A stretch of DNA of 64,000 bases from Candidatus Saccharimonadales bacterium (GCA_041737385.1 JBGSRU010000001.1:3539-67538), one strand, 5' to 3'; numbered from the stretch's first letter, positions 1 through 64,000 are shown. Numbers and translations: made by a program. The notes: generated from the letters alone by a model not told the origin.

Positions 1-40
1 TGGCAGCAATGATAGTAGAGCTCGCTAGCTAGCTAATTCC

Positions 41-934
41 TTAGGAATTCCGTTGTATAAATTCGGCGATGCTTTTTACTGCTTCTCTGGATTCAGGAAT
101 ATATTTTGTCATCATGTGCCATACATGCCACATATCTGCTGGCGCAAATAGCTCAGATGTGCCGCCTGAATTCTGTATTTTTTCGTGCATACGAATACTA
201 TCACTATACAAAAGCTCTGATCCAGACACATGCAGCAGGACCGGTGGCAATCCGGTGACATCTGCAAATAGTGGAGATATCCTAGCATCCTTTTTATCGT
301 GTTCACCGGCATAGGCATCAAGGAAAAACTCTAGCTTATTTTTAGTTAACATCTGATCTAAGGTTTTATTGTGTTCAATAGAATGCCCCGAAAACGTTCC
401 GTCTAATGCTGGAGCAATTGAGACAATACACTTTGGCATTGATAGGCCTCTGTCTCGGCGTGTAATAGCTACTGACAACACCAAATTACCCCCTGCCGAA
501 TCTCCAACCAGCGAGTACTCTTCATCAACAGCATCTAGTACCGCATCGACGTCTTCGAGCGCTGCCGGGAATTTATCTTCGGGTGCAAGCCTATAGTCGA
601 TCGCTATAATAGTCGCCTGTGCTTGCTTCGAGAGCAGACTTAACATATGCATATGTGCATTGTTCCCGCCGTAAACGAACCCACCGCCGTGAGCGTACAC
701 TATTGTTCTCTGGGGGCTCTCGCAGTTGACCACTATATCTACTGGGATTCCACCCAAAGTGTCCCTTTTAGTTCGTGTGCCTGCTTCTGGCTGCATAAAG
801 CGTCCAAGTCGATAAAATCCTAGGCGTCTCTCTGCTAGATTCTCTAAGCTAGGTTCGTGACGAACAAAATCGCCCAGCCCAACAAGTCTTCTCATCACTG
901 ATGCTTGTATACTCATATCAAAATATTGTACCAA
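41..934 (-). CDS. alpha/beta hydrolase fold-3 esterase/lipase (hormone-sensitive-lipase-like)
   Basis: 297-aa ORF; oxyanion-hole motif YAHGGGFVYGG and nucleophile elbow GDSAGGN. Confidence 0.8.
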   Translation of the reverse strand: MVQYFDMSIQASVMRRLVGLGDFVRHEPSLENLAERRLGFYRLGRFMQPEAGTRTKRDTLGGIPVDIVVNCESPQRTIVYAHGGGFVYGGNNAHMHMLSLLSKQAQATIIAIDYRLAPEDKFPAALEDVDAVLDAVDEEYSLVGDSAGGNLVLSVAITRRDRGLSMPKCIVSIAPALDGTFSGHSIEHNKTLDQMLTKNKLEFFLDAYAGEHDKKDARISPLFADVTGLPPVLLHVSGSELLYSDSIRMHEKIQNSGGTSELFAPADMWHVWHMMTKYIPESREAVKSIAEFIQRNS

Positions 935-967
935 AAAATGGAGTTCGATTCACCGAAACTATCTATG

Positions 968-1771
968 TTAATCACGTTTTGCTACGTCACTAATCGTCTG
1001 AACAGCAGCGACGTTTCCATGTTCATTGATCATACCTTGGGCATCATAGCCCTTATTAATAACTGCTGTGATTTGGTCTTCAGGTAACCCGCTTTCCCGA
1101 AGCTGTACTCTTATCTCACTAGCTATATTCCCAGCTAAGTCAACAAGGTTCGTCGCTGACTGAATAGCAGGAACGAGCGTTTCCCATTCAACGTTAAACC
1201 TATCTATATCAGTCTTATCCGTAATACCGAACTCTACTTTCGTATCTTCATCTAACTTCCCTAGTCGAGCAAATTCTAGATAACGCATCGTTTGGGCTGG
1301 TAAAAATCTATGCGGTAGCGCACCTCCATGAATTTTAGTGTCATCAACACCTTCTGGGTATCGAACTGCACCATTTATAAAGCCTATTTCCCTGTCAATT
1401 GGGGCTTCCCACTCTTCTCTTAATCCTTCAGGTAAGTGTAGTCGCACAAATCTATCGAACTGGTTTTTTGTTGTATAACTATCGTAGGTTGAGTCCATAC
1501 CTTCCTCTCCTCTTAAACTTGCAAGTTGTTCAGTGACACCGCAAGCATGCGCGGCTCCAGCTATTGCTACCATATCAGGAGTTATCTCATCAGGAGCTGG
1601 ATAGCCATTCGTCATAATGTCTGCGAGTGTTGCTTCTCTGTTTCTACCATTCCATGCATGTAGTTTTTTAAGTGCACTGAACTCCGCCCCCGTAGCACGA
1701 CTATCACCAAATTGCTCAGGATTAGAGGCTCTAAAGGCTACAGAAACTTGTTCGGCATACAATGCTTGCAT
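968..1771 (-). CDS. hypothetical protein
   Basis: 267-aa uninterrupted ORF, no motif recognised; the antisense ORF is only 60-65 aa. Confidence 0.45.
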   Translation of the reverse strand: MQALYAEQVSVAFRASNPEQFGDSRATGAEFSALKKLHAWNGRNREATLADIMTNGYPAPDEITPDMVAIAGAAHACGVTEQLASLRGEEGMDSTYDSYTTKNQFDRFVRLHLPEGLREEWEAPIDREIGFINGAVRYPEGVDDTKIHGGALPHRFLPAQTMRYLEFARLGKLDEDTKVEFGITDKTDIDRFNVEWETLVPAIQSATNLVDLAGNIASEIRVQLRESGLPEDQITAVINKGYDAQGMINEHGNVAAVQTISDVAKRD

Positions 1772-1845
1772 ATTAACATATTATATCATTTTTATATATT
1801 TAATACAAGCATGATAGTGTAAGAGCTCATGTTTTCTATGTAAAA

Positions 1846-2349
1846 CTAATTAACTGCAATAACTAACTGGCCTTCCATGCCCTGTGAACGGTGGCTTCCA
1901 ATGCTACAGTAAAATGCGAATGTTTGACCGGCTGCATCTTCAGGAATAGTAAACGTCACGCTATCTGTGTCGCTTCCGGCGATTGTTTTGCTTTGTACAT
2001 TTAGCTCATCAATGACGAAATCATGCGAGCCGCTTTCAACTGATAGATTAACCGTGACTGTATCACCAGGTGCAGCATTTATAGTGTCCCGTGAAAACTC
2101 GAAATTCTTTAATGACAAATCTATAGTCATATCGGCGTCTTTCATCATCGTGTCATCAGAGTCTCCAGATTTTTCAATAGCCTCCATAGACTCAGACTCA
2201 GAAGCTTCTCCAACTGTAACTTGATTCGTCGCTGAAGAGTCTACTTCCGCATTATCTTGTGAATCATCGTTACTTGTCAGCGCATAAGCACCAACTCCCA
2301 ATACTCCAACTACAACGAGTGCGATTAGTATTCCAACTGTTTTATTCAT
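1846..2349 (-). CDS. membrane-anchored cupredoxin (type-1 blue copper protein)
   Basis: N-terminal TM helix, acidic linker; copper-ligand pattern SGSHDF ... FYCSIGSHRSQGMEG (His, Cys-x4-His-x4-Met). Confidence 0.7.
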   Translation of the reverse strand: MNKTVGILIALVVVGVLGVGAYALTSNDDSQDNAEVDSSATNQVTVGEASESESMEAIEKSGDSDDTMMKDADMTIDLSLKNFEFSRDTINAAPGDTVTVNLSVESGSHDFVIDELNVQSKTIAGSDTDSVTFTIPEDAAGQTFAFYCSIGSHRSQGMEGQLVIAVN

Positions 2350-2449
2350 CCTTGAGCTCCTAGCTATTTTGTATTACTAGTACAGTATACCGTTTGCGGT
2401 TAGCTTATCTCATATTTATGCTCAGCTCTGAATAATGGCTAATGGCTTC

Positions 2450-3418
2450 TTATCCTCGATAGACAAGAAATCCAATATAGCTGGCATATAAGAGCAAGAA
2501 TAAAACACCTTCTATTCTGGTGAGGCGATGTCTTTTGCCCAAAAACATCACTAGAAACAAAAGCAATGTAGCGCCGACGGCGACAAGCACATCTATTGAG
2601 GCTGCTGAGTTAAATGGTAGCTGTAGAATTGTCCCTGATAGTCCAAGAATCCAAAAAACGTTGAATATATTCGAGCCAACAACATTTCCAATTGCTATAT
2701 CTACTTGGCCTTTTCTGGTTGCGACAACTGAGGTTGCAAGCTCCGGTAGCGACGTACCAATTCCGACAACTGTTAGTCCAATAAGCGACTCACTAAGGCC
2801 TGCTGACTTCGCAATAGCAACTGCGGCCGTCACTAATAATTGTCCACCACCAATTAGTCCGCCAAGCCCCAAAACAATCATGCCGACCGACATCCATAAA
2901 CTATATTCTTTTATTTCTTCTTCGTCGGCAACTCCTTTGGCTTTATCAGCCCTTGCCATACCGACGATATAGAACATGAATATTGCCATCAGTGACATCA
3001 ACACTATGCCGTCAGAGCGTGAAATTGCGTTTGTCATAGTACCGTCAATAAGCACATCATTACCCATAACAAACACGAGACTTATACCTAATAGCGCGAG
3101 TGGTATCTCTTTCCAAACGGTAGAACTTTTGATTGATAGTGGTTTAATAAGCGCACAAATACCGAGAATAAGTAGTATGTTAGCAATGTTGCTCCCGATA
3201 ACGTTACCGATTGCGAGATCAGGTGAGCCGTTAATGACTGAGGCGATGTTCACTGTTAGTTCCGGTGCAGAAGTACCAAAAGAGACTACCGTCAGCCCTA
3301 TAACTAGTGCTGGGATGCCTAGTTTAGAAGATATTGAAACAGCTCCGCGGACTAGTGTCTCAGCAGCCGCTATTAATACGACTAGCCCCACGATGAGGAA
3401 CACTATATTAGTTATCAT
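2450..3418 (-). CDS. Ca2+/Na+ antiporter, CaCA (YrbG-like) family
   Basis: 322-aa polytopic protein with the two alpha-repeat signatures GNVIGSNIANILLILG and GNVVGSNIFNVFWILG. Confidence 0.85.
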   Translation of the reverse strand: MITNIVFLIVGLVVLIAAAETLVRGAVSISSKLGIPALVIGLTVVSFGTSAPELTVNIASVINGSPDLAIGNVIGSNIANILLILGICALIKPLSIKSSTVWKEIPLALLGISLVFVMGNDVLIDGTMTNAISRSDGIVLMSLMAIFMFYIVGMARADKAKGVADEEEIKEYSLWMSVGMIVLGLGGLIGGGQLLVTAAVAIAKSAGLSESLIGLTVVGIGTSLPELATSVVATRKGQVDIAIGNVVGSNIFNVFWILGLSGTILQLPFNSAASIDVLVAVGATLLLFLVMFLGKRHRLTRIEGVLFLLLYASYIGFLVYRG

Positions 3419-3460
3419 TTTTATTCATTTTAGTTGAATTAATTATATACTGCGCTCAAC

Positions 3461-3494
3461 AAAAAAACCATCAATAGAATGGTTTCTTATTTTG
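3461..3494. terminator. bidirectional rho-independent terminator-like hairpin
   Basis: aaaccat-caataga-atggttt stem-loop flanked by an A-run and a T-run, downstream of the 3580..4299 gene; flanks resemble the tRNA-Asp terminator at 5028-5062. Confidence 0.45.
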
Positions 3495-3579
3495 GTAGGC
3501 CTTGAGTCTGGAGATATGGAACTGTTTTAGTCGTCAGAATCCCATAGTCACCAAGACCTAAGTAGGTATGAACAGGCGC

Positions 3580-4299
3580 TTAAACTGGAGTCCTTGCCTG
3601 AGGGGGGTCGTAAGGAACCTCGTTCCGGACTGCAGCATAGTTGATGAAGGCTTGATCGCCCTCACCATAAGAATCTAACCTAATGGTATCAAGGTACAAA
3701 TTATCTGCTGCGATTGACTCCGGCTTTGCTCTATCAAGCACTAGCACCCCACCTGGCTCAAGTGTTCGTGGGGCCTCATCGCTCACAAACCTTGACTCAG
3801 CATCAGGATGTAGTGCGATAGAATACAGTGCGCCAACACTGCCATCTGGTATCGGAAGAACGGTTGCATCACCTATAAAATCGACGTTGTCTCTTACCTG
3901 AGTCGTATCCCAGCTACCGGGTACGGGCTCGGTTTTAAAATCAGCTCCTATAGGTCGCCAAGTGCGAGGTGACGGGGTATCGTCACGATGAGTAATAAAC
4001 TTACGCTCACCAGTTAGGCGGCGTTTATAGGCTGTTCTAATCGTTTCTGGTTGGTAGTGGTTCGAGGTTAGCAGACGCTTATTAATCCCGCCTAATTCTA
4101 AGAGGGAGTCTCTAGGCCTAGGACTGCTAGGCACCGCCCCTACCTCTATAAAAGGTCCTTGAGTGGCATCTATGAGTGTCTCAATAGATGGCCCAACTCT
4201 CATTTTTTCAAACAGCACTCGTGCGGATATTCGTCCAGCTTTAGTTCTGCGTGGCTTGGTTTCTTCTTGATGCTGTAGATGGTTTGGACTATTTGGCAT
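3580..4299 (-). CDS. class I SAM-dependent methyltransferase-like protein (degenerate motif I)
   Basis: C-terminal half reads like a Methyltransf_11 fold: FIGDATVLPIPDGSVGALYSIALH ... LEPGGVLVLD; the N-terminal half is unrecognised. Confidence 0.4.
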   Translation of the reverse strand: MPNSPNHLQHQEETKPRRTKAGRISARVLFEKMRVGPSIETLIDATQGPFIEVGAVPSSPRPRDSLLELGGINKRLLTSNHYQPETIRTAYKRRLTGERKFITHRDDTPSPRTWRPIGADFKTEPVPGSWDTTQVRDNVDFIGDATVLPIPDGSVGALYSIALHPDAESRFVSDEAPRTLEPGGVLVLDRAKPESIAADNLYLDTIRLDSYGEGDQAFINYAAVRNEVPYDPPQARTPV

Positions 4300-4427
4300 T
4301 TCTGTTTCTGACTAACATAAAATATATTAGCATAAAAATTGTAAAAAGTCAATATTTCGCGGGCTATAGAGTCAGATTTTAGAACTATCTGACCAATAAG
4401 GTCAGCTCCATGTCCCCTGACTTTCAT

Positions 4428-4859
4428 TCAGAGGACTAGCTGTAGCTCAGAAACAAGTACATCCATCGCTGTGCTGGTCATCGGTATATACCCCATGCCT
4501 CTAGACTCGTACACTACCCCTGCTAAGTCCAAGAGATGTCTCTCAAGCACCGAATCACCAGCTCTATCGACATTTAGATGGCCTATTCTACATATATCTT
4601 GTGTGCCGCCAGCTGCTAGTTCAATAGTGGTGGGCATACCACCTTCGTCTACAAAACCACTAAAGACCCTGATATTACGCATACTGCCCCATTCACCCCT
4701 AATTTCCCTAGTGTAGGGTCGTTCTTCATCATGATCTACTAAATCTGGATCAATTTCTTCTAAGCCAGGCTCTTGATTGGCTAATGACCTTAGCACAGTC
4801 AGCCTATGCATATTTTCAAAACTAGGTGTCCAGTCACTCATATAAAAAACACTATACAA
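4428..4859 (-). CDS. hypothetical protein
   Basis: 143-aa ORF, no motif recognised. Confidence 0.45.
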   Translation of the reverse strand: MYSVFYMSDWTPSFENMHRLTVLRSLANQEPGLEEIDPDLVDHDEERPYTREIRGEWGSMRNIRVFSGFVDEGGMPTTIELAAGGTQDICRIGHLNVDRAGDSVLERHLLDLAGVVYESRGMGYIPMTSTAMDVLVSELQLVL

Positions 4860-4884
4860 CTTTAGTCATATAGTGTCAATATAC

Positions 4885-4904
4885 TGGCGGGCCCGACCGG
4901 ATTT
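4885..4904 (-). repeat. exact 20-nt copy of the tRNA-Asp 3' end (T-loop/acceptor/CCA)
   Basis: tggcgggcccgaccggattt is identical to 5063-5082, 178 bp away in direct orientation. Confidence 0.85.
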
Positions 4905-5027
4905 CGCTTTGCTTGAACGTCAATAAATTTCTTACATGCTAAGAGGTAGCATGACAAAATTTTTGTCTGTAGACCCGACGCCGCTTTGCGGCTATGCCGG
5001 TTCTTAATCCGGATCGGGTTCGTTAAA

Positions 5028-5062
5028 ATAAAAAAACCACCATAAAGGTGATTTTCTTATTT
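5028..5062 (-). terminator. rho-independent terminator of tRNA-Asp
   Basis: Minus strand: aatcacc-tttat-ggtggtt hairpin followed by a U-run, directly after the tRNA CCA. Confidence 0.5.
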
Positions 5063-5139
5063 TGGCGGGCCCGACCGGATTTGAACCGGCGATCTCCTCC
5101 GTGACAGGGAGGCATGTTAGGCCACTACACCACGAGCCC
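5063..5139 (-). tRNA. tRNA-Asp (GTC)
   Basis: Hand-folded 77-nt cloverleaf: acceptor GGGCUCG/CGGGCCC, anticodon stem CCUCC/GGAGG, loop CUGUCAC, T-loop UUCAAAU, discriminator G, encoded CCA. Confidence 0.9.
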
Positions 5140-5519
5140 GCATTTTTGTTACCAAGGCGTAACAAAAATTTGTCACGTCTTGAAACTTCGATAATATTAC
5201 CATCTTAAGGAGTTAAAAGCAACAATTGAAACCAGATTCTCTGTAGCCAATCAGCATAAAGCAGGAAAACCGATGAAAAATCTAAAATAATGTCGAGTCA
5301 TTTTCGAGGCTTGGCAAAAATCTTTAAATAGTTACTATATTTTTTGCCCGACCAGAGGGAGTTCCGGAGAAACAATGTTATTTTTGATTTATCAATAGTT
5401 GTTATTCTTGCCCGCTGTTGCTTCTTTGCATACTTTCTAGTCAATACAAGAATGTATGTTAGGGCGTGGGACGAAGTAACCCACAATATTTGTGTAGCGA
5501 TGAAGGGCTACAAACTTCA

Positions 5520-6587
5520 CTACTCAGGCAATGATACATAAAGTCGATATGGCTGGCTATCTTTTCGATCATTCAAACTAGCTGCAAGGTCTTGAAGCCT
5601 GAAGATGATGTGCGCACCTCGTGCACCGCTTCCCTTCTTTTCTAGATTCTTTACGATCTCTAGTGCATAGCCGTTTTCGTACGGGATAACATTGATCCCT
5701 GAATATTGTCCCTCCGACAAACGAAGCAATGTATCGACTGTTTGTTGAGAAACATTACGATTAGTCGGATCTACTTCTCCAAAATCACCGCCAGTTTCTT
5801 TTGTTATTTCTTCATCAGAGTATTCTGCAACTATTTCACTAAACTCAGCTCCTGCTTCGAGTTTTGCAAGCGCTTGCTTAGCGCGGTTTTCCGTTGTCGC
5901 GTCTAGTGCTCGAGTAACTTTTTGCACTAACAATTCGTTAGACAGACTTCTCCTGAAATCGCTAATAGACCAGTTCCAATAGTTGCGGAGTACGTCTTCA
6001 AATATTTCCTCGCTACTTCCGAGTCGTTTTTGCTCTCTGGCAATCCGAATTTGCTCATCAATTTCTTCACTCGATACGGTAACGCCGTTTTCTTCAGCAA
6101 GTATTTTGGTATATGCAAAGTTCACGACATCATCGAGAGCGCGCTTTTTATAGCTTGCGAGCTGAGCCTGCCCAGCCTCTGTCTCAAAACTAAGCTGTTG
6201 TTGCGTTTCGTAATAGTGGATGTAATGCCGAAGTTCAAATAAATAATTCTCATATGCAACAAATGTATTCCCAGTGCGGGCGACTGGGAAAGGTAGGACT
6301 TTTGTCACTTGATACATGAAACCGCTTGAAGTTTGACGTCTGTAGAGCAAAAACACTGTAGTAGTAGCGAACACAAGCACTGAAGCAATAGCGAGAGATA
6401 TAGACAGTATGACAATACGATGTTTTGAGTGCTGAAGTGGATATATATATTTTCGAGCACCGGACAGAATCACCTCTCGGTGTTCGGCAACATTATCGTT
6501 CGTAATACGTGGGACAATGCCGTTTTCAGCTTGCTCTTTTTTTAAGCTGCGTTGTTCTCTAAGCGCTTGGATTTTTTTCTTTACCAC
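5520..6587 (-). CDS. membrane-anchored parvulin/SurA-like peptidyl-prolyl isomerase (PpiD/PrsA-like)
   Basis: N-terminal TM helix, long helical chaperone-like region, then a parvulin-like stretch AKLEAGAEFSEIVAEYSDEE..TGGDFGEV. Confidence 0.5.
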   Translation of the reverse strand: MVKKKIQALREQRSLKKEQAENGIVPRITNDNVAEHREVILSGARKYIYPLQHSKHRIVILSISLAIASVLVFATTTVFLLYRRQTSSGFMYQVTKVLPFPVARTGNTFVAYENYLFELRHYIHYYETQQQLSFETEAGQAQLASYKKRALDDVVNFAYTKILAEENGVTVSSEEIDEQIRIAREQKRLGSSEEIFEDVLRNYWNWSISDFRRSLSNELLVQKVTRALDATTENRAKQALAKLEAGAEFSEIVAEYSDEEITKETGGDFGEVDPTNRNVSQQTVDTLLRLSEGQYSGINVIPYENGYALEIVKNLEKKGSGARGAHIIFRLQDLAASLNDRKDSQPYRLYVSLPE

Positions 6588-7135
6588 TATGTTTCCTGTT
6601 CTTGTTGTTGCTGACTTTGCGGAGCTGAACTAGCGTTTGTTGCATATCCACGTGAACGCAATATGCCGAGTAGCTCGTGTTGTATATGTGCAGGTTTATG
6701 GACGTCATGAATACTTAGGTTGCCAACAAAAGTCTGCACTGTTATTGTACCAAAACCAAGCAACGTTTCTTGTATACCTTCCACTTCATAATTAACCATT
6801 TGTATCTGATTGAGTGCAAGGTCTATGACTTTTTTATTGAAAAACCCTTTTTGCGTGCTTTGGATAAACCGCTGATCAGTAACTATATAGACACTGAAAT
6901 ACCAATACACCCATGATGGGAATGCAACTAGTATTCCCAGTAAGAACCCTCCACCTATCCCGAAATAGAAGTAATTCAACTGCGCGTTAGGCAAAAAAGA
7001 TGGAATTGTACCGACAAGTACTGCAATCATAAAATAGATTAGACCTCGACGCATCACAACCGGATGCTTACGAAAGACGAATAACACTTCTTCGTCGTCG
7101 TACTGACCTCTAAATTGTTTGTTGTTTTTTGCCAT
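6587..7135 (-). CDS. membrane protein with bacterial PH-like (YdbS/YdbT-type) domain
   Basis: 182 aa, two TM helices followed by a beta-rich domain; overlaps the downstream gene by 1 nt; assignment is by general resemblance only. Confidence 0.35.
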   Translation of the reverse strand: MAKNNKQFRGQYDDEEVLFVFRKHPVVMRRGLIYFMIAVLVGTIPSFLPNAQLNYFYFGIGGGFLLGILVAFPSWVYWYFSVYIVTDQRFIQSTQKGFFNKKVIDLALNQIQMVNYEVEGIQETLLGFGTITVQTFVGNLSIHDVHKPAHIQHELLGILRSRGYATNASSAPQSQQQQEQET

Positions 7136-7169
7136 ATGCTCTATTTTACGCTAATGGTTTCATAAGTTC

Positions 7170-7194
7170 TAATTGGTGACCTGGGAAGGAGTCG
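7170..7194 (-). repeat. exact 25-nt copy of the tRNA-Arg 3' end plus 5 flanking nt
   Basis: taattggtgacctgggaaggagtcg is identical to 7362-7386, 192 bp away in direct orientation. Confidence 0.85.
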
Positions 7195-7330
7195 CTCACG
7201 CTAGCGCGAGCCCGAAAATACATGACTTTAAAACAAGTTTTCATCAGTATGTTTCCTTGCAAACTGTCACTGGCAGTTTTCACCTTCAACCTATAAAGGT
7301 TTTGACCGACGTCTTCCCGCATCACCTTAT

Positions 7331-7362
7331 AAAAATACCACCTTCAGGGGGTGGCGTTTTTT
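7331..7362. terminator. bidirectional terminator-like hairpin after tRNA-Arg
   Basis: ccacc-ttcaggg-ggtgg stem-loop with T-runs on both strands. Confidence 0.5.
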
Positions 7363-7365
7363 AAT

Positions 7366-7441
7366 TGGTGACCTGGGAAGGAGTCGAACCTTCAACCTTT
7401 TCCTTAGGACGGAACTGCTCTATCCATTGAGCTACCAGGCC
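7366..7441 (-). tRNA. tRNA-Arg (CCT)
   Basis: Hand-folded 76-nt cloverleaf: acceptor GGCCUGG/CCAGGUC, D arm GCUC-AAUGGAUA-GAGC, anticodon loop GUCCUAA, T arm GAAGG-UUCGACU-CCUUC, encoded CCA. Confidence 0.85.
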
Positions 7442-7477
7442 AAAAGCGCCACAGTGTGACGCCCATGATAGAAGCTG

Positions 7478-7936
7478 TTAGTTGTGGTTTTCGTAAACGT
7501 GCATAAACTCTGACTTATCGTAGTCAAACAGTTCGTCAGCATTGAAGAAACGTGCTACTTCAGTCATGCCATTCTCAGTACTATCAGAAGCATGTACAAG
7601 ATTTCTACCCGTGTCCATCGCCATGTCACCGCGAATCGTTCCTGCTTCTGCTTGTCGTGGATTAGTAGCTCCTAAAATAGTACGTATTGAGCTAATACAC
7701 TCCTTGCCCTCAAGCGCCATTGCAATGACGGGAGAACTTTTCATGAAATCTTCAACTCCTTTATAAAATGGTTTATCAGCAATATGTGCATAGTGTGCTT
7801 GCAGCATTGCGCTGTCTAAGCTCATCATTTTCATACCGATAATTTTTAAGCCTTTTTTTTCAAAACGTGTAACAACTTCGCCCGTTAGGCCTCGTTGGAC
7901 TGCGTCTGGTTTTAAAATTATAAGTGTTCGTTCCAT
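7478..7936 (-). CDS. ndk: nucleoside diphosphate kinase
   Basis: MERTLIILKPDAVQRGL..., catalytic-His region NLVHASDS; 152 aa. Confidence 0.9.
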   Translation of the reverse strand: MERTLIILKPDAVQRGLTGEVVTRFEKKGLKIIGMKMMSLDSAMLQAHYAHIADKPFYKGVEDFMKSSPVIAMALEGKECISSIRTILGATNPRQAEAGTIRGDMAMDTGRNLVHASDSTENGMTEVARFFNADELFDYDKSEFMHVYENHN

Positions 7937-8022
7937 GTGTGATAATTCCTATTTATTACTCTCAAGTATAGCAAACTAACAGATATACGAGAAGTGTGGA
8001 GAACGTCGCACAATAAAGTAAT

Positions 8023-8955
8023 ATGCGTTACAATGGTCTTATGCTTTTCTCAAAAACAAAAACTGACTTTCTAGAGTATCTAGAGATAGAGCAAGGACGC
8101 TCACAAAAAACTATCCAGAACTACGATCACTATCTTATAAGACTCGTCGATTTTGCCGGAGACATTACCATAGCTGATATTGATCCTGAGCTTATCAGAA
8201 AGTGGCGACTATGGCTCAATAGGCTTGGTACAAACACTTCTGATGAGCTCCAAAAGAATACACAGAACTATCACCTTATTGCACTCAGAAGCTTCCTAAA
8301 GTTTTGTGCTAAGCGCGATATAACCGCAATGCCAGCCGACAAGATCGAGCTTGCGCGTGCAACGCGAAAACAAGTGACGTTTCTCAACCAAGATGAGCTA
8401 GAACGGCTTTTTACATCGCCAAATCTAGATACGGTTCAAGGTGTGCGTGATAGAGCCATTTTAGAGCTTTTATTTTCAAGTGGGCTTCGTGTATCCGAAC
8501 TCGTGGGCTTAAATATCGGTGACATCAACCTGAAAAGAAAAGAATTTATGGTGCGTGGTAAAGGTCAAAAGGATCGCCCAATCTTTATCAGCGACGCGGC
8601 GGCATGGTGGGTGCAACAATATACGGACAAACGCACAGACAACAGCACCCCACTATTCATCCGCTACAGCGGAGCCAAGAAAGTATCGGTGAGTGGGAAT
8701 TATAATCGGCTTACCTCTCGTAGCGTGCAGCGGCTCGTTGCTCGTCATGCACTACTAGCAGGAATAACGAAACATGTCAGTCCTCATACTTTGCGGCATT
8801 CGTTCGCAACTGATCTACTCATGAACGGTGCGGATCTGCGCTCAGTCCAAGCGATGCTGGGACACAGCAATATTTCAACAACACAGATATATACACACGT
8901 GACTGATCCTCATCTCAAAGCAGTCCATCAGAAATTCCACCGCTCAACCGAGTAA
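8023..8955 (+). CDS. tyrosine recombinase, XerC/XerD family
   Basis: N-terminal SAM-like domain; C-terminal HTLRHSFATDLLMNGADLRSVQAMLGHSNISTTQIYTHV with the R..H-R-H..Y catalytic pattern. Confidence 0.85.
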   Translation: MRYNGLMLFSKTKTDFLEYLEIEQGRSQKTIQNYDHYLIRLVDFAGDITIADIDPELIRKWRLWLNRLGTNTSDELQKNTQNYHLIALRSFLKFCAKRDITAMPADKIELARATRKQVTFLNQDELERLFTSPNLDTVQGVRDRAILELLFSSGLRVSELVGLNIGDINLKRKEFMVRGKGQKDRPIFISDAAAWWVQQYTDKRTDNSTPLFIRYSGAKKVSVSGNYNRLTSRSVQRLVARHALLAGITKHVSPHTLRHSFATDLLMNGADLRSVQAMLGHSNISTTQIYTHVTDPHLKAVHQKFHRSTE

Positions 8956-8966
8956 GATTCGTAACC

Positions 8967-10040
8967 TTAAGGATAGACGCAGCTGTCAATAACGCGCGGT
9001 GCCGCAGGAATACTTGCATCGACTGCAAGTAGTTTACAAACACCGTCAAAAGCTTGAAATACTGCTTCAGGTGGACTATTAACTCCGGCAACCGGTATCG
9101 CTACTCTTAGGCGCCTCACAACATCTGTTGCTTTAGCAGTTACATCAATACTTGTCTGTGCTTGTCTAAACTCTACCGTCTCTATGCCACCTGTCGGCGT
9201 AATTTCGGTTGCCGATATCACAAGCCGTGCGCTGTCGTATACTGACCTAAATCTACCAGCGTAAGCATTCGATGAGAATCCTGTAATAGTGATGTCACAA
9301 GGTAGTTCTTGCCCTGCAACACATGACACGCCAATCACTTTACCCGGAGAAGATGCTGGGCTGTAAGCATAAGTAGTCGCTGATCCACCTTGACATGGTG
9401 CGAGATACAGGTAATCCGTTGAGTTTATAAGTGCATCACGGCTCAGCGTCGAAGTATTCGTAATGTCGATGCGTATGAGCGGCACAACGCCTGATCGTGA
9501 TGCAGGAAAGTTCCCTGCATCAGGGCCACAGTTAGGTAGGCTATCAATAGCGTTGTTACCCTGCTCATTCGCCCAACGAAAGCGCATAGTAGAAAAAGGG
9601 TTTCCACTATCTGTTTTTAGTTCAGTCACGCGTGATTCTGAAGTGTTTAAGCTGTAGACGAGTTCTGTTGGCGTTTTGTCGTAAAGCGCGCATGTGTAAG
9701 CTATATTACCATCTGAACTTAAGGAGCCAGCGTCTATTGCTGGATTTGGTTGTCCGTTTGACAATGGATTCTCAACATCACAATCTGTTTTTTCGGCTGG
9801 TAAATTAGGGTTAGCCTGCAACGCGCCGTAAATATCATTGATACCTGATTCTGCTGCATACAAAGCCTGTCGAGACAGTTGCCTGTCTAATGTTTGTCGC
9901 TGTTCTCGCTGCATAATTCTAGTGAAGCCAATAGTGATAAGCGATAGTATGATCATAATAAGCGAAGCAACAATAATCGCAACAAAGCCGGCTTCAGGAC
10001 GAGTATGGTTTTTGGTGTTCTTTGTATTCATAAGCATCAT
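8967..10040 (-). CDS. PilX-like T4P minor component (PilX_N-type hydrophobic N-terminus, no Glu+5)
   Basis: N-terminus RPEAGFVAIIVASLIMIILSLITIGF...RQALYAAESG; last gene of the minor-pilin block. Confidence 0.55.
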   Translation of the reverse strand: MMLMNTKNTKNHTRPEAGFVAIIVASLIMIILSLITIGFTRIMQREQRQTLDRQLSRQALYAAESGINDIYGALQANPNLPAEKTDCDVENPLSNGQPNPAIDAGSLSSDGNIAYTCALYDKTPTELVYSLNTSESRVTELKTDSGNPFSTMRFRWANEQGNNAIDSLPNCGPDAGNFPASRSGVVPLIRIDITNTSTLSRDALINSTDYLYLAPCQGGSATTYAYSPASSPGKVIGVSCVAGQELPCDITITGFSSNAYAGRFRSVYDSARLVISATEITPTGGIETVEFRQAQTSIDVTAKATDVVRRLRVAIPVAGVNSPPEAVFQAFDGVCKLLAVDASIPAAPRVIDSCVYP

Positions 10041-10717
10041 TATAACCTTTTTTGTACGGTGACTAAATATTTTGTTGTTGCGCAGAATTCCGTCCCTACA
10101 AAACTACCCTCGCAAGTTAGCTCAGTTGGAGTTCCAGAAGGCCTTGGACTAAGCAAATCATTGTCGCCGTAGGCAACACCAATAGATACTTGATAGGTCT
10201 GGGTTGTCGCATTGATTAATGATATTTGAAGCTGATAGAGCCGCATATTTTCTGGGAGCAAATCTTTACCGTCACTGCTTGGTCTATCTGCGTTCAAATC
10301 AGCAGATGTTCCACAGCCAGCAAGCTGATCAACCCACAAAGCATGTTTCTTGTGTTTTGCTTCAGGAATTGGGCTTGGGTTACTCTTTACCTGCCTATCT
10401 ATCGCGTATGTATACCGCTTTTGTCCAATGCAGAAATACGCGACGTCATCAGATCCCGAAGGCACTTGTGGTCCCGCAACCTGCGGTACACCAATCTGGA
10501 TAGTCTGATTCGTGAAGCGTATAGCTTCGGCTATTTCATCAACGACTGTTCGCGCAACTTCACGAGTTTTATTCTGTGTGACGCTACGGTAGTACATCTT
10601 TGTAATCTGCAGAACACCGGCGAGACAGATCATCAGCACAAGCGAGAATATAGTCGTTGAAATCATCAACTCTATAATAGTAAAACCTTTTTTATTTGTT
10701 TTCTGAAAACTCCTCAT
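10040..10717 (-). CDS. prepilin-type minor pilin (PilW-like position)
   Basis: Class III signal KKG|FTIIELMISTTIFSLVL with Glu+5. Confidence 0.75.
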   Translation of the reverse strand: MRSFQKTNKKGFTIIELMISTTIFSLVLMICLAGVLQITKMYYRSVTQNKTREVARTVVDEIAEAIRFTNQTIQIGVPQVAGPQVPSGSDDVAYFCIGQKRYTYAIDRQVKSNPSPIPEAKHKKHALWVDQLAGCGTSADLNADRPSSDGKDLLPENMRLYQLQISLINATTQTYQVSIGVAYGDNDLLSPRPSGTPTELTCEGSFVGTEFCATTKYLVTVQKRL

Positions 10718-10719
10718 AA

Positions 10720-12378
10720 TTAGTTTCCTTCAATTTCAATAATATAATAAGCATTTGAATCGAAAACTCCATTCCTGAACCAATCATTCCAGGTCCCAGC
10801 CCCTACCCAGTTCATTGCTGCACAATCTTCACCCGGATTACCTAAATTATAATCATTAGGCTCTTCTACGCCAGGGGTAGTACTATCATCATACCAATTT
10901 GTATAATTTACCGATTCACCAGTCACCCACCTCCAAACACCTTCAGTGTCTTTATCATTTAACCCTAACCATATTCTATTTCCAGCTGCTACTGAGTTTG
11001 AAATAAAGCTATTTTCTTGAGTAGAACTGATAGTGACTAAATGGCCACCACTGCCAATAGCTGCAGAATAAGCCTGGTCACAACTCACAGGTGACGAAGA
11101 AAGATAGTATCTATTATTGTTTGGCGGATTTGCAATCTCTGTTACTCCTGCAGGTAAACTACCTGGAGCAGCGGTACTATACTCTATAACGTATCTATTT
11201 GTATCACTAGCTCCTTGATCATCCCATCTTCCATTGCTAGCAGTAGGCCAGTTCATTAACGCATAATTTTGAGCTCCTAACCAGTTATCTGGCTGACCAG
11301 GATTCCAGTTGGTATAGTTATATGGTTCACCCGTTTCCCACAGCCATTCACCTTCTCTGTTTTGGTCAGTTAGTCCAATCCAAGCTGTTTGAGAAAACTT
11401 AGTAGACACATAGCTATTCTCAGCAGGAGACTCGAAAGTTACTAAATGCCCACCTAAAGCTTCAGCATTTGCTTTCGCTTGAGTCCACGTGACTAACTCA
11501 TCTACAAAATAATAAGAACTGCCGTTAGGTCCAATTCCTAGATACGTACTGTTAGGAATAGTTGGGGCAGTAGTAGCAAATGTTTGCTCAGCGCTAGATA
11601 CTTCCTCTCCAGTTCCTGAATTTCTAACTATCAATGTGTATCTATAGGTCTGGCCGGGTATGAGTGAATCGATAGTTCTAGATAGATTGTTTGATGAGAG
11701 GGGTATGGTTGTAACGACACCGGTACTATCTCTTGTGAGTAGTAGCTGACGCGTAGTAGCTACACCCAATATTGATCCAGTCATTGAGGCAGTAGTAACG
11801 TTTCCAGAAATAGTAATAGATCCTATAGAAAGTGGCACAGGAGTTGGTGGGGGTGTTGGTGGTGCTACGACTAAAGGCACTGCCGAGAAGGCATTGCTGC
11901 CAGCTGGATAGACACGGTAGCCTGTTGTGAGTTCTTTCAGTGGCCCGCCACCGAGTGGATCCCACCTTGCACGAATAGTGAATAGATAATCAGCAGATTT
12001 TGTAACGGACATCGAATACCTTCCATTGACTCCATGGTTACATTCAGCGGGATAATTCTGTGCATCATTTAGCTCGTCTTCAGTGAGTGGAGAAGGAAAC
12101 TCTAAATATTGGGCGTTATCGTTTCTAAAACAAAATGAACTCCCGGCCGGCAGAGCTACTAAAGGATTCGTGGTTAGCGTACTTAGCGCACGTAGTTGCT
12201 CTAATTGTGACTCAGCGACTTTCAGCGCCTCGGTACGTTCCTGTGCGTCTTGACCTATAGCAACACTCCTATTCGCAATACCGAAAGCTGCACCCAGAAC
12301 AAGCCCAATAACAGACATGGCAAGTAGTACTTCAATAATAGTATCACCACGCTGAGACATACGGCGGTAGCTCATCAT
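10720..12378 (-). CDS. modular PilV-like minor pilin with FN3/Ig-like spacer and two C-type lectin domains
   Basis: QRG|DTIIEVLLAMSVIGLVLG pilin N-terminus; PPTPPPTP linker; two CTLD signatures (WIGLTDQNREGEWLWETG..NWNPGQPDN..WDD and IWLGLNDKDTEGVWRWVTG..EEPNDY..GEDCAAMN..WND). Confidence 0.8.
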   Translation of the reverse strand: MMSYRRMSQRGDTIIEVLLAMSVIGLVLGAAFGIANRSVAIGQDAQERTEALKVAESQLEQLRALSTLTTNPLVALPAGSSFCFRNDNAQYLEFPSPLTEDELNDAQNYPAECNHGVNGRYSMSVTKSADYLFTIRARWDPLGGGPLKELTTGYRVYPAGSNAFSAVPLVVAPPTPPPTPVPLSIGSITISGNVTTASMTGSILGVATTRQLLLTRDSTGVVTTIPLSSNNLSRTIDSLIPGQTYRYTLIVRNSGTGEEVSSAEQTFATTAPTIPNSTYLGIGPNGSSYYFVDELVTWTQAKANAEALGGHLVTFESPAENSYVSTKFSQTAWIGLTDQNREGEWLWETGEPYNYTNWNPGQPDNWLGAQNYALMNWPTASNGRWDDQGASDTNRYVIEYSTAAPGSLPAGVTEIANPPNNNRYYLSSSPVSCDQAYSAAIGSGGHLVTISSTQENSFISNSVAAGNRIWLGLNDKDTEGVWRWVTGESVNYTNWYDDSTTPGVEEPNDYNLGNPGEDCAAMNWVGAGTWNDWFRNGVFDSNAYYIIEIEGN

Positions 12379-13232
12379 AGATCACATCCTCTGTCATAAG
12401 TATCAATATCTAGTTTCGTCGCATTGCTGCCAAGTGCACCTAGACTCACAGAAGCTTTCATATTATTCTGATCGATGAGGCACAGTACTATACCTTCAGG
12501 TGTATTCGTATTGATATATCCATTTGTAGCTGATTGTGTAGGATCATCAGTTAGGCTGTTGATTATAGTAACTGCTTGCCCCTCAGTCTGCCCGAGTGAC
12601 GTTCCAACGATTCCTCCAATTTTAATTGACTGTGCATCAGACACACTGACACCACCGAAGTTTGACATGAGGCCAATAGTTCCGAAGTCCGTATTTACCG
12701 ACGGGCTTACTGGGCGAATAACCTTACGCACTCTTAACCCGTATAAAAGCATGTATTCTTCTACTGAGCTGTTAAAGGTCGCGTCACTTGTCATTGATAC
12801 TGCCTTAGGCTTCGCATTTGCTATTGTGCTACTTGGCGTTAGTTTAGAATCTTGATAGCGCTTGCCTGCAAGTGTATAAATTCTAAGTACATCCTGCCGA
12901 CCTTCGGGCTGAAACTGCAATGCTTTACCTACATACAAACAGTCGTCACTAGTTCCAAGCTTTTCGCCACCCGCAGTAACATTGTTTATTTGGACATCAC
13001 CTGCCGTTACCTGGCAAGAAATTGTCTCATTCGTTGGAAAGAAACCTGTAGAAACGTCATTTACAAGATCAGCGATCTTAGCGTCAAACTCACGAACAGA
13101 TTGAGCGAACTGTACTTGTTGCTGCCTACCACTGATAGCAGCCATTGCTGCAACAAAAATAACTGCCGATACGGCAATAAATATTAGCACTTCGAGGATT
13201 GTATAGCCCTTATTGGACTTACGCACTTTCAT
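12375..13232 (-). CDS. prepilin-type minor pilin (FimU/GspH-like position)
   Basis: NKG|YTILEVLIFIAVSAVIFVAAMAAI with Glu+5; 4-nt overlap with the next gene. Confidence 0.7.
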   Translation of the reverse strand: MKVRKSNKGYTILEVLIFIAVSAVIFVAAMAAISGRQQQVQFAQSVREFDAKIADLVNDVSTGFFPTNETISCQVTAGDVQINNVTAGGEKLGTSDDCLYVGKALQFQPEGRQDVLRIYTLAGKRYQDSKLTPSSTIANAKPKAVSMTSDATFNSSVEEYMLLYGLRVRKVIRPVSPSVNTDFGTIGLMSNFGGVSVSDAQSIKIGGIVGTSLGQTEGQAVTIINSLTDDPTQSATNGYINTNTPEGIVLCLIDQNNMKASVSLGALGSNATKLDIDTYDRGCDL

Positions 13233-13275
13233 GCTATCAAGTATATAGCATAAGCTTTATTATTTCACCTCTGTT

Positions 13276-14085
13276 TTATAGATACAAAAACGTTGAAGCG
13301 TACCAATCAACTATTTGACTACCAAACAAGTAGGTGAATATTAGCCCAGCTATGAGAAGTGGCCCAAAAGGCAACTTCATTTTAAGTGTGTTTTTGTCTT
13401 TTATAAGCTTCGGCAGAGAAATAATGACTCCAACGGTAGAAGCGACAAATACAGCCAACCATGCTTCTACTGGTGAACCGAGGAATAACCCCATAACAAC
13501 ACCGAATCGCACATCACCGTACCCGATCCATTTACCTTTTGAAAATGTATACAGCAACCAAAATGTGCCTGCGACCGCTAACACTGCGGTGGCGCTCAAC
13601 AATAGATTTCTTAAGACCGCTTCTGGCGAATTAGCGATAGAGACCACTCTGTAAATACCCGCCACTACTATCAACGGATAGACGAGATTATTCGGCAACA
13701 AGTACCATCGTAGATCATACACCGCTAGCCCCATCATCAACACTACTCCAAGTAGCCACACGGCGAGTAATACGCTGCTAACACTCGAGGCTTCTACCTC
13801 TGCTCTATGCAACCAAGAAAGTAAGAATACGGCTCCAGTGATAAACTCCACAACTGGGTAAGCTATAGTGAGCTTTTTTTTACAGTGACGACAACGTCCA
13901 CGCGCCAGCAACCAGCTCAATAGTGGTACAAGATCCCGCGGCTGCAACACGTGGCCACAATGATCACAGTCAGAACGACCTTTAACCCAGTCTTTGCCGG
14001 CTTTCATGCGATCAGCCATTGCTAAGGCAAAACTACCAAACAGTAACCCAAGTATAAACACGTAACAATTAATAAATACATCCAT
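13276..14085 (-). CDS. pilD: prepilin peptidase / N-methyltransferase (A24 family)
   Basis: Cys-rich CDHCGH..CRHC motif, polytopic membrane protein, GYGDVRF active-site Asp box. Confidence 0.9.
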   Translation of the reverse strand: MDVFINCYVFILGLLFGSFALAMADRMKAGKDWVKGRSDCDHCGHVLQPRDLVPLLSWLLARGRCRHCKKKLTIAYPVVEFITGAVFLLSWLHRAEVEASSVSSVLLAVWLLGVVLMMGLAVYDLRWYLLPNNLVYPLIVVAGIYRVVSIANSPEAVLRNLLLSATAVLAVAGTFWLLYTFSKGKWIGYGDVRFGVVMGLFLGSPVEAWLAVFVASTVGVIISLPKLIKDKNTLKMKLPFGPLLIAGLIFTYLFGSQIVDWYASTFLYL

Positions 14086-14159
14086 ACTGTTTATGGTAGC
14101 AGATAAATTAAAAAGACACCCAACGAATTGAATGTCTTTTTAGAGAATTCTATTTTGAC

Positions 14160-14648
14160 TTAGAGATTATCTATACAGAATATCGCGCCACCTTCTTGCT
14201 GTATCCAAAGTGCAAAGTTCCTTGCACTACCACCCGCAAGCGCCTCACCGTTACAAGAACGTGAATTTCTATAGAACACTTGACCAAGAGCTGGCAAATC
14301 AGCACCTGTGGGAACTCCAGTTGCGGGAGCTGTCGCAACATAAGTTATTGTCATGGGCGAACCTGTTCTAGGATCTCTCCTCTCAACTCCGTTAAAATAT
14401 CTTGTCTGTAAATCAGTGATATTTGTAGCACTTGCTGGTATATTACCGTTGTTATTTCCCGCGTAGTTGTTAATTTCTGTGCTCATACGAGCAACAATGG
14501 CTTGTCTCGCGCTGTTTCGTTGGTTTCTCTGTAGTTGTGGCACTGCAATCAATACAACAACCATAATTAGTCCAGCAATTGCTAGCACAATCATCACTTC
14601 GATGATGGTGAAGCCTTTTTGTCTATTTCTCTTTAATTTCTCTATCAT
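14160..14648 (-). CDS. pilA: major type IV pilin
   Basis: MIEKLKRNRQKG|FTIIEVMIVLAIAGLIMVVV. The ORF track extends to 14726, but the upstream 26 codons look non-native. Alternative start: 14726. Confidence 0.8.
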   Translation of the reverse strand: MIEKLKRNRQKGFTIIEVMIVLAIAGLIMVVVLIAVPQLQRNQRNSARQAIVARMSTEINNYAGNNNGNIPASATNITDLQTRYFNGVERRDPRTGSPMTITYVATAPATGVPTGADLPALGQVFYRNSRSCNGEALAGGSARNFALWIQQEGGAIFCIDNL

Positions 14649-14741
14649 TTGTGGTGCCCTGTTACCCTTTATATTACAATTCTTGATTATACTTATTATC
14701 TTACCGCTGAACAAATTAAAACACAAGCATTATTTTATCAG

Positions 14742-15956
14742 TTACCCTCCGAGGTTCTGGCCTACTAGTCCGTATATTGGGAGTAGAATAGCGCTGACAA
14801 TAGTGATAGCCACAACCCCCAGTACAACCATCAACACCGGCTCTATAATAGTTGAGATGGATTTCACTTGGTTATCTACTTCTTTCTCAAAGTAATCTGC
14901 TGTTTTATCAAGCATCTGTTCGAGCGCACCAGAATCTTCTCCAATCTTGAGCATCTTAGGGACGAGATCAAGGAAGTATTCTTCTGGCTCAAGTGATTCT
15001 GACAGTGCTTTACCTCCTTTGACCTTATCCGTTGCACGACCAATCGCCGCCTCGATATGAACATTTGCGATTGCTCTAGAGGTGACATCTAATACTTGAA
15101 TGAGCGGCACCCCACTTGAGACGAGCGTTGTCCCCGTTCTAGAGAACCGGGCCATATACATCTTACTGAACAGCGGACCGATAGGCCACATTTTAAGCTT
15201 AAGTAAATCTACTACTTGCTTACCTGGTCCTGTTCGTGCCCAGCGCGTGGTAAAGAACGTAATTACCCCAATCGCAATCAGCACAAGCCACCAAAACGAA
15301 ATCACAAAACTAGAAGTTGCAAGCAACATCCTTGTAATAAGTGGCAGCTCTGCACCGGGGATGCCATCATAGAGTTCTTCAACTTGCGGCAACACACTGA
15401 CAAGCATAAACGTCACTACTGCAACCATGACTAATATGACTATCACTGGATATATCATCGCACCGCGTACTTTGCTGGCGAGCTCTGCATCTTTTTCCTG
15501 CTGGTTTGCGATTCGATCGAGTGCAGTATCTAAGGTTCCTGATACTTCTCCAGCTGCAACGAGACTGACAAACACTTGGTCAAATATTTTGGGGTGCGCT
15601 CCTAAGCTCTCAGAGAATGACTTTCCGCCTTCAACACTTGAAATAACTTCGCTTAATACCACCTGCAGTTTCTTATTGTTTGTTTGGCCCAGTACAGATC
15701 GGAGGCTCTGGACCAGCGGAAGTCCAGCGTTAATAAGTGTTGATAATTGTCTCGAAAATATAACTTTATCTTTACCTTTTACACGACCATTAATAAATCC
15801 TAACAACCCTGAAGATTCTTTAGTTTGCACTTCTAAGAGTGCGTAGCCTTGTTGCTCGACTGATTTGGCTACAGACTTTTCGCTGTCTGATTGTATATTG
15901 CCTTTGATCTTTTTGCCGGTTGCTGGATCGCGTGCTGTATAAGAAAATTGCACCAT
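14742..15956 (-). CDS. pilC: T4P platform protein (GspF/PilC family)
   Basis: 404 aa, duplicated T2SSF-type domains, three TM segments, typical ...LLPIYGLVGQN C-terminus. Confidence 0.9.
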   Translation of the reverse strand: MVQFSYTARDPATGKKIKGNIQSDSEKSVAKSVEQQGYALLEVQTKESSGLLGFINGRVKGKDKVIFSRQLSTLINAGLPLVQSLRSVLGQTNNKKLQVVLSEVISSVEGGKSFSESLGAHPKIFDQVFVSLVAAGEVSGTLDTALDRIANQQEKDAELASKVRGAMIYPVIVILVMVAVVTFMLVSVLPQVEELYDGIPGAELPLITRMLLATSSFVISFWWLVLIAIGVITFFTTRWARTGPGKQVVDLLKLKMWPIGPLFSKMYMARFSRTGTTLVSSGVPLIQVLDVTSRAIANVHIEAAIGRATDKVKGGKALSESLEPEEYFLDLVPKMLKIGEDSGALEQMLDKTADYFEKEVDNQVKSISTIIEPVLMVVLGVVAITIVSAILLPIYGLVGQNLGG

Positions 15957-15957
15957 A

Positions 15958-17076
15958 TTACCCCCTCATCAACCTATCTAGTTCTTCGATATCGACTGCA
16001 TAGTTTCTTGCCTCATCATAACTAATCGTGCCTGCGTGGATCATAGAAACGAGCATCTTATCCATTGATTGCATACCGTACTCAGCACCAGTTTGTATCA
16101 CTGCATCCAGTTGATGCGTTTTGCCTTCTCTGATTATGTTTCGAACTGCTGGTGTCGCAATCATGATTTCAGAGGCGACAACACGGCCTCCACCAATTGA
16201 TGGGACAAGTCGCTGTGAACAAATTGCCATCAATATGTTGCTGAGCTGCGAGCGGATTTGCGGTTGTTGGTGCGGAGGAAATACATCGATAATACGATCA
16301 ATACTCTGCGCTGCTGAGTTGGTATGCAGGGTTGCGAAGACTAAGTGCCCCGTCTCAGCGATTGTTATCGCACTTGCGATTGTCTCAAGATCACGCATCT
16401 CACCGATGAGCACTACATCCGGATCTTGACGTAAACTAGAGCGAAGCGCTGCAGAAAATGAGAACGTATCGTAATGCACTTCTCGTTGCACGAGTACTGA
16501 TTTCTTAGATTTATGCGTAAACTCAACTGGATCTTCAATGGTGATGATGTGCATTGCTTTTTCAGTATTAATCTTATCAACAAGCGCAGCAAGCGTTGTT
16601 GATTTACCAGAACCAGTTGGACCTGTAACGAGCACAAGACCTCTTGGGTAGTCTGCGAATTTCTTCACGATTTCTGGAAGTCCAAGTTGCTCAATAGTTA
16701 AAATTTCATTTGGGATTAAACGCAGTGCAGCTGCAAGATTGCCTCTTTCGTGAAATGCATTGACTCGAAAACGACCAAGGTCACCGAAAGCAAAACTGAA
16801 GTCAAACTCTTTATCTTTTAGCAAAATTTGCTTCTGATCATCGTCTAATATAGCAAAAATCAATGCTTCGACTGCTTCTTCTGTCAAAATGTCTGAACCT
16901 GAGACAGCAACAAGTGAACCATCGACACGCAACATCGGTGGTAAGCTCACCTGTAAGTGTAGATCAGATGCTTTCTTCTTCACTACTTCTTCTAAGAGGA
17001 GCTCTATTCTTGGTTGTACTGATTGTGCTGCCACCCTGGTTACTTCCTTTTCTTTAAGATGAGCCTTCGGCTGCAA
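15958..17076 (-). CDS. pilT: T4P retraction ATPase
   Basis: Walker A GPTGSGKSTT, Asp/His boxes, PilT-type AIRNIIREGK signature (PAVRNIIREGKTHQ). Confidence 0.9.
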   Translation of the reverse strand: MQPKAHLKEKEVTRVAAQSVQPRIELLLEEVVKKKASDLHLQVSLPPMLRVDGSLVAVSGSDILTEEAVEALIFAILDDDQKQILLKDKEFDFSFAFGDLGRFRVNAFHERGNLAAALRLIPNEILTIEQLGLPEIVKKFADYPRGLVLVTGPTGSGKSTTLAALVDKINTEKAMHIITIEDPVEFTHKSKKSVLVQREVHYDTFSFSAALRSSLRQDPDVVLIGEMRDLETIASAITIAETGHLVFATLHTNSAAQSIDRIIDVFPPHQQPQIRSQLSNILMAICSQRLVPSIGGGRVVASEIMIATPAVRNIIREGKTHQLDAVIQTGAEYGMQSMDKMLVSMIHAGTISYDEARNYAVDIEELDRLMRG

Positions 17077-18835
17077 CTCTGTTAACTTCTGAAACGGTTG
17101 TCATGCCGCTTAATGCTTTTAAATATCCATCCTGACGCATCGTGATCATTCCTTCAGCTTGTGCTGCTCTCTGAATTTCCGAACTCGTCGATCGTTTCAA
17201 TATAAGATCTTGAATCGCATCCGACACTTCAAAAACCTCGTAAAGGCCCATTCTCCCCTTGTAGCCTTCTGGCGTATCAGGGCTAGACTTGCCTTTGAAT
17301 AAAGTATAAGCGTTTTGACCGTCTAGAGGCAAGTTAGAATATCCTAACTCACGGGCAACCTTTGCTACTTCTTCAGGTTTTTTAGGTAAAAGCGCACCAA
17401 GTGACGTCACGACAGCATCAGTTTCAGCCTTACTCGACTTATAGGCTTCTTTCTCTGCGACATTTCTTCTCACCAAACGCTGTCCAATAACGGTGTGGAC
17501 TGTACTGGCAATCAAGAAAGGCTCAATCCCCATATCGAGTAGACGAGGCAGAATACCGGCAGCGGAGTTGGTGTGTAGCGTGCTGAACACGAGGTGACCG
17601 GTTAACGCGGCCTGGACCGCAAGTGTCGCTGTTTCTTTGTCACGAATCTCACCAACCATAACAACGTCTGGATCTTGACGTAGAATAGACCTCAAACCTG
17701 AAGCAAATGTCAGCCCAACTTCAGCATTAACCTGTATCTGATTAATGCCGCTCATCTTATACTCAACGGGATCTTCAAGCGTGACAATGTTTATCTCGTC
17801 GCTCTTTATTTCCTGCAGAAGCGCATAAAGAGATGTAGATTTACCAGAACCAGTCGGTCCACTCGTCAATATCATACCGTTTGATTGCAGAAGCCCTTTA
17901 CGAATTGTACGTAGCGCCCTCCCAACATAACCCATATCTTCCAAATTCAAGGTGGTACCGCTCTTATCAAGAAGACGTATGACGACTTGCTCACCCCAAA
18001 CAACTGGCGATATAGCAATACGTAGATCGATCGACGACTCACCGGCTTTAATCGAGAACTGTCCATCTTGTGGAATACGGTGTTCATCAATCTTTAGGTT
18101 CGCTAGAATTTTTATACGAGATATAAGCGGTGCTTCTATAGACTTCGGTAGTGCCATAATTTCTCGTAAAACACCATCAACTCTTGCGCGAATCTTAAGC
18201 TGCGTTTCATTGGGTTCAATGTGGATATCACTCGCTTTATTCTTCGCAGCGTATTCTAGAATGCTTGAGAGTGCTTTACTAATCGGCGAATCTTGCGTAA
18301 TAGTTTTTACTGCTACTACTTGTTTGGCTTCGGCTTCGTCAATTTGCGCTTTGATCTGAGAGTCTAGCACGCTGCCCACATCATGGCCAATATCTGATTT
18401 ATACTGAGATAGTACGTTACGTATACCTTCTTCACTGGCTGTATATACTTTAAGTGGGCGCCCAATCTTGTTGCTCAGAAAATCAACTGCTTGTACATTA
18501 TCGGCGTCAAGCATTGCAACAACAAGCCGTGAATTCATCTCTCCAAGAGGTACCGCCATGTATCGTTCGGCTATTTCTTGTGGAAGCATAGATAATATTT
18601 TTGGATCAATATGTGCGGTCGTCAGATTAACATACGGCATTTTCGTAACATGCGCTATCGTTTTAGTCAGCGCTTCGTTCGTCAAGAATCCTTCAGATAT
18701 AAGTATCGAAAACAGCGGTGTGGTTTTTTGCTTAGCCTCTTCTTGTATCTCACGAAACTTCTCAGGAGTAAGTAGCCCTTGCTCAACAATAGCTTTCTCA
18801 ACCTGCTTCTGCACGACAGAAGACATGATACTCAT
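17054..18835 (-). CDS. pilB: T4P extension ATPase (GspE/PilB family)
   Basis: 593 aa, N-terminal GSPII domain, Walker A GPTGSGKSTS, ...GRMGLYEV...; overlaps the pilT start by 23 nt. Confidence 0.9.
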   Translation of the reverse strand: MSIMSSVVQKQVEKAIVEQGLLTPEKFREIQEEAKQKTTPLFSILISEGFLTNEALTKTIAHVTKMPYVNLTTAHIDPKILSMLPQEIAERYMAVPLGEMNSRLVVAMLDADNVQAVDFLSNKIGRPLKVYTASEEGIRNVLSQYKSDIGHDVGSVLDSQIKAQIDEAEAKQVVAVKTITQDSPISKALSSILEYAAKNKASDIHIEPNETQLKIRARVDGVLREIMALPKSIEAPLISRIKILANLKIDEHRIPQDGQFSIKAGESSIDLRIAISPVVWGEQVVIRLLDKSGTTLNLEDMGYVGRALRTIRKGLLQSNGMILTSGPTGSGKSTSLYALLQEIKSDEINIVTLEDPVEYKMSGINQIQVNAEVGLTFASGLRSILRQDPDVVMVGEIRDKETATLAVQAALTGHLVFSTLHTNSAAGILPRLLDMGIEPFLIASTVHTVIGQRLVRRNVAEKEAYKSSKAETDAVVTSLGALLPKKPEEVAKVARELGYSNLPLDGQNAYTLFKGKSSPDTPEGYKGRMGLYEVFEVSDAIQDLILKRSTSSEIQRAAQAEGMITMRQDGYLKALSGMTTVSEVNRVAAEGSS

Positions 18836-18856
18836 GAGCGTTCAAGCTCCATACAG

Positions 18857-19132
18857 CTATATGCCCTCAAATACAGATTCACCGTTTGATTGTCCACCAA
18901 ATGGATTACTATTCGGATCAGTTCCAACATCGATATTCTGTGCTGGATTAATTGCATCAGCGCTAAAATATACCTGAGTAGGTCGATCAAAAGTCGTTGC
19001 AATAGGCTCTACAACTTCGACGCTCTGTGCACGGTCTGAAGGTGTTGAAAAGAATATTCCCGACAAAATAATCGAAATCACACCACTAACTATTGCGACA
19101 ACCACAAGGATACCTATGTCTTTTGCCTTCAT
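18857..19132 (-). CDS. small membrane-anchored protein of the pilMNO block (function unknown)
   Basis: 91 aa, single N-terminal TM helix; abuts the PilO-like gene without a gap. Confidence 0.4.
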   Translation of the reverse strand: MKAKDIGILVVVAIVSGVISIILSGIFFSTPSDRAQSVEVVEPIATTFDRPTQVYFSADAINPAQNIDVGTDPNSNPFGGQSNGESVFEGI

Positions 19133-19822
19133 TTATTTGACCTCCTTTGTGCCAAGCTCAAATGTCTTAGGCTGTGTAAAAAAGGTGTGCAAACTAAGCC
19201 GCGTTTGCAGGATACTTTCACCTATCTGAATTTGCATATTATCTACATACATCGGTCGTATTGATTTCTCTAATGTCTCCAAAAGACGCTGTGTACCGTC
19301 GCTATTCGAGCTAACTGAAAACGCATAGGGCACTTCTACAGGTTGTGCTGTACCTGAAGCAGTTTCTCCACTAACAGCTAAACTCGTATCTTCTGTGCCT
19401 CCTATTGAATCAATATCGTAGCCACCATCTCTCAATATTTTTTCGAAGCTACTAGATAGTGCAGGATAATCATAGCTTCCTGGCAGAGCATCAAGAACAA
19501 GTTTAGCGTTTTTGCCGTCTAGTGGCCCCTCACCACTTGGATTTCCACCGAGGATGTTTATAGTTTCATCCTGGAACGCAGTGAATGACTTTTTGAGCTC
19601 TTCAAGTGATTGCTTATTATCTTCTAGCTGATCAAGCGCTTTTTCTTTCTCTGAGATAATGCGACCTTGATATAAACTCTGACTTATCAATGCCTTAGCG
19701 GCGAATGCACTAAAGACGAATACGAACGTTGCAAATGCAACTGCTAACAGCATGCGCTTATTGGCTTTATCAACAATCTCGTGTTTCACTGACTTCTGTG
19801 AACTAAATACTTTGTCCGGCAT
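19133..19822 (-). CDS. pilO: PilO-like T4P alignment protein
   Basis: N-terminal TM helix plus coiled coil (EKEKALDQLEDNKQSLEELKK); position after pilN. Confidence 0.5.
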   Translation of the reverse strand: MPDKVFSSQKSVKHEIVDKANKRMLLAVAFATFVFVFSAFAAKALISQSLYQGRIISEKEKALDQLEDNKQSLEELKKSFTAFQDETINILGGNPSGEGPLDGKNAKLVLDALPGSYDYPALSSSFEKILRDGGYDIDSIGGTEDTSLAVSGETASGTAQPVEVPYAFSVSSNSDGTQRLLETLEKSIRPMYVDNMQIQIGESILQTRLSLHTFFTQPKTFELGTKEVK

Positions 19823-20487
19823 TATTGTTGCACCCCGCTGTTATCAACCTTTGTTGTTACTGATTGATCTCCTAGATACATAACTATCTCTTTTGTGTTA
19901 TCAAATATTGTCTTGTCGAAAGTAAACTCTATCTTGAAACTCGCCGTATCATTGTCTCCGCTTAGCTGGGTTGCGACCTGCGTGAACGGAGCTAGCTTAG
20001 TTGCAGTGGCATTATCTTCATCTTGCACGACTACACTATATCTTGTCGCTTTTATGTTATCGACGAACTTGTTGATAGTTGCAATAGTATCCGCAGTTCC
20101 TTGCAGCGACATTGTGCCTGATGCTGAATCATAATCAAGCAACCCTACTTTAACTTGAAGTGGGCTCACAAATGGAATATAGGTAAATATTCGAGACGTT
20201 TTTGGTTTTTGCTCATGAAGTGACGGAAGCACGAGAAGTTGGTTCTGCACAGTGAGCAACTGGCCAAGGTTTTCTGTAGACTGGATAGCGTTTGCTTCCT
20301 TTTGAATATCGTCTGTTAGATCAGATATGTGTGCTTTTTGGGCTACCTGAACAATACTAAACAAAATCAAAACTATACCAGCTGATGCTGCTGATATAAC
20401 AAACGAACCGGTCATTATCAGCCGTTTTGTACGCTTGGCTTTGACGTATTCTTTCTTTACGTCAGGTAATAAGTTGAACTGAATCAT
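19822..20487 (-). CDS. pilN: PilN-like T4P alignment protein
   Basis: MIQFNLLPDVKKEY start (INLLP-type motif) followed by a TM helix; 1-nt overlap with the PilO-like gene. Confidence 0.65.
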   Translation of the reverse strand: MIQFNLLPDVKKEYVKAKRTKRLIMTGSFVISAASAGIVLILFSIVQVAQKAHISDLTDDIQKEANAIQSTENLGQLLTVQNQLLVLPSLHEQKPKTSRIFTYIPFVSPLQVKVGLLDYDSASGTMSLQGTADTIATINKFVDNIKATRYSVVVQDEDNATATKLAPFTQVATQLSGDNDTASFKIEFTFDKTIFDNTKEIVMYLGDQSVTTKVDNSGVQQ

Positions 20488-20492
20488 ACGGT

Positions 20493-21530
20493 CTATTCTT
20501 GCCTCTCTGCTAAGCCGGTTGCGACTGCAAAACGGCTCGATACTGCGAGTAATTCATTTTGTTTTTGGGCAGGAAATGTCGCGTTTCGCCACGAATTACC
20601 AATCTCGACACTAATACCAAACTTATTAGCTATAGTCAGCGGGAATTCAGGTAGGGTTGACGCACCGCCAGTGACAAGTACACGCTCAATTTTGCTATTT
20701 GGATAACGAGTGTTGAAGAATTTGATGGATTTTTCAATTTCAGCGAGCAGAACATCAACTGTTCCGCTAATTGCGTTGAATATCTGTCCTTCGAGCTTGT
20801 CTTTGCTCATACCAAATTTGAACACAAACTGTTGCGCTTGTTTCTCATCGATACCAAGTGACTGTTGAGCTGACTTAATGATTCCTTCTATGCCAACCGG
20901 TATTGATCTAATCAGTCGAGGCGCATCGTTAAGCGTGATAATCAGGTCCGTTGCGATATCGCCCATATCTAGAATAAGTGTTGCTGAAGCAGCATTTGGA
21001 GCAAGTAACGACCGTGTAATAGCGAGGCTATCTGGCTCAAAAGCAATCACATTTAGGCCGATTGATTCTAAGAGATCGAGTCGTTGCTCAATAAAATTGT
21101 TGCTAACACTCGATAATAATAACTCAACCTTACTTGCTTCTTTTGGTGAATCACCAAGTAGCGCCCAATCAACTTTTGATTCTGTTAGAGGAGTAGGAAT
21201 CAATGAATCTGCTTGGAACCTAATGGTTTTTTCTAGTTCTGCAGGACTGAGTCTATCTACGTCAACAACAGTACTAAACACCTTCTGAGAAGGCAGACCA
21301 ACCGCGACGTTTGGTGTTGATATATTAGCTTGTTTGATTACCTCCTTGATCGCTGCTGCTAACTTCTGTTGATCGACATTTGCATCACTACGAGATATCC
21401 TTGGATCAATCTCAATAGAACCATAGTTAACTAAAACTTTAGTCTTTCCACCCCGCATCTGTACCACCCTGATTGCAGTTGTACCGATGTCGAGCCCGAA
21501 GAAATCAGATCCTATCGATAATATGCCCAT
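20493..21530 (-). CDS. pilM: PilM actin-like ATPase of the T4P alignment complex
   Basis: GLDIGTTAIRVVQM phosphate-1 motif, ILDMGDIATD, VLVTGGAS; 345 aa. Confidence 0.85.
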   Translation of the reverse strand: MGILSIGSDFFGLDIGTTAIRVVQMRGGKTKVLVNYGSIEIDPRISRSDANVDQQKLAAAIKEVIKQANISTPNVAVGLPSQKVFSTVVDVDRLSPAELEKTIRFQADSLIPTPLTESKVDWALLGDSPKEASKVELLLSSVSNNFIEQRLDLLESIGLNVIAFEPDSLAITRSLLAPNAASATLILDMGDIATDLIITLNDAPRLIRSIPVGIEGIIKSAQQSLGIDEKQAQQFVFKFGMSKDKLEGQIFNAISGTVDVLLAEIEKSIKFFNTRYPNSKIERVLVTGGASTLPEFPLTIANKFGISVEIGNSWRNATFPAQKQNELLAVSSRFAVATGLAERQE

Positions 21531-21589
21531 AACTTGTGTTTAATTATACTGCATATGTTTATATTTAGCACCCAATTTGTAAAACTTTT

Positions 21590-24157
21590 TTACAATGCTG
21601 GCGGGAGAGACAAGATCGAATCAAATCTACCACCGTATTCGTCTTGGTTTACAGATAGCAGTGCAAGATAAAATTCTGGTGAAAAACGAAACACTTCAGC
21701 GATGTTGGTTGAGGTGTATGGTTCCGGTATGTCGCTCGCATAGGCAACATTTCCTACTGTTCTATTGAGGTTAACTCGCTGCGCAATAAATGCTCCTATA
21801 ACCGTTAGCTTATTGCCACAAGTGGCAACTGCAGTTGAGCAAGTATTGATTGTGTCCTTGGTGGCATAGAGCCCGTTAAGCGCAGAAACGCTTCCATCGA
21901 TAGTAATTTTGCCCGTTGCGTAAAGTCTTAACAGTGGTATATTTTCAATTTCGGTTCCCCAACCACCTGTAACGCCTTCATAGAGGATATCTCCTTGTAT
22001 TGTCACGTCACCGTCAACAACTAGAGTGACTTGGGATCCTACCAAAACACTACTGGCAGCAAGGACTATTGACCTATCCGCAAAATAATTACCATCTAAA
22101 CCAGTTAGCGTGTTCGAAGTTAGCGCATCAAAGTCACTTGCGTCTGGGAATTCATCAGCACACAGCGCACTACCGAATCCACCACCGAACTCCAAAGGCC
22201 CTGTAGCCGCAGCAGTGTTAGCGAAAGACAGCGCTGAAGTCGACACCCAGCTTATATTTTGCGATCCAGGCAACACACCTTGTATGCGCCCAGTCGCAAA
22301 CACCGCGAGCTCAGAAGCAGAACCTTTATAGTTGGCGTGGCTGTTTGTATTGTTTACGAATAGTCCGTTGGCTTCAGCGTTCGCACTGCCCGCAGCAACA
22401 CACGTTGAGCCATATGAACCACCGGCAAAAACATCGTTTCCGTAGAACCGTACGTATGGTTTCGACCTGACTTGCACTTCATAATCTCCGCAAGTAAATG
22501 GGGCTGAAGTAATGCCGCTGAGCCCAGCGCGAGCAGCAAATGTCCCCGTCGTAGTCGCGACAATACCCCTCTTATACATAAAGAATGGTCCCCTGGCACT
22601 TGCACTGCTGATACTGCCCGATAAAGTCGAAGCATCCTCTACCGTTTGTGATACGTACATCGGACCATTATAAAATCCAGCAAAATCAAGCTTCGTTGAG
22701 TAAGTATACGCAGGGATACTTCCACCTAAAGATTGCGATAGTTCGAATGCAAAGGTTGCGTTAAATGGCTCGCCTAACCAAACGGCGGTTGGCGTGAGAT
22801 AACTACAAGTGAGCGTAGTACAAGCAGTAGCCGTCGTCACGATATCGGTGGTAACTTCACGCCCACCGGCTTCAGTATCGATGGCTTTAACTTGGAAGTT
22901 ATGTTGTCTTACATCAACCCATGATTCGATACTAAAATCACCATTTCCAGGCGATTGACCTGTTTTACGATAAACTCCTGATTGTTCAACCCCGTCGACA
23001 ATGAGGACAACAGTGATTACTGCACCTGCATCATCATCAGTTATCTGGTAGTTAAGTGTGCTACACGATGGAATACCAGAAATAGCGACACTAACTGGTG
23101 CATTGTACACTCTCACACAACGTACCGGGCCTGCCCTTGCACCTGTTGAAGTAATTGTTAGAGATGGAGTTGATACACCTTGGAATGGTTCTATTATCGC
23201 CCTAAAACAAACTTCTGTGTCGTTACTTAAAGTAGTAGGCAAAGTGTAGCTAGAGCTAAATGAGCTTGACGTAGCTCCTCCACCTAGCCCAGCTCCAGAA
23301 CTGTTTTGTATAGCTGACCAACTATCACCTCCAGCGTTCTGCTGGAAAGTATAGACATAATTAGCTCCCGTACCGTCACCATCATTTTTCACTGTACCTG
23401 CGAGATTAACCGTACTTCCATAATCAACTCGTGGATACGGTGAAGAGCTGCCGGTTGAGCTTGCAGTAAAAGCTTCGTGTTTATATTCCCAATTCTGCGG
23501 CAGAAATACGTTTAAATAGAAATCAAACCCAGAGAAACCAGACGAAGGACAGCTACCAAAATCGCTTTGATTACTTGGCGAGCCCGGATTACCAACGCAC
23601 CTGAATGTAGAGCTTATACTATAACGATGTATTCTTTTATCTGACACTTCTAATCTGTAGTATCCACTCGTCACAAATCCACCCGTAGGTGCGGTATATG
23701 TAAAGGTTGTTTGATTGGTCGCCCAGTATCCTTCTGCATCTACGGCGTAGGCGTATGCCAGCTGGACATTATTTAGGCTTGGCGTATTGGGTGATGTTGT
23801 AATGATGCCGTTATTAGTTGTCTGTAGCCCCCCAAGAATACCAGCTCTACATACTATCATAGCGACGTTATACTGCAACGTGACACTTGTCTGCCCGCTC
23901 GGCACATCAATAACGGTTGCGTCCGGATCGCCTGCAACCGACAACCAACTTATTTGCGCAACACCATTATTTGTGCCACCACAATCAAGCAAGTAGGATC
24001 TAATGCTTGCTGGCATTGCTCCACCAGTCGGATAGTTCTCAGCAACAGGCGCAGCGCTGACCGATTTTGTAGAAAATAACAGTATGGTAAGAAACAACAT
24101 AATACTCGCAAAAAATGCGTATTTTAACTTGTTGTTAAGTACTTTTTCGTAGATCAT
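21590..24157 (-). CDS. large secreted protein, paralog of 24724..28335 (putative pilus-associated surface protein/adhesin)
   Basis: 855 aa, signal peptide ...STKSVSA|AP; C-terminal ~300 aa alignable to the 1203-aa neighbour (KPYVRFYGNDVFAGGSYGSTC ... NIAEVFRFSPEFYLALLSV ... LSLPPAL). Confidence 0.6.
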   Translation of the reverse strand: MIYEKVLNNKLKYAFFASIMLFLTILLFSTKSVSAAPVAENYPTGGAMPASIRSYLLDCGGTNNGVAQISWLSVAGDPDATVIDVPSGQTSVTLQYNVAMIVCRAGILGGLQTTNNGIITTSPNTPSLNNVQLAYAYAVDAEGYWATNQTTFTYTAPTGGFVTSGYYRLEVSDKRIHRYSISSTFRCVGNPGSPSNQSDFGSCPSSGFSGFDFYLNVFLPQNWEYKHEAFTASSTGSSSPYPRVDYGSTVNLAGTVKNDGDGTGANYVYTFQQNAGGDSWSAIQNSSGAGLGGGATSSSFSSSYTLPTTLSNDTEVCFRAIIEPFQGVSTPSLTITSTGARAGPVRCVRVYNAPVSVAISGIPSCSTLNYQITDDDAGAVITVVLIVDGVEQSGVYRKTGQSPGNGDFSIESWVDVRQHNFQVKAIDTEAGGREVTTDIVTTATACTTLTCSYLTPTAVWLGEPFNATFAFELSQSLGGSIPAYTYSTKLDFAGFYNGPMYVSQTVEDASTLSGSISSASARGPFFMYKRGIVATTTGTFAARAGLSGITSAPFTCGDYEVQVRSKPYVRFYGNDVFAGGSYGSTCVAAGSANAEANGLFVNNTNSHANYKGSASELAVFATGRIQGVLPGSQNISWVSTSALSFANTAAATGPLEFGGGFGSALCADEFPDASDFDALTSNTLTGLDGNYFADRSIVLAASSVLVGSQVTLVVDGDVTIQGDILYEGVTGGWGTEIENIPLLRLYATGKITIDGSVSALNGLYATKDTINTCSTAVATCGNKLTVIGAFIAQRVNLNRTVGNVAYASDIPEPYTSTNIAEVFRFSPEFYLALLSVNQDEYGGRFDSILSLPPAL

Positions 24158-24672
24158 GGATTAAAGCTACTCCCGTTGCCATATACTTCGTCTCTAGCCT
24201 TAGAAACCCCTTCAAGCAAATCTTCTAGCTGAGCCAAGCTCAGTGAGTTAACAATATTCTTTTGATACAAACTTTCAGCGCTATTTTTAGAACTCAGTAA
24301 TTCAAACGCTCCTTTTGCATTATCCCAGTCAGTCTTATTTGCATAATAAAACGACTCGATATACAGGCAACTTGCACTGTCGTTATGTTCGGTGGTTTGC
24401 TTACTTTGTTTTAGCTGCTGCGCTAGAATTTCATCGTTCGTAGTAGCGAATAGTTGCGCCTGAGAAACTTCGCTATAGTTTTCTAGTACCGGACAGATGT
24501 TATCAGCTACTTCTGTTATAGCCTCACTGGAAATTTCATCATTTTTGCTTGGATCCTGTAGCTGTCCGAGAGCTAAAAACCCAAACAAAATGATTGTCAC
24601 TGCAAGCACTGAATACAACCAGTTTTTCTTTGAGCTATCAGGATTAGTAACCATAACCTTTATCATAGACAA
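24154..24672 (-). CDS. small membrane-anchored acidic protein, partner of the 855-aa protein
   Basis: 172 aa, one TM helix; its stop overlaps the downstream start (ATGA); weak similarity to 28316..28810 (SASCLYIESFYYA vs YSSCIYYAELAG). Confidence 0.5.
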   Translation of the reverse strand: MSMIKVMVTNPDSSKKNWLYSVLAVTIILFGFLALGQLQDPSKNDEISSEAITEVADNICPVLENYSEVSQAQLFATTNDEILAQQLKQSKQTTEHNDSASCLYIESFYYANKTDWDNAKGAFELLSSKNSAESLYQKNIVNSLSLAQLEDLLEGVSKARDEVYGNGSSFNP

Positions 24673-24723
24673 TTTAACTGTAAAATGAAACTGTTATGTT
24701 AAGGAATAAGCCAACTAAACCAG

Positions 24724-27700
24724 TTACAATGCTGGAGGCAAAGTGAGTAGTGCATCGAACCTACCTTCGCCGCCACCGACAGACAATAGGGCGAGATATA
24801 GTTCTGGTGAGAATCTAAATACTTCAGCAATATTTGAAGATGTATATGACTCAGTTGGAGATCCAGGCACCACTCCGTCATTTATTATACTTAGGTTGTA
24901 ACACATCCCCCAGCCTACGTCTACTCCTGGTATACTTGGGGAGCTATTGATTCTAATCTTGTCTACGCTCTGAACCGCTATTATATTATCACCTACCCTG
25001 AGTAGGGTTTTTGCTGGGAAAGTAGTGTTAGTTGCTGTGACAGTATTGTTTTGGGTAACTGCTTCTTGACCGTTTATATACACACGATACCAATCATCAG
25101 CAATCACAAACAGACTCAGATTTGACCCAGATAGTTGCAGTGAATCATACTGCGCTTGAGTCAAATTAAACTTGTTACGCACTAATGAATAGCCATTACT
25201 CTGGCTAAATGGTGCTCCAGCAGAAGTCCCATTTCTCTCCCACAGCACATTTTGATTTCTACCATCATAGTTAGCGTCAGGATAGTTGCTGTCTCGATTA
25301 GACACCGGTACATTTGCCCATATTCTATCTAAAGGATTACCATTGTAAGTACATGCATCAAGTTTGCTGCTATTCGAACCGCCAACTCCGCCTGGCGTAA
25401 ATTGACCTGCGTTAAAGCTCGGGCTGTTAGATGACCAGCCACCAAAAGCATCAGCCTTAAACCAAGCCCCATCGCCTGCGTCTATATAACTAAACAACAT
25501 TTTTGTGCTATCGCATAGGCCAAATTGTTTATCAAATTTATTCTCCGAAGGTTTATAAGGAGAAGATTTAGGTCTAGACCCAGATCCAGTGTTAGTTATG
25601 CAGGTCCCCCAATTTTCCATTTCTGATATATAGTTAGGTGTTTCCTGTAAGCCTATCCACTTCGCTTCCATGGAGCTTATATCTCCGCTATCTGAAAGAT
25701 TCGTAACTGTAGGTGCGCTTATTGTCGGCTGAGCGGGTATATAGCCTCCGATATTACCTGCTACCCGCAAAAGATGGACTCGCTTAGAAATAAATGCTCC
25801 GTTAATAGTCAGGTTGCGTCCACAATGTGTTGCAACTGCTGACTGATTAAGTGATGGATAGACAAGGTTAAGCCCTGCATTAAAGAATGAGCAAGTGTGT
25901 ATTTCTCCGCTTGGCGTCGGAGCAGTTGTTGGATTCTGAACCGCCACATACATACCGTCTATCTGCGTGACGTTATCATCAACATACATGTTACCTCGAG
26001 TTACCACTTTAACCAGAGGAATATCGTCAATGGTTGCCCATGGGCCAGGAGCGTAAGCAATAGAAGTTGCACCAGCAACATTTCCTATCACAGTTGTCCC
26101 GTCGACATATAGCGTGACTCTTTTCCCTGCCGGTACCTGCCCACTTGCAAATATGTGTAGCTGCCCACTGAATTGATAAACACCGCTTGGTAGAGTGCTG
26201 ACGTCAACGCGCTGTGCTCCTGGATTTCCAGCATAACTATCACTCGTTATGTTTGGAGAAGCTAACCTAGTTATAGTTGTAGGTTTCTCTGCCCAATAAT
26301 CATCCGCGCAAAGCGTGTTGCCGAAATAACCACCAAATGGCTTAGAGCCAGACCCAACTGCAGTATTTGCGAAACTGAGCGCAGTAACAGAAGACCTAGT
26401 CGTGTCCTCCGATCCTGGAAGCACTCCATCTATTTGACCGATCGCAAATATTGCAAGCTCTGATGCTGCCCCTGTATAAGTTGAGTGATTTGCAGGAGTA
26501 CCGAATAATCCATTACCTCTTGCGCTAGCGGACCCAGCGACAGTACATGTCGAGCCGTAAGAGCCTCCAGCAAACACATCATTGCCGTAAAACTTTACAT
26601 ACGGCTTAGAAGTAACGTCAATAGCTCCTGGTCCTCCTGGTCCTCCTGGTCCTCCAGACCCACAATCGCCAATAGCCGGCATATTTATATTTGGGCCAAC
26701 ATAATTTGTGACATCCCAACGAAGGCCGAACAAACCAGTAGTTGAAATATTAAGCGGTGTATTTGAGCGAACAATCATCGTGCCCCCTGCTGGGATAGTT
26801 TGGGGATAAGCTAGATACGTGGAAGTATACGGGTTGCCGTTACCAGTCAGAATTGGCGTTGTAGGGGGGGGTGTATAGACAGTGTAGGTTGCCGGTCCGG
26901 CGACCGGTATCGTAGTCGTCGTATTGTTTCGTAAAGAAACTTGAATATAGAAATCTTGTCCAGCTGTTACGGATATTGTACTTATTTCACACTCAGCTAT
27001 CGGGATACATATATATTCTGCGTTTAATGGGAATGTACCGCCATTTTCATCTGTTATAGTACCCGACACTGTTCGTGTTTCTGCCGCCCCATCGTAGTTC
27101 GGGATAAATAGACCGTCCGGAGGTAGTGGAGCAACAGTAATATCTCCCGTACCCGTTCCTGACACGTTGGTTGTTCCGCCTTGCCTACTAACCGCTAAGG
27201 CTACCGTCACATTTCCCCCATCAGGATGTGATGCGGTTAAGCTCTTGATGAAGAAGCGTCCACCGTTTGGTGTGCAAGAAATAGTGATAGTTCCCGTCGG
27301 CGGCGATCTACCGCAGTCGCCTAACAGTGCTGCACTGGGTAGAATCTGTACAGCTTCGATAGCTGGCAATGCACTAGTTCGTAATGTATAGATAGTATTT
27401 GCAGTAAGATTGTCTCGGATATCTTTGTATTGATTATTGCCAGTTGCCCCGTGTATTATACTTCTGCCACCTCCAGAAATTGTGACAGTCTGTCCTGCTT
27501 GATCGAAGTCGTAAAGACTTAAGATACCCTCTGCGGCGCACGCACTTTGAAAGGTTGCGGTGTGTACATGGGTTTCTCCTGGTGAGCCATAAAATGAGCT
27601 ATACACCCAACTCGTGTATAGTGAATTGAGCGGTGGCTCCAACCAATCAGCTGTTCTTGCCCCAGGACAGCTAATAGGATAAGCACTACTGCTGCATGGC

Positions 27701-28335
27701 CATCCGACAGGCGATACGCCAACCTTAACATCGCCTTGAATATCGGCAGGCACATTAACACTGAACCGTTCCATGTATCTTCTCTCTCTATTTGCTCCAC
27801 CCTCCAGCATAACTCCATCAGCCACTAGAATGTAAGGTTTGTAGCTCCTGCCGTCCGTACCTGTTATAGTTCTGAGCCCCGCGCCCGCTGCACTAAAGCT
27901 AATCGAGCCATCACAACCTGCCTTGCTCCCTAAAGCAGTAGCAAAATTTGCACCGAAAACACGAAAGTTAATATATCCAGCCCACAAATCATTACCCCCA
28001 GGGCCGCATGGCACATCAAGAGTAACTTGCCCTGTAACACTCTGCTCAACATACACTGCGGCTACTGTGGTTCGTGCTTTTAGTTTAGTCTGGGCATTGT
28101 AATTTCGATTACTCTCAAGGCATGGAGTTTGACTTACCCTGCAGCTGTGCGAGCGACTACCGGTCACCTGGACTACGGCATAGTTACCAACACCCGTACC
28201 CGGAAACGACGTGCCTGCAGCACTAATTACCGCTGTTTGTGCACTACCATTAGCACCGGACAGTAATAGCATTGTGAGAAAGAACCCACCAAAAAAGATC
28301 AATAAAAACGAAGTCTTACTGCGCAGCATTTTCAT
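24724..28335 (-). CDS. giant secreted protein with PA14-like insertion, paralog of 21590..24157
   Basis: 1203 aa, signal peptide; shared module KPYVKFYGNDVFAGGSYGSTC...; insertion with a PA14-like strand pattern LFVIADDWYRVYINGQEAV; tail ...LTLPPAL. Confidence 0.6.
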   Translation of the reverse strand: MKMLRSKTSFLLIFFGGFFLTMLLLSGANGSAQTAVISAAGTSFPGTGVGNYAVVQVTGSRSHSCRVSQTPCLESNRNYNAQTKLKARTTVAAVYVEQSVTGQVTLDVPCGPGGNDLWAGYINFRVFGANFATALGSKAGCDGSISFSAAGAGLRTITGTDGRSYKPYILVADGVMLEGGANRERRYMERFSVNVPADIQGDVKVGVSPVGWPCSSSAYPISCPGARTADWLEPPLNSLYTSWVYSSFYGSPGETHVHTATFQSACAAEGILSLYDFDQAGQTVTISGGGRSIIHGATGNNQYKDIRDNLTANTIYTLRTSALPAIEAVQILPSAALLGDCGRSPPTGTITISCTPNGGRFFIKSLTASHPDGGNVTVALAVSRQGGTTNVSGTGTGDITVAPLPPDGLFIPNYDGAAETRTVSGTITDENGGTFPLNAEYICIPIAECEISTISVTAGQDFYIQVSLRNNTTTTIPVAGPATYTVYTPPPTTPILTGNGNPYTSTYLAYPQTIPAGGTMIVRSNTPLNISTTGLFGLRWDVTNYVGPNINMPAIGDCGSGGPGGPGGPGAIDVTSKPYVKFYGNDVFAGGSYGSTCTVAGSASARGNGLFGTPANHSTYTGAASELAIFAIGQIDGVLPGSEDTTRSSVTALSFANTAVGSGSKPFGGYFGNTLCADDYWAEKPTTITRLASPNITSDSYAGNPGAQRVDVSTLPSGVYQFSGQLHIFASGQVPAGKRVTLYVDGTTVIGNVAGATSIAYAPGPWATIDDIPLVKVVTRGNMYVDDNVTQIDGMYVAVQNPTTAPTPSGEIHTCSFFNAGLNLVYPSLNQSAVATHCGRNLTINGAFISKRVHLLRVAGNIGGYIPAQPTISAPTVTNLSDSGDISSMEAKWIGLQETPNYISEMENWGTCITNTGSGSRPKSSPYKPSENKFDKQFGLCDSTKMLFSYIDAGDGAWFKADAFGGWSSNSPSFNAGQFTPGGVGGSNSSKLDACTYNGNPLDRIWANVPVSNRDSNYPDANYDGRNQNVLWERNGTSAGAPFSQSNGYSLVRNKFNLTQAQYDSLQLSGSNLSLFVIADDWYRVYINGQEAVTQNNTVTATNTTFPAKTLLRVGDNIIAVQSVDKIRINSSPSIPGVDVGWGMCYNLSIINDGVVPGSPTESYTSSNIAEVFRFSPELYLALLSVGGGEGRFDALLTLPPAL
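26627..26655 (-). repeat. three tandem 9-bp units (cctggtcct) encoding GPGGPGGPG
   Basis: Perfect triplicate inside the 1203-aa gene, at the junction between its unique N-terminal part and the shared module. Confidence 0.8.
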
Positions 28336-28810
28336 CGGCTATACTATCCCCTCCACTAGCAGGAATACTACTGATTCCTGTGTACTGTTCCTCCAGTGTT
28401 CGTTGCCAAAAAACGACCCCCTCTTGATCTTCAATCTCGCTACTTAACTCTAGGCCTTGGTTGTAACACACATCTTTTAAGTCTCTGTCACCAGCCAGTT
28501 CAGCGTAGTAAATACAGGAGCTATAAGATTGCAAACGCATTATGATGAAAGCACTATCATCGCGCGCTAAGTCATAAGAAGACTGTGCTGCGGTGCTGTA
28601 ATCTTCAGACTCTGCGTTTTCAGCAATTGATTCGAACTTGTCCATTCGAACCTGATCTTCTTGAGCCTGTTGAACCTGTACATCCACAATTTCTTGATCT
28701 GTTTCATTACCATTATCGTTGTCTCTTGTGATGATAAAAAACAAACTGGTTGTAGCAGCTGCAATCACAAGCAAAACGATAGTCAGTATTCTTTTATTCA
28801 TAAGCACCAT
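28316..28810 (-). CDS. small membrane-anchored acidic protein, partner of the 1203-aa protein
   Basis: 164 aa, one TM helix; 3' end overlaps the giant gene by 20 nt. Confidence 0.5.
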   Translation of the reverse strand: MVLMNKRILTIVLLVIAAATTSLFFIITRDNDNGNETDQEIVDVQVQQAQEDQVRMDKFESIAENAESEDYSTAAQSSYDLARDDSAFIIMRLQSYSSCIYYAELAGDRDLKDVCYNQGLELSSEIEDQEGVVFWQRTLEEQYTGISSIPASGGDSIADENAAQ

Positions 28811-28922
28811 ATATGATGACTATTGTAATGCTTAGATTGTAAATGACCTAATTAACTATTTCAATTGGTCACATAAATGGACTTTTCATAAATCATGTAT
28901 AGAAATGCTAGAGTGATTGATT

Positions 28923-29879
28923 CTAGGTACATACTTCATATGCACCAGCAGGATTTCCCACAGCATCGTATACTGTTACTCGGGTGCAGTTAGGTGGGTC
29001 TACTACGCCGCCTGAGCCGCCTGGGGCTGGGGCTGGTTGACCGTTGCTGCCTGAGCCGCCTGAGCCTGAGTTAGTGTTAGCTGCCGCTTGTTCAGCCGCT
29101 ATTATTTCTGCTTCCATTTGCGCTGCTACCGCTGTAAAAAATGCTTCGACTTGTGCATTGTAAGCAACGCTAGCTGCATACAATATCAGCTCAGCGCCTT
29201 CTAGTGAATTAACTGCGGTCTCGTAATCTGTGGACAAGCTATCCATGAGGCCTTGTATAGCATCCAGATGTTTATCGGCGGCAACAGTGTCTTCAGCGAA
29301 CAGACTGCCAAGCACCTTTTTAGCTAGGCTATCAAATACAGCTAGATCGTTGTAGCGTGAAGGTAGGCGCCCTTCTGCACCGTCTGGATCAGTTGTCTCG
29401 GCTAGTCCTGCAAGAGAATCTATAACACCAGTCGCACTATCGACAATCTCTGTGCGAGTTGCGTCGTCAGCAATACTTTGATCATCAGCAATTTCTGGAT
29501 CATCAAGCGCTATATCAAGCGCCTCTTCGGCTTTAGCAGTCGCTGCTTCTTTCGTCGAATCTGTTGCTGTGAGTATTGCTTCGGCTGAACCTTCAGCAGG
29601 CTCACCATCTTCCGTAGCAGTGAACTGACCAATATACCTGTTCAAACGTTCCATTCGGCTGTTTATAGCATCTCGTAGCTCTGCATCTAGCTCCGCAGGA
29701 GGAAGCGTTGTGGTCGTTTCAGGAACAGTGCTGCCAATAGTACTATTAGGAACTAAATCCTCTTCTCCGGGTGTAGTCACTTCAACGATAACTGCTTGAC
29801 GTGGTTCCTGTTCTGGTCCTGCACATGCAGCTGTTAGAGTTAATCCTGCTACTAGCACTCCGTTGGTGAATCTGCTCAT
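28923..29879 (-). CDS. acidic lipoprotein, function unknown
   Basis: Lipobox LTLTAAC|AG; Asp/Glu/Ala-rich helical body; Gly/Ser-rich segment SGSGGSGSNGQPAPAPGGSGG; Cys-containing C-terminal knob. Confidence 0.55.
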   Translation of the reverse strand: MSRFTNGVLVAGLTLTAACAGPEQEPRQAVIVEVTTPGEEDLVPNSTIGSTVPETTTTLPPAELDAELRDAINSRMERLNRYIGQFTATEDGEPAEGSAEAILTATDSTKEAATAKAEEALDIALDDPEIADDQSIADDATRTEIVDSATGVIDSLAGLAETTDPDGAEGRLPSRYNDLAVFDSLAKKVLGSLFAEDTVAADKHLDAIQGLMDSLSTDYETAVNSLEGAELILYAASVAYNAQVEAFFTAVAAQMEAEIIAAEQAAANTNSGSGGSGSNGQPAPAPGGSGGVVDPPNCTRVTVYDAVGNPAGAYEVCT

Positions 29880-30028
29880 TATTCTATATTCCTTCTGCGC
29901 CTAATTTCGTTACTTCGTAAAAATATACACATAAAGTATACAATATTACCGCTTGATAGACAAGCATAATTCACCCACACTAATTTCTACTGCTCAGCTC
30001 TCATACAACTTAAAGAACTTGAACTTAG

Positions 30029-30114
30029 GAGAACTCAAGGTCCAACCTCTATAGGTGTATGAGAACTCAAAGAGAACTCAAGAGAACTCAAGGTCCAACC
30101 TCTATAGGTGTATG
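30029..30114. repeat. two 33-nt direct repeats plus three gagaactcaa decamers
   Basis: gagaactcaaggtccaacctctataggtgtatg at 30029-30061 and 30082-30114; contains the small hairpin acct-ctat-aggt. Confidence 0.8.
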
Positions 30115-30141
30115 TTTTTACAAATTTTATATCTCAATCTG

Positions 30142-30755
30142 TTAATTATCAGCAAGATCATACTTAATTTCCTCTAGCATGTTTCTATGATCTTCATAGT
30201 CATATACAAAATTCATGTAATCTTGTCTACTGTCGAACGTCTCCATGACTTTATTAGTATTAAGCCATTCCGGTTCTTTACCTTTTCTGTAATAGTTTAT
30301 GCTTGAATACTTGAAATACTTCCAGCTTCTAGGATTTAAATGAATATATCGAGTAATATGTGAAAAATATGCATCTTCATCTATTCTTGAAGCTTTGAAG
30401 TTGCCTTCGAACAGAGAGCCACTTCGTCTATGCTTCAATTGAAATATCTAACGTAGCTAGTTAACATGCTGCGCATAAATTTTGTAAGATCGCCTTTTTT
30501 TTCCTGATGTATAAATAAATGAAAATGATTATCCATAAAACAATATGCTAATAAATCTATGCTTCCCCTATAGTTCGGATACGCCACTCCCATACTACTG
30601 AGTACTTTTTTCTTCGACAGGTAGCGAGCAAATAGACTTATAAACTTCTGTTTGTCAGCTTGGTCTAAATAGATTTTCTGCTTACTTGCACCACGAAGGT
30701 ACACATGATAGTAAGAATCTTCTATATCTTGGCGAATAATATTACGTGAAGGCAT
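30142..30755 (-). pseudogene. RayT/IS200-like Y1 transposase interrupted by a -1 frameshift
   Basis: N-part (30435..30755) has YHVYLRG and HUH box DNHFHLFIH. C-part (30142..30438) has GSLFEGNFKAS...TRYIHLNP with the catalytic Tyr. Frames meet at TTCAATTGAAGCAT. Confidence 0.7.
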
Positions 30756-30789
30756 ACATATATTCTAGCTGTTAACTTTAATAGTTGCA

Positions 30790-31134
30790 ATGTTCCCCTT
30801 CTTTAGAGGTCCAACCTCTAAAGAATTGCCATCTCACCTGAAGCGAAGCATCACCTTAGACAATGGTACAGAGATGAATGACTACGAAGAGCTGGAGATC
30901 CGTACCAAAGCTACCGTCTACTTTGCTCATCCATACCACTCATGGGAGCGTGGAACCAACGAGAACTTCAATGGATTACTGCGTCAGTTCTATCCAAAGA
31001 ACAGGGAGATACGAACAATAGATCAGGATGAACTTGACCTAGCGGCCAAGCTCCTCAATACTAGACCTCGTAAACGACACGGCTACAAAAGCCCAGTCGA
31101 GCTACTCAAGCCTTACCTAGATGTCGCTTTTTGA
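30790..31134 (+). pseudogene. C-terminal fragment of an IS30-family DDE transposase
   Basis: ITLDNGTEM ... VYFAHPYHSWERGTNENFNGLLRQFYPK. The N-terminal two thirds (HTH and first Asp) are missing. Confidence 0.75.
30801..30823. repeat. perfect 9-bp-stem hairpin ctttagagg-tccaa-cctctaaag
   Basis: Shares ggtccaacctcta with the 30029-30114 repeats; lies exactly where similarity to IS30 transposases begins. Confidence 0.7.
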
Positions 31135-31374
31135 ATGATCATTGAGGTAGTGCTACCAGAGCTGTGCTATTAATCCACACGTCTAAGTTTTCTATAAATA
31201 GCATTATAAAAAGTAGCGTTGAGAACAAATTGTATCATTAAGTATCGGTATAGTAGAGATATAACCAACTACCTTTTGAGCTAAAACTGACCATGCCACC
31301 GACTGATAGAGGTGGACGTGGCTACTCCGACGAATATGTAGCTAAAATACAGAAAGAACTATGTAACAAATACC

Positions 31375-34026
31375 CTACGCAGCCATAGCTGCTACTTCGC
31401 CTCTTACCCTCTCGTAGGCAAGCTCATAGATTTCTGGGTACTTATTTCTAAATGAATCACGACTTGCGTCACGGTAAGTTTCCCAACGTCCATGTACATA
31501 ACCAACTTTATTTGGTTCTATTTTAGCTGCAATCTTCTGTGGATCTGCACCTAATGCAAGCATTTCGTTAATCGTATACACCCAAACTGTATTTACTTCA
31601 GGGTTATCTAGTAAGTCATTTACATCGACTTTAGCCCCGTGTTTTACTGCTTCTGTGAGGTGGGTTAAAACATCATTTGGGTTCATTGAGCCAACTAGTT
31701 CATTAATATCAAGCTCAGCACCGTATTGCTGTAGTTCATCAAACCTATCTAATTGATATTGCTTTGCTATATGTTTTACAATATCCTGAATATCGCAACC
31801 GTACTCCAGAAGTGAAGCAATATTCTTTGATACATAATATGTCCTATCGTAGTCAGCATCATCACCATTGAAAATACGCCCGTCACGGCCAAGGGTCATT
31901 CCGTCAAGCAGTGCTTGCTTATCAACGCCAAGTTCCATAAATTTCGCAAGGTCACCTCCGTGTTCACTGCCATCAACACCCATCTTTATCGCCACAGTAT
32001 TCACGTCAAACCCATTTTTCAAGAAATCATTCTTGAAATTATATGTGCCGCCCCCATAGTTGCCGACGAATGTGTCTTTATTATCACGTATTTTTCCATA
32101 TAAAAGGTCAATGAAGCGCCCTTGCTCAAGGTCAGATTGTGGCACTGCACTTATAATCGTTTTCAGCGCCCCCACAGCGCTACTTGCATGCATTCCGCCC
32201 TCTCCGTAAAGTGCAACATCCTGACTCTTCGCCATCTTTAGCATTTTCAGCATTAGTTCAGGCGACGCGCCTCCTCGGAGCCAGTTATCCATCTCGATTT
32301 CTGACACTCCTTCTTTAAGTCCAATTACTTCCGCCTCTCCGTAAGTACGGACAATTAAATCATCAACATCAAATTTTGCGCCTATTTTTTTAAGTTCTAT
32401 AAGATTAGCAAGTTTACCCTTGTCGTCGAATTTCTCGACAACGTCGTCAGGCGTGATATTTGCACCAATAAACGTAAGGCGACCATAATTATCGAGCAGT
32501 TCTCTTGGATGAAATTTTGCCGCCAGCTCATCTGGATCAATATCTGCGCCTCTTTCTTGTAGCTTAACAAATACCCCCAGCTGTGCATTCGGTGTTTTAA
32601 ATTGGCTATACAAATCATTTAGGTCTATGTGTGCACCAACGTTAGTTAGCTCATCAAGGAAATCAACTCTTGCCTTGGGCGACAGTTTACTTGCAACAAT
32701 ATTTGCATCGAAACCTTGACCCAAATATCGTCCAAGATTAGTCTCTAACTTATCAGCAGACGTTACCATGAGCTCTGCTTCTTTCATATCAATCCCTTCC
32801 ATTTCTGCAAGCTGCTGGATATGTTTAGACCTATCTCTTTTGAACTGCCCTACCCTCGGATCCCTTGCATAAGTATCCATATATTTAATAGGCCGTTCAG
32901 CTTCATATAAGAAAAGAATCTCTTCGCGGGTAAATGGTTCGTCACTCTGAAACTTTTTGTCCATCTGTATAAGCATTTGTTTATCTTCAAAGGCCTGTAG
33001 ATATCTTTCTCCACCCGGTAGTTGTATAACCTTTTCCTGAATAGTTGGTAGAAGCGCATCTTCCACATATTGACTAGCTCCACCCTTTAATCCTGACAAC
33101 TCGGCTACCCTACCGCTTCCATCCAAACGGACTGATGCGGCTGCTGTGGGGCTTATTTTGCCAGTTTCTGGATCTTGCAAATGAAATAATAAAAATCTTC
33201 CGCCGCCATATGTGTAGGATTCTGCATTTGAACGCCCTGCAATGCACCAAGGTGTGCCTTCTGCAGCTTCTGTTATTGCTTGAATATCGGCACTCGTATA
33301 CTCTCTCCATTCACCACGGACATCTTCTGGCTTCTCTGGAGTTGGAACTATAGCTTTCTGGTCAAGGAGCATATGACTATAAAGTTTATTGAAATTGCCA
33401 CTTTTGACTAGCTTAGCGACACTTTCATCATCACCGCCTTGATCTTTTACTGCCTCATAGACTTTCGCAAGTGCTGCTGGATTTAACTGTGGGTAAGGAG
33501 CAACAGTTCCTTTTGAGCGTTTGCTATAGTTACCTTTTGCTTTATCAAAAGTACCCAAACGTGACATTCCATCCCAAGCATATAACCTAAACCATACCGG
33601 GTATTGATCGCCGGTCATTTCTAGGTAATCACGCCAAGATTCCAGTCCTGTTCTCTGCGCTTCTTGTAGTTGGTCGGTTAGCTCCTCCTTTTCGTGACGT
33701 CCTAAATGGACATCGCCTAGACCGTTATCGCGTGCTATTTGTTTTTGCTGTTCCCAGTATCCGTCAGATATATCTTCTGGCTTGATTACTAGCTCTTTAA
33801 CAGCGCTATCCCAAACTCTTGCCTCTACACCTTCATGCTGTAAAAGCTTCGTCAGTCGAGCTAGGTGCGCTCCTACTCGTCGTTCACTATTAGCTCTTAC
33901 CCGTTTGTCTCCGTTATTCTCAGCATGAACTACAGAGTTTTCAACACGCTGTTGGTCCGCTAGATTCGGCATTAATCTATTTAACGTAGCAGCATCACTG
34001 GGTTGATTAGGAGTTATTTCTGACAT
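31375..34026 (-). CDS. large hypothetical protein with at least 10 degenerate ~28-aa helical repeats
   Basis: 883 aa; recurring L-x3-G-[AF]-x-[IVF]-D-x-[ND]-[DE]-L units (ERGADIDPDEL, NVGAHIDLNDL, KIGAKFDVDDL, YGAELDINEL, HGAKVDVNDL ...). Confidence 0.55.
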   Translation of the reverse strand: MSEITPNQPSDAATLNRLMPNLADQQRVENSVVHAENNGDKRVRANSERRVGAHLARLTKLLQHEGVEARVWDSAVKELVIKPEDISDGYWEQQKQIARDNGLGDVHLGRHEKEELTDQLQEAQRTGLESWRDYLEMTGDQYPVWFRLYAWDGMSRLGTFDKAKGNYSKRSKGTVAPYPQLNPAALAKVYEAVKDQGGDDESVAKLVKSGNFNKLYSHMLLDQKAIVPTPEKPEDVRGEWREYTSADIQAITEAAEGTPWCIAGRSNAESYTYGGGRFLLFHLQDPETGKISPTAAASVRLDGSGRVAELSGLKGGASQYVEDALLPTIQEKVIQLPGGERYLQAFEDKQMLIQMDKKFQSDEPFTREEILFLYEAERPIKYMDTYARDPRVGQFKRDRSKHIQQLAEMEGIDMKEAELMVTSADKLETNLGRYLGQGFDANIVASKLSPKARVDFLDELTNVGAHIDLNDLYSQFKTPNAQLGVFVKLQERGADIDPDELAAKFHPRELLDNYGRLTFIGANITPDDVVEKFDDKGKLANLIELKKIGAKFDVDDLIVRTYGEAEVIGLKEGVSEIEMDNWLRGGASPELMLKMLKMAKSQDVALYGEGGMHASSAVGALKTIISAVPQSDLEQGRFIDLLYGKIRDNKDTFVGNYGGGTYNFKNDFLKNGFDVNTVAIKMGVDGSEHGGDLAKFMELGVDKQALLDGMTLGRDGRIFNGDDADYDRTYYVSKNIASLLEYGCDIQDIVKHIAKQYQLDRFDELQQYGAELDINELVGSMNPNDVLTHLTEAVKHGAKVDVNDLLDNPEVNTVWVYTINEMLALGADPQKIAAKIEPNKVGYVHGRWETYRDASRDSFRNKYPEIYELAYERVRGEVAAMAA

Positions 34027-34111
34027 TTTTTTGTTTTTTTATTTACACTCTGATTATAGCACGCTTATGCTTATTTGTCAATTCTATTTGCCTCTGTTAG
34101 AATATACATAT

Positions 34112-35197
34112 ATGGCATTATCAATTGGAATCGTAGGTTTGCCGAACGTTGGTAAGTCAACATTATTCAACGCATTAACTGACAGCTCTGTCTTAGCGGC
34201 AAACTATCCTTTCGCAACTATCGAACCGAATACCGGTATCGTTCCAGTGCCGGACAACCGACTTGGAAAACTTGCTGAACTATACAAATCAGAGAAAATA
34301 ATTCCCGCTACAGTGACATTTGTAGACATTGCCGGCCTTGTCGCTGGTGCAAGCAAAGGCGAAGGGCTCGGCAATCAGTTTTTGAGCCATATTCGTTCTT
34401 GCAATGCTATATGCCAAGTGGTGCGTGCATTCGATAACCCCGATGTACTTCGTAGTGATAGCTCAAGAGATCCAGCCCACGATATAGATGTCATTGTCAC
34501 TGAGCTTGTTTTAGCTGATTTACAAACAGTTAACAACCGGCTGCCAAAGCTTGAAAAAGAAGCAAAAGCCAACCCAAAGCTGAAGCCAATATTAGATATC
34601 TTGAACACAATTATTACGCACCTAGATAGTGGTGATCCTCTCTGGAAGAACAGCGAACTACTTACCGACTACACTGCCGAGCTATCTGACCTACATCTCA
34701 TGACTGCAAAGCCGATATTGTATCTGTTCAACCTTGACGACTCTCAGCTGAACGACGAAACGAAAAAAGCTGAACTACGTGAGCTTGTTGCACCTGCACC
34801 AGTTGTCTTCGTAAGCGCAAAGCTAGAAGATGAACTGCGTGGGCTGGACGAACACGACCGTATAGAAATGCTTGAGAGCTATGGCCAAAATGAGCAAGGA
34901 CTTAACCAAGTAATACATACAGCCTATGATCTGCTTGGACTGCAAAGCTACCTCACTGCCGGAGAAAAAGAAGTGCGTGCTTGGACTGTCAAGAAAGGTT
35001 CCACCGCTCCTCAAGCAGCCGGAGTCATACACACTGATTTTGAAAAAGGCTTCATAGCGGCACAGATTGTGAACTATGAAGACCTTATGACTGCCGGTTC
35101 AGAAGTAGCAGCAAAAGCAGCAGGCAGAATGAGAACTGAAGGTAAAACTTACATCATGAAAGAAGGAGATGTTGTTGAATTTCGTTTTAACAACTAG
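34112..35197 (+). CDS. ychF: ribosome-binding ATPase YchF
   Basis: MALSIGIVGLPNVGKSTLFNALT, TGS-like C-terminus ...IMKEGDVVEFRFN; the ORF-track start at 34031 is an upstream extension. Confidence 0.9.
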   Translation: MALSIGIVGLPNVGKSTLFNALTDSSVLAANYPFATIEPNTGIVPVPDNRLGKLAELYKSEKIIPATVTFVDIAGLVAGASKGEGLGNQFLSHIRSCNAICQVVRAFDNPDVLRSDSSRDPAHDIDVIVTELVLADLQTVNNRLPKLEKEAKANPKLKPILDILNTIITHLDSGDPLWKNSELLTDYTAELSDLHLMTAKPILYLFNLDDSQLNDETKKAELRELVAPAPVVFVSAKLEDELRGLDEHDRIEMLESYGQNEQGLNQVIHTAYDLLGLQSYLTAGEKEVRAWTVKKGSTAPQAAGVIHTDFEKGFIAAQIVNYEDLMTAGSEVAAKAAGRMRTEGKTYIMKEGDVVEFRFNN

Positions 35198-35206
35198 TCT
35201 ATCGTC

Positions 35207-35590
35207 ATGAAAAATAGCTCCGAAGACTTCAAACATTTTATTACTCACTTACGGTTTGAGTCAGTGGCTCTCGCTGTACTTATGATAGTTCTTACCTACA
35301 AATCAACCTACAGTTTGTGGTGGATACTAATTGGGTTTCCGTTTATAGATATATGTATGGTTGGGTATTTGTTCGGTCCTAAAAGCGGCGCGCTAGCGTA
35401 TAACCTTATTCATAACGCAACAATTCCAACGCTACTAATCTCAATAGGTGTACTGACCAGTAACGGCATACTATCCGTCATTGGCTACGTCTGGGTGTTT
35501 CATAGCGCGTTCGATAGAATTCTAGGATATGGCCTCAAACATAAGCACTCTTTCAACGAGACACATATGGGTAAAATAATAAAAAGCTAA
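35207..35590 (+). CDS. DUF4260-like small membrane protein
   Basis: 127 aa, four hydrophobic segments, ...HSAFDRILGYGLKH motif recalled from that family. Confidence 0.45.
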   Translation: MKNSSEDFKHFITHLRFESVALAVLMIVLTYKSTYSLWWILIGFPFIDICMVGYLFGPKSGALAYNLIHNATIPTLLISIGVLTSNGILSVIGYVWVFHSAFDRILGYGLKHKHSFNETHMGKIIKS

Positions 35591-35600
35591 CTAGCTAGTT

Positions 35601-36506
35601 CTAGAGGGCAAAAACTCTTTCCAGCTCTTCACCGAATGAGGCTATTTTGCGGGTGCCGACGCCAACGGTCAGCACCGACACAATTACTCTGCGTCCATCG
35701 GTCAGCTCAATTATTGCCACATCGTGATACTCATCGAATTCGTTAAACCCAACTTTGTTGTAGACTGTTGAAGTTGTGAACCCTTTATTAAGAGCGTCCT
35801 GAAAAATCTGGTTCTTCATAGAATCCAAAAATGCTATCTGTGAAACAGTACTCAGGCCTTCACCGCTAGAGATTCGTTGGAGAATCTTTGCAGTATCAAG
35901 CGGTGTTGTCCGTAAGCCGCCAACATTAGTGTTCTGTATTCCGTAAGTTTGTATATTGTCGTTTATAACGTCAGCTCCAATTTCTGAAAGCACAGCTTCA
36001 GCGCAGGGGCTGTCGGACTCTCGTATCATTAGGTCCAAACACTCATACCTCGTCCTGCCATCGTTATACTGTTCACTTGGATCTGCCTGCTCACTATCAA
36101 CCAATCTATATCCTTCGTAAGCGACAAAAATTTTATATAGACTTGCAGAAAAGAAATCTTTATTTGGTTCATAAGCAGCTAAAAGAGCCCCGTCGCTGCG
36201 CATAACAACAACCCCTGCTTGGTCGTCAGGACCGAGACTATTCACCCAAGTATCAATCACTGATTGAATCTTGCTACTGCTAAACTCATCCTCAGTTGCA
36301 TCCGTATCGACTGGCTCAAGCGGAGGTGTTTCAACAACAGCTACGACAGGTTCAGTAACACTTGTTACGGGAGTGGCCGCATCTCGATCATAGAAAGCCC
36401 ATAATATAAGTGCGACAAACGACAAGAGCAATACAAGCACAACTCCGAGCAGTAGTTGACTTCTCTTTGAGCCTTGTAAATAGTGTTTTTGGATTTGCTT
36501 CACCAC
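35601..36506 (-). CDS. membrane-anchored serine hydrolase (class A beta-lactamase-like fold)
   Basis: N-terminal TM helix; S-x-x-K box FSASLYKIF. Confidence 0.45.
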   Translation of the reverse strand: MVKQIQKHYLQGSKRSQLLLGVVLVLLLSFVALILWAFYDRDAATPVTSVTEPVVAVVETPPLEPVDTDATEDEFSSSKIQSVIDTWVNSLGPDDQAGVVVMRSDGALLAAYEPNKDFFSASLYKIFVAYEGYRLVDSEQADPSEQYNDGRTRYECLDLMIRESDSPCAEAVLSEIGADVINDNIQTYGIQNTNVGGLRTTPLDTAKILQRISSGEGLSTVSQIAFLDSMKNQIFQDALNKGFTTSTVYNKVGFNEFDEYHDVAIIELTDGRRVIVSVLTVGVGTRKIASFGEELERVFAL

Positions 36507-36532
36507 AATACTAAAAGCGTATCACGAAGTCG

Positions 36533-37030
36533 CTACTGTTGAACAGTAAGAGTGTACTTACCAATCTTTCTTTTACTCAACAGTGAGTATGGACGCCATT
36601 CATGGGCTGCCGGCCTAGTGATCTCGACCATATGCTCTAACTGTCGAGCCCGAGTAATCTGGTTCTGTACAAAACTGCATAGATTACGCAACCTTGCATC
36701 AGCAAAAGATCTGAATTTAAGTTGTTTATTACCTGTATGTAGCTGAACTGCTGCATCAAGTAAGCGACCTGCAAAATCTACTTCGTTTATCATTTCGTAT
36801 CGAATATCTTCCAGATTAAGAAAAAATGGTCTTTTATCGATTAATAAAAGCCGTGTATTCGTTGCAACCAGCAGCGCAGAGCCCCCTTGGTAAAACCCAA
36901 AAGTGCAGTGATAAATTTGTTCGCCCTCATTTAAAACATTAGCAAGTTCTTTAACTTCTGGCTTGCCGAACACTCTAAATTCAAGGCCGAGAGCCTTCAG
37001 TTGTGCTTTAACTTGTATGAAATCAGTCAT
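36533..37030 (-). CDS. bacterial PH-domain (YokE-like) protein
   Basis: GEQIYHCTFGFYQGGSALLVATNTRLLLIDKRPF pattern. Confidence 0.4.
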   Translation of the reverse strand: MTDFIQVKAQLKALGLEFRVFGKPEVKELANVLNEGEQIYHCTFGFYQGGSALLVATNTRLLLIDKRPFFLNLEDIRYEMINEVDFAGRLLDAAVQLHTGNKQLKFRSFADARLRNLCSFVQNQITRARQLEHMVEITRPAAHEWRPYSLLSKRKIGKYTLTVQQ

Positions 37031-37109
37031 GATATGCTCCTATCTCCTCTTGTACTTATAGTAAACTACAAAATCACAATAATTAATGTAAATATACACA
37101 CCTTATAGT

Positions 37110-37125
37110 TGTGATGTTGATCACT
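37110..37125. promoter_or_regulatory. CRP/FNR-type palindrome TGTGA-N6-TCACT
   Basis: tgtgatgttgatcact, 9/10 match to TGTGA-N6-TCACA, in the divergent region 38 nt upstream of the Crp-family gene. Confidence 0.35.
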
Positions 37126-37162
37126 ATTGCTTTTTTTGTGTGATATTGAAACAATACATACT

Positions 37163-37813
37163 ATGAAAACACGCATACTTAAATGGGAACTACTCGATTC
37201 GTTTTTTAAAGCGCACACTCGTATACAATATAAAAAAGGTGAAACTATAGTTCGTCCTGAGGACGATCCAAGCGGAGTGTACTTAATTGAGTGGGGGTTT
37301 GTTAAAGCGTATACGATTACTAAATACGGCGAAGAAAACCTCCTTATTGTCAGAGGCTCAGGAGGTGTGTTTCCGCTCATATGGGCTTTTACTGGAGAAC
37401 ACCGCAGCGTTACCTATGAAGCTATGGAACCGACGTCGCTCTGGCGTGTTGCAAAGGCAGACTATCTAGAATTCCTCGATAGAAATCCAGATATTATTCC
37501 TGTGATATTGGATATGGCCATTGATGCTTATCGTCTGCATTCTGAGAGAGTAATGACCTTGAGTTACCGAACCGCTCGAGAAAGAATCATCTCATTCTTA
37601 CTCACTCACGCTCAGCGTTTTGGTGTTCAAAACAAAGACGGCAGCATGACAATTCACGCGCCATTTAGGCAATCAGATATTGCCAGTTCCGTTAATGCAA
37701 CCCGCGAGACAACCAGCCGCGAGATTAATAATTTGAAGAAAAAAGGCTTACTTGATGTTGTTGATCATAAAATTGTCATAAAAGACATCAAAAGCATGAG
37801 AGCAATACTCTAG
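37163..37813 (+). CDS. Crp/Fnr family transcriptional regulator
   Basis: cNMP-binding beta-roll followed by HTH SDIASSVNATRETTSREINNLKKKGLL; start chosen at MKTRIL. Confidence 0.8.
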   Translation: MKTRILKWELLDSFFKAHTRIQYKKGETIVRPEDDPSGVYLIEWGFVKAYTITKYGEENLLIVRGSGGVFPLIWAFTGEHRSVTYEAMEPTSLWRVAKADYLEFLDRNPDIIPVILDMAIDAYRLHSERVMTLSYRTARERIISFLLTHAQRFGVQNKDGSMTIHAPFRQSDIASSVNATRETTSREINNLKKKGLLDVVDHKIVIKDIKSMRAIL

Positions 37814-37814
37814 C

Positions 37815-38525
37815 CTAAATAGACTTAAGTTTATAAAATCGTTCGACATTTCCTTTAGCACCTGCAACTTGCGAATCAGCTTTATCTAGGATGACGAACC
37901 GGTTAGTTTGTAGCCACTCTTCGAAATTTTTAAGTATCTGACGTCTAATAGCGCTGTTTTTTATAATTCCCTTATTCACTTGCTCCTTGCCCGCCTCGAA
38001 TTGAGGTTTACACATATAAACAAGAATTGAGGATGTAGACATGAGATTTAAGATCGACGGGAGCACAACTCTACCTGAGACAAAAGAAACGTCAGCAACA
38101 ACAATATCAATCGAAGTTTCTGTGGTAAATTTACGTATATCTGTTTTTTCATGAAGCTCTATTTTTTCGTTACCGTGCAAACTACTATGAAGCTGGTCTG
38201 TTCCAATATCGACTGCAATCACCTTGTGGGCGTCATGTTGCAAGGCATAATCAGTAAACCCTCCAGTGCTACTACCGACGTCGAGTACTATCTTATCCCT
38301 AAAATCTAGCTGAAACTGCTTTGCAATTGAGGCTAATTTCAGTGCAGCTCTCGAAACATATTGCTCACTAGCAAGTACGATACTATCACTACTCGAGACC
38401 GCAAAGCTTGGTTTAGTAATTTTCTTACCATTAACCGTTACCACTCCAAGCTTAATATAATTTTCAGCTTGCGAACGGCTTGAAACAACGCTCCGCTTAA
38501 GAAGCTCTTTATCGAGTCTTTTCAT
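37815..38525 (-). CDS. tlyA: TlyA-family rRNA 2'-O-methyltransferase
   Basis: N-terminal S4 domain (RLDKELLKRSVVSSRSQAENYIKLGVVTVNGK) plus FtsJ-type MTase motif VLDVGSSTGGFTD. Confidence 0.85.
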   Translation of the reverse strand: MKRLDKELLKRSVVSSRSQAENYIKLGVVTVNGKKITKPSFAVSSSDSIVLASEQYVSRAALKLASIAKQFQLDFRDKIVLDVGSSTGGFTDYALQHDAHKVIAVDIGTDQLHSSLHGNEKIELHEKTDIRKFTTETSIDIVVADVSFVSGRVVLPSILNLMSTSSILVYMCKPQFEAGKEQVNKGIIKNSAIRRQILKNFEEWLQTNRFVILDKADSQVAGAKGNVERFYKLKSI

Positions 38526-39160
38526 AGCTTCTCGCTTAATAATTTTCTTACTTCTGACTGAGATAGCAAAAAACTATCAGGATTTACAGCTTCATTTTCA
38601 GGAAATAATAATGATAATGCTGTATACCCCACATAGTGTAAATGGTATATTCTTGATACAAAAGGCCCAACTGGTATTTCAGGATACTCAACTACTACTT
38701 TTTCAGCAGCCTCTTGAGCAGTCATAGCAAGCGTGTGACCTTTTCTGTCTTTATGAACCTCTGGTATAAATGGTAGATTTTTAGTCTGCAAAAAGTACTT
38801 TTCAAATTGCACCGCAAAGCCTTCTTCTATAGCAATAGAAGCAGCACTATCCTGCAACATAACTCCAGAGGCGTCTCTTATTGCGTGCATTGATTCATGC
38901 GCAGTAACAACTAAAACGGAACTTAGAAAATTATCCACTGGCTGTTTAATTTTCCTAGGTATATTAGTTATTAATGTCGAATCTGCTGAACTGTACCCAC
39001 CTAGATGATAAGGACTACCTCTTTGTATTGCTAGCGTCAAATTATCGGGAATCGCTACACCAACACAGCCAAAACTATCGACAACAGCTTGTTCCGCTGT
39101 TTCAACAATATCTTGTATGTGACGGTGTTTTCCAACTTTATCACCTACAACGATATTCAT
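38522..39160 (-). CDS. putative zinc metallopeptidase (HExxH + downstream Glu)
   Basis: VTAHESMHAIRD and IEEGFAVQFE about 25 aa later (gluzincin-like spacing). Confidence 0.35.
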   Translation of the reverse strand: MNIVVGDKVGKHRHIQDIVETAEQAVVDSFGCVGVAIPDNLTLAIQRGSPYHLGGYSSADSTLITNIPRKIKQPVDNFLSSVLVVTAHESMHAIRDASGVMLQDSAASIAIEEGFAVQFEKYFLQTKNLPFIPEVHKDRKGHTLAMTAQEAAEKVVVEYPEIPVGPFVSRIYHLHYVGYTALSLLFPENEAVNPDSFLLSQSEVRKLLSEKL

Positions 39161-39162
39161 AT

Positions 39163-39729
39163 TTAGTCTTTCTTGCGCTCTCTATAATTTCCGTTGTCTG
39201 TATCAACAGAAATAATATCTCCAACTTTTATGAAAGCCGGTACGCGGACTGAAATGCCGGTTTCAAGGGTCGCGCTTTTTAACACAGTACTAGTCGTGTC
39301 GCCCTTCACTACATCTTCTGTGTAGGTAACTTTTAGGTATACATTTTTTGGTAGTTCAATACTAACGGCTAGTCCATCCAGCTTCATCGCCTTAACAATG
39401 TCACCTTCTTTTAAGTATCCTGCCTGATCTGCGATTACTTCAGCGTTCAGCTCAATCTGTTCATAAGATTCATTGTCCATGAAATAGAACTTCGCGCCAT
39501 CAGTATATAGATACTGAATATTGCTGTAGCTGAGATCAACATTATCGAGCTGTTCGTTGCCTTTAAATGTTTTTTGCAGAACTTTACCGTCTATCAGGCT
39601 TTTAATCGTGACATTGACGATTGATCCACCTCGTCCAACTACTTTTTGGGCATACTCAACAACACGGTACGGCGTACCTTCCCATGAAAATACTGCTCCT
39701 TTACGTAAATCTGTTACTCCTAATGCCAC
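39163..39729 (-). CDS. efp: elongation factor P
   Basis: 188 aa; DLRKGAVFSWEGTPYRVVEYAQKVVGRGGSIVNVTIKSL. Confidence 0.9.
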   Translation of the reverse strand: MALGVTDLRKGAVFSWEGTPYRVVEYAQKVVGRGGSIVNVTIKSLIDGKVLQKTFKGNEQLDNVDLSYSNIQYLYTDGAKFYFMDNESYEQIELNAEVIADQAGYLKEGDIVKAMKLDGLAVSIELPKNVYLKVTYTEDVVKGDTTSTVLKSATLETGISVRVPAFIKVGDIISVDTDNGNYRERKKD

Positions 39730-39739
39730 TTTAGTACTC

Positions 39740-40015
39740 CTATCTTATTTTTTGTAGGCTACTGCGAATCCAACTTTCAATTTCTGTAACGTCACCGTGG
39801 CTCATAACGGCTTCGTCCATCGATTGACAAATGTTTTCAATTTGTTTCAAGTCATCCCTGATTGTGTAAGGGTTTTTCTTAACTTGAACATCATCTTCTA
39901 GTTTTTGGAAAACTTTTTCAAGTTTTCTCGCGTCAGCGTGGCTTGGTTCATCTATGCAGTCTCTCATCCGGTGTTGCATTGATATCACTTGCTTGTAGTA
40001 GTTGTCATAATCCAT
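39740..40015 (-). CDS. hypothetical small helical protein
   Basis: 91-aa ORF, no motif. Confidence 0.4.
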   Translation of the reverse strand: MDYDNYYKQVISMQHRMRDCIDEPSHADARKLEKVFQKLEDDVQVKKNPYTIRDDLKQIENICQSMDEAVMSHGDVTEIESWIRSSLQKIR

Positions 40016-40062
40016 GCTATTGCTCCTTATGTTAGTCCGCGCATCCAGTTCCGTTATAGCGA

Positions 40063-40422
40063 CTAGCTAAAATCTGAATCGAATTGCTTACTCAATAACT
40101 CTTCTAGTTCTTTGGCGATAACGTTCAGTGCGCTATACACACTATTACTCATTGCACCCCTCTGATGCAACTCAAACAGATCACTACCTACTTCGTTTAA
40201 ATCTTTTTCAGCATTTTTTATCATCAGAGATTGTTCTGTTGCGTTAAATGCAGTAGATATACCACTTATATACTGCTTCATGTTCCCAAGGTGGTTATGA
40301 AGTGAAGCAATTGTTCTATCCGGAAAATCGGTGTTTTTTAGCCCAGATTCATTAATCTCTGGGTAGCTATTCACCCGTTCGATCAATTCCAAAAGCTTTA
40401 ATATGGTTACGTTATCTTCCAC
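40063..40422 (-). CDS. hypothetical small helical protein
   Basis: 119-aa ORF, no motif. Confidence 0.4.
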   Translation of the reverse strand: MEDNVTILKLLELIERVNSYPEINESGLKNTDFPDRTIASLHNHLGNMKQYISGISTAFNATEQSLMIKNAEKDLNEVGSDLFELHQRGAMSNSVYSALNVIAKELEELLSKQFDSDFS

Positions 40423-40431
40423 GCCTAAAAA

Positions 40432-40635
40432 CTATCCGTGGTTAACAAATGGTAATAATGCGAGGTGTCGTGCGCGCTTGATAGCTTTTGAAAGCTGACG
40501 TTGTTTGCTTTCAGCGAGACCTGTTTTCTTTCGTTGTTCGATTTGTCCGTATTGGTTCACATATCGTTGCAAGGTCTTGAAGTCCTTGTAATCAAAATAT
40601 GGAATATCTGTCTTGTGTTTAAAAATTTTAGCCAT
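40432..40635 (-). CDS. rpsR: 30S ribosomal protein S18
   Basis: ...LQRYVNQYGQIEQRKKTGLAESKQRQLSKAIKRARHLALLPF. Confidence 0.9.
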   Translation of the reverse strand: MAKIFKHKTDIPYFDYKDFKTLQRYVNQYGQIEQRKKTGLAESKQRQLSKAIKRARHLALLPFVNHG

Positions 40636-40766
40636 ATAGTTTCCGCTTCGCTACTCAAGACAAACCTACGGTTTTTCTCGACGCGCGGGACAGTGAAATA
40701 AATTCTCTGTTCCGGCTGCTCTTTTCCCTTGAGCTACAAGGGCTCCCGAGCGTAACGTTCCTTTCT
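40636..40766 (-). repeat. structured repeat copy A (candidate 5'-UTR RNA of rpsR)
   Basis: About 75% identical to 41447-41579. Helices P0-P3 can be drawn with compensatory changes. The element spans from the SD-like GAAAGGA box to the rpsR AUG. Confidence 0.65.
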
Positions 40767-40889
40767 TAACTTATTTAATTATTCTTGTGGTACTGGTACT
40801 TGTTGAACTTCAGCTGCCGGTGTTATTGCTCGCATGTCTCTTGTAACAACTACCGGTGTTTCAACTGTAGTACCCATTTACTATGTAGT

Positions 40890-40965
40890 GCTCAGGGGTG
40901 AGCAGCCGGCCTGAACGAATTTATTTAGTTCGTCCGCGCGATGAGAGGGGATATTCCACTCTCAT
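40890..40965 (+). repeat. structured repeat copy C (inverted, partial)
   Basis: gagcagccgg-[hairpin with loop gaatttattt]-tccgcgcg on the opposite strand. The stem sequence differs from A/B (GAAC/GUUC vs ACAG/CUGU) but pairing is kept. Confidence 0.55.
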
Positions 40966-40969
40966 GGTA

Positions 40970-41446
40970 TTAAAAAGGGATGTCGTCCAAATTAATAGGC
41001 TCGTCGCCAATATCGTCAGACGTTGTTTCTTTCTTCTTGGCTGGAGCTGAGCTTGAATCAGCGCTAGAACTGCTTGAAGAGCTTGACGTAGAACTATTTC
41101 CACCACTTCCGCCTTCATTGCCACCACCAACAAAGTTGAAGTCTTCTACGACTACCTCAACCTTGCTGCGCTTTTGGCCTTCTTGCTCCCATGATCGCTG
41201 TTGTAAGCGTCCTGACACCAATATACCGCTACCTTTGCGCATGTATTGATTGATGATCTCTGCAGGTTTTGCCCAGATATTACAGTCGACATAGTCCACT
41301 GCTTCTTGCTGCTCACCTTGTGCATTTTTCCACGTACGATTAACCGCTAGTGAAAAACTACAGACCGTCTGACCATTAGGTGTTGTTCTCAGCTCAGGAT
41401 CCCGAGTTAAGTTACCCATCAATACTACTTTGTTAAATCCTCGCAT
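40970..41446 (-). CDS. ssb: single-stranded DNA-binding protein
   Basis: OB-fold N-terminus MRGFNKVVLMGNLTRDPELR, Gly/Ser-rich linker, acidic tip DDIPF. Confidence 0.9.
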   Translation of the reverse strand: MRGFNKVVLMGNLTRDPELRTTPNGQTVCSFSLAVNRTWKNAQGEQQEAVDYVDCNIWAKPAEIINQYMRKGSGILVSGRLQQRSWEQEGQKRSKVEVVVEDFNFVGGGNEGGSGGNSSTSSSSSSSSADSSSAPAKKKETTSDDIGDEPINLDDIPF

Positions 41447-41579
41447 ACTTTTATCGCTTCGCTAGTTCCAAGCAAAACCTACAGTTTTACTTTGGCGCGC
41501 GGGACAGTGAAATAGATTCCCTGTTCCGGCTGCTCTTTTCCCTTTGGGCTCCCGAGCCTAACGAATACTCTCCTTTCAT
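41447..41579 (-). repeat. structured repeat copy B (candidate 5'-UTR RNA of ssb)
   Basis: Same architecture as copy A; runs from GAAAGGAG to the ssb AUG. Confidence 0.65.
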
Positions 41580-41736
41580 CTTTTACTTACGTTCTGGTGT
41601 CGTTGTACAATTTCATTTTACCACTCAATTCGCCGGATTTTGTGAAAGCCTGCTTTTAGCGGACTAAGGGCGTAATGCAGCGAAGCGAAATGGTCTGATG
41701 AAAGTTGGCTTACGCCAAAATCCAATCACCCTCACC

Positions 41737-42126
41737 TTAGTCTTCGTCGTCTGAATCGTCTTCGTCGTCATCATCTTCGTCAGTCATTTGACTAAGACGC
41801 TTATCACGACTAACTTTCATCGCTTCTGCTTTAGCAATAGCCTTAACGTCAGGTTTAGTAATCAAAAATCTGATCACTTCACCAGTAATATTTAGTGCGT
41901 CATTTAGCGTACGTACACCTTGAGCAGGTAGCTCAAGCGTATAAAAAACATACACTGCATGTTCGTGACCTGCGATTTTGTACGCAAGCTTTCGTTTGCC
42001 CCAATTATCGGTTTCGGTGATTTTACCACCAGCAGCATCGACAAGCTTCTCAACTTGTTTTGTTGCTTTGTCTAGATCTATTTCTAGATCTGGGTGAAAA
42101 AGCACAGCTAATTCGTAACTGTCCAT
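41737..42126 (-). CDS. rpsF: 30S ribosomal protein S6 with poly-acidic tail
   Basis: MDSYELAVLFHPDLE...; C-terminus DEDDDDEDDSDDED. Confidence 0.9.
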   Translation of the reverse strand: MDSYELAVLFHPDLEIDLDKATKQVEKLVDAAGGKITETDNWGKRKLAYKIAGHEHAVYVFYTLELPAQGVRTLNDALNITGEVIRFLITKPDVKAIAKAEAMKVSRDKRLSQMTDEDDDDEDDSDDED

Positions 42127-42151
42127 CTAGTATCCTTTCTTTGGTTTAATC

Positions 42152-42228
42152 AGTCTATGTACCTAAGAGTCATAGACTAAAGTTGTTATTACAGGTGTAA
42201 TTATACACTAAATCAAATATTTATTCAA
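42152..42228 (-). promoter_or_regulatory. rpsF promoter (TTGAAT-17-TATAAT) and leader hairpin
   Basis: -35 at 42223-42228, -10 at 42200-42205 (minus strand). 8-bp hairpin AGUCUAUG/CAUAGACU at 42152-42178 just upstream of SD AGAAAGGA. Confidence 0.5.
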
Positions 42229-42232
42229 AATT

Positions 42233-42463
42233 CTATACTTGCCAAATTCTGAAAACAAGACTATGAACGGGAATAACTGCAAACATTCCAAAAAAGATGG
42301 CAAATATAATCACGAATGTTCTTTCAGGAATTGTCTTCCTCACAGATTTTGGCAAAAATTTATTATAAATAATGTGCCCAAAAATTGAAAATAGATATAT
42401 ACAAATTCCTACTCCTACAATAATCGCTGTCAAGTACAATAAAATAACTACTAGATAACCCAT
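42233..42463 (-). CDS. small membrane protein
   Basis: 76 aa, two hydrophobic helices. Confidence 0.4.
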   Translation of the reverse strand: MGYLVVILLYLTAIIVGVGICIYLFSIFGHIIYNKFLPKSVRKTIPERTFVIIFAIFFGMFAVIPVHSLVFRIWQV

Positions 42464-42487
42464 AATATTGCCTTGTTCGGTAAGTTT

Positions 42488-44707
42488 TTAAATTTCATCT
42501 AACGCGGCTTCTTCGTCAGCCTCAACCGCGCTCATGCCATCAGTAGAGCCAAATACATCATCCATACTTGTAATCAACACGTCTCGTGGCTTTGAACCAG
42601 ACGACGGTCCAACGATGCCCTGTTCTTCCATCTCGTCTATCAAACGAGAAGCTCGGCCGTAGCCAATTCGTAATCTTCGTTGCAACAAACTTGTACTCGC
42701 TTTACGATTCTCAACGATCACGTGCACTGCGTCGCGCCACATATCATCATCTGAGCTACTGCCTGCAGTATCATTATCAGGTACAACGCCACCCTTGCCG
42801 TTGAGCTGAACCGGCTGGCTCACCACTTCATCGTCATACTGTGGCGGGCGCTGCATACGGAGGAAATCATTCACTTTTATCGTTTCTTCATCACTTATAA
42901 ATGCACCTTGTACACGCATTGGCTTTGGCATTTCAGATGTCGAAAACAGCATATCTCCCATACCGAGAAGCTTCTCGGCACCCATACCGTCGATTATGGT
43001 TCGTGAGTCGATCTGACTTGCTACGGTAAAGGCGATTCGAGCTGGTACGTTTGCTTTAATGAGACCAGTAATAACATCAACAGACGGACGCTGCGTTGCA
43101 AGTACTAGGTGGATGCCGGCAGCACGTGCTTTCTGTGCGATTCGTACAATCAGTGCCTCAACGTCTCGCGCTGCCATCATCATAAGATCAGCCAGCTCAT
43201 CAATAACTATAACTACGTACGGCATTGCGTCTTGGTCTTGGAGGTTATTGTATTCAGCGATATTTCTCTTATGCACACCAGCGAATGTTCGAAGCCGTCG
43301 TTCCATCTCTGAAACTGCCCACTTGAGCGCACTAATACACTTTTCTGGCTCTGTAATAACTGGTGTAAGCAGGTGCGGTATGTCGTTATACGGCGTAAGC
43401 TCAACCTGCTTTGGATCAACCAAGATAAGCTTTAAATCAGCAGGGCTGTTGTTATAAAGCAGGCTGGTTAACAACGTATTGATCATAACTGACTTACCTG
43501 AGCCAGTTTGTCCAGCTATCAATAAATGAGGCATTTTATTAAGAGAAGCCACCACCGGTTGCCCCGCTATATCACGGCCAATAGCGAAAGCTAACGGCTC
43601 TTTTGTGATGTTCTTCCATACTTTATCATCCAATACACCAGCAATTCGAACTGTTGCCGACTTCACGTTCGGCACTTCGATACCCACCGCTCGTTTTCCT
43701 GGAATAGGTGCTTCTATTCGGATGCTTTGTGCTGCAAGATTCAGCGACAACTCACGGTCAAGCGCAGATATCTTACTTAGCTTTGTGCCAGAAGGTGGCT
43801 TGAGCGTAAATTGTGTCACACGCGGACCGATGTTCGCACCCTCCATCTCGACATCAATATTAAAGTTCTCAAATGTATCCTTGATAATATCTGCGTTGCC
43901 GTTAACATCACCTGCATCCGCTTTGTCTTGTTTCTTAATTAGGAGATCCGTTGTAGGAAACTGCCAATTAGGATCGCGCGCCTCGGTGAGTGCTTCATGG
44001 TTTTCTTCAGGTGCTAGTTTAGCAGATACAGTATTCTTCATTGAACTTCTCTGTGGGCTGTGTTCTACCGGCACACCTTCGTTTAGTTTAAAGCCCTGAG
44101 GTGCAGCCGTTACTTTTGCCTTCAACTGCTCCATATCCTCTTCATCACTATCAGATCGTTCGCGTCGTTTAAACGGCTTCAAAAACACCTGAAGCGGAAT
44201 ACCGAACGCCCAACAAGCAGCAAGTATCGTCAAGACAAAGAACATAATACTTGCTGGAAGCTTATCAAGCGCTGCGAGTGCTGCATTACCTATAATTTCT
44301 CCGAGTCCTCCTCCGTTACCACCGGAATACTCTGCTGCAGTGTTTGGTCGCGATACAAAAGCAACGTGTAACCAGCTTGAGAGCGCCAATATAAGCGCAC
44401 TCATACTTAGTAACCTTGAAGTAGGAAGATCATATTCCTCTGCCTTAAACTTATACACCGCCCAATAGACTAGTGCGATTGGGGCGAGATATGCAGCCTG
44501 ACCAAGCACTTTATAGACGAGATCAAACATACCAACTGGTAAGCTACCGCCGGTACCAAACCCACCAAGCAGCATAAATATTGCCAATATAATTAGCGCA
44601 ACCGCGCCAACCTGCCTTACGAAAAGATTCGGTTCGCTAAGCTCACTGCTCATTTTCTTTTTGGAGCTAGACTTCTTTTTTGATGATCGTTTTTTTCTTT
44701 TTGCCAT
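42488..44707 (-). CDS. ftsK: DNA translocase FtsK/SpoIIIE
   Basis: N-terminal TM domain, Walker A GQTGSGKSV, C-terminal gamma winged-helix (LLQRRLRIGYGRASRLIDEME). Confidence 0.9.
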   Translation of the reverse strand: MAKRKKRSSKKKSSSKKKMSSELSEPNLFVRQVGAVALIILAIFMLLGGFGTGGSLPVGMFDLVYKVLGQAAYLAPIALVYWAVYKFKAEEYDLPTSRLLSMSALILALSSWLHVAFVSRPNTAAEYSGGNGGGLGEIIGNAALAALDKLPASIMFFVLTILAACWAFGIPLQVFLKPFKRRERSDSDEEDMEQLKAKVTAAPQGFKLNEGVPVEHSPQRSSMKNTVSAKLAPEENHEALTEARDPNWQFPTTDLLIKKQDKADAGDVNGNADIIKDTFENFNIDVEMEGANIGPRVTQFTLKPPSGTKLSKISALDRELSLNLAAQSIRIEAPIPGKRAVGIEVPNVKSATVRIAGVLDDKVWKNITKEPLAFAIGRDIAGQPVVASLNKMPHLLIAGQTGSGKSVMINTLLTSLLYNNSPADLKLILVDPKQVELTPYNDIPHLLTPVITEPEKCISALKWAVSEMERRLRTFAGVHKRNIAEYNNLQDQDAMPYVVIVIDELADLMMMAARDVEALIVRIAQKARAAGIHLVLATQRPSVDVITGLIKANVPARIAFTVASQIDSRTIIDGMGAEKLLGMGDMLFSTSEMPKPMRVQGAFISDEETIKVNDFLRMQRPPQYDDEVVSQPVQLNGKGGVVPDNDTAGSSSDDDMWRDAVHVIVENRKASTSLLQRRLRIGYGRASRLIDEMEEQGIVGPSSGSKPRDVLITSMDDVFGSTDGMSAVEADEEAALDEI

Positions 44708-44785
44708 ATATTTCTATTTTAACACTTTAAGCAGTAGCGATACTACAATGTTGTTATTTTAACATATAAACATAAGCTTTGTCAA

Positions 44786-45226
44786 CTAGTTTTGGGTTAG
44801 CCACTCCTCTAGGGCCTTGATATCTGGAAATGTTTCATTAAATATTTGGTACAGCGTTTCTGTCTTTTCTGGCACCCCTACCGCATAGCATTTTTTGCCC
44901 ATGCCATACGACGCACCTGCTTCAACATGACCTGATATGCCAGCCGGTAGCACGAGTAAAAAGCTCTCACTGTCTCTTTGGGCCTGCATATCTCTTTCGA
45001 AAATTTTCTTGATCAAGCCATCATCAGCATCTAAAGCTTCAAGCTTCTGCATTGATTCTTCGATAGAGCTGTCAGGGTTGAGTTCAACCTTTTCACCTTC
45101 ATATTGATTTTCAATAAAACAGTATGCTGTTTTTCCACTCGCTCGAACGGCATCTAATACTAGTTTAACTTGCTCATGATTACGCCAACGCCCCGCAACA
45201 AAGAAATTATATTTGTATTTACTCAT
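44786..45226 (-). CDS. nucleoside 2-deoxyribosyltransferase-like protein
   Basis: FFVAGRWRN... and DSESFLLVLPAGISGHVEAGASYGMGKKCYAV resemble the family pattern; start chosen at MSKYKY (the ORF track extends to 45364). Confidence 0.4.
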   Translation of the reverse strand: MSKYKYNFFVAGRWRNHEQVKLVLDAVRASGKTAYCFIENQYEGEKVELNPDSSIEESMQKLEALDADDGLIKKIFERDMQAQRDSESFLLVLPAGISGHVEAGASYGMGKKCYAVGVPEKTETLYQIFNETFPDIKALEEWLTQN

Positions 45227-45442
45227 CTTAGGAAAATTATAGCATCTAAAGACTACTGTACTAAAACGCTCTGGCTTGAGTGCAGCTTGGACTTTTTCGT
45301 TAACGCACGGAACGAGTCGTACGCTATGGTACGGTGAAGTGAGTACGTTGACGAAAAAGTTCAAGATGTGTCAAGACACAAAAATCCCCAGCGCGTAGAG
45401 CTATGCTCTGCGGCAGGGGGATTGTTTGTGGACCAGAGTGTT

Positions 45443-47542
45443 TTAGTCGGTGCGGGGATCGTGGCCGAGAAGTTGCTGCCGCATCATAGCAAAGCGGTCT
45501 TGTTGTTCTGCTGCAATTTGCTCGGGTGTTTTCTCGGGTGCTTGTGGCTTGTTGTTCTGGTCATTACGGTTGTTATTTGAACTACTATTGTTTCCAGATT
45601 TACCGCCTCCACCACTAATAATGTTCACGACAGGAATCACAATCGGACTTCGCTGTGTTTGTTCATACAAGAAGTGCGTGACGTAATCTTTAATCTCTGC
45701 TTTAAATCTATCAAGGTCAACACGCTTGAATCGTTGTACAACTGCACGCTTAAGCTCTGATCGGAATAGGTTCATGAGTTCTTCGTTATCACGCATATAG
45801 ATGAATCCACGGCTAATGATATCTGGGCTAGTCATCAACTGACCAGTTTTCTTATCCATGGTCAGGATCACAACGACAAGCCCGTCTTCGCTGAGGATCA
45901 AGCGATCTTTGACGACAATGTTGCTCACTGTCGCCCCAGTTTGGTCAACAAGTACCGTCCCAACAGGCACTTCACCGCTCGACTTCATAGAATCCGCGGT
46001 CAGCTCTATTACTTCACCGTTATCAATCGTCCGAACATTGGCTTTCGGAAAACCACGTTTGATTGCTTCTTTATTGTGATATTTCTGTGCGGTGTACGCG
46101 CCATATATAGGCAGCAAGAACTTCGGTTGGATCATATCGATCATTTCCATATAGTCATCAAGTGAACAGTGGCCTGATACGTGCAGTGGACCACAACCAT
46201 CGACTTCACGCGTCTGGTGTCGGAATACTTGCACATCTTTTCTGTTCAGATCATCAACCATGTCAGCGATAAGTTTGTCGTTACCGCTCTCTGGGATCGG
46301 CGTACTCGATAGGATAACCGTATCAAGTGCTTTGAGCTTAATGTGCTTGTGGTCACCACTCGACATACGTTGCAGCGCTGAATTTGGCTCGCCCTGCGAA
46401 CCAGTACAGATAATCACTACTTCATTATCTTTCATGTTAGGGACGCTAGCGATTGGCACAAAAGTTCCTTTTGGAATCTTAATCATCCCCAACTTAATCG
46501 CGACCTCAAGCGTAGAAAGCATACTTCGGCCGTCCATAGCAATTTTTCGGTTATGGGCAGTTGCCGCATTCACGAGCATCTGGATTCGGTTCATGTTACT
46601 TGAGAAACAAGCAACAAACACCCGTCCTGGTGAACGTTCAAACAAGTCAACAAATGTGTGTTCAATAGTACTTTCTGAAGGCGTACGTCCAGGTTTAGCA
46701 GAGCTCATACACTCGTTTAGGAGTAGCAATACTCCTTCGCGGCCGAGCTCTTCAAGCCGTTCGATATCTGATCTCTCATGATCGTGCGGGTTCGGATCAA
46801 GTTTGTAATCGCCCGTACAAACGATTCTACCGACAGGTGTATCAAGTACAACAACGGTGCTTCCGGGGATCGAGTGTGTCACGCGTACGAGCTCAACAAA
46901 GAACTGTCCGATTTTTAGCTTCTCGTGAGTTGTTTCATTCATGGTAACTGTTTCAAGCTTGAAACCTTCTGGCATCGGAATACCAAAATTATCAAAGAAC
47001 CGCTCAACCATACCAATGGTAAAGTTAGAGCCGTAAATTGGCGCCGGATACTTCGGCACGATATGTGGCAGCCCACCGATATGATCAAGGTGACCGTGCG
47101 TGATGATATACGCCTTTAGTTTATGTTTAATCGAGTCTAGGTAGGTGGTATCAGCGATACCATAGTTGATACCCGGCAAGTCAACGCCGAGGTCGTTACC
47201 GGCGTCAATAATGACTGCCTCGTCTTTGTACTCAACGACGATCATGTTCTTTGAACCACCGCCGTCCATGCCACCGAGACCGATAACTTTTAGGACTGGT
47301 CGATCGTCGATTTTGTTGGCACGGTTCATTGGCTGAACTTCAGCGAGGTTATACTGACTGATAAGCCTGTTGGCGTCATCATTGTTACGTCGCTGCGCAC
47401 GAATAGCTTCGCCCCTAGATGCACTTCGTGCAGTTTCGGTTGTCTTCAGACGCGGTGACGACGAGCTTAGTGCAGGTTTATTATTACTATTGCCGCCCCC
47501 ATTTCGTCTTCCTTGTTGATTTGGATTTTTTTGTTTATTCAT
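45443..47542 (-). CDS. rnj: ribonuclease J with low-complexity N- and C-terminal extensions
   Basis: Metallo-beta-lactamase motif ITHGHLDHIGG, beta-CASP core; N/G/Q-rich tails. Confidence 0.85.
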   Translation of the reverse strand: MNKQKNPNQQGRRNGGGNSNNKPALSSSSPRLKTTETARSASRGEAIRAQRRNNDDANRLISQYNLAEVQPMNRANKIDDRPVLKVIGLGGMDGGGSKNMIVVEYKDEAVIIDAGNDLGVDLPGINYGIADTTYLDSIKHKLKAYIITHGHLDHIGGLPHIVPKYPAPIYGSNFTIGMVERFFDNFGIPMPEGFKLETVTMNETTHEKLKIGQFFVELVRVTHSIPGSTVVVLDTPVGRIVCTGDYKLDPNPHDHERSDIERLEELGREGVLLLLNECMSSAKPGRTPSESTIEHTFVDLFERSPGRVFVACFSSNMNRIQMLVNAATAHNRKIAMDGRSMLSTLEVAIKLGMIKIPKGTFVPIASVPNMKDNEVVIICTGSQGEPNSALQRMSSGDHKHIKLKALDTVILSSTPIPESGNDKLIADMVDDLNRKDVQVFRHQTREVDGCGPLHVSGHCSLDDYMEMIDMIQPKFLLPIYGAYTAQKYHNKEAIKRGFPKANVRTIDNGEVIELTADSMKSSGEVPVGTVLVDQTGATVSNIVVKDRLILSEDGLVVVILTMDKKTGQLMTSPDIISRGFIYMRDNEELMNLFRSELKRAVVQRFKRVDLDRFKAEIKDYVTHFLYEQTQRSPIVIPVVNIISGGGGKSGNNSSSNNNRNDQNNKPQAPEKTPEQIAAEQQDRFAMMRQQLLGHDPRTD

Positions 47543-47574
47543 TGTTTTTACTCCTTAGATTGTATAAAAAATGT

Positions 47575-48159
47575 TTATTGTTCTGTTACTAATGTATGTA
47601 CGTTTTGGAAATCTTCGAGTAATGTACTCCGAAGACTGCCGTTATATAACGCTGCTGCTGGATGATAAAGAGGCAAAACAAGCATGCTTGTCTCTTTATT
47701 CTCTAGTAGCATTTTTACTTTTTTTGTTTTGCCATGATCTGTACTGATTTGTAGATCCTTGATAAATGCTTGACCACTGTGTCTCCCGAGCGTTGCAACT
47801 ACTTTTGGTCTGATTATTGCTAGTTGCTGCAAGAGATACGGCCAAAACTCTGTCTTCTCAGTAGGCAATGGATCACGATTGTTCGGTGGTCGATATTTTA
47901 CTATGTTGGTAATGTACACGTCTTGCCTCTTAATGTTTACTGAATCCAGCATTTCGTCGAGAAACTTTCCTGCTACTCCAACAAATGGTTTTCCAGTTTT
48001 ATCTTCGTTCTTACCCGGCGCTTCCCCTACAAATACGATGTCTGCATCCGGATTGCCCGAGCCAAACACCAACTGATTAGCGGTGACTGCTAGCTCTTTG
48101 GCTGGCTGATTTGTCTCAATGAGCTTTTTTAGTTGTTCGAGCTGTTCTTGTTTTGTCAT
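47575..48159 (-). CDS. uracil-DNA glycosylase, family 4-like
   Basis: LVFGSGNPDADIVFVGEAPGKNEDKTGKPFVGVAGKFL. Alternative start at 48228 would overlap the small membrane ORF further. Confidence 0.75.
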   Translation of the reverse strand: MTKQEQLEQLKKLIETNQPAKELAVTANQLVFGSGNPDADIVFVGEAPGKNEDKTGKPFVGVAGKFLDEMLDSVNIKRQDVYITNIVKYRPPNNRDPLPTEKTEFWPYLLQQLAIIRPKVVATLGRHSGQAFIKDLQISTDHGKTKKVKMLLENKETSMLVLPLYHPAAALYNGSLRSTLLEDFQNVHTLVTEQ

Positions 48160-48385
48160 GTGTCTGCTTAAAAAATCGTTTTTTAATTGCTTCTTTTGTA
48201 TAGTAGGCGGCGTAATAAAGGCTGACATAGGTGATTATGTAGGCAAGAATCTTGCCACTATCAACTGCCCAAGACGCGAAGATGTATGCAAGTATATATG
48301 CGACAACTGCAGCGCCTAAAAGTTTAAGCCATGAGCTGTCTCTGATTGCTACAGATGATTTTTTTGCCATATGTATTTGCCCCAC
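48116..48385 (-). CDS. small membrane protein (uncertain)
   Basis: 89-aa ORF with two clear hydrophobic helices; its 3' end overlaps the UDG gene. Confidence 0.3.
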   Translation of the reverse strand: MGQIHMAKKSSVAIRDSSWLKLLGAAVVAYILAYIFASWAVDSGKILAYIITYVSLYYAAYYTKEAIKKRFFKQTHDKTRTARTTKKAH

Positions 48386-48408
48386 TTTTTTTAGTTAGCC
48401 TTTATCTA

Positions 48409-50547
48409 CTAATTTTCTAGTTCTCGCTTGGCTGCTTTCATTGATAATTGTAATCGTCCTCGATCATCAATTGCAACTAGTTTAACGGTGACAAGATCAC
48501 CTTCTTTAACAACATCAGACACTTTCTCGACACGTTCTTCTGATAACTCACTGACATGAACTAGGCCGTCTTTTCCGGGCATAATCTGTACGAAGGCACC
48601 GAAGTCCATGACACTCATGACTGGCTTATCTCGGTAAATAGCGCCTATTTGTGGTTCGGCAACAATATCGTTGATCATTTGCTTCGCAACCTCAATCTTT
48701 GCTTTGTCAGGGCTTGCGATCATCACGGTACCATCATCTTTGATGTCGATTTCTGTACCACTCTCGGCAGTAATTCTTTGAATTGTTTCACCACCTTTGC
48801 CAATTATCTCACGAATCTTATCTGGGTTGATTTTGATTGATTCAACTCGTGGCGCATAAGGACTCATATCTTTTGGTGAACTGATGATAGTTTCCATGTG
48901 CGCGAGGATTTCGTTTCTTCCAGTTTTACCCTGTTCAAGAGCCATTGCAAGTATTTCTGTTGGCAGTCCGTGGACTTTCATGTCCATCTGAAGCGCAGTA
49001 ATACCATTCTTTGTACCAGTCACTTTAAAGTCCATGTCTCCGGCAAAATCTTCAGCGTCTGCAATATCGCTCAACACGTAAGGCGTGTCGCCGTCGAGCA
49101 TCAAGCCCATTGCAATACCACTCACCATACCTTTTAATGGGACACCGGCATCAAGTAGTGCAAGACATGACGAACATGTTGCAGCCATAGAAGTTGAACC
49201 ATTTTGGCTCATGATTTCTGTCACTGATCGGATTGCATAAGGAAAGTCTGCTTCGTCTGGCAACATTGGTAACAGGGCACGTTCTGCAAGGTAGCCATGT
49301 CCTATCTCACGTCGGCCAGGCCCCATGAGACGCTTTACTTCACCAACTGTCCAGCCTGGAGCGTTGTAGTGGTGCATATAGCGTCGTTCCATATCGCGTT
49401 CCATTGTGTCGACAATCTGAGAGAAGCTAAGTGGTGCAAGCGTGACGATGTTCATCGCTTGTGTCACACCGCGTGTGAATATACTTGAGCCATGAGCACG
49501 TGGTAAGAAACCAGTCTCACTAGAAAGATCCCTAACCTCTGTCATCTTCCGACCGTCTGGACGTATTTGTTCGTTGACAATGCCAGCGCGTGCATCAAGG
49601 TGCACAGTCATCTGAAATGCTTCTGCGTAGTCGCCCTTTACTGCTGCATACGCTTCTTCACCAAGCTCAGCTTCGAAATGAGTATGTAGTGCGCTTCTGA
49701 TCTCGTCTATCATTGCATTACGAACTGGATACTCTTTGCGTAGCTCAACTCCTAGTTTGCCAGCACACCATTCGTCAACTGCTTTTTGTATATCAGCGTC
49801 TGGCTTCACGAGTTCATATTCAAGTGGCTTCACACCGACTTTTTCTACCAGCTCTTTTTGAAGCGCAATCGCTGGTTGCATAGCTTCTTGTGCCCATGCA
49901 ATCGCCTCAATAACCTCTTGTTCGGTGACTTCGTTTGCACCAGCTTCAACCATCATGACGCCACCGGTTGTGCCAGCTACGACAAGATCAAGTTTGCTGT
50001 TGTCATACTCTTCAGCACTCATGAATGCTTTATAGTCGCCTGATTCTGTCATTCCTACACGCAAACCAGCAACAGGACCATCGAACGGCGCACCCGTTAG
50101 TGATAGCGCGGTACTTATTGCGATCATCGCGATCATATCTGGGCGGAAACTCGGATCAGTACTGAGCACTGTTGCGATTCCTTGCACTTCTTGTCGATAG
50201 CCTTTTGGCCAAAGCGGTCGAATCGGTCGGTCAATAATACGACCTATCAATATTGCTTCTTCTGACGGACGACCTTCGCGCTTGATAAACCTTGAGCCGC
50301 TGATTTTACCAGCAGCATATAGTTTTTCTTCATAATCAATACTTAAAGGGAAATAATCCATGCCGTGCACTGGTCGATTACCAACCATAGCTGTACCAAG
50401 TACTACCGTGTCGCCATATCGTACGAGCACTGAAGCAGTTGAACGAAAGCCTACTCTATTAATCTCAAGAGATAGCTCTTGTCCACACAACTCAGTCTTA
50501 ACGCTCAAGACATCTTTGCCGAACGGGTTAATAATTGCTGAATCCAT
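48409..50547 (-). CDS. pnp: polynucleotide phosphorylase
   Basis: 712 aa; two RNase PH domains, KH (IIGKGGETIQ) and S1 domains. Confidence 0.95.
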   Translation of the reverse strand: MDSAIINPFGKDVLSVKTELCGQELSLEINRVGFRSTASVLVRYGDTVVLGTAMVGNRPVHGMDYFPLSIDYEEKLYAAGKISGSRFIKREGRPSEEAILIGRIIDRPIRPLWPKGYRQEVQGIATVLSTDPSFRPDMIAMIAISTALSLTGAPFDGPVAGLRVGMTESGDYKAFMSAEEYDNSKLDLVVAGTTGGVMMVEAGANEVTEQEVIEAIAWAQEAMQPAIALQKELVEKVGVKPLEYELVKPDADIQKAVDEWCAGKLGVELRKEYPVRNAMIDEIRSALHTHFEAELGEEAYAAVKGDYAEAFQMTVHLDARAGIVNEQIRPDGRKMTEVRDLSSETGFLPRAHGSSIFTRGVTQAMNIVTLAPLSFSQIVDTMERDMERRYMHHYNAPGWTVGEVKRLMGPGRREIGHGYLAERALLPMLPDEADFPYAIRSVTEIMSQNGSTSMAATCSSCLALLDAGVPLKGMVSGIAMGLMLDGDTPYVLSDIADAEDFAGDMDFKVTGTKNGITALQMDMKVHGLPTEILAMALEQGKTGRNEILAHMETIISSPKDMSPYAPRVESIKINPDKIREIIGKGGETIQRITAESGTEIDIKDDGTVMIASPDKAKIEVAKQMINDIVAEPQIGAIYRDKPVMSVMDFGAFVQIMPGKDGLVHVSELSEERVEKVSDVVKEGDLVTVKLVAIDDRGRLQLSMKAAKRELEN

Positions 50548-50650
50548 ATTTTTAATCCTTTTCTTGGAGTATCAGTAACAGGGTTCAGGTTGTATATGAT
50601 ACAAACTGTGCTCTACTACTGATTTTAACCCCTATTATTTTCTTCTAGCC

Positions 50651-50680
50651 CACGCATCTGTTATTGCTAAGAGATGCGTG
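50651..50680 (-). promoter_or_regulatory. 9-bp-stem hairpin in the rpsO-pnp spacer
   Basis: cacgcatct-N12-agatgcgtg, 29 nt downstream of the rpsO stop. No U-run follows, so it is a processing or attenuation candidate rather than a clean terminator. Confidence 0.4.
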
Positions 50681-50708
50681 CGTAAAAAGAAACAAACTTT
50701 CTACTAAA

Positions 50709-50987
50709 TTAACGACGAAGACCGAGTTTTTTAATGAGCGCTAGATAAGCTGCACTATCTTTACTAGCTAAGTAGCGTAATAATTTCTTTCTTCTTCCAA
50801 CCATAACAAGCAAGCCGCGGCGTGCCATGTGGTCTTTTTTGTTCACTTTCAGGTGTTCAGTAAGTTCGTTAATACGCGTCGTAAGCGCAGTTACCTGCAC
50901 TGATGGTGAGCCAGTATCTTCGACTGTGGTGGTTGCAGCACTTTTAGCGGTGCTTTTCTCTTTAGTTTCTGTCATTGTTGGAGACAA
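50709..50987 (-). CDS. rpsO: 30S ribosomal protein S15
   Basis: ...[32 protein letters not shown]. Confidence 0.9.
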
Positions 50988-51007
50988 CTATAGCACGCCT
51001 GACTTCT

Positions 51008-51694
51008 TTAGACAAGAGTTTTTTGCAATTCCTCTTCGGTCAACTCTGAAATTGCTTGCGCTTGTGTAACCGTGTATTCGCCTATTGATACCCGCCGTAA
51101 CTCCGACAAATACGCTCCACAACCTAGTGTGTCTCCAAGATCTCGTGCCAAACTACGTATGTATGTTCCTGACGAAACATGACAAACAAATGCTACTTCT
51201 GAGCCGGTCACAACGATTGACTCAATCTTATAAATGTTGACTTTTCTCGTTTTCAATTTTGGTGTTTCGCCAGCTCTAGCGATGCTGTAGGCACGTTTTC
51301 CTTCAATTTTTATTGCACTGTAAGCTGGTGGCAGTTGATCTATCTCTCCGACGTAGCTTTTTAATGCAGTAGCTACTTGATCGAGAGGCATCCGGGGTTC
51401 AACTCCACTACTTGTCAGCTCTCCTTCCGCATCATCGGTGGTGCTTCTCGCACCAAACGTCACTTTAGCGCGGTAGATCTTATCTTTCTTCATGAAACTG
51501 TCTTGTTGCTTTGTCAGAGCGCCGACCAAAACAATCAAAAGCCCTGTTGCCATCGGGTCCAACGTGCCAGCATGACCAACTTTAATTTTTTTGTCACCCG
51601 ACAGCTGACGTAATTGACCACGAACTTTAGCAACAACGTCAAAACTTGTCCAACCTTTTGGCTTATCTATGAGCAGTAAGCCTTTAATATTCAT
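51008..51694 (-). CDS. truB: tRNA pseudouridine(55) synthase
   Basis: GLLLIDKPKGWTSFDVV...GHAGTLDPMATGLL (catalytic Asp). Confidence 0.9.
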   Translation of the reverse strand: MNIKGLLLIDKPKGWTSFDVVAKVRGQLRQLSGDKKIKVGHAGTLDPMATGLLIVLVGALTKQQDSFMKKDKIYRAKVTFGARSTTDDAEGELTSSGVEPRMPLDQVATALKSYVGEIDQLPPAYSAIKIEGKRAYSIARAGETPKLKTRKVNIYKIESIVVTGSEVAFVCHVSSGTYIRSLARDLGDTLGCGAYLSELRRVSIGEYTVTQAQAISELTEEELQKTLV

Positions 51695-51722
51695 ACTCCA
51701 AGCTTACCATTGTTGTTTTGTT

Positions 51723-53291
51723 TTACGAGTTTGGGTTCAAGAATGGATTGTTGTTGCTGCCGTCAGCGTCAAAAAATTGTGGTTGCGTGGGCGCTTGTGG
51801 CATAAGTGGGGGCGGCACACTTGGAGGTGATGACGGATTGACTACTTGCGGGGTTGGCTCAGGTACCTGAACAACGTCTTCGACTGGCGGCGTAGGCGTC
51901 TCAGGTTTTACTTCTTCGACAGGTGCTGCTGGCGCAGGAATTTCTGAGACGACAGGTTCAATCACAGGAGCTGCCCGCGATGAGCCGAGGAAATCATCGA
52001 CATTAGCGGTTGCATCTGGACTAACGTGGGGACTATCAACAGATTTTTCTATATCGGTAAGTGTTTGTTGCGAATCGTCTCGTGTAGGAGGCTCGACAGT
52101 TTCTTCGGGAGATAATGGCTCAATAACTCTTTGCTTGTGAGCCGCTACTTCCGGAACTGGAGGCTCTGGAGCTACTTCTGGCTCATTATCATTAGATTTA
52201 TTATCTTCAAAAAGTGGCTGAGCAGTTTCTTTGCCACTGTCATCTTGACCGTATAACTGTGCAGGCTCTTCAGACTGCATGTAGAGATGTCCCTTATCTG
52301 CAGCACTTGACTGTGAATCGCCTTCTTCGATTGGCTGTAGCGTGTCTTGTTCTTCCTTAACAGGTTGTTCAATTGGTATTGATGCTACTGGCTCATCTTG
52401 CTGAGCCGGAAGCTGTAACTCACCAGTATCGTCTATATGGATATTTTGGATTTCGTCGTCATGATTAATTTCTAATGCTCCGTCATCATTTGAGTTGTCT
52501 AGTGGAGATTCAACGAGCGGATGTCCAGTAGAGCTCATATCAGGAGCTTCCAGCTTTTCGACTATAAGCTGCTGATTCGCTCCAGCAGTCATCAGTTTTG
52601 AGCTGAGTGCGAGAACGTTAGGTGTCGTGTTCGCATTTTTGAATCGATCAGTCTCAGCAACAATACCCGTTAACAGCGCTGTTGCAATCTGACCATCAAG
52701 TACATCCGGACCAAGCTGGTCAACAATGCTTGCGATCATTTCAGATACACTACTCGCTTGTTGTTCCTGCCAGTTTATAGAGCCTATCTGGCTTACCGCA
52801 TCATGCTTAGTGACAGTTATAACCGCTGCGTCATGCAGAATTCTACCGTGCGCGGTAACTGCTTGGTCAAAATCTTCTTTCGTCACTACACCGAGTGCGA
52901 TAACCGCATCGACGTTGAAATCGCCTTGGCTAAAATCTAAATCATTCTGGGTAATTGATGACTTATAAGGAGTAATAAAAATTCGAACAACGTTGTCTTC
53001 TACTTTATAACGCAGTTTGTCGGCTTTAGACTTATCAAGAGCGATGATGAAGTCGCGTAAACTATCCGTCGTATTATCTATAGCCATGTCTGGCTGCAAG
53101 AATTCTAAAGTCGAGGGCACTCTACCGCTAAACACTGTTACCGCGTGCTTATCCATGCGGTTCAACAACAAAGTAAGCCCTATCGCGGCAGTAAGCTCAT
53201 CAACAGATGGGCTGTTCTTCACTGTGACAAGTACGTTATTAGCCTCTTTGAGGGTTTTTACAATTTGTTCTGCTACTGCTTGATTTTGCAT
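51723..53291 (-). CDS. DHH/NrnA-like protein with degenerate catalytic motifs and a ~230-aa Pro/Glu-rich tail
   Basis: Position upstream of truB and overall N-terminal pattern fit NrnA-type DHH-DHHA1. The expected DHH/GGGH boxes are not evident. Confidence 0.4.
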   Translation of the reverse strand: MQNQAVAEQIVKTLKEANNVLVTVKNSPSVDELTAAIGLTLLLNRMDKHAVTVFSGRVPSTLEFLQPDMAIDNTTDSLRDFIIALDKSKADKLRYKVEDNVVRIFITPYKSSITQNDLDFSQGDFNVDAVIALGVVTKEDFDQAVTAHGRILHDAAVITVTKHDAVSQIGSINWQEQQASSVSEMIASIVDQLGPDVLDGQIATALLTGIVAETDRFKNANTTPNVLALSSKLMTAGANQQLIVEKLEAPDMSSTGHPLVESPLDNSNDDGALEINHDDEIQNIHIDDTGELQLPAQQDEPVASIPIEQPVKEEQDTLQPIEEGDSQSSAADKGHLYMQSEEPAQLYGQDDSGKETAQPLFEDNKSNDNEPEVAPEPPVPEVAAHKQRVIEPLSPEETVEPPTRDDSQQTLTDIEKSVDSPHVSPDATANVDDFLGSSRAAPVIEPVVSEIPAPAAPVEEVKPETPTPPVEDVVQVPEPTPQVVNPSSPPSVPPPLMPQAPTQPQFFDADGSNNNPFLNPNS

Positions 53292-53464
53292 ATTTTTATA
53301 ACTGTTTTTTGATTTTTATTGCTTACGGTAATAATATACCATGTTTTATATTATGCTGTCTAGTGTATTTACTTCTTTAGGATATTCCGGTATAATTAGC
53401 CGAAATTGCAACAATAATAAGCTCTGTTTTACACAAAACGGACATCAAGGAGAAAGTTCACACA

Positions 53465-53866
53465 ATGCCAATTATTAAATCAGCTAAAAAGCGTGTCAAT
53501 GTAACCCGCGTTAAGAGTATCGCTAACGCAAAAACAAAACGAACGCTTCGTGAGTCACTTAAAGCTTTCCAAACAGCTATTTCTGGTGGTAAAAAAGTTG
53601 AAGAAGCTCAGAATCAAGCACAAAGTGCTTTAGACACAGCTGTTAAAAAAGGCATCATCAGTAAAAATAAAGCTGCTCGTAAGAAATCTCAGCTAAACGC
53701 TGCAGCAAAAGCAGCAAACGGCGGCAAACGAACTATCGTTAAAAAAGCTGCAAAACCAGCAGTCAAAAAAGCAGCAACAAAGCCTACTGCAGTTACAAAG
53801 AAAACATCTGCAGCAAAGAAACCAGCTGCTAAAAAAGCCCCAGCAAAAAAGCCCACTAAGAAATAA
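53465..53866 (+). CDS. rpsT: 30S ribosomal protein S20 with Lys/Ala-rich C-terminal extension
   Basis: MPIIKSAKKRVNVTRVKSIANAKTKR...; tail AAKKPAAKKAPAKKPTKK; canonical SD AAGGAG upstream. Confidence 0.9.
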   Translation: MPIIKSAKKRVNVTRVKSIANAKTKRTLRESLKAFQTAISGGKKVEEAQNQAQSALDTAVKKGIISKNKAARKKSQLNAAAKAANGGKRTIVKKAAKPAVKKAATKPTAVTKKTSAAKKPAAKKAPAKKPTKK

Positions 53867-53898
53867 CTACCAACCAAGCTGTAGTTGTCTTTTATTAT

Positions 53899-55308
53899 CT
53901 AAGCAGCAACTTTAGCTGTATATTCTTGTCCTAGAACTTCCTGAGGGGTGCTTCTGAGAAGAGCGCCTACTGTTCCACAGGCATAGGTTAGAGCCAGTCG
54001 CCATGGTTTTCCTAATGCCATATGCTCTGCAATTAATTCTGCAACTTTTGTACTCACCTTGTCTAGGGATCCTGTAACACCTAATTCTCGGTCAATCTTG
54101 CCCTTAAGCCATGCTTCGCCTTCACTGCTACTAGGACCATCCTTTGCATAAGCTAGCGCTACTTGTTTCATTGAAAACCCATTATCCGAAAGCTCAATGA
54201 GACTATCTAAGAGGTCTCTAGGGTGTCTGTACGCATGATCACTTCCTTCATTTTGGCCAGCACCAAATATTTCTTCTATGCCTCGATCTCCATTTATCAC
54301 TTGGGCTAGATGCTCTGTAACTGCCTCGTTCAGCCAAGTGTGTTCATTACTAAAAGATCCCAGTAATGCATGATTAAGTTCGTGCTTTGCCGCGTGCTCT
54401 ATGACTCCTTTGTTCTTACCGAATACTATGTATTTCTTATTCTTAATCGAGTAGCCTCCCCTGTCTTGATGTGACAAATCAAATGAATCAGCAAATCGTA
54501 CCGTAACATCATCGATTTTAGTTATGGTCTCCAAATGGCTGCTTTGTATCCAACCTTCTTCGATACCTTTTCTTACTCCTTCTCCCCACTCTTCTTTTTC
54601 TTGCTGATATGTTTCGACTAGCTCTGGATCGTCTTGTGCCTTTTCGGAACGATCAACATTAAACTTCACAAAGTTAATCAGCCGTTCTCTTCCTTCAGAT
54701 GTGTTCTCTGTTAGCCACTCTACAGGATCCTGAATAGGACGACCAAGCTCTAGTGCTTCATTATTACTTCGAGAATATAATGCTTGTATATAGGGAGGAA
54801 AAGTTTTTCCTATAAAATGTCTATTCTCTTCATTCTTAAATTCTGGCGCTTCTTTTATTTTCTCACGAACTTCGTCTAGCAGTTCTGCAACTCTTGCTTC
54901 ACTAGCAGCTAACGTAGTGCTTAGACTATTTTGGTCAGAGTCCAACCTATCGATTTTACGCCTTAGACCTGGTAGAGGCCTAGCCTGCCACTTAGCCAAG
55001 TATCTAATTTTTTGAGCTGTAGTCATTGAGCTCATTCGTCGTTCATACGCTTCTGCTGCTTGACCTTTCAATTGTGCTGTATTAAAAATCGTTTCTTCAA
55101 GTGGCAATATAGCTTCCATGGTCGCTACAGCAGTTGCACCTAGTGCATGCTCCAAGCGAAGTTCATGATTGTGAACTCTTCTAACTTCAGGCTTGAGTTT
55201 TGGTTCAGGAACATCTGGATATGCTTGAAAATGATCTTGGAAAGATTCGAGTGGTCTTTTTTGCACATCGACAACTTGTTGTGGTGCGGGCTGTGGAGCT
55301 ATTTCCAT
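53899..55308 (-). CDS. hypothetical protein with HExxH zinc-metalloprotease-like motif
   Basis: 469 aa; AAKHELNHALLG ... WLNEAVTEHLAQ. Confidence 0.35.
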   Translation of the reverse strand: MEIAPQPAPQQVVDVQKRPLESFQDHFQAYPDVPEPKLKPEVRRVHNHELRLEHALGATAVATMEAILPLEETIFNTAQLKGQAAEAYERRMSSMTTAQKIRYLAKWQARPLPGLRRKIDRLDSDQNSLSTTLAASEARVAELLDEVREKIKEAPEFKNEENRHFIGKTFPPYIQALYSRSNNEALELGRPIQDPVEWLTENTSEGRERLINFVKFNVDRSEKAQDDPELVETYQQEKEEWGEGVRKGIEEGWIQSSHLETITKIDDVTVRFADSFDLSHQDRGGYSIKNKKYIVFGKNKGVIEHAAKHELNHALLGSFSNEHTWLNEAVTEHLAQVINGDRGIEEIFGAGQNEGSDHAYRHPRDLLDSLIELSDNGFSMKQVALAYAKDGPSSSEGEAWLKGKIDRELGVTGSLDKVSTKVAELIAEHMALGKPWRLALTYACGTVGALLRSTPQEVLGQEYTAKVAA

Positions 55309-55380
55309 TTTTTGTTTTATTAAACAGTGATATTTTACTATAATAAAGTATCATAGTTATGCTTAAAAGTCAAGGATAGT

Positions 55381-56289
55381 TTATAAGTTTAACAGATAAA
55401 GCTCTAAACCTGCATCAGCATCAGTGTCGGTTTTTATTTGTCCATCTAGTTCGCTGAGATCAATAATCATTTTTTTAACGTCTGCTTTGTTGAGTCGCTT
55501 AGCCAGCGACAGGGATTTTCGCGCTGAAAAAGGTGATTGCCGTGCTTCGATTAGAGCTGATTCTGTTTTATCTTCAGCATACACAGCCTGCGCTACTGAC
55601 ATGAGTTGCCAGACCAACATTGCGAGGATGTAGTGTGGCTCGATACGTGCACGGCGCTGTTCTCTGTACAACTCGACTGCTCGCTTATTATCTCCACTAA
55701 ATGCCGCGTCGAGCAGCGTAAAGACGCCGTGCTGCAATGATTCTTCTGTAAGCGCAGTGATACTTTCTTTATCAATTTTATTGTTATACAAAGATAACTT
55801 CTCTACTTCATTTGAGAGAAGCTGCTGGTTAGCTCCAACTCGCTCGACGAGATAGTCGGCGTCTGTTTTTGAGATTGTAGCCCCATGAGTTTTGGCTTGC
55901 TCTACAATCCAACGAGGCAGCTCAAAAGATTTAGGTTCTGCAAACTCTCGCATCGACGTCAGTTTTTGTAATAATTTATATGAGCTTTTACGTTTATCTA
56001 ATGCTGGTTCGACAAGTATCACATCGACGTTTTCTGCTGTTCTGTTAACGACGTCTTCGAGTTTTTCTATAAGCACTGTGTTGCTTTGAATGTTACGTAT
56101 AATCACCGTTTTTTTGGGCACGAGAAATGGTACACTTTGTACTGCTTGAAGCAGTATGTCGGCTTCAGAATCGCTCGCATCAAATCTCTCGACAGCAAAC
56201 TCCCCAGATTCTTCTATAGCAGTAGCTACTAGCTTATTGAGCTCCGTTTGCAGCGTAAAGCTATTTTTACCGGTGAAAGTGTATATCAT
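55381..56289 (-). CDS. holA: DNA polymerase III delta subunit
   Basis: 302 aa; typical MIYTFTGKNSFTLQTELNKL start and helical C-terminal domains. Confidence 0.7.
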   Translation of the reverse strand: MIYTFTGKNSFTLQTELNKLVATAIEESGEFAVERFDASDSEADILLQAVQSVPFLVPKKTVIIRNIQSNTVLIEKLEDVVNRTAENVDVILVEPALDKRKSSYKLLQKLTSMREFAEPKSFELPRWIVEQAKTHGATISKTDADYLVERVGANQQLLSNEVEKLSLYNNKIDKESITALTEESLQHGVFTLLDAAFSGDNKRAVELYREQRRARIEPHYILAMLVWQLMSVAQAVYAEDKTESALIEARQSPFSARKSLSLAKRLNKADVKKMIIDLSELDGQIKTDTDADAGLELYLLNL

Positions 56290-56322
56290 CGATTACTAGT
56301 ATCAAGCATCAAGTATCATCTA

Positions 56323-57234
56323 TCAAGTATCAGTTCTCTGACATAGTGGACAAGTGTGCGTTCCTCGCCCGGCAACACGCGACTTTTCAATAATTGTATT
56401 GCAGCGAGGACACGCTAGTCCCTCGCGTCGAAACACTCGTGCAAAATCGATATAGCTGCCTTTTTTGCCTTCTGCATTCACATAGTTTTTATCTGTGCTA
56501 CCACCCTTTTCTATTGCAAGTCGCAACACAAAAATAAGCTCTTTGTGTAGTAGCTCTAGTTTTTTAGAACTAATATCTTTCACACGCTCAGCAGGGTGTA
56601 TCATTGCGCCCCACAAACTCTCATCTGCATAGATGTTCCCCACTCCGGCTAGCACCGACTGATCAAGCAAAGCAGCTTTAACAGTAGTGTTAGCTCTCTT
56701 GTTGATTCGCTCTATGAACACATCTGCAGTGAAGCTATCCTCTAGGGGTTCAGGCCCGACTTTCTGGAAAAACGGCAACTCATTTATTTGAGATGTTGGC
56801 AGCATTCTAACCCAGCCAAACTTGCGTTGATCGTTAAAAAACAGATGAGAACCATCTTTGAACACAAAATGTACTCTGGTTGATTTATCAGGTAACGATC
56901 CAACCAAACTTTCGTTTGGATGCCCTGCCCCGAAGCGGACTTCGTCCTTTGATGTTTGAGATTTGATAGTTGATATTTGAGTAGCAACAAATACCATTTG
57001 TCCTGTCATTTTGAGGTGAGTGACGAGAGTATAGTCAGAGCTAAGGTCAATGAGCAACACTTTTGCTCGTCGCCTGACGGCAACAACCTTAGAATTTATC
57101 AGGAAAGCTTCGACGTCATTCTCTGAATTCGGAAAGCTTTTCGGCCAATCATGCGTTACAGACGTAACCTCGCGGCCAATTATTAAATCACTCAATCCGC
57201 GTTTAACTGTCTCAACTTCTGGTAACTCCGGCAT
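56323..57234 (-). CDS. mutM: formamidopyrimidine-DNA glycosylase
   Basis: MPELPEVETVKRGL N-terminus (catalytic Pro2), H2TH, zinc finger CPRCNT...CPLCQ; the ORF-track start at 57285 is an extension. Confidence 0.9.
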   Translation of the reverse strand: MPELPEVETVKRGLSDLIIGREVTSVTHDWPKSFPNSENDVEAFLINSKVVAVRRRAKVLLIDLSSDYTLVTHLKMTGQMVFVATQISTIKSQTSKDEVRFGAGHPNESLVGSLPDKSTRVHFVFKDGSHLFFNDQRKFGWVRMLPTSQINELPFFQKVGPEPLEDSFTADVFIERINKRANTTVKAALLDQSVLAGVGNIYADESLWGAMIHPAERVKDISSKKLELLHKELIFVLRLAIEKGGSTDKNYVNAEGKKGSYIDFARVFRREGLACPRCNTIIEKSRVAGRGTHTCPLCQRTDT

Positions 57235-57238
57235 AGAA

Positions 57239-58162
57239 CTATTGTATGCTACGCAGTCTATCTTCTTCGCTAACAAGTTGTGCAAACTCTACTATTCTAC
57301 CTGCTACCGACAAGGAACCTTCACCATGCAAAGAAGTAAGATGTCTGCCCTCTTCGACGAAATTATATTCTGACAGGAACTCAGCACCTGGAACAAAATC
57401 TTGGGTTCTAGATGTATGAATAACTGGTACTCCCTTATCTCTTAGCTTATTAACGACAGGACGTTCATCCAAAGTCGATAAGTATTCTACTTCACCGAGA
57501 AGAAACAAGCCTTCAAACGGGGAAAGACCATGCTTCAAAAAGTCCACACCCATACGAAAACGCTCTTTAAACCCCATCTTTATTAAATCTGGCACACAGT
57601 TAGCAGCGAGTCCTCCTAGTTCAAAAAGCAACTGGCCTTTAGACTCAATCTGATCGTGCACCGGGGAGTCAATAGTTACAACGCCTTTCCTTAAATCCAT
57701 GAAGTCAGCCAGTAGTGCATCTCCAATATCAATATCTGCCGTAGTTGCATAGTCAACTGCTGCACTCATGCCGTCGGCTGCAGTTATGCCCCCCTCTGAC
57801 TGACCAAACGCAATCAATGTAGAAAGACTTCTGTATTTGCGAACGCCCCCAAATATTGCTCCAGTCATGCTACGCTCTCTTTCTGATCGAGCTTGCTGGC
57901 TGGCTGGCAAAGCCTGATGTGGTAACCACGGACGTTTGGTTCGGACTAAGCCGACGGCCATATCACCGTCACTAATTTTGACTACATTGTGTGCGATATC
58001 CCCAACAGAAGAGCTACCAATATCCCCCAAACCACCCTTTCCTAAAGCTAATAATTCTGGGCTTTTATTTCCCGGATGCCTGAACACAACAACCTCAAAG
58101 CCTGTGCCCTCAAACACGCCATCGTATTGATCAGAGACAAAGCTTTGTTTTTTTTGCGCCAT
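57239..58162 (-). CDS. putative alpha/beta hydrolase
   Basis: G-x-S-x-G elbow AFGQSEGG. Start chosen at MAQKKQ, which avoids overlap with the divergent gene at 58216. Confidence 0.4.
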   Translation of the reverse strand: MAQKKQSFVSDQYDGVFEGTGFEVVVFRHPGNKSPELLALGKGGLGDIGSSSVGDIAHNVVKISDGDMAVGLVRTKRPWLPHQALPASQQARSERERSMTGAIFGGVRKYRSLSTLIAFGQSEGGITAADGMSAAVDYATTADIDIGDALLADFMDLRKGVVTIDSPVHDQIESKGQLLFELGGLAANCVPDLIKMGFKERFRMGVDFLKHGLSPFEGLFLLGEVEYLSTLDERPVVNKLRDKGVPVIHTSRTQDFVPGAEFLSEYNFVEEGRHLTSLHGEGSLSVAGRIVEFAQLVSEEDRLRSIQ

Positions 58163-58215
58163 GCTTAAGCATGATGATACAACTTCACATTCAATAAAAA
58201 TGTATAATATATCAC

Positions 58216-58455
58216 ATGAACTCAATAGAAGATTTACTGAAAAACAAAAAACCACATGAGCCAGCACAAGTTGCAGCCCTCAAAAAATACGTCTATGACA
58301 ACTACAAGGAGACAATTGCTGTGAGAGTGGCATCTAAACACTATCTGATCACTGTTCCAGGAGCTGCACTCGCGCAACGGCTTCGTGTAGAGACAAAAGC
58401 AATCACCGAAGAGTGCAATCTCGACAAAAAACTAGTTATTCATATCGGGTATTAG
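58216..58455 (+). CDS. hypothetical small protein
   Basis: 79-aa ORF, convergent 24-nt overlap with the HAD gene. Confidence 0.4.
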   Translation: MNSIEDLLKNKKPHEPAQVAALKKYVYDNYKETIAVRVASKHYLITVPGAALAQRLRVETKAITEECNLDKKLVIHIGY

Positions 58456-59025
58456 AAGTAATCGTTCAATCTGCGATTTGAAGTCTGTAAAATGAGTATA
58501 ATGAATTGCTTGCATGCCGGCATTAATCGCACCATCAACATTTTTTGTCAGATCATCAATAAACACACACTCTTCCGGCAGTACGCCAAGATCTTCAGCA
58601 GCTAGTTCGTAGATACGTCTATCTGGTTTTACGAGTCCTACATCACTGCTTAGTATAAGTGCGTCAAAGTACTCAGTTGCTGGTTTATCAACAAACATTC
58701 GGTCGATAAATCCATGGCCAACGTTGGAGATCATACCTATTTTATATTTGTCTTGATGCCCATCGATGAATGATAGCAACCGCTTGTCTAGCCCGCCGAA
58801 CTCTTTCAAGCGCTCATAGACTTCTTCGGCCGTGGTACCGGTCATTGCAGCAAAATTACTCCACAATTCATCTCTCGTAATACGGCCGAGGTCTACTTCT
58901 TTTATGAGATCATGAAGTTGAGGTTTTTTGACATCAAAATTCTCTTCCAAGTATTCACGGGCCATTGTCCAGAATGTATCAGGGTACAAAACCCCATAAC
59001 AGTCGAATATTATCGCTTTAATCAT
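58432..59025 (-). CDS. HAD-superfamily hydrolase
   Basis: Motif I IIFDCYGVLY, motif III/IV ...CVFIDDLTKNVDGA. Confidence 0.8.
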   Translation of the reverse strand: MIKAIIFDCYGVLYPDTFWTMAREYLEENFDVKKPQLHDLIKEVDLGRITRDELWSNFAAMTGTTAEEVYERLKEFGGLDKRLLSFIDGHQDKYKIGMISNVGHGFIDRMFVDKPATEYFDALILSSDVGLVKPDRRIYELAAEDLGVLPEECVFIDDLTKNVDGAINAGMQAIHYTHFTDFKSQIERLLLIPDMNN

Positions 59026-59045
59026 TAGCTACAGTATAGCAACCA

Positions 59046-59651
59046 TTATCGTCTGTTAAGAACTGTATCCTTAACCATGTCTTCAAAATCTGGTATTTGC
59101 TTTGCAAATAGGCTACGCATTGTGGTCATTTTGCCTGCAGCAGTTCCCTGCAATCGATCACAAGATGTCGTCCAACGACGGATATCACTATCTAGTTCTA
59201 GTATGTAGCGTCGACCATCAGGGCAAACTCCTTGGTCTGCATAGTCATCCTCGTCGTTAGTCCCTTCGTAGCGGGCTGTTGCATTTGCCTCTTCGAGAGA
59301 TTTGATAAAAGTATCAAATGCTTCAGAATTATTGGTATAACTTTTCGTTCTAACGACGTTCTGACCGTAGTCAGAATACACGTTCATCATAACCACATTT
59401 CGTGATATTTCTATCTTATAGCTACGGTGTTCAGAACTTGCAACAACCGGACCATCAACGATGTATTTGGCTGAACTGGTTCCCTCTAAGCTATTGTCGG
59501 CGGTCTCTTCTGAGATACTAACAGCGTCTGGTCCACTCGAGCGGTTAAACACGTTTCGTGCAACTGCTGATAATCCCCACCCAACAAAGATGAGAACAAA
59601 CAGTAGTATAAAAACTACCAATATCCAGCGTAATTTTGACGCAAACTCCAT
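59046..59651 (-). CDS. membrane-anchored hypothetical protein
   Basis: 201 aa, N-terminal TM helix. Confidence 0.45.
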   Translation of the reverse strand: MEFASKLRWILVVFILLFVLIFVGWGLSAVARNVFNRSSGPDAVSISEETADNSLEGTSSAKYIVDGPVVASSEHRSYKIEISRNVVMMNVYSDYGQNVVRTKSYTNNSEAFDTFIKSLEEANATARYEGTNDEDDYADQGVCPDGRRYILELDSDIRRWTTSCDRLQGTAAGKMTTMRSLFAKQIPDFEDMVKDTVLNRR

Positions 59652-59713
59652 AATGCAAACATTATATCATAATGTAAGCATAAATGCAATACTATTTAAG
59701 AAGCTTTTTATAC

Positions 59714-60737
59714 TAAGCCCCAGTCTCCCCGACACTTTAGTTTTAGAATATGGGTATGTGTATGAAGAAGCATTTAAATAAAAGACAAGTAGTAGCATAT
59801 CGTAGAAGAGTATTGTTTGATGCAGATAAACTAGGTGTAGTTGCAGCTGCAAGAAGATACGGTATTCATAGAGACACTATCTATGACTGGAGAAAAGAGA
59901 TACTACCCCAAAAACCTGGCCCAAGAGGTAGAGTCTACTGGCAAACAGACACAGATGCTGAAGAACTAGTTATCCAGATAAGGTTAGCTACTAACTATGG
60001 TCCAAAGCGTATTAGGAGTGAGCTACTAGATGTTAATGTTGATGTCGGCGAGAAAGCTATTAGAAACATTATTGAAGCTGCTGGTTTAACTAAGAAACAA
60101 CGTAAACCTAAAAAGAAACTAAACAAACCGTTCTATGCACCATACCCTGGCTACAGACTACAAGTAGACACTAAAGCCGTTCCAAACGATGAAGATAAGC
60201 GCAGAAGCAGGAAACATCAGTTTACAGCAATAGACATTGTCTCTAAGGTGCGCTATTTACGAGTTCTGGATGGTCTGAGCAACGGCAACTCCGTTGCCTT
60301 CGTTCGAGAAGCCTTAAGCTTCTACGAAGAGATTGGGATTAATATTGAGTGTGTACAGACAGACAATCATGCTACTTTTACTAACCTATACCTAGGAGGT
60401 AACAAAAAAGCTGATCATGAACTAATGAAAGTACACCCGCTAACACTCTACTTAGTCAGTAGAGGCATAGAACATAAATTATCTAGACCCGGAACACCAC
60501 AACATAATGGCTTTGTTGAGCGTAGTCACAGAACAGATGAAGAAGAGTTTTACTCAGTAACAAAAACCGCCAGCCTAGACACAGAAACACTGAACTCAAA
60601 GATGCATACTTGGCAAGACGAATACAACATAACAAGGCGTCACTCTAGCTGCAAAAACCTACCACCAATTGAATACTTTAATGTTTACTGGAAGTCGAGG
60701 ATAGCTTATGTGTAGGTGTCGTGACAATTGGGGCTTA
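59714..60737 (+). mobile_element. IS481-like insertion sequence, apparently intact
   Basis: Imperfect 22-bp terminal inverted repeats (taagccccagtctccccgacac / gtgtcgtgacaattggggctta) and 4-bp direct duplication ATAC at 59710-59713 and 60738-60741. Confidence 0.75.
59750..60715 (+). CDS. DDE transposase (rve integrase-core, IS481-like)
   Basis: N-terminal HTH; D (LQVDTK), D (VQTDNHATF), E (FVERSHRTDEEEF). Confidence 0.85.
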   Translation: MGMCMKKHLNKRQVVAYRRRVLFDADKLGVVAAARRYGIHRDTIYDWRKEILPQKPGPRGRVYWQTDTDAEELVIQIRLATNYGPKRIRSELLDVNVDVGEKAIRNIIEAAGLTKKQRKPKKKLNKPFYAPYPGYRLQVDTKAVPNDEDKRRSRKHQFTAIDIVSKVRYLRVLDGLSNGNSVAFVREALSFYEEIGINIECVQTDNHATFTNLYLGGNKKADHELMKVHPLTLYLVSRGIEHKLSRPGTPQHNGFVERSHRTDEEEFYSVTKTASLDTETLNSKMHTWQDEYNITRRHSSCKNLPPIEYFNVYWKSRIAYV

Positions 60738-61024
60738 ATACAATTATGTTATAATATGTAGAAATATAAGACTATAGCCGACAATTTACGATGCATCAGG
60801 ATACTAGACCCAAGAAGGTAGTTTAGAGCTAACCTGTTTGTCAGAGGGCATGCAGAGCAACCTAATTACTGCTCTTTTAGCCTATAGAATAAACCATGAC
60901 GGCTTTAAGCCTATTCCTTTTTGAAATTTTGCACCACGAAGATGTCCACTGGAAAATTAATCTTGTCGACTATCTCTGTGCAGGTACAACTATCGTAACT
61001 AGACCATACCGAAACGATAGTTAG

Positions 61025-61188
61025 TTGATTGTAAGAGTTGGTATGTATATGTTAGCTACAAGCCAAATTACGGGAAGCTACTCTCAGGTGAAATATTCTA
61101 ATAGTATTTAGGAATTTTTTGTCAGCCGTAAAAACGGCTTCTCTTTGTTTATTTTTGTTTTATTTTTTGTTTGTATTTTTATAAATAC
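61025..61188. repeat. intergenic repeat R1 (paralog of 62875-63064)
   Basis: Shared blocks ttgattRtaagagtt, tttgtcagcc, ttatttttgt and the near-palindrome gtattt-ttat-aaatac. Confidence 0.6.
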
Positions 61189-61214
61189 AATTTCAATATA
61201 TCACGCATTTTGAT

Positions 61215-61676
61215 TTAATTACAGGTAGCTAAGTTTTGTGGATAATAGATACCATTACCAACTACAAGCCTGTTAGACGAGATGCTATCACTTGCAATGA
61301 ATTGAACTCTATCATTCAAATATCTTGAAACGTATATGTCCATCCCCGCCACAACACCGAACAACCATTGATTTTGTAGAGTAGGACTACTTAAAAAGTT
61401 TTGTCCTGGAGCTAAACGGTAATAAGACATACCGATGACATTGTTGTTATTATTATTCCTGTAAGCCTGAAATGTTACTTTCCATAAGGGACCATAAACA
61501 CTACTGTTAACAGCTACTTTACATGTTCTTGCCCATCTATACTCTTCTTGCAGAGTAGGTTGTAGGGGTAAGTATGTCCAGCTGGTTGACGCTTCTGTCT
61601 GTTGAGGGTTAACAACTACTAAACTAAAACTTAATGCTAGAACAAAAACTGCTATATAATTTGCTACTTTTTTCAT
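61215..61676 (-). CDS. small secreted protein
   Basis: 153 aa, signal peptide MKKVANYIAVFVLALSFSLVVVNPQQTEA. Confidence 0.5.
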   Translation of the reverse strand: MKKVANYIAVFVLALSFSLVVVNPQQTEASTSWTYLPLQPTLQEEYRWARTCKVAVNSSVYGPLWKVTFQAYRNNNNNNVIGMSYYRLAPGQNFLSSPTLQNQWLFGVVAGMDIYVSRYLNDRVQFIASDSISSNRLVVGNGIYYPQNLATCN

Positions 61677-61892
61677 AATAACCTCTTTTATACCATAACA
61701 ATATCATAATTCTACAGATATGCAAAGCATAGTTCATCAACTCACAACTTTTACGATACGGCTGGTATCGGCTTAGTCCGGATCTCTGGTTGTTCATAAC
61801 TTCCTTTTTTGAATTAGTATTTTACAACAAGCAGTTGCATTGCTTATGCCAACTATATTTCTTCGCTAACACATTGAGTTACCAAATAATAA

Positions 61893-62729
61893 TTATAGTA
61901 AATAAGTTTTACAACTATTAATCATGGCTTGTTCGAAGCTTGATCTAAGTTTCTGCATATTTTCTTCAGATGGTTCTAGCGTTGTTTGGTCGTGGGTGAT
62001 GCTCGTGTTGTATTCGACTTGGAACGAATGTACGTTTGCCGTAACTCCTATTTGTTTAAGCGAATCGTTTCTCCGTGAGTTATAGATATTTGCAACTTCC
62101 CCACCCTTAAATACCAAGTTTAGGTACACGTCGCTTGGTAGGTTGTTACGCTCTAGTTGTACTCGCAAATTATCTGCTAACAGTTCTAGGAAGACAGGAT
62201 CACAACTGACTTTGCCAGAATCACTCGTAGCTGTGCCCTCGTCACCAAAGTTTGACAGTATTATTGGTTTCATAATAATGGGCTCGTTGTTGGGATCTTT
62301 GCCTATTTCATAGTGCGCTGTATTATCCCACGCAACCACAAAGATATCTGGTGAGTCTATCCTTTTGATTAAGTCGATGATCGCTTGATGATACGGTTTA
62401 TAGATAGCTTCTATATTAAAAAGCTTTTCAGACTCTGATAGAGCTTGGTCTGCTTGCCATACAGAGTTTGCTGGACGAGCAAAGTCAACTTTAGGAAATA
62501 ATTCAGCATGCTGAAGAGGCCTGTTGAGATCAACAAGTCCTCTGCTGGTGTTCGCTATGATGGACCTAAAACCGTTCCGAGGAACTGTTTCAGCGCTACC
62601 ATAGTCTGAAAAACGAACCTGTTGTTCGCTCGTAAGCGCGACTCTATCGGAAAATAATCCGAAACTATGACTTGCATGATGGACGCTATACACGACTGGT
62701 GTAACGCCAGTACCTTCGAATATCTTCAT
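61893..62729 (-). CDS. N-formylglutamate amidohydrolase-like protein
   Basis: VYSVHHASHSF and NTSRGLVDLNRP resemble the FGase family boxes. Confidence 0.45.
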   Translation of the reverse strand: MKIFEGTGVTPVVYSVHHASHSFGLFSDRVALTSEQQVRFSDYGSAETVPRNGFRSIIANTSRGLVDLNRPLQHAELFPKVDFARPANSVWQADQALSESEKLFNIEAIYKPYHQAIIDLIKRIDSPDIFVVAWDNTAHYEIGKDPNNEPIIMKPIILSNFGDEGTATSDSGKVSCDPVFLELLADNLRVQLERNNLPSDVYLNLVFKGGEVANIYNSRRNDSLKQIGVTANVHSFQVEYNTSITHDQTTLEPSEENMQKLRSSFEQAMINSCKTYLL

Positions 62730-62874
62730 AGGACTCCATTGTAATAGAAAACATCAATTACAAAAACTGTAACTTAAAGTCCTAGATCGACCTGGTAGCT
62801 TTGGGCCATTAGCAGGCTGTACCATTATTTGGCAGGTTGTATTGTCATTTTATTTGATGCACCGATGACAATAA

Positions 62875-63064
62875 TTGATTATAAGAGTTAGTGCGTGTGT
62901 TAAGACGAGAGAACCCTTAAGGAGAATCTTCTCGAGTTAAGAATCTTTTGTGAATTAATGTCATTTGTTTGTCAGCCATGACGTTGCTCCTCTTTTTTAT
63001 AAAGCCCACAAGATGTGCGACTTCATTATTTTATTTTTGTGTTTATTTGTATTTTTATAAATAC
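62875..63064. repeat. intergenic repeat R2 (paralog of 61025-61188)
   Basis: Same conserved blocks as R1. Contains a strong SD plus a 20-codon ORF on the minus strand (62917..62979). Confidence 0.6.
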
Positions 63065-63128
63065 CCTTTTAATGTACCTCTAAAGCAATACTGAGTCAAT
63101 ATCTATAAATATAAAACATCAGTCCTAT

Positions 63129-63548
63129 CTATCCAACGAGATCAACTACAGAGTCATATAAAGAGAGTACCGTAGGTCGTCTATTTTCTGAATCAACTGC
63201 TGCTATTAACTCTACTGGCACATCGCCTGAATAGCGATCGGCTAAATGCATGAATACTCTAGCTGTTTCAAGGTCATATGCTCTAGTAATTTCAGCACTG
63301 ACAACTGTGAATACCCCCAGCTTTAGTCTTTCTTCCTCCTTGGGCAGCTCCCCATTTCCTCTTGAAAGATCTAGTATTCTATGCCCGTTATTACTCCCGA
63401 GTGCCACTACAGCAAGTCTCTGACCAATAATGTAAGCCTCCTGTGCGACTTTATGCGTTGGAAACAACATTCTCGTATCGCCCTCAGCCAACTCAGACAT
63501 TCTGCAGAAAAATGGGTCAACTACACGAGGCTCCTTAGAGTGTGTCAT
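63129..63548 (-). CDS. hypothetical protein
   Basis: 139-aa ORF, 4-nt overlap with the upstream ORF. Confidence 0.45.
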   Translation of the reverse strand: MTHSKEPRVVDPFFCRMSELAEGDTRMLFPTHKVAQEAYIIGQRLAVVALGSNNGHRILDLSRGNGELPKEEERLKLGVFTVVSAEITRAYDLETARVFMHLADRYSGDVPVELIAAVDSENRRPTVLSLYDSVVDLVG

Positions 63549-63898
63549 TTTTGTACTGGGATTAGTTGCCTCACAAGTGACATTGAACCTCGGCCATCCT
63601 GATCAAACCACGGTCCTATTAATCCATTTTCAGCACCTGGATCTGTAGCAAGTACCATAATACCCCTACTGCAGACCTTTCCTTGCTCGTCTACCTCTTT
63701 ATATTCACCTTCCAAGAGGCCCCCTACTTCTTCAGCATCAATGTGCATAGTCTGGCCATCACCAAAAAGATTAAACAAGCCCTTGCCAACATATCGTTCA
63801 CCAACTTTTGCAAAAGTTATCACGTCATCAGACCATACCTCAGCACCAACTGTATAAGCGATACTGTATTTGTATCCAACATCAATCATAAGCAACAT
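63545..63898 (-). CDS. hypothetical protein
   Basis: 117-aa ORF. Confidence 0.45.
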   Translation of the reverse strand: MLLMIDVGYKYSIAYTVGAEVWSDDVITFAKVGERYVGKGLFNLFGDGQTMHIDAEEVGGLLEGEYKEVDEQGKVCSRGIMVLATDPGAENGLIGPWFDQDGRGSMSLVRQLIPVQK

Positions 63899-64000
63899 TA
63901 TACCATATTTGTCAATATTTTATACTAAATCAAAGGCAAAATTGGTTTTACTTTATGAGGTTTCTTTTTTGTATAGACTCTCCTACAATTAAGCTATGTA

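Follow-up and report, generated by a model that had tools for sequence, protein, structure and literature searches.

The rpsF-ssb-rpsR operon of a Candidatus Saccharimonadales bacterium, contained in the 64,000-nt stretch of DNA analysed here (the window), raises the question of what occupies its two long spacers of 290 and 334 nt, and why. All three genes lie on the minus strand. A sequence-only reading had proposed that each spacer holds a copy (A and B, about 75% identical) of one structured element, with a third, inverted copy nearby, and had named a cis-regulatory leader, a processing site and a structured MITE as candidates. The relevant features are the following:

41737..42126, minus strand: rpsF (ribosomal protein S6), an ORF, with Pfam Ribosomal_S6 on an identical Logan contig
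41679..41687, minus strand: CGCTTCGCT, read from the sequence, 9 nt perfectly complementary to the AGCGAAGCG with which copy B ends on its 3' side
41447..41579, minus strand: copy B, long form, ssb 5' leader (covariance model 74.7 bits; fold)
Within copy B: Shine-Dalgarno (SD) sequence GAAAGGAG, 41577-41570; P0 5' strand, 41565-41558; purine tract, 41545-41533; P2, 41531-41496; P3, 41495-41468; P0 3' strand, 41465-41458; spacer, 41457-41447; ssb ATG, 41446
40970..41446, minus strand: ssb, downstream of copy B, an ORF with Pfam SSB
40888..40984, plus strand: copy C, short 'G-type' form (covariance model 55 bits, E ~1e-12; fold)
Within copy C: tract AGGGGTGAG, 40894-40902; P2, 40904-40940; P3 GAGAGGGG/CCACTCTC, 40941-40965
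40636..40766, minus strand: copy A, long form, rpsR 5' leader (covariance model 93.7 bits; RNA and DNA folds; alignments)
Within copy A: SD-like GAAAGGA, 40765-40759; P0 5' strand, 40757-40752; purine tract AAGGGAAAAGAG, 40730-40719; P2 with AGCCGG/CCGCGCG, 40717-40682; P3, 40681-40655; P0 3' strand, 40654-40649; 13-nt spacer, 40648-40636; rpsR ATG, 40635
40432..40635, minus strand: rpsR (ribosomal protein S18), downstream of copy A, an ORF with Pfam PF01084 and 2151 homologues

Copies A and B are both real, and their measured identity is 81% (110/135, in an alignment of about 135 nt); a 49-nt core common to both reaches 96% identity, and the chance expectation of the core pattern in the window is 0.00. 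The inverted third copy was placed by the covariance model at 40888-40984 on the plus strand (55 bits). Its P3 side stops 4 nt short of the ssb stop codon (40970-40972), and it has a counterpart in L101 (2326-2421) at the same position and in the same orientation after ssb. A covariance model search with filters off found no further copies in the whole 64-kb window, and both window tRNAs are without the element, as is the 5' side of rpsF, the first gene of the operon. The common fold proposed for A and B was also recovered: their minimum-free-energy RNA folds contain the GCUC/GAGC helix with inner P1, P2 and P3, with z-scores of -3.4 (A) and -3.1 (B), and the strands of the closing helix P0 read CGUUAC/GUAGCG (copy A) and UUCGUUAG/CUAGCGAA (copy B), with a change from C:G to G:C at the innermost pair. 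Two details of that proposal have to be corrected. Firstly, the copies do not end exactly at the start codon, since the structured part stops 13 nt (A) or 9-11 nt (B) before the ATG. Secondly, GAAUYUAUUU, described as a loop, is mostly helix, in which GAA pairs with UUC and leaves UUUAU as the true loop.

Searches beyond the window show that A, B and C are members of a previously undescribed family of non-coding structured repeats of roughly 85-135 nt. In a one-genome-per-species collection the exact core pattern occurs at 36 loci; the 35 of these that are real copies are nearly all labelled Saccharibacteria or Saccharimonadales, and the pattern is also found at 65 metagenome loci. Among the copies found, the family is confined almost wholly to Saccharibacteria genomes. 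One Acidobacteriota locus (L015) fits the search pattern but has neither the tract nor P3 and scores only 19 bits; it was treated as a chance match. No match to the exact core pattern was found in IMG/VR viral contigs, which gives no hint of carriage by phages. Covariance model R1 retrieved 46 + 75 copies, of which 108, with lengths of 70-135 nt, are distinct, at about 100 loci; these counts are approximate because retrieval was seeded by the exact P2-loop pattern and neighbouring genes are crude ORF calls. Copies within one genome are divergent, and no near-identical burst was seen. The statement that the element resembles no described motif holds up: at gathering thresholds Rfam 15 reports only two tRNAs in the whole window, and at E<=10 it reports no family in 40300-42300, which excludes known r-protein leaders, ribozymes, riboswitches and STAXI-like motifs. 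A literature search found the element nowhere described. A family with more than 100 examples and textbook covariation is thus absent from Rfam; candidate-phyla-radiation genomes are tiny, tightly packed and nearly unexplored for non-coding elements.

From 5' to 3', the core consists of a purine tract (consensus GGGAAAAGAG), hairpin P2, hairpin P3 (GAGAAAAACC...GGUUUGUCUC, with variants) and often a GCGAAGC mini-hairpin; P2 is closed by near-invariant AGCCGG/CCGCGCG and has a covarying stem and a UUUAU loop. The proposal that selection acts on single-strand structure is well supported by covariation. In 66 further distinct copies, 17 of the 20 base pairs of P2 and P3 have changed on both sides, and 95.5% of cells are paired, compared with 82% in shuffles and 33-53% when the partners are slid; none of 500 shuffles reached the observed covariation values. 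Compensatory change is present even in the 'invariant' parts, where AGCCGG/CCGCGCG becomes AGCCCG/CGGCGCG and GAA/UUC becomes GGA/UCC. Copies occupying the same site in different species likewise keep their pairing by compensatory change, as exemplified by the 5S leaders in seven species, the rpmC-rpsQ junction in L011 and L092, and copy C compared with L101:2326. Identity of the element between species is 65-87%, against 37-62% at 4-fold degenerate sites; for the ssb-leader ortholog of copy B in L074 the values are 81% and 46%. The helices differ in how widely they are kept. P1 (CCCUUG/CAAGGG), although recovered in the folds of A and B, is not a family feature, as it is found in this genome and L101 only and is replaced elsewhere by other small hairpins or by none. 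P0 is confined to a long-form subfamily wedged between the Shine-Dalgarno sequence and the AUG, within which it covaries (GCTTCGC/GCGAAGC becomes ACTCC/GGAGT in L061). The P2 of this subfamily is invariant across six genes and eight genomes, and in the 23S-leader copies a mini-hairpin with a 3-nt loop takes the place of P2.

In sequence, the 5' purine tract mirrors the 5' strand of P3, and the two co-vary. The rule tested was that a tract A lies opposite an A-U pair and a tract G opposite a G-C or C-G pair. It is obeyed by 818 of 984 cells (83%), a share that drops to 42-56% when the register is moved by 1-2, and no permutation reached the observed value in either of two tests (0/2000 and 0/20000). 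The lengths of the A-runs co-vary as well, runs of 6, 5, 4 and 3 in P3 going with runs of 5, 4, 3 and 2 in the tract. The alternative of a switch, in which the tract would form an antiparallel Watson-Crick helix with the 3' strand of P3, was rejected because it shows no covariation (4.46 vs 4.36; 203 of 2000 permutations reach the value). Thus, mirror symmetry and covariation together predict that a single strand folds into a hairpin-connected intrastrand triple helix, whose predicted strand order (reverse-Hoogsteen, purine, pyrimidine) fits the 'class I, purine motif' intrastrand triplex. The order of the blocks and the mirror symmetry of the first two agree with the PIT/ITxF definition of this class, which also calls for loops of 1-6 nt joining the blocks (PMC4666352); here the first connector is the 36-40-nt P2 hairpin, and the second loop has 3-5 nt. 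The closest known systems are the bacterial intrastrand triplex elements BoxC, PIT and TM-ECO (Hoyne & Maher 2000-2002; Holder et al. 2015, PMC4666352). Like the element, these are short, dispersed and non-coding, their three blocks on one strand can fold into a purine-motif triplex, and their complementary strand automatically carries the pyrimidine-motif counterpart. They differ in that their Hoogsteen block is joined through a 1-6-nt loop instead of a covarying P2, in that their triplex is backed by a single conserved sequence instead of by covariation over many variants, and in that TM-ECO belongs to class II; in addition, the orientation and context of the element are strongly non-random (rRNA, tRNA and r-protein leaders, SD-AUG spacers). 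The natural intrastrand purine-motif triple helix of the element appears to be the first that is supported by covariation.

Does this structure operate in DNA or in RNA? The tRNA core holds purine base triples. Natural RNA triple helices are known from the ENE of PAN and MALAT1, the SAM-II and preQ1-II riboswitches and telomerase RNA (PMC7583470), and they share with the element a third strand from the same molecule that runs along a helix and is held in register by hairpin or pseudoknot topology. However, the known long RNA triplexes are of the parallel pyrimidine motif (U.A-U, C+.G-C; PMC7583470), whereas the third strand of the element is purine-rich, antiparallel and extends over 7-10 consecutive positions. 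A purine-motif triplex formed in the transcript would be a natural RNA triplex type so far undescribed, and might serve as a common leader, responsive to a factor or to Mg2+ or polyamines, that tags the rRNA, tRNA, r-protein, EF-Tu and NusA transcripts of Saccharibacteria, its long form switching translation on by joining a split SD and AUG. We consider this quite unlikely, but if true, such a leader would give these reduced genomes one RNA-based handle on the output of the translation apparatus. An early impression that G-U wobbles exceed A-C mismatches, which would have marked the structure as RNA- and strand-specific, failed when all 108 copies were counted (39 vs 28); as the difference is not significant (p=0.22), the argument was dropped.

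The absence of a G-U preference, together with the fact that DNA parameters predict the same folds on both strands, is what would be expected if the element were a functional site in DNA, whose purine-tract strand folds whenever it is single-stranded, as in the non-template strand of heavily transcribed genes or the lagging-strand template. Such a site might keep promoter-proximal DNA open, absorb supercoils, stabilise R-loops, prime, or act as a recombination hotspot. Many copies carry GCGAAGC at the 3' end, a sequence that as DNA makes a hairpin of unusual stability, and the sense copies in highly transcribed genes put the tract on the non-template strand. The covarying purine motif itself is well established for DNA and, according to Semerad & Maher (1994) as cited in PMC4666352, has been reported to exclude RNA strands; the BoxC, PIT and TM intrastrand triplex repeats have been tied to polymerase arrest and to genome instability and rearrangement (PMC4666352). 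Nevertheless, we regard a DNA site as improbable, because mid-operon and rRNA-internal copies lie far from promoters, because one locus holds copies in both sense and antisense orientation (C versus A and B), and because the framing of SD and AUG by P0 makes sense only in RNA.

A comparison with other genomes bears directly on the role first proposed for the element, that of an operon-specific cis-regulatory leader bound by S6:S18 or SSB, or of a processing site uncoupling ssb from the r-protein genes. Two copies do stand directly 5' of ssb and rpsR, and the element recurs before these genes in relatives (L012, L074, L101, L009 and L040). However, it is absent from all four related rpsF-ssb-rpsR operons sampled via RpsR (L103-L106), in which the ssb stop and the rpsR start are 8 nt apart, as TAAGGAGnnnnATG. 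Moreover, copies stand before and in rRNA genes, before tRNAs and before many unrelated genes. S6:S18 regulation acts at rpsF, the one gene of the operon without a copy. The rpsF (S6:S18) leader and the element thus occur in the same operon, but the element is not located 5' of rpsF, is absent from related operons while present elsewhere, and matches no Rfam r-protein leader. A leader specific to this operon is therefore hardly credible, and the element is most likely no S6:S18 or SSB sensor.

Its absence from 4/4 related operons with an 8-nt spacer marks the element as a derived insertion, and the differences in presence, together with duplications of flanking gene ends, indicate that it has spread as DNA. 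Flanking repeats of 23-55 nt, which duplicate the end of the neighbouring gene, accompany about 15 of about 105 copies (about 15%), and the boundaries of the inserts vary by about 10 nt; genes with such duplicated tails include YchF, TlyA and one whose product ends in ...GVRRIKAVLV*. The two members of a repeat pair differ at 35 synonymous versus 6 non-synonymous codons (p ~1e-16). This ratio rules out decayed target-site duplications from a staggered cut, and since the differences are not adenine-specific, VR/TR pairs of the DGR type were rejected too. Flanking duplicates that differ almost only synonymously point to an unusual mode of spread between related genomes, probably by recombination or template switching. 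Against a mobile repeat, nothing in loci of up to 14 kb ties the element to a transposase, an integrase or a reverse transcriptase, and no full-length parent was found. None of the covariance-model hits was a split copy flanking an ORF. Insertion by recombination or template switching is likelier than by a cut-and-paste transposase.

The proposal of a structured MITE that colonised the operon comes nearer to this than the leader does. The element is short, non-coding, multi-copy and dispersed, as MITEs are, but it is not a plain MITE: its core has a variable 5' edge unrelated to the 3' edge, and thus no terminal inverted repeats; only the long-form subfamily has a closing helix, of 6-9 nt, which covaries rather than keeping its sequence; and there is no fixed short target-site duplication, as most copies lack a flanking repeat. 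Nor does it behave as a repeat with conserved termini and no covariation, since covariation is strong and the element exceeds 4-fold sites in conservation. Correia/NEMIS, ERIC, REP/BIME, RUP and BOX are intergenic multi-copy repeats of about 100-150 nt, transcribed together with their neighbours and folded in the RNA, where they can change how stable an mRNA is or how it is processed. The element is likewise short, non-coding and multi-copy. Apart from its edges, it differs from such MITE-like repeats by its low copy number per genome, divergent copies and compensatory changes, by its location inside rRNA genes and between SD and AUG, and by the triple-helix signature. PATEs derived from IS200/IS605 have subterminal hairpins, make no duplication, and show a fixed target motif at the left end and an orientation matching the lagging-strand template. 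The hairpins of the element, the missing duplication in most copies and the GAAAGGA that long forms follow would be compatible with this arrangement; in contrast, GAAAGGA changes from gene to gene in the way expected of a native SD, the insert edges are fuzzy, and opposite orientations occur at one locus.

Based on this, we consider the element to be a triplex-forming dispersed repeat, mobile or recombinogenic, that is tolerated where its RNA is discarded or looped out, a reading to which we give a probability of roughly 0.55. Copies would persist in compact genomes only where a compactly folded insert is harmless, namely in trimmed tRNA and rRNA leaders, in variable rRNA helices and just 3' of stop codons. 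The sites themselves are unusual, as copies lie before each kind of stable RNA, inside rRNA, and in the gap between SD and start codon of highly expressed genes. Nineteen copies end within 30 nt of a same-strand stable-RNA gene (seven 5S, four 16S and eight tRNAs, the latter called by ARAGORN), two more precede 23S, and all five copies within 23S or 16S genes are in the sense orientation (L030:6667, with L065, L032:1722 and L047:3626 in 23S; L055:254 in 16S), whereas only two stable-RNA-adjacent copies are antisense. The rRNA-internal copies replace the tips of variable helices, where other species have a short or different sequence. In this respect they resemble the IVS of Salmonella, Leptospira, Campylobacter and other bacteria, inserts in 23S or 16S that RNase III excises without re-ligation. 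These five copies are also structured sense inserts of about 100 nt in variable helices, but most copies of the element lie outside rRNA genes and their fold is not one extended stem. Nineteen copies adjoin the 3' end of a convergent ORF; between co-directional genes, 41 copies are sense and 16 antisense.

The sense bias at stable-RNA genes, along with the identity of the genes downstream (rpsR, ssb, rpsQ, rplL, rplO, tuf, nusA, dnaK, def and rsmH on the same strand), raises the alternative that the element is a host-beneficial RNA module, a leader or intercistronic domain shared by highly expressed transcripts of the translation apparatus (rRNA, tRNA, r-protein, EF-Tu, NusA), which might block exonucleases as a stabiliser or insulator at the 5' or 3' side, or let a common factor or ion coordinate the output of ribosome components, its dispersal being secondary. 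A host function would also explain the wealth of translation genes downstream, and the divergence of copies within a genome, together with compensatory change at same-site copies, suggests lasting selection on individual loci rather than a purely selfish repeat. Conservation above 4-fold degenerate sites across species, the unchanged P2 of the long form and the precise framing of SD and AUG by P0 are also what such a module would show. On the other hand, four of four related operons and both window tRNAs do without it; about a quarter of the copies are antisense to both neighbours or lie at convergent gene ends and yet keep the fold; many of the neighbours have nothing to do with translation; neither a terminator nor a platform that sequesters the SD was found; and a purine-motif triplex is not expected in RNA. 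We hold a host-beneficial module to be possible but less likely than a tolerated repeat.

The position of the copies before stable RNAs could also suggest an RNA-processing element or a self-cleaving ribozyme of a new kind, from which the downstream RNA would emerge with its 5' end defined; this would explain why copies adjoin mature 5' ends and start regions. Only 2-16 nt separate the end of P3 from the point where tRNAs, 5S and 16S rRNA are annotated to begin, and AGCCGG/CCGCGCG and the P2 loop are near-invariant. However, this distance varies, and abutment is expected anyway in a genome with very short spacers. The invariant nucleotides are base-paired and themselves covary, the 23S-leader copies lack P2 in favour of their mini-hairpin, antisense copies retain the fold, and there is no similarity to an Rfam ribozyme at E<=10. 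Cleavage or processing is accordingly very improbable as the role of the element.

For the long forms, including A and B, the dispersed triplex-forming repeat would have found a different harmless place, the short gap that separates the SD from the start codon. GAAAGGA lies just 5' of P0 and an ATG lies 3' of it in 10 of the 12 long forms, the genes concerned being rpsR, ssb, nusA, tuf, rplL and a gsiB-like gene. The SD is 0-3 nt 5' of P0 and the AUG about 7-13 nt 3' of it, and both are unpaired on either side of P0 in 8/8 folded long forms. Which SD variant is present depends on the gene, ssb having GGAG and rpsR having GGAA or GGAC, and the sequence of the empty site is GAAAGGAnnnnnATG. A conserved promoter within or just upstream of the long form was rejected, since conservation of the sequence upstream is limited to orthologous leaders (window and L074) and does not extend across genes. 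In phage T4 gene 38, the SD and AUG are parted by a stable structure whose closing helix restores a workable distance. The layout of the long form is of this type, with SD and start codon unpaired and flanking a stable structure, and P0 would similarly set the SD-AUG reach; it differs in that the element loops out a multi-helix domain of about 105 nt instead of a small hairpin, and in that the predicted arrangement is a portable module present in at least six genes. By looping the element out, P0 would bring the SD and AUG back within reach of one ribosome, and the ssb and rpsR mRNAs would carry the element as a looped-out, very stable 5'-UTR domain, which may act as a generic stabiliser or insulator. 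A riboswitch would not fit these observations, because no terminator was found 3' of the element, the SD is unpaired in all folds, and copies also occur before tRNA and rRNA genes and in antisense. The element offers a testable model of how triplexes form in vivo and of how a structure can bridge the parts of a translation initiation site.

Two smaller observations concern the operon and its annotation. The 9-mer CGCTTCGCT at 41679-41687, the inverted motif pointed out by the sequence-only reading, is present as the complement of AGCGAAGCG; as a conserved alternative partner of the 3' arm of B it was rejected, since the orthologous leaders of L074 and L012 do not retain it, and it could be the remnant of a 5' arm or a match by chance. 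Finally, the element inflates spacers and rRNA genes, and gene callers run ORFs into it, so that several RpsR entries have 72-83 aa instead of 67.

The rpsF-ssb-rpsR operon of the window has spacers of 290 and 334 nt, and three copies of the element lie within it, as follows.

Genes of the rpsF-ssb-rpsR operon and copies of the element, with the basis of each copy in brackets
42126..41737, minus strand: rpsF
41446..40970, minus strand: ssb
40635..40432, minus strand: rpsR
40636-40766, minus strand: copy A, in the rpsR leader (alignment, MFE fold)
41447-41579, minus strand: copy B, in the ssb leader (alignment, MFE fold)
40888-40984, plus strand: copy C, inverted (R1 covariance model, fold)

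Copies A and B are the same at 110 of 135 aligned positions (81% identity) and have in common a 49-nt core of 96% identity, the pattern of which is expected 0.00 times by chance in the window. Their minimum-free-energy (MFE) folds, with z-scores of -3.4 (A) and -3.1 (B), are unchanged under DNA energy parameters and reproduce the fold proposed in the sequence-only reading, including the flipped innermost pair of the closing helix P0. The inverted third copy of that reading was also recovered, as copy C, in which 4 nt separate the end of hairpin P3 from the stop codon of ssb; CGCTTCGCT is located at 41679-41687. No fourth copy was found in the 64-kb window by a covariance model search with filters off, and Rfam gave no match at the copy region even at E<=10. 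The window derives from a Saccharibacteria-like genome, with an RpsR that shares 82-94% identity with hundreds of S18 proteins from Saccharibacteria. Between rpsR and efp (39740-40422, minus strand) lie two short ORFs (119 and 91 aa) of no obvious family, unlike in relatives, in which efp or NUDIX genes directly follow rpsR. Elsewhere in the window (30021-30114), two copies of a 41-nt direct repeat (family D6), 95% identical, lie 53 nt apart.

The element is a new, widespread and strongly structured repeat family. Its exact P2-region pattern occurs at 36 loci in a one-genome-per-species collection, 35 of which are genuine copies, and almost all of these bear the label Saccharibacteria or Saccharimonadales; the three loci with other labels are suspected to be binning errors. 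The same pattern was found at 65 metagenome loci, with 0 matches in viral contigs. A search with the covariance model R1, built from 39 copies, returned 46 + 75 copies, 108 of them distinct. Compensatory changes, already claimed from A, B and C, were borne out by 66 further distinct copies from metagenomes: the paired fraction of cells is 95.5%, versus 82% in shuffles and 33-53% with slid partners, and 17 of 20 pairs have changes on both sides. Even the near-invariant AGCCGG/CCGCGCG has the compensatory variants AGCCCG/CGGCGCG and AGCCAG/CTG-GC, and the GAA/UUC "loop" bases co-change to GGA/UCC. Of the helices originally proposed, P2 and P3 covary, P0 is confined to the long-form subfamily, and P1 is not conserved in the family. 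In the 23S-leader copies, only a GCGAAGC-like mini-hairpin is left of P2.

Genomic contexts were assigned using Rfam, ARAGORN, BLAST against rRNA and simple ORF calls, on short loci with crude gene calls whose retrieval was seeded by the exact pattern. Nineteen copies end <=30 nt 5' of a same-strand stable-RNA gene (5S at 7 loci, 16S at 4, and 8 tRNAs of differing specificities), reduced copies precede 23S (n=2), and five are located within variable helices of 23S or 16S genes, all in sense orientation. Same-strand protein genes starting within ~40 nt of a copy include rpsR (5), ssb (3), rpsQ (2), rplL (2), rplO, tuf, nusA, dnaK, def, rsmH and a RumA-like methyltransferase, as well as genes for membrane and unknown proteins. 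In 19 cases a copy adjoins a convergent ORF at its 3' end, as with C; among copies whose two neighbours run in the same direction, 41 are sense and 16 antisense. The presence of copies before tRNAs, rRNAs and unrelated genes, together with operons that have none, contradicts the earlier suggestion of an S6:S18 or SSB leader. The element may alternatively serve the host as RNA, within transcripts of translation-apparatus genes. In the 23S gene of CP064992.1, which also contains the element itself, two copies of a different ~135-nt insertion family (GATTTAGCAGA...ATCAGGTTnCAGACGA...CCTGATAAATC; ~4900-5100 and ~5850-6050 of locus L030) occupy two separate helices, indicating that Saccharibacteria rRNA genes host several small insert families.

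The three copies in the window are derived insertions. Copies precede rpsR and/or ssb in the window and at loci L012, L074, L101, L009 and L040, and ssb of L101 is directly followed by an inverted copy resembling C; in none of four related operons reached through diverse RpsR homologues (L103-L106) was a copy present. In these, GGAGnnnn(n)ATG of rpsR comes after the ssb stop, or GAAAGGATTTTTATG in the case of L105. At the site of the window element, L105 has an extra 111-aa ORF without a Pfam match (1251-1586), which marks the ssb-rpsR junction as a recurrent insertion point.

The P2 sequence of A and B is common to 12 long-form copies. In 10 of these, GAAAGGA(G) lies 0-4 nt 5' of P0 and ATG 7-13 nt 3' of it; these ten precede rpsR, ssb, nusA, tuf, rplL or a gsiB-like gene. 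P0 is usually GCTTCGC/GCGAAGC, with compensatory variants (ACTCC/GGAGT in L061; shifted solutions in A and B), and in all eight folded examples SD and AUG are unpaired, one on each side of P0. Which SD variant is present depends on the gene, and at empty sites the same SD lies 4-5 nt from ATG; therefore, the SD was there before the element, which occupies the SD-AUG spacer. With 8-nt operon spacers, this gap would be almost the sole non-coding place free for an insert, which might survive there only if a closing helix rejoined SD and AUG. We infer, with moderate confidence, that P0 preserves ribosome-binding site function in A and B. In phage T4 gene 38, SD and AUG are brought together by a closing helix; the long form resembles it in that a helix joins separate SD and AUG. 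Several database S18 and L7/L12 entries are 5-16 residues too long (RpsR homologues P0003-P0006, P0009, P0025 and P0028; L101:2583, L054:1512). In L101 and L054 the surplus residues (LNSEA...) come from translation of the element's 3' arm, likely also the cause in the database S18 entries.

The purine tract 5' of AGCCGG, read 3'->5', matches the P3 5' strand read 5'->3', forming a mirror repeat.

Purine tract (3'->5') and P3 5' strand (5'->3')
GAGAAAAGGG and GAGAAAAACC
GAGAAAAAGG and GAGAAAAAAC
GAGAAAGG and GAGAAAACCC
GAGAAGGG and GAGAAACCCC
GAGAGGGGA and GAGAGGGGA
GGAAAGG and GGAAAACCC
GAGGGGAGGG and GAGGGGAGGG
AAGAGGGGGA and AGGAGGGGGA

When the conserved A.G mismatch of P3 is skipped, tract A faces A-U pairs and tract G faces G-C or C-G pairs in 818 of 984 cells (83%), versus 42-56% at registers shifted by 1-2, and the observed value was reached by 0/2000 and 0/20000 partner permutations. 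If the tract is instead paired antiparallel to the 3' strand of P3, no covariation signal emerges. A mirror relation cannot arise through replication errors. It is the mark of a third strand running antiparallel to the purine strand of a helix; the P2 hairpin links the tract and P3 strands at the base of P3, the geometry that a third strand requires. Judged by this pattern, the element appears to be a class I purine-motif intrastrand triplex in published nomenclature, the complementary strand of which is automatically the class III pyrimidine-motif counterpart (PMC4666352). Purine-motif triplexes are said not to form with RNA strands, and those of DNA to arrest polymerases (PMC4666352); a DNA-level role of the triplex is a further alternative. 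The folding molecule may be either DNA or RNA, with G-U and A-C pairs in similar numbers (39 vs 28, no significant difference).

Between species, leader plus element is 65-87% identical, versus 37-62% at 4-fold degenerate sites of adjoining genes. Copies of one genome share private features (e.g., GCTCGGGAGCCC in A and B), so that some concerted evolution contributes to this conservation.

Direct repeats of 23-55 nt flank about 15 of ~105 copies, with insert edges that shift by ~10 nt. In most cases the repeated sequence is the final codons of the gene upstream; in L093 it is the start of the downstream gene, and in L043 a terminator. The YchF tail MRPDDVVEFRFNV, with its stop, is present twice with 9 synonymous differences, and gene 3' ends are duplicated on both sides of the element in L082 (2500-2680), L014, L067, L102, L064, L096, L023/L025 and L037/L086. 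Repeat pairs differ at 35 synonymous versus 6 non-synonymous codons (random expectation 23.5% synonymous, p ~1e-16), a bias that rules out a staggered cut followed by neutral decay. The same gene tails have this arrangement in 2-3 species, and within-genome copies are closest to each other. Spread could be homology-assisted between related genomes, by a copy-choice detour or small-circle integration, in which case donor and resident genome would each have supplied one gene tail. We infer, with moderate confidence, that the element is propagated as DNA and survives at sites where such a compact fold does no harm. On the minus strand of the window, tRNA-Asp (5063-5139; region 4880-5139) and tRNA-Arg (7366-7441; region 7167-7441) are each followed by a terminator-like hairpin, ~130 nt and a 25-28-nt duplicate of their own 3' end (4880-4904 vs 5058-5082; 7167-7194 vs 7359-7386), att-like "tail-insert-tail" scars that resemble the gene-tail duplicates around the element elsewhere.
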